Shown piece after piece: positions 1 through 11,008 of a DNA stretch of 11,008 bases. Under the pieces are notes generated by a model. It worked only from the letters and a program-made list of their open reading frames with translations, had not been told where the DNA came from and did not search any database. The stretch lies in the IMG/VR virus record IMGVR_UViG_2534681647_000023. One strand, given 5' to 3'. Positions within the stretch are counted from its first letter, which is position 1; every line of letters begins with the position of its first letter. The DNA comes from a virus (taxonomy: Duplodnaviria > Heunggongvirae > Uroviricota > Caudoviricetes). Both the position numbers and the translations under genes were made by a program.

Positions 1-7316: not shown

Positions 7317-7885
7317 CACTGCTCCGCAATGATTTTGATGGTTGTGGCAGTAAACGCCGCGCCATTCGACTGAATGGTTAACGTGCTGCCATTTGTGGCA
7401 AGAAAGCCGTCTTTATCCACGCTGAAGAACGTAGCTAACAGGATGTTGTCGGTTGTTGTTGCCGAGTTGCGACTGCTTACTAGCGTGTCAGGAACAGAAC
7501 CGGAGAATGTTAGCTGCATTGACCTGTTGGCGGTTCCGCTGGGCCACGTCCCGACAATCGACAGCTTGAAGAACAAGGTTTTGTTCTCGTTGAACACAAC
7601 CATCTTGTTGTTAACGGTGTCGAAGAATGGTGCCAACGTCCCGGATGACGGCGTAAGCGTTTTCAGCAGGCTAACAAGGTTGGTCGGCGCTGTCGGGATG
7701 GTTACTGATACGCCAGAGTAAACAACCTCTGACTTCTTGCGCGTAGTGGCATACTCCAGAGCATTAATGCGCGTTTCATGGTCTGAAACCTGCGATTCCA
7801 GCGACTGAACTCTGGTATCAAGCGATGCAATATCGCTTTCATTCAAGGCAATCAGTGGGTTTACGTCATGGAGTGGGCTCAACAC
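7316..7885 (-). CDS. Tail-needle-like protein (P22 gp26-like coiled coil plus distinct C-terminal domain), probably 5'-truncated
   Basis: Heptad-like N-terminal segment with DHETRINALE resembling the gp26 coiled-coil motif (DHESRI...); Thr/Ser-rich beta-like C-terminus; begins with GTG exactly where the opposite-strand ORF starts. Confidence 0.5.
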   Translation of the reverse strand: MLSPLHDVNPLIALNESDIASLDTRVQSLESQVSDHETRINALEYATTRKKSEVVYSGVSVTIPTAPTNLVSLLKTLTPSSGTLAPFFDTVNNKMVVFNENKTLFFKLSIVGTWPSGTANRSMQLTFSGSVPDTLVSSRNSATTTDNILLATFFSVDKDGFLATNGSTLTIQSNGAAFTATTIKIIAEQ

Positions 7886-8563
7886 CAGTCAGAGCCGCAT
7901 GTACACGCAATAATCATGGTGAACGAAAGAAGCATTAATGGGCAAGCTGGCAAAATTGTCAGCAAATGGGTAACACTGGCAAACAATGCAATCCCATCAA
8001 ATGTTCCTCCCCAGTGGGATCTAGATTTGAAAGGTCAGCAATATTCAGAGCCTACAAAGTGTATAGGTAAACAGATTGATTACATGGCAAAGCCCGAAAC
8101 TAAGTTAAATGACTTTAATAGAGAGGCGAGCAAGAGCCTATATGATTGGTCAGATGCCAACGTTTGGGGTTATTCGAATGGCTGGGCGCGGCATGAGATA
8201 AAAAAAGAAACACTTTCTATCACTGGCTTTCATGCTGTAAGACGCATACTAAAAGCCGTTCAGGCATCAAGGAAAGACAACTACAAAGCTAAGCGACAGA
8301 TACAGCGTACATTGAAACGACAAGACATAAATCGATCACCAATCACCCCGTTCCAAGCACCGTTAATTAGCAAACACGATTGGGATTTATCAGTGATAGC
8401 GGTCACCAAAGAGGCAGAGACAGAGCGCAGGGAATTACTATCCTCACAGATAATAAACTCGAACAAAGTACAAACCCACCCACTGTTAAGGATGTTAAGA
8501 AGAGCACGAGTGAGAGCATCCAGAGCCAAAAGAGAAAGCGGAGGTTATGACCATTACTACTAG
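7868..8563 (+). CDS. YagK/YfjJ-like (inovirus Gp2-type) HUH-motif protein, likely a 5'-truncated remnant with a very basic C-terminus
   Basis: PHVHAIIMVNER resembles the PHYHLVLFLNKD motif of YagK/YfjJ proteins, but only about 10 residues precede it versus about 100 in full-length members (from memory); start overlaps the tail-needle-like gene on the other strand. Confidence 0.45.
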   Translation: MEWAQHQSEPHVHAIIMVNERSINGQAGKIVSKWVTLANNAIPSNVPPQWDLDLKGQQYSEPTKCIGKQIDYMAKPETKLNDFNREASKSLYDWSDANVWGYSNGWARHEIKKETLSITGFHAVRRILKAVQASRKDNYKAKRQIQRTLKRQDINRSPITPFQAPLISKHDWDLSVIAVTKEAETERRELLSSQIINSNKVQTHPLLRMLRRARVRASRAKRESGGYDHYY

Positions 8564-8565
8564 TA

Positions 8566-8775
8566 GTGACAGATCGTGACAAGGCGGTGCAAAAAACGAC
8601 CAATAATAAGAGAGATATGCCTGCCAAACCGCCAAAAGCGCGGAGCGCGGCAAACGCCGCGAGAGGCGCAAGAAGGCGAACCTATCCATTGAAACGGTCA
8701 GAAGCGCATCGCGCTCGACGACCGAAGTCCCCACTAACACCGTTAACGAAAGATCAAAGTCTTAGAAAAAAATGA
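8566..8775 (+). CDS. Low-complexity, highly basic small ORF (possible frameshifted continuation or non-coding)
   Basis: Begins with GTG right after the TAG TAG TGA stop run; internal ATG at 8617; about 35% K/R/P/A; no family recognised. Confidence 0.2.
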   Translation: MTDRDKAVQKTTNNKRDMPAKPPKARSAANAARGARRRTYPLKRSEAHRARRPKSPLTPLTKDQSLRKK

Positions 8776-8857
8776 CGTTTCTTTGATGGACTTCCATCCG
8801 TAAAAATCAAATTTTGAGAAAAAGTACTTATAGAAATTAATCGCTCTATAAGGATAA

Positions 8858-8968
8858 GTTGACGTTAGTTTAAAGTGATAAAACATTAAAGAAAAAACGT
8901 AAAATCAAATACATAAAATAAGTCACCAAGGGATCATTTTCAGAAAACAACGTCAACGTAACGTCAAC
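8858..8968. repeat. AACGTCAAC motif set: direct repeat pair at 8949-8957 and 8960-8968, inverted copy at 8858-8866, separated by phased A-tracts
   Basis: Directly visible; candidate protein-binding sites (operator or iteron-like) in the AT-rich spacer. Confidence 0.4.
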
Positions 8969-9142
8969 TCTGTAAGAACTTTTTTGGTCACTTTTTGGGT
9001 TGAATGTACGTAAAAATCCCCAGCAGTGAAATTTGAGCGCGTAAGCACAATTCTGAGGGGCTTTTTGTCTGTAGGTTAGGCAGTGTAACTAACAATACAA
9101 GAAGTTAGCTCTGACTAACTATTTAATTAACTTTTCAATCTA

Positions 9143-9172
9143 ATTGCGTTAGATATTATACCCTAACGCAAT
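9143..9172. repeat. Perfect 10-bp inverted repeat attgcgttag / ctaacgcaat with 10-nt spacer, within a cluster of alternating CTAAC/GTTAG pentamers (9087-9167)
   Basis: Directly visible; about 60 bp 3' of the stop of the 470-aa gene; followed on the plus strand by atattttta. Confidence 0.5.
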
Positions 9173-9232
9173 ATTTTTAATTCAATAATGTCTGTAAATT
9201 GTTATTACTTATAATTATACATTTAACTATAT

Positions 9233-10645
9233 CTACATTGGCTGCTTCCAATTACTACTTACGTAACGGAATCTCGGATCCTCTGTTTTTGGCTCGGTAT
9301 AATAAGAATCATCAATAGTAAAGTTCGACGCTAATTTATCCCGAAGCCCACCTAAACGTTCAATGCTTGTTAGTTCGTTAGTAACATCCTTGAAAACGGT
9401 AGAAAATGCTTTATGTTGTTTAGACTTCATAAATTCAGGAGTGCTCAGTGCAAACTCTTTATCAGGCAAACCTGGAATACCCACGAGTCCTGTCAATGAA
9501 TTTATACATTTTATCAAAAAACTGCCTTGAATACCTTGATTTGATGGAACACCGTAGCTTCGTTTAATATCTCCAGATATTTTATCTAAATCACTTAGTA
9601 ATTTTGTTACTTTTTTATTTCCTGCACTTATCCCCGATTCATCGTAGGTCACATGAATCTCTCGGATTACATCTCGACACGTACGAAAATGATCATGTGT
9701 TCTAAGCTCTAAAGCTGAATTGATAACTTGAGAGACATTTCCTGTTTCGTTTGCTAGCCATGCAGAAAATATTGGTAAATCTAATGAAATAGTAGATGTG
9801 CGTCCATGATCTACAATTTCAGATCTTGCAGTACTGATTTTATCAGACAACGATTGCACCAACCTTGCAGTATAATCATGACCAAAAGCACCTGTTTTTT
9901 TCATCCAATGCAATTGATATGCATGCCTTATTGGATGAATAAATGAGTCTGCTTTAAAATGCTTAGCAATGACGCTGTAATAAATAGATTTATATGCCAA
10001 CCAATTTAGCGATGCGATAAACATTTCAAGTGAACGAGTCATACCTCCTTTACCGCGAGTAGATTTTTCCCTTTCTAGTTCAAATTCACGCTCAGTATAT
10101 TCATGTCCAGATGAACTCACTAGCTTCACATCGGTTGACCAGTACCCTTTCGTATCAGAAGCATCTGATAATTCATTAAAAATCGATGCACTTAGTTCAC
10201 TATATTTCGCATATTCAGGAGTACCGGGCTGACCAAGCATTTTCATTGTTAAGTAATACACGCTAGACCGAAGATCCCATGTGCAAATCATATTCAGCTT
10301 AAGCATCTCTACAAGTTGCCTAAAATCATCGTCAACAAACTCCCCACCTCTAATTTCGGAAGTAATTTGCCGAGATTCAACTTGTGCTAACTGATCAAGT
10401 TCACTGAGTTGAAAATCACTTTCAGATACAAATTTAATAAAGTCAAATTTAGCAATGCGTTTATCTCTATATTCTTTTTTATAATTATCTACACAGATCA
10501 GGGTATCGTAAAAAAGTATCGCTTGAATAAGATTTTCAAAAGCGACTAAATCTCCGTTAATAGTATCTGGATTCTTAACAAGAATATCACCCAGTGTTCT
10601 TTCGACTGCTGTTAACGAAGCATTATCAATCAACGCATAAGACAT
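9233..10645 (-). CDS. Orphan 470-aa protein of unknown family in a low-GC island; candidate accessory/defence cargo gene
   Basis: Long uninterrupted ORF; strong SD GGAGG 8 nt upstream of ATG 10645; stop TAG at 9233-9235; visibly AT-rich (not computed) in a roughly 50% GC background; flanked by 457 bp and 185 bp of AT-rich non-coding DNA; no recognisable P-loop, RT, HExxH or PD-(D/E)xK motif by eye. Confidence 0.8.
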   Translation of the reverse strand: MSYALIDNASLTAVERTLGDILVKNPDTINGDLVAFENLIQAILFYDTLICVDNYKKEYRDKRIAKFDFIKFVSESDFQLSELDQLAQVESRQITSEIRGGEFVDDDFRQLVEMLKLNMICTWDLRSSVYYLTMKMLGQPGTPEYAKYSELSASIFNELSDASDTKGYWSTDVKLVSSSGHEYTEREFELEREKSTRGKGGMTRSLEMFIASLNWLAYKSIYYSVIAKHFKADSFIHPIRHAYQLHWMKKTGAFGHDYTARLVQSLSDKISTARSEIVDHGRTSTISLDLPIFSAWLANETGNVSQVINSALELRTHDHFRTCRDVIREIHVTYDESGISAGNKKVTKLLSDLDKISGDIKRSYGVPSNQGIQGSFLIKCINSLTGLVGIPGLPDKEFALSTPEFMKSKQHKAFSTVFKDVTNELTSIERLGGLRDKLASNFTIDDSYYTEPKTEDPRFRYVSSNWKQPM

Positions 10646-10659
10646 TAAACTACCTCCAT

Positions 10660-10683
10660 TAGATAATATCTAATAACATTATA
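10660..10683 (-). promoter_or_regulatory. Putative promoter -10 (TATAAT on minus strand, plus coordinates 10678-10683) with overlapping palindrome TAGATAATATCTA (10660-10672) as a candidate operator
   Basis: Perfect TATAAT on the minus strand 33 bp upstream of the ATG; perfect 6-1-6 palindrome between the -10 and the SD. Confidence 0.3.
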
Positions 10684-10790
10684 TTTCAATTAGGTTTAAA
10701 AATTGTGATACTTATGACAGATTTGAGTGACATTTTATCAATCTACTGATTTTGATGGTGAAATTTATTAGAAGGTATGCGTAGTGCTAC

Positions 10791-10823
10791 GGGAGAAATG
10801 AGAAACGCGCCCAGCAATGGCGC
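10791..10823 (-). terminator. Intrinsic terminator candidate downstream of the small minus-strand ORF
   Basis: On the minus strand: GCGCC-attgctg-GGCGC hairpin followed by gtttctcatttctcc; begins 9 nt after the TAA stop of ORF 10832-11008. Confidence 0.4.
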
Positions 10824-10831
10824 ATCCTTTC

Positions 10832-11008
10832 TTAAGCAAGTTGGCTAGTATCTATAGCATCCATCCAATCAGGAGCAATTCCCAAACGTTCCGCGAACTC
10901 TTCATTGGTCACGTCTTCCATTGAGAGACTAGCCAGACAATCGTTAATTTCAGAATAGACGGGGGAAAGTAATAGGTATTCCCGCAACTCTTTCAGGTCT
11001 TTTTCCAT
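10832..11008 (-). CDS. Small acidic ORF (58 aa visible); may extend beyond the window edge
   Basis: Reverse-complement of the window end reads ATG GAA AAA GAC CTG AAA...(MEKDLKELREYLLLSPVYSEINDCLASLSMEDVTNEEFAERLGIAPDWMDAIDTSQLA) then TAA at 10832-10834; not in the ORF track (short, edge). Confidence 0.3.
   Translation of the reverse strand: MEKDLKELREYLLLSPVYSEINDCLASLSMEDVTNEEFAERLGIAPDWMDAIDTSQLA

Follow-up and report, generated by a model that had tools for sequence, protein, structure and literature searches.

A conserved non-coding module, putatively a rolling-circle origin, beside the rep gene of argW-integrated islands in Escherichia coli O157:H7 and related bacteria

Background

The double-strand origin of pMV158 combines a nick locus with 11-bp direct repeats ~80 bp away. 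The origins of SaPIs and PICIs lie 3' of rep and have iterons flanking an AT-rich stretch, and the intergenic region of the Ff phages (M13, f1 and fd) brings together the (+) origin, the (-) origin and the packaging hairpin in ~508 nt. The PICMIs, satellites of Vibrionaceae, are minimal elements with alpA, variable defence cargo and concatemer replication (PMC10803314).

The window analysed here, a stretch of 11,008 nucleotides, is the argW tRNA locus of E. coli O157:H7, as identified by sequence match. The region 8776-9232, described in a first-pass annotation as AT-rich non-coding spacer, is a composite of an island backbone module and the 3' flank of a cargo gene. The backbone module spans 8564 to ~9100 (~510 bp, with homology fading from ~9075) and directly follows a rep gene.

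Like a pMV158-family origin, the module is non-coding with hairpins nearby, has an HUH Rep with a single catalytic tyrosine motif encoded beside it, and possesses direct repeats of 11-bp period located tens of bases from a separate conserved core that may contain a nick site. It differs in that the island Rep belongs to PF23343 and not to Rep_2, the pMV158-family nick sequence TACTACGAC is absent from the module, there are two direct repeats plus inverted copies instead of three direct repeats, and the putative origin is downstream rather than upstream of rep, in an integrated island rather than a plasmid. Similar to the SaPI and PICI origins, the module is located directly 3' of rep in an island with integrase and AlpA genes and an accessory or defence cargo slot nearby, and its iterons (8858-8866 and 8949-8968) flank 82 bp of 24% GC, ~300 bp past the rep stop codon. 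The initiators of SaPIs and PICIs, in contrast, are of the helicase/primase type and act by melting the AT-rich region; the Rep of the argW island is an HUH nickase, and packaging or capsid-remodelling genes are missing from that island.

The resemblance to the Ff intergenic region is one of layout: a ~510-nt non-coding block beside a rolling-circle initiator gene, with several hairpins and an AT-rich part. The DNA sequences, however, have no significant similarity (local alignment scores of 18-23, versus 18.8 +/- 2.1 for shuffles), M13 gpII belongs to PF05144/PF05155 (Phage_CRI) and the island Rep to PF23343, and the island encodes no virion genes. The sequence ACGTTTCTTTGATGGACT, a local look-alike of the M13 gpII nick region ACGTTCTTTAATAGTGGACT, was dropped as an f1/M13-type nick site because of this lack of significant similarity and the different Pfam family. 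A look-alike of the lambda cosB R site (CGTTTCTTT) was also set aside, being too short for testing; blastn against phages found nothing. The pSAM2-type AICEs and the PICMIs, integrative elements with rolling-circle replication once excised, likewise combine integrase, excision factor and Rep, and replication of the excised circle would be expected; the argW island differs from them in Rep family, in host range and in its integration site (argW, Enterobacteriaceae), and its excision and replication are putative.

The argW island family

Positions 7845-11008 are the right-hand remnant of an island whose parent measured 8-10 kb. Intact islands of other E. coli, E. albertii and Klebsiella have the same gene order: integrase, AlpA, small genes, HUH rolling-circle Rep, ~510 bp of non-coding DNA, cargo, a 58-aa gene, serine recombinase and attR. 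The cargo between the non-coding module and the 58-aa gene is variable and of defence type, the slot holding SIR2, AIPR, DpnII-like, HNH and orphan genes across the family, and the islands end in att repeats of 20-26 nt. In one intact island, that of E. coli 005008 (CP058661), the counterpart of 8564-9100 is at 4003078-4003600; full-length Rep has 350 aa. Packaging, capsid-remodelling, transfer and virion genes were not found in the island. About 10% of complete E. coli genomes (543 of 5426) carry the module, and the family extends to E. albertii and Klebsiella; a literature search for a description of argW islands of this family found none, and a search for contigs of the circular form by terminal overlaps was also negative.

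The following genes and gene-associated repeats are referred to below.

7845-8563, plus strand: rep, a 5'-truncated HUH rolling-circle initiator gene (blastn against island L002, and translation)
9233-10645, minus strand: cargo gene, 470 aa, in the island's variable slot, with no Pfam, NCBIfam or PADLOC family
Island L001, 16752, 16791 and (inverted) 16861: serine recombinase repeat motif GTCTCAATWGGGT, three copies upstream of the recombinase gene, outside the window

Homology to intact islands begins at 7845, and the O157 rep lacks the first ~111 codons, including motif I, but retains the HUH motif PHVHAII and the tyrosine motif IDYMAK, as read in translation. Full-length relatives display YSFTF (motif I), PHVHAII and IDYMAK, and match Pfam REP_ORF2-G2P (PF23343, E=7e-7, 29.7-29.9 bits with a gathering cut-off of 27.8 bits). 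Rep is thus a member of a rolling-circle initiator family, and it contains no helicase/primase domain. An exhaustive search yielded 28 distant relatives, all in the same Pfam family and some with weak matches to RepSA of pSAM2; a profile search of a word-indexed database added no new relatives, a PDB sequence search gave no match, and a single-sequence AlphaFold model (pLDDT 43.5) was unusable.

The O157 remnant has neither integrase nor AlpA, and its rep is truncated, so the island is defective. It is a dead relic, its copy of the module has begun to decay, and the region is probably inert in O157:H7 itself. A 670-bp unannotated gap in the genome of a major pathogen therefore consists of a fossil of the putative origin module and the tail of a cargo gene. 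The island family transports defence-type genes in a slot between the module and the resolvase, making the conserved module a landmark for one border of a defence-gene hotspot; if it is truly an origin, it is also a handle for testing island replication and spread.

Anatomy of the module

The module and its edge contain the following features, from 5' to 3'.

8564-8694: GC-rich (53%) non-coding segment right after the rep stop codon, holding hairpin A
8638-8669: hairpin A, GCGC / CGCGGC-AAAC-GCCGCG / GCGC
8696-8723: hairpin B, GGTCA..GCGC-ATC-GCGC..GACC
8741-8747, plus strand: site 1, CRTCAAC, degenerate in O157 (CGTTAAC)
8753-8764, plus strand: ATCAAAGTCTTA, the module's only match to the IHF core ATCAANNNNTTR
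8773-8852: near-invariant core, candidate nick locus
8773-8779: inverted half-site TGACGTT, within the core
8799-8808: CGTAAAAATC, within the core
8827-8834 and 8845-8852: inverted repeat CTTATAGA/TCTATAAG, within the core
8858-8866, minus strand: site 2, inverted iteron GTTGACGTT (AACGTCAAC on the minus strand)
8867-8948: A-rich spacer, 82 bp, 24% GC, with an embedded conserved AATCAAA (8903-8909)
8949-8957 and 8960-8968, plus strand: sites 3 and 4, direct iterons AACGTCAAC with 11-bp period, proposed Rep "bind" locus
8969-9018: conserved tail of the module, with TAAG, ACTTTTTKGGT twice (8978-9000), TGGGTTGAA and a third CGTAAAAATC (9009-9018)
9012-9066: AAAAA-stem-TTTTT hairpin (CCCC/GGGG, CAG/CTG), at the backbone edge, as folded in O157
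9067-9103: backbone-to-cargo junction, with the first GTTAG/CTAAC pair at 9075-9093

The iterons had been noticed from the sequence as a direct repeat of AACGTCAAC with 11-bp period (8949-8968) and an inverted copy GTTGACGTT (8858-8866), and both are present there. At sites 3 and 4, related islands have CATCAAC twice or a mixture, giving the consensus AAC-R-TCAAC, and CRTCAAC sites occupy four fixed positions in islands L002, L003, L004, L009 and L010 and in Klebsiella. In L003, L009, L010 and Klebsiella, site 1 has the intact form CGTCAAC or CATCAAC without a change of position, and every E. coli and E. albertii island has site 2 in the same place. Spacer identity between island types is only 41-58%, yet six islands have a distance of 93-94 bp from site 2 to site 3. 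Even where cargo parts them from rep, as in Klebsiella, the core and the iterons stay together as one unit. Repeated sites with fixed positions and spacing fit a cis-acting binding region, in agreement with the earlier suggestion of a protein-binding control region. The phased A-tracts that were thought to separate the repeats are not borne out: AA periodicity at 9-12 bp is no stronger than in shuffles, 0.39-0.44 of which equal or exceed the observed value.

The core also holds TTTCTTTGATGG and AAAAAGTACTTATAGAAATTAATC; TTTCTTTGATGG and ACTTATAGA are candidate invariant blocks in a putative nick region. The 3' arm of the CTTATAGA/TCTATAAG inverted repeat varies between islands, which argues that the core is constrained in sequence and not in structure. 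A GATGGA-CT-TCCATC palindrome reported at 8785-8798 is indeed present, but in its perfect form is limited to O157-type sequences, other islands having GATGGGCTTCCATC and Klebsiella having no palindrome there. The match at 8753-8764 (ATCAAAGTCTTA) is a candidate IHF site by the published consensus (ATCAANNNNTTR); Klebsiella has an altered NNNN portion (ACCC) and retains ATCAA and TTA. RATCAAA occurs three times (8753, 8806 and 8904). The final blocks of the conserved tail persist even in Klebsiella. Homology between islands peters out at ~9075-9103, where TAACAATACAAGAAG is common to some islands only.

Hairpins A and B have helices that are 97-100% paired across islands, with a single compensatory pair (CG to GC). 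The loop of hairpin B varies (ATC, ATT, TCC or CTC) while the stems are kept; L018 and L019 retain the hairpin by a register shift (GGTCATCGAGC / GCTCGATGACC), and the O157 copy has a 2-nt deletion and one mismatch. Hairpin B is also the point of cargo insertion in Klebsiella. The single-stranded DNA of the module gives a better fold than its shuffles do (z = -2.8 and -3.4).

The location of these hairpins just past the rep stop codon, together with the continuation of rep transcription into the module, raises the possibility that the conserved sequence acts as RNA, either as a structured 3' untranslated region of the rep operon or as a small RNA that would start near TTGACG (8859) and end at the 9012-9066 hairpin. 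O157 does have the -35-like TTGACG and the A5-stem-T5 hairpin, which resembles a bidirectional terminator, and RNA folds give z = -1.6 and -1.9. Still, a covariance search of the whole window with 4227 Rfam families found no match in 8564-9232 at E<=1, the promoter scan flagged nothing in the module, and covariation is almost nil. The R position of the iterons changes independently from copy to copy and not in a compensating way. The 9012-9066 hairpin is restricted to the type-A island lineage and weakly conserved, being missing from type-B and Klebsiella islands; its consensus energy is -2.4 kcal/mol, it has no compensatory pairs, and it was not among the calls of the terminator scan. None at the argW locus appears in a review of the small RNAs of O157 islands (PMC8565820). 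An RNA function, and hence the small-RNA locus proposed in the first-pass annotation, is distinctly unlikely, and equally so is its action on the targets that might be proposed for it (rep, cargo or host genes).

Conservation and coding potential

Between islands the module core is 87-98% identical, compared with 48-74% for the rep genes of the same islands; the 8773-8852 core is 92-98% identical to those of L009 and L010, and the Klebsiella core keeps its blocks at 78% identity. An alignment of homologous islands has the motif sites conserved in position. Thus, 8776 to ~9075 is under strong purifying selection and conserved beyond the adjacent rep coding sequence, which confirms that it is not neutral spacer.

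The motifs of O157 might nevertheless have arisen by chance in a dead remnant whose AT-rich DNA is decaying, without any function. The region is AT-rich, as originally described (30.2% GC), the island is defective, the A-tract phasing is unreal, and the motif counts exceed the expectation for AT-rich DNA only marginally: among 200 dinucleotide shuffles made from the window, 9 have some 9-mer three times within 130 bp, and six copies of some pentamer fall within 100 bp in 8 out of 1000 when the region is shuffled and in 16 out of 100 when the whole window is. In addition, the CTAAC cluster has no sequence diversity within E. coli. With motif counts alone being marginal, the real evidence is the conservation across islands. 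The excess of core over rep conservation largely refutes chance for the island family, site positions and spacing are fixed across genera, and a 10-bp inverted repeat of the cargo flank recurs in Dickeya. As an account of the motifs, chance is highly improbable; its one valid point, a narrow one, is that O157 probably no longer uses its own copy.

A protein-coding explanation of the conservation was not retained. The absence of a credible open reading frame, noted from the start, holds: with 47 aa, the longest frame (8743-8886, minus strand) is broken in relatives. This minus-strand frame in the core (33-47 aa) loses its start in L018 and L019 and has an in-frame stop in Klebsiella, and a 69-aa frame at 8566-8775, rejected as a small protein, is broken in relatives by indels of -1, +7 and +2. 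Neither frame matches a protein family.

The GC-rich segment and the iteron/spacer type mostly track the Rep type; the exceptions are E. albertii L004, a recombinant with a type-A Rep and type-B iterons, and the core, which is common to Reps of ~50% identity. Rep alleles that are ~50% identical share a core of 98% identity, and near-identical Klebsiella-type Reps are paired with cores that are just 78% identical.

A putative rolling-circle origin

We propose that 8564 to ~9070, taking in the first two-thirds of 8776-9232, is, somewhat more probably than otherwise, the cis-acting module from which a small island integrated at argW starts rolling-circle replication. The analysis establishes the anatomy, the conservation, the Rep family and the relic status; binding by Rep, the place of the nick and function as an origin are predicted. 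The architecture fits an origin in that site positions are fixed, spacing is fixed despite a divergent spacer, core and iterons are kept together in Klebsiella, the module folds as single-stranded DNA, stems are paired with variable loops, and a resolvase has its own repeats, the last of which suggests a plasmid-like circular form.

An intact island would be excised by its own integrase and AlpA. The HUH Rep would then bind AAC-R-TCAAC at the direct sites (8949-8968), at the inverted sites (8773-8779, 8858-8866) and at one more copy (8741), an arrangement that may organise the fixed-length spacer of 24% GC between the sites, and would nick one strand within the near-invariant core (8773-8852), leaving a free 3'-OH for extension by the host replisome. 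On the displaced strand, the hairpins at 8638-8669 and 8696-8723 are candidate lagging-strand or recognition signals. Multimers would be resolved by the resolvase at its own site, and the same nick site could double as an origin of transfer. The known nick-site consensuses CTTGAT, TACTAC and the nonanucleotide TARTATTAC are all absent from the module, as are DnaA boxes. In O157:H7 the module is predicted to be inactive because rep has lost its first ~111 codons and the island has lost its integrase.

A core that does not co-vary with Rep, and the mixture of Rep and iteron types in L004, fit better with recognition of the site by a factor of the host or of a helper. Conceivably, then, the module serves as a cis-acting site that a helper recognises in trans, such as a packaging signal (pac, cos or filamentous type) or a mimic of an origin of transfer, with which the island hitch-hikes on a phage or conjugative element. 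Genes for packaging or transfer are missing from the island, its AlpA and minimal content recall phage satellites such as the PICMIs (PMC10803314), Rep has a match to the MobA/VirD2 nuclease domain that is below threshold (E=0.005, 17.5 bits versus a cut-off of 24.6), and defence genes of genomic islands are reported to cluster beside origins of transfer (bioRxiv 10.64898/2026.01.13.699239). Against this, blastn of the module in "distant" mode versus 72,556 plasmids and 50,697 phages returned nothing similar (only ~30-nt chance matches or none), although a helper with a comparable site should be represented in these sets and short mimics alone would escape blastn, and repeats plus spacer beside rep are an origin-like architecture. 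A helper-read site is accordingly considered unlikely.

Even more speculatively, the argW islands could be undescribed minimal rolling-circle satellites, possibly packaged as single-stranded DNA, in which the 510-nt module would be the equivalent of the filamentous-phage intergenic region and be partly read by the helper; we give this only a slim chance. A similarly slender probability attaches to the layout of integrase, AlpA, Rep of inovirus/plectrovirus type, defence cargo slot and resolvase being that of such a satellite, and to plus-strand origin, minus-strand origin and packaging or transfer signal all lying in one block. If true, it would explain why the module is conserved beyond Rep and common to divergent Rep alleles.

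The cargo border and the cargo-gene flank

Downstream of the putative origin module, the remainder of the region belongs to the cargo gene.

~9100/9104-9232, minus strand: cargo-gene 3' flank, defined by homology and co-occurrence with the cargo
9103-9120: hairpin AGTTAG-N6-CTAACT, in the cargo 3' flank
9143-9172: hairpin ATTGCGTTAG-N10-CTAACGCAAT, in the cargo 3' flank

The segment ~9100-9232, with its CTAAC/GTTAG hairpins, is the cargo gene's own 3' untranslated flank and lies outside the module; it occurs with this cargo only (317 genomes of the O157/O55:H7 lineage). The alternating CTAAC/GTTAG cluster described previously consists of six pentamers (9075, 9089, 9104, 9115, 9148 and 9163), and the perfect 10-bp inverted repeat within it pairs 9143-9152 with 9163-9172. 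The range given earlier for the pentamers started at 9087 and missed the first copy.

The region falls precisely on the left edge of the variable slot, which brings to mind a recombination site for cargo exchange, either res- or hix-like for the serine recombinase or resembling an integron attC, as the first-pass annotation had in part envisaged. The cargo-gene homologue of Vibrio vulnificus is an integron cassette, GTTAGGC at 9075-9081 is identical to a canonical integron core site, and in Klebsiella a 9-bp direct repeat (TGAGCTAAC) lies on either side of the cargo. However, the recombinase motif GTCTCAATWGGGT forms an array upstream of the recombinase gene and has no copies in 8776-9232, no repeat is common to the two borders of the cargo, left and right, and the O157 flank is unlike the V. 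vulnificus attC of the homologous cassette. A recombination site is therefore very unlikely. An attC has R''(RYYYAAC)-L''...L'-R'(GTTRRRY) in this order, over 57-141 bp and with paired arms; the attC reading of GTTAG/CTAAC was rejected because the order is reversed (GTTAG...CTAAC), the CTAAC-to-GTTAG intervals are too short (20-45 nt only), and the arms are not complementary as L' and L'' would be.

At the 9143-9172 stem, a T-run is absent from both strands. The flank of the homologous gene in Dickeya solani shares this hairpin and the sequence that follows it (...AAAAGT...AGTCAGAGC).

Composition of the argW locus in E. coli O157:H7

The window has an identical counterpart in the argW region of many E. 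coli O157:H7 strains, EC4115 among them, and its features are as follows.

Layout of the argW locus
Start of the layout: end of the Stx2 prophage and its integrase
3468-3542: tRNA-Arg gene argW
After argW: intS
5036-7852, minus strand: P22-like remnant with ejection-protein and needle genes
Ending at 8563, plus strand: ORF (truncated rep)
8564-9232: unannotated gap of 669 bp
9233-10645, minus strand: 470-aa gene (cargo)
After the 470-aa gene: 58-aa gene
Just past the window end: serine recombinase, 208 aa (Pfam Resolvase)

The AT-rich, repeat-dense spacer singled out by the first-pass annotation (8776-9232) is real but composite, comprising part of an island module and the flank of a cargo gene; its low GC content (30%) and lack of a credible ORF are as described there. 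In the DUF1627 gene of the Stx prophage, CAGTTCA occurs four times in 130 bp (1670-1800), the densest 7-mer cluster of the window, yet four copies were reached in 24 of 200 shuffles. A below-threshold Rfam match to HgcC (1792-1914, plus strand; 26.7 bits versus a gathering score of 50, E = 0.007) rests mostly on a single strong hairpin (CCACGTCCTTTAGGGCGTGG), which is probably a terminator behind the DUF1627 gene rather than an HgcC RNA.

An island family with a variable cargo slot

The gap's first ~510 bases, from 8564 to about 9075, have matches of 82-91% identity in 543 of 5426 complete E. coli genomes, and the last ~160 bases are found only in the O157/O55:H7 lineage. Strains 005008 and EC529 possess an intact island of 8-10 kb at argW, with ends that are 20-26-nt repeats of the argW 3' end, and the same island is found in E. 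albertii and Klebsiella pneumoniae. It encodes, in order, a P4-type integrase, a 246-251-aa protein, AlpA, two proteins of ~63 aa, a 128-aa protein and a "rolling circle replication-associated protein", followed by the conserved non-coding block, variable cargo, a conserved small gene and a recombinase. The cargo may be a SIR2-family protein, a two-gene system, an AIPR protein, a DpnII/MboI-like protein, an HNH protein with a nucleotidyltransferase or, in O157, the 470-aa orphan; cargo of the O157 type also occurs within an intact island on a metagenome contig (L026). No description of this small rolling-circle island, with its origin-type module, was found in the literature searched, and the interest lies chiefly in this family and its defence-cargo slot, less in the O157 sequence.

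At the right border of the slot (10766-10831), a hairpin (ACGCGCC-N7-GGCGCGT) followed by a T-rich run on the minus strand resembles a terminator for the 58-aa gene; thus, hairpins bracket the slot on both sides. Between the 58-aa gene and the start of the serine recombinase, about 170-300 bp past the window end (16745-16880 of the EC4115 locus), GTCTCAAT(T/A)GGGT occurs twice as a direct and once as an inverted copy, an array that looks like a res-type or operator site of the recombinase.

Truncation of rep and decay of the O157 copy

The gene upstream of the gap is a truncated HUH Rep. Its full-length relatives (347-350 aa) match Pfam REP_ORF2-G2P above threshold and carry motif I (YSFTF), the HUH motif (PHVHAII) and the tyrosine motif (IDYMAK); the family is tiny, with 28 matches among 1.8 billion representative proteins, every one of the same Pfam type. 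Homology of O157 to the intact island starts at 7845, so that the first ~111 codons of rep, the integrase and AlpA are missing. Given these losses and a 1-nt deletion in attR, the O157 copy is a dead remnant.

RefSeq gives Rep a length of 215 or 285 aa and the name "replication protein" or "hypothetical protein", intact islands included (window 7916-8563; island L002, 6143-7000; island L003, 6353-7000), the full ORF being 347-350 aa; the annotated start of the 215-aa version falls directly past the HUH motif. Loss of the island's left half, with fusion of rep to an adjacent prophage, has taken place independently in two lineages, the partner being a lambdoid prophage in E. coli CP027593 (5208-6975) and the P22-like remnant in O157 (7316-7916); tandem elements that share argW seem to erode one another. 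A metagenome copy (L028) has an insertion of ~1.2 kb inside rep (about 3141-4343, equivalent to L002 6724-6727) that may be an IS element. Between L002 and islands L022 and L010, the genes from the integrase to the 128-aa protein and the non-coding core are ~96% identical, the Rep protein only ~50%; this allele swap between intact islands is sharp, limited to rep (equivalent to 7845-8563 of the window) and the GC-rich segment behind it. The E. albertii island L004 is a recombinant, combining a type-A Rep with type-B iterons.

Anatomy of the non-coding module

Alignment of eighteen distinct versions of the module, plus that of Klebsiella, distinguishes the following segments.

Segments of the module
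8564-8694: GC-rich segment; frame-breaking indels, GC hairpin at 8638-8669
8696-8723: hairpin B; stems kept, loop variable, hairpin retained via a register shift in two sequences
8723-8866: nearly invariant core
8867-8948: A-rich spacer, 24% GC; sequence diverged (41-58% identity), length constant
8949-8968: two direct repeats; CATCAAC twice or a mixture in relatives, consensus AAC-R-TCAAC
8741 (mutated in O157), 8773 (inverted half-site) and 8858 (inverted): further copies of AAC-R-TCAAC
8969-9018: conserved tail; ACTTTTTKGGT twice and a third copy of CGTAAAAATC
9012-9066: A5-stem-T5 hairpin; weakly conserved, one island lineage only

The O157 core shares 87-98% identity with the cores of islands that have only 48-74% DNA identity to O157 in rep, and the distance from the inverted site at 8858 to the direct repeat at 8949 is 93-94 bp in six islands. 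The other copies of CGTAAAAATC begin at 8799 and, one A shorter, at 8898. In Klebsiella, the HNH/nucleotidyltransferase cargo interrupts hairpin B, and the core and iterons are still together, downstream of the cargo. Treated as single-stranded DNA, the module has better folds than shuffled sequences (z = -2.8 and -3.4), and the hairpins at 8638-8669 and 8696-8723 together have 97% of cells paired, with one compensatory pair only. Action of the module as an RNA, matching the small-RNA locus proposed at first pass, is not supported by any family match, promoter, robust terminator or covariation.

A putative rolling-circle origin

The stretch from 8564 to about 9070 is interpreted as the origin module of the island because its features match those of a Rep-dependent origin. 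It is a non-coding block directly 3' of an HUH rep and better conserved than rep itself; its repeated sites keep their positions and spacing, its inverted and direct iterons enclose an AT-rich stretch whose length does not change, and there are flanking hairpins. A further such feature is the resolvase and its separate repeat array in another part of the island. The nearest known systems are pMV158-type plasmids, with a nic-plus-bind double-strand origin containing 11-bp direct repeats, and SaPI/PICI origins, where iterons surround an AT-rich region 3' of rep. Against this reading, the module contains neither a known nick consensus nor a DnaA box, and a resemblance to M13, suspected at first, failed both tests.

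In the island family, the module very probably acts in cis as a functional element; the odds that it is the Rep origin in particular are put at a little better than even. The core and the Rep alleles do not co-vary, so that a helper or the host may instead read the module, as a packaging signal or oriT mimic, although blastn searches of 72,556 plasmids and 50,697 phages found nothing similar. The putative origin module of O157 is inactive, a fossil.

Repeat motifs and the cargo-gene flank

The repeat AACGTCAAC is present at 8949 and 8960, with an inverted copy at 8858, and the palindrome at 8785-8798, the perfect 10-bp inverted repeat at 9143-9172 and the CTAAC/GTTAG pentamers (six, alternating in orientation, between 9075 and 9167) were also confirmed. 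The perfect GATGGA/TCCATC palindrome is a derived state of O157-type sequences. Helical phasing of the A-tracts between the repeats was not borne out, the periodicity signal being no higher than in shuffles. Taken alone, the motif counts stand out only marginally: of 200 shuffles of the window, 9 contained a 9-mer three times within 130 bp, and six occurrences of some pentamer in 100 bp were reached by 8 of 1000 shuffles of the region, but by 16 of 100 when the whole window was shuffled. The proposal of a protein-binding control region rather than neutral spacer holds from 8776 to about 9075, within the module. The alternative proposal of a recombination site is not supported: the recombinase repeats (GTCTCAATWGGGT) are upstream of the recombinase's own gene, no repeat is common to both cargo borders, and the GTTAG/CTAAC pairs do not make an attC.

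Homology between islands fades from about 9075 to 9103. The O157 and Dickeya copies of the 470-aa gene have a common 3' flank, which includes a hairpin (TGCGTTAG...C(T/C)(A/G)ACGCA) and then AAAAGT...AGTCAGAGC; thus, the stretch 9104-9232 goes with the cargo gene. Three hairpins in this 3' untranslated flank make up the CTAAC/GTTAG cluster, with conservation demonstrable for the third only and a T-run after none of them. The gene product is a widespread and highly conserved orphan (233 matches, 55-85% identity across Proteobacteria) with homologues in Escherichia, Dickeya, Salmonella, Vibrio, Shewanella and Pseudomonas, for which no Pfam, NCBIfam or PADLOC family was found. The gene is always solitary in variable contexts, the island cargo slot included: it stands alone in Dickeya, adjoins an AbiGi gene in a Salmonella island and, in Vibrio vulnificus, is carried as an integron cassette. 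The gene is a candidate for a single-gene defence system.

The Klebsiella cargo is flanked by a 9-bp direct repeat, TGAGCTAAC (7191-7199 and 8829-8837 of that island). Its last 8 bases recur in reverse complement (GTTAGCTC) at 9104-9111 of the window, perhaps by chance, perhaps as a trace of how the cargo was inserted.

Follow-up and report, generated by a model that had tools for sequence, protein, structure and literature searches.

An intact low-GC gene of unassigned function in Escherichia coli O157:H7

The stretch of DNA analyzed here (the window; 11,008 nucleotides) carries an ORF on its minus strand (9233–10645) whose product resembles no named protein, which raises the question of what such a gene does and how it came to lie where it does. 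The original prediction had described it as a candidate undescribed single-gene system, held as cargo in an AT-rich island between degraded mobile-element modules. The predicted reading frame agrees with the ORF list (470 aa, ATG start, intact) and corresponds to ECs3238 of O157:H7 Sakai (NP_311265.1; WP_000119352.1), which every annotation source lists as hypothetical. The GC content of the ORF is ~35% and that of the region 8800–10800 ranges from 0.30 to 0.40, against ~0.45–0.52 in most of the window, which bears out the AT-rich island; the degraded modules were likewise seen on both sides of the gene. The identical sequence is present in 316 O157:H7/O55:H7 genomes and the dN/dS is 0.07–0.10. 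The ORF is therefore real, intact, and under strong purifying selection, and its product is a soluble protein of ~54 kDa. No paper on the WP accession was found in the literature, and ECs3238 is named in one microarray study, in which the Sakai gene was transcribed and regulated, increasing 11.8-fold in response to plant root exudate (PMC4940412).

A small and previously undescribed protein family

Profile searches identified the protein as a full-length member of phrog_13435 (PHROGs v4; E = 7.5e-264), with residues 1–470 aligned to profile positions 1–472 of 472. This PHROG bears neither function nor category, and the membership therefore adds no mechanism. The search for relatives recovered 233 homologs and, at 50% identity, 315 clusters, none of which is named; members of all 315 clusters span ~455–485 aa with no fusions, and their distribution across hosts is patchy. 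Pfam, NCBIfam, and PDB sequences returned no match, whether the query was the sequence itself, either of two full-length profiles, or a profile of the N-terminal part, and no transporter, metabolic-enzyme, or regulator domain was found with Pfam/NCBIfam in the target or in other members. The PADLOC comparison advised in the original prediction was equally negative, with none of the 5,027 models of v2.0.0 matching at E ≤ 1. The proposed orphan status thus holds with respect to Pfam, NCBIfam, and PADLOC, and gives way before the end-to-end PHROG match and the unnamed homologs. Neither the defence libraries (PADLOC) nor the literature, including papers on integron-borne defence, contain a description of this family, and no phage-resistance or toxicity phenotype was found in the literature for any member. 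A published cassette-library screen of Vibrio vulnificus reported no such protein, from a library strain that may or may not carry the gene. Together, these searches delineate a small, tightly conserved, and previously undescribed family.

The argW element carries one exchangeable cargo slot

The tRNA-Arg (CCU) gene argW (3468–3542, plus strand; ARAGORN and annotation) is the integration site of a composite island, in which a small integrase–Rep–recombinase element is fused to a P22-like remnant. The small element comprises a tyrosine integrase, HTH genes, a rolling-circle Rep, and a serine recombinase, with the target gene sitting between the Rep gene and the recombinase. The comparison of argW islands called for in the original prediction showed that this element, for which no description was found in the literature, is present in ~550 E. 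coli genomes and has one variable slot. The target occupies it in 317 genomes (O157:H7/O55:H7), the other occupants being a two-gene operon coding for proteins of 825 and 330 aa (148 genomes), GapS6a/b (22 genomes), a ThsA-like SIR2 protein (seven genomes), and a ParA-like gene, all in the position and orientation of the target. Among these five cargo types, GAPS6 alone derives from a validated defence system; SIR2 comes second, on a domain-level match. In the comparison with strains carrying SIR2, GAPS6, ParA, or two-gene cargo, backbone similarity ended at 9104 at the latest and resumed at 10766 at the earliest, delimiting an O157-specific segment of 1.66 kb (9105–10765) with the target as its only ORF.

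The left backbone arm (7845–9104, plus strand) holds a decayed rolling-circle replication protein gene, ~94% identical to intact genes annotated as "rolling circle replication-associated protein" in ~225 E. coli genomes. A remnant of this gene is the 231-aa ORF at 7868–8563, which matches neither Pfam nor NCBIfam and had been taken for a YagK/YfjJ-like remnant, an identity that is not sustained. The CP4-57/YfjJ setting that had been built on it does not apply to the E. coli locus, which is a different element, but it does apply to the Salmonella homolog, which lies in a CP4-57-like island. The right arm (10766–11008, minus strand) consists of a 58-aa ORF (10832–11008) followed by a terminator-like hairpin (10827–10803; terminator scan). 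This ORF is kept beside the SIR2 and two-gene cargos and is absent upstream of all other family members; it was considered as a partner of the target and rejected, being part of the element backbone.

The fusion to a P22-like remnant bears on whether the target is a phage gene, for instance a moron or a superinfection-exclusion gene of the prophage. The Sakai annotation places it inside a feature named "prophage Sp16; P22-like phage," remnants of P22-type ejection and needle genes adjoin it, and the protein belongs to a PHROG. Nonetheless, such an affiliation is highly unlikely: tblastn against 50,697 phage genomes recovered no homolog, a result on which phage origin was rejected, no structural match was obtained among viral proteins, and homologs elsewhere reside in integrons and islands rather than in prophages. 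Moreover, the gene lies within the separate Rep/recombinase element, which exists as a Rep–cargo–recombinase unit devoid of any P22-like genes in ~225 E. coli genomes.

Homologs travel as single-ORF integron cassettes

Outside E. coli, at least eight loci from seven genera contain the homolog as an integron cassette that has no other ORF and carries a canonical attC site. In eight loci the cassette attC (TATAAC...GCGTTAT(G/A)) begins 3–18 nt past the stop codon, against ~0.3 expected by chance; this count refers strictly to that position, since a looser scan of whole loci was unspecific and was discarded. In the V. vulnificus superintegron, attC repeats bracket the homolog and more than 30 of them occur within 21 kb, whereas the E. 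coli copy is found outside any integron and has no intact attC, with a short hairpin and fragmentary core-like motifs in its place. The array that harbors the Stutzerimonas homolog adjoins a TIGR02249 integron integrase (496 bits), and a truncated integrase of the same family lies directly upstream of the Nitrosomonas homolog. These observations show that the gene is transferred from genome to genome as an integron cassette and that, in Enterobacterales, it moves as a 1.6-kb unit that has lost attC.

Across 32–35 loci, no conserved partner gene was detected among ORFs of at least 70 aa within ±10 kb or of at least 30 aa within ±1.5 kb, and the clustering of neighboring ORFs in these loci revealed no antitoxin-like partner. 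The target is thus a self-contained, horizontally mobile one-gene module, and the slot exchanges, the one-ORF cassettes, and the lack of a conserved partner all support the predicted single-gene unit in a cargo position.

Signals flanking the ORF

Direct reading located the ribosome-binding site GGAGG at 10653–10657 (minus strand), 7 nt 5' of the ATG. It is kept as GGAGG, GGAGA, or AGAGG in the Dickeya, Salmonella, Vibrio, and Shewanella copies, in agreement with the strong site anticipated for this gene. Further upstream, the −10-like hexamer TATAAT (10678–10683, minus strand) is a candidate promoter element with the counterparts GATAAT and GACAAT in the Dickeya and Salmonella copies. A consensus scan of the upstream region on the strand of the gene yielded no sigma-70-like promoter, missing the hexamer because it has no good −35, and promoter-like sites were fewer there (five) than in shuffles of the same region (8.2); what stands of the proposed promoter is hence the conserved −10-like hexamer. 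The repeat search also found a perfect palindrome, ATTAGATA-T-TATCTAAT (10658–10674), which abuts the ribosome-binding site and had been interpreted as an operator. The Dickeya and Salmonella copies, which are the closest relatives, do not preserve it, so the operator reading is not supported and the palindrome is probably incidental.

Downstream of the ORF, 61 nt past the stop codon, a hairpin with a 10-bp stem, ATTGCGTTAG-N10-CTAACGCAAT (9143–9172), is shared with the Dickeya copy; it possesses neither a T-run nor the full attC architecture and could be a stem resembling a terminator or what remains of a degraded attC. Both inverted repeats are real, as the repeat motifs described for the flanks had implied. 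On the opposite side, the GTTAT at 10673–10677 (minus strand), ~32 nt before the ATG, aligns with GCGTTAT|AAC in the attC found ahead of the Vibrio and Shewanella copies. It may be what is left of a 5' cassette junction, namely the R' core contributed by a preceding attC; this resemblance is only suggestive, as the match spans just 5 nt. Overall, the observations of the original prediction were confirmed in part: the ORF, the GC content, the ribosome-binding site, and the repeats stood, and the promoter (in the consensus scan), the operator, and the strict orphan status did not.

Genomic neighborhoods and the probable role of the gene

Several Pseudomonas islands harbor Hachiman, PDC-S06, or Lamassu-like genes near the homolog, with HamA/HamB of Hachiman directly upstream (E down to 1e-276) and an LmuB-like ATPase and a PIN_8 protein among the further neighbors. 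The Salmonella homolog is accompanied by AbiGi and by a trio of TerB, BrxD-like, and helicase genes, AbiTii was found near another homolog, and a Vibrio array containing the gene holds a Lit-type Peptidase_U49. The family accordingly populates a variable hotspot in E. coli and the vicinity of named defence genes in these other bacteria, while roughly half the lineages have the gene standing alone amid housekeeping genes (gyrB, metH, pheA, AcrB, and TonB receptors). Given the slot shared with known anti-phage genes and the travel as an integron cassette, we consider the target a strong candidate for a new one-gene phage-defence protein. Judged from its location, anti-phage defence by a single protein, acting directly or through abortive infection, is the most likely role. 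The phage-defence role suggested earlier is therefore backed by the exchangeable slot and the cassette context, and it continues to be read from context.

The same mobility would also fit an accessory gene with a non-phage adaptive role (adaptation to a niche or to stress, activity against plasmids, or competition between bacteria), on the argument that integrons and cargo slots simply collect any transferable single gene. The integron arrays around the homologs contain acetyltransferases, toxin–antitoxin pairs, barstar, and pyocin/immunity genes, many copies lie among housekeeping genes, the Sakai gene responds to root exudate as described above, and no defence model matches the protein. We regard this explanation as credible and yet rather unlikely, as the E. 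coli slot and several neighborhoods in Pseudomonas, Salmonella, and Vibrio are rich in recognized defence genes, and the protein displays none of the transporter, metabolic-enzyme, or regulator domains searched for. Persistent low GC, patchy distribution, and near-identical length are typical of conflict genes, and the family combines all three, its GC content remaining at 36–40% in every host compared. Integron cassettes carry many functions other than defence, which counts against the anti-phage reading.

Alternatively, the gene could serve its carrier element, as a maintenance or addiction factor, as a regulator of excision or replication, or in counter-defence. Its location between the Rep gene and the serine recombinase in E. 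coli, and next to an integron integrase in Nitrosomonas and Stutzerimonas, would accord with such a service, which we nevertheless hold to be quite improbable. The carriers are entirely different, namely integrons, a CP4-57-like island, Pseudomonas islands, solitary insertions, and plasmids, and no element gene is common to them; furthermore, the gene has no antitoxin-like partner, and in E. coli it is interchangeable with GAPS6 and SIR2, both of them host-protective cargo.

Conserved residues and predicted fold

In the alignment of 69 full-length members, the N-terminal alpha/beta domain (approximately residues 1–140) exhibits invariant D7 and D32 (both 69/69) and an acidic residue at position 37 (66 Glu and 3 Asp), in addition to near-invariant N8, T10, and T12, as well as R16 and R63. 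Later candidate acidic positions are less strict, D105 being acidic in 65% and D124 in 78% of the members. The helical remainder carries the invariant residues W123, P238, R240, P291, and R324 and a conserved C-terminal S-x-W-K-x-P-M tail. A first structure model, built on a shallow alignment, was poor (pLDDT 60) and a second one was good; the Foldseek search proposed at the outset found no structural relative of the model in PDB or BFVD (E > 0.07).

The arrangement of acidic residues brings to mind PIN nucleases, an idea that we consider weak. Even with the threshold relaxed to E ≤ 10, no PIN family of Pfam matched any of the 69 full-length members or of 41 N-terminal domains, and no member matched PF16289 or PF18476. 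Comparisons with hhalign against VapC (one sequence and a shallow 24-sequence profile) and against a diverse PIN_8/PIN_12 profile gave probabilities of 0.2–0.5%, and PIN membership by profile–profile comparison was rejected, all results being negative. Speculatively, the N-terminal domain (D7, D32, the acidic position 37, R16, and R63) may act as a metal-dependent PIN-like nuclease, which the helical remainder would hold inactive until an infection cue is sensed. Taken as a whole, a mobile one-gene module with an anti-phage role read from its location and with this speculative nuclease is plausible, if not quite probable.

The identification of the protein as a HEPN-domain RNase had been hinted at by the R-x(4-6)-H spacings RHAYQLH, RSEIVDH, and RDVIREIH. 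The E. coli protein does contain all three, and the arginines R240 and R324 do not vary among the members; however, the histidines are not conserved (H241 in 28/69 and H246 in 18/69 members), so the hint finds no support and this candidate was rejected as already effectively refuted.

Comparison with known systems

A precedent in organization is Cosus (Brc24), an integron cassette with a single PIN_12 gene that acts against T7 and has homologs also outside integrons, with and without attC, including in Escherichia (Kieffer et al., bioRxiv 10.1101/2024.07.02.601719). As in the target family, one gene constitutes one system, is borne on an integron cassette, and follows the same distribution pattern, and both proteins bear an N-terminal Asp/Thr motif (T12, D14, and D96 in Cosus; D7, N8, T10, and T12 in the target family). 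There is, however, no detectable sequence relationship between them (0.2% in hhalign against the PIN_8/PIN_12 profile), and the anti-T7 phenotype is demonstrated for Cosus, whereas the target family is a candidate. The VapC PIN ribonucleases (PDB 1w8i, 7by2, 2fe1, 5wz4, and 3tnd) differ in architecture, comprising ~130 aa with an antitoxin as opposed to 470 aa with no partner; Foldseek recovers no match to them, the profiles are negative, and in the target the third and fourth acidic positions are partly conserved.

Within the slot itself, GAPS6 is experimentally anti-phage and its second protein carries a PIN-type RNase domain (bioRxiv 10.1101/2023.03.28.534373). GAPS6 and the ThsA-like SIR2 share the position and orientation of the target, flanked by the Rep gene on one side and by the 58-aa ORF and the recombinase on the other. 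Their proteins are unrelated to it, so that the location and not the ancestry is common, and GAPS6 requires two genes. Small integrative elements also have defence hotspots, an example being those of P2/P4 satellites reportedly described by Rousset and colleagues in 2022. The argW element would resemble such hotspots in its conserved backbone and in the single position with alternating unrelated defence cargos, but the genes annotated in it set it apart from P4-like satellites.

Were the protein a defence effector, it would add a compact (1.4 kb) one-gene system with an unrecognized fold to the bacterial immune repertoire. Its relevance would then extend directly to a major pathogen, since the gene was present, at one locus, in all complete O157:H7/O55:H7 genomes that were matched. 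In these strains the locus adjoins a site of Stx2a phage integration, and the phage–host range of EHEC would therefore be a testable consequence. A still broader interpretation is possible, if doubtful: ECs3238 could be the founding example of a novel type of anti-phage immunity that works through one protein, whose fold is without significant structural relatives and whose effector chemistry may also be novel. In this view the cassette-borne gene has reached no fewer than five phyla and become fixed in O157:H7/O55:H7, where it could affect which phages, Stx-converting ones included, are able to infect. Whatever its function, the gene offers a clean natural case of mobility that links integron cassette arrays with a cargo slot outside integrons, here in a previously undescribed small element. 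The two-gene operon that fills this slot in 148 genomes offers another candidate already at hand.

Conservation and expression of ECs3238

The coding sequence of ECs3238 lies at 9233..10645 on the minus strand and, as the original prediction had it, forms an intact ORF of 470 aa with an ATG start inside an AT-rich island, the GC content being 0.30-0.40 in the stretch that holds it vs 0.45-0.52 in most of the window. The window derives from E. coli O157:H7, and the 2.2 kb surrounding the gene were 100% identical in many O157:H7 genomes. At an identity of at least 99%, ECs3238 was present in 317 of the 5,426 complete E. coli genomes, always on the chromosome and with O55:H7 included. Disruptions are rare in the O157/O55 lineage: IS1203 is inserted within the 2.2-kb region in strain MA11, and the copy of O55:H7 DEC5B spans only 79% of the gene.

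All public sources label ECs3238 as hypothetical or uncharacterised. Its description as an orphan holds insofar as the protein had no match in Pfam, NCBIfam or PADLOC (the last a check that had been proposed), but the protein is not a singleton. It matched phrog_13435, a PHROG of unknown function, from end to end, and the family comprised 233 homologs in a collection of 5.8 billion proteins and, at 50% identity, 315 clusters drawn from 1.84 billion representatives. No Pfam family was matched consistently by 69 diverse members, and neither full-length nor N-terminal family profiles found anything among the PDB sequences. The members are uniformly ~455-485 aa long, show no domain fusions, and have scattered hosts, including Enterobacterales, Vibrio, Shewanella, Alteromonas, Aeromonas, Pseudomonas, Nitrosomonas, Chromobacterium, Syntrophales, Geobacter, Verrucomicrobia and Abditibacterium; among the Firmicutes, only Clostridium kluyveri yielded a member, a full-length copy of 34% identity located on a plasmid. 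Identity of the E. coli protein reaches 85% with a protein from Dickeya and 82% with one from Vibrio, levels that indicate recent horizontal transfer, and the GC content of the gene was 36-40% in all seven hosts compared. Plasmid carriage is rare (4 of 72,556), and three of the four matches are P. aeruginosa megaplasmids of ~500 kb, each with the match divided between two sites.

ECs3238 is a real gene. The dN/dS values against the Dickeya, Salmonella and Vibrio copies were 0.07-0.10, and the strong ribosome-binding site originally described, GGAGG located 7 nt 5' of the ATG, is kept in relatives. In a microarray study of Sakai (PMC4940412), its expression rose 11.8-fold with spinach root exudate and fell 2.3-fold with lettuce cell-wall extract. 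The promoter proposed upstream fared less uniformly, since a consensus scan of the ECs3238 strand detected no sigma-70-type match, but a -10-like TATAAT at 10683-10678 is conserved, as GATAAT or GACAAT, in the copies from Dickeya and Salmonella. The palindromic sequence at 10658-10674 likewise exists in the window; however, it is not conserved in either of these copies, so its suggested operator role is without comparative support. At the other end of the gene, a C-terminal tail S-x-W-K-x-P-M (codons at 9233-9253) is kept to the final residue across the family, with S464 and W466 each found in 52 of the 69 members and M470 invariant in the closer set, which suggests a functional tail that might serve in autoinhibition, as an oligomer contact or as a degradation signal.

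A variable cargo slot in the argW element

Window positions 7845-9104 were recovered at ~94% identity in ~225 E. coli genomes devoid of ECs3238, where the counterpart is annotated as an intact 'rolling circle replication-associated protein'. The 231-aa ORF at 7868-8563, initially taken for a YagK/YfjJ-like remnant, is instead a decayed remnant of this gene. In these ~225 genomes the whole element is intact and consists of a tyrosine integrase, HTH genes, Rep, one cargo position, a 58-aa ORF and a serine recombinase, followed by the csc genes; we found no literature description of this small argW element. Its remnants in O157:H7 comprise 7845-9104 and 10766-11008, the latter running on outside the window (22033-23656 of the extended locus L001), and include the 58-aa ORF and a terminator-like hairpin at 10827-10803, both belonging to the backbone.

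Similarity to the backbone stops at 9104 and restarts at 10766, thus delimiting an O157-specific cargo segment of 1,661 bp (9105-10765) whose only ORF is ECs3238. This segment nearly equals the unit common with Dickeya (blastn 9130-10686, with weaker similarity to ~10760). The proposed cargo position was borne out by the comparison of argW islands, in which the slot alternately holds ECs3238 (317 genomes), an 825 + 330 aa operon of unknown function (148), GapS6a and GapS6b, i.e., GAPS6 (22), a SIR2 protein of 826 aa with an N-terminal match to Thoeris ThsA at E 2e-12 (seven), or a ParA-family protein. GAPS6 has been experimentally shown to protect against phages (bioRxiv 10.1101/2023.03.28.534373). 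Given its sharing of the slot in 148 complete genomes and the lack of a PADLOC match, the 825 + 330 aa operon is a second defence candidate; in E. coli strain 50579417 it lies at 7518-10984 of locus L053, with both proteins annotated hypothetical.

These comparisons bear on two other readings. The Sakai reference places ECs3238 (NP_311265.1, 'hypothetical protein') within 'prophage Sp16; P22-like phage', an annotation explained by the replacement of the left part of the element in O157:H7 by a P22-like remnant (intS, ejection-protein genes and a needle fragment); that ECs3238 is itself a P22 prophage gene is unlikely, its segment being bounded on both sides by argW backbone. A role in maintaining the element that carries it is also unlikely, the slot being open to several other cargoes. 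The backbone serine recombinase was found in 550 genomes.

Mobility as a single-gene integron cassette

ECs3238 is a conserved, expressed and self-contained one-gene module. The single-gene character originally proposed was upheld by two clusterings of the ORFs around the family gene, one covering every ORF of 70 aa or more within ±10 kb (32 loci) and the other every ORF of 30 aa or more within ±1.5 kb (35 loci), as the sole gene common to all loci in both searches was the target itself; the 58-aa ORF just 5' of ECs3238 had no counterpart beside any other family member.

The family gene is mobile as an integron cassette, and its E. coli copy fills a slot that other genomes use for anti-phage genes. 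In V. vulnificus it stands among small genes, all on one strand, that extend over 21 kb and alternate with >30 attC-type repeats; there it (10001-11413 of locus L036) is the only ORF between two attC-type copies at ~9848-9978 and ~11428-11558. In Stutzerimonas, a divergent integrase that scores 496 bits against TIGR02249 'integron integrase', for which the cut-off is 265, is followed by cassettes of which the family gene is the second, and a complete attC hairpin can be folded from the site 3' of the stop codon of this gene. A positional screen requiring TATAAC...GCGTTAT(G/A) ends with closed outer pairing and a start 3-18 nt past the stop codon was positive in eight loci (Alteromonas, Halioxenophilus, two Nitrosomonas, Syntrophales, Ectothiorhodospira, Vibrio and Stutzerimonas) against a chance expectation of ~0.3, derived from the background of a looser whole-locus screen. 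Only the positional result was used, because the looser screen matched several times per 20 kb of non-integron DNA. Both Nitrosomonas loci also carry a truncated integron integrase directly upstream of the family gene.

No intact attC was found 3' of the E. coli copy. An ATAACAA...GCGTTAG pair of only 47 nt follows the gene, a hairpin with a 10-bp stem at 9143-9172 is common to the E. coli and Dickeya copies, and GTTAT at 10677-10673 aligns, at equal distance from the ATG, with the preceding-attC core GCGTTAT|AAC of the Vibrio and Shewanella copies; as cassette relics, these motifs are suggestive only.

Genomic neighborhoods and possible function

Association of the family with defence genes is frequent. 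Immediately upstream of the homolog, one Pseudomonas locus carries a complete Hachiman system (HamA E 8e-276, HamB E 1.6e-250), and ORFs of the same two clusters occur 0.5-5 kb from the homolog in three further loci; in another Pseudomonas locus a PDC-S06 AAA_13 ATPase adjoins it. A 650-aa PIN_8 protein is the convergent neighbor in three Pseudomonas loci, and an LmuB-like SMC ATPase together with a 1,321-aa DUF4365 protein recurs in five. In the Pseudomonas loci L007, L008, L013, L015 and L023, where large uncharacterised neighbors recur, the DUF4365 protein is directly upstream of the homolog, the 958-aa LmuB-like ATPase is divergent, and a 719-762-aa protein with a terminal SEC-C motif is convergent; these neighbors may together form an undescribed Lamassu-like island. 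A CP4-57-like island hosts the Salmonella copy, alongside AbiGi and a trio made up of TerB_N, a BrxD-like ATPase and a DEAD helicase; a P. fluorescens island with the family gene holds AbiTii, and a Vibrio cassette array holds a Lit-type Peptidase_U49.

Because of this cassette mobility and of a cargo slot filled elsewhere by anti-phage genes, we consider it quite possible, if short of probable, that ECs3238 is a single-protein anti-phage system. A precedent exists in Cosus (Brc24), a PIN_12 cassette of one gene with activity against T7 (bioRxiv 10.1101/2024.07.02.601719), the homologs of which occupy the same three kinds of location. The defence association is not universal, since at other loci the family gene is a solitary insert beside recBCD, gyrB, metH, pheA, AcrB or TonB receptors. 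The main rival, an adaptive cargo function unrelated to phages, would suit such solitary inserts as well as a cargo slot, and we judge it rather unlikely. In Aeromonas hydrophila (L043-L046), the homolog at 10001-11356 is a solitary insertion 104 nt 3' of recD and shares the strand of recC-recB-recD.

As to mechanism, the N-terminal domain of the proposed anti-phage protein could, speculatively, be a metal-dependent nuclease gated by the rest of the protein. The predicted fold returned no significant structural neighbor, and a HEPN RNase, hinted at in the original prediction, is unlikely. The family is undescribed, with no coverage found in defence libraries, Pfam, solved structures or the literature. 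Single-gene defence cargo of hotspots and integrons is a well-known kind of thing, to which ECs3238 probably belongs, and by itself it would not surprise specialists, for whom candidates of this sort already number in the thousands. ECs3238 is nonetheless well suited to experiments: the gene is short, its native context within a major pathogen is clear, and the mutants to make are obvious.

Other features of the window

The 378-aa ORF at 5036-6172 (minus strand) carries the annotation 'phage DNA ejection protein'. Its N-terminal part resembles P22 gp20, its C-terminal part is strongly hydrophobic, and GC drops to 0.28 over 5001-5400; the ORF looks chimeric, as though a piece of a membrane protein had been joined to it. 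Directly left of the tRNA-Arg gene argW (3468-3542), a site reportedly discussed in O157 stx2a and prophage papers, lies a lambdoid prophage end (1-3347) with an MT-A70 methyltransferase, DUF1627, HTH genes and an integrase at 2103-3347, so the tRNA is flanked by two integrases. This prophage is absent from Sakai at argW. The DUF1627-type ORF at 1481-1858 (plus strand) contains a perfect PVQ x4 tandem repeat (SVQPVQPVQPVQPVQ).
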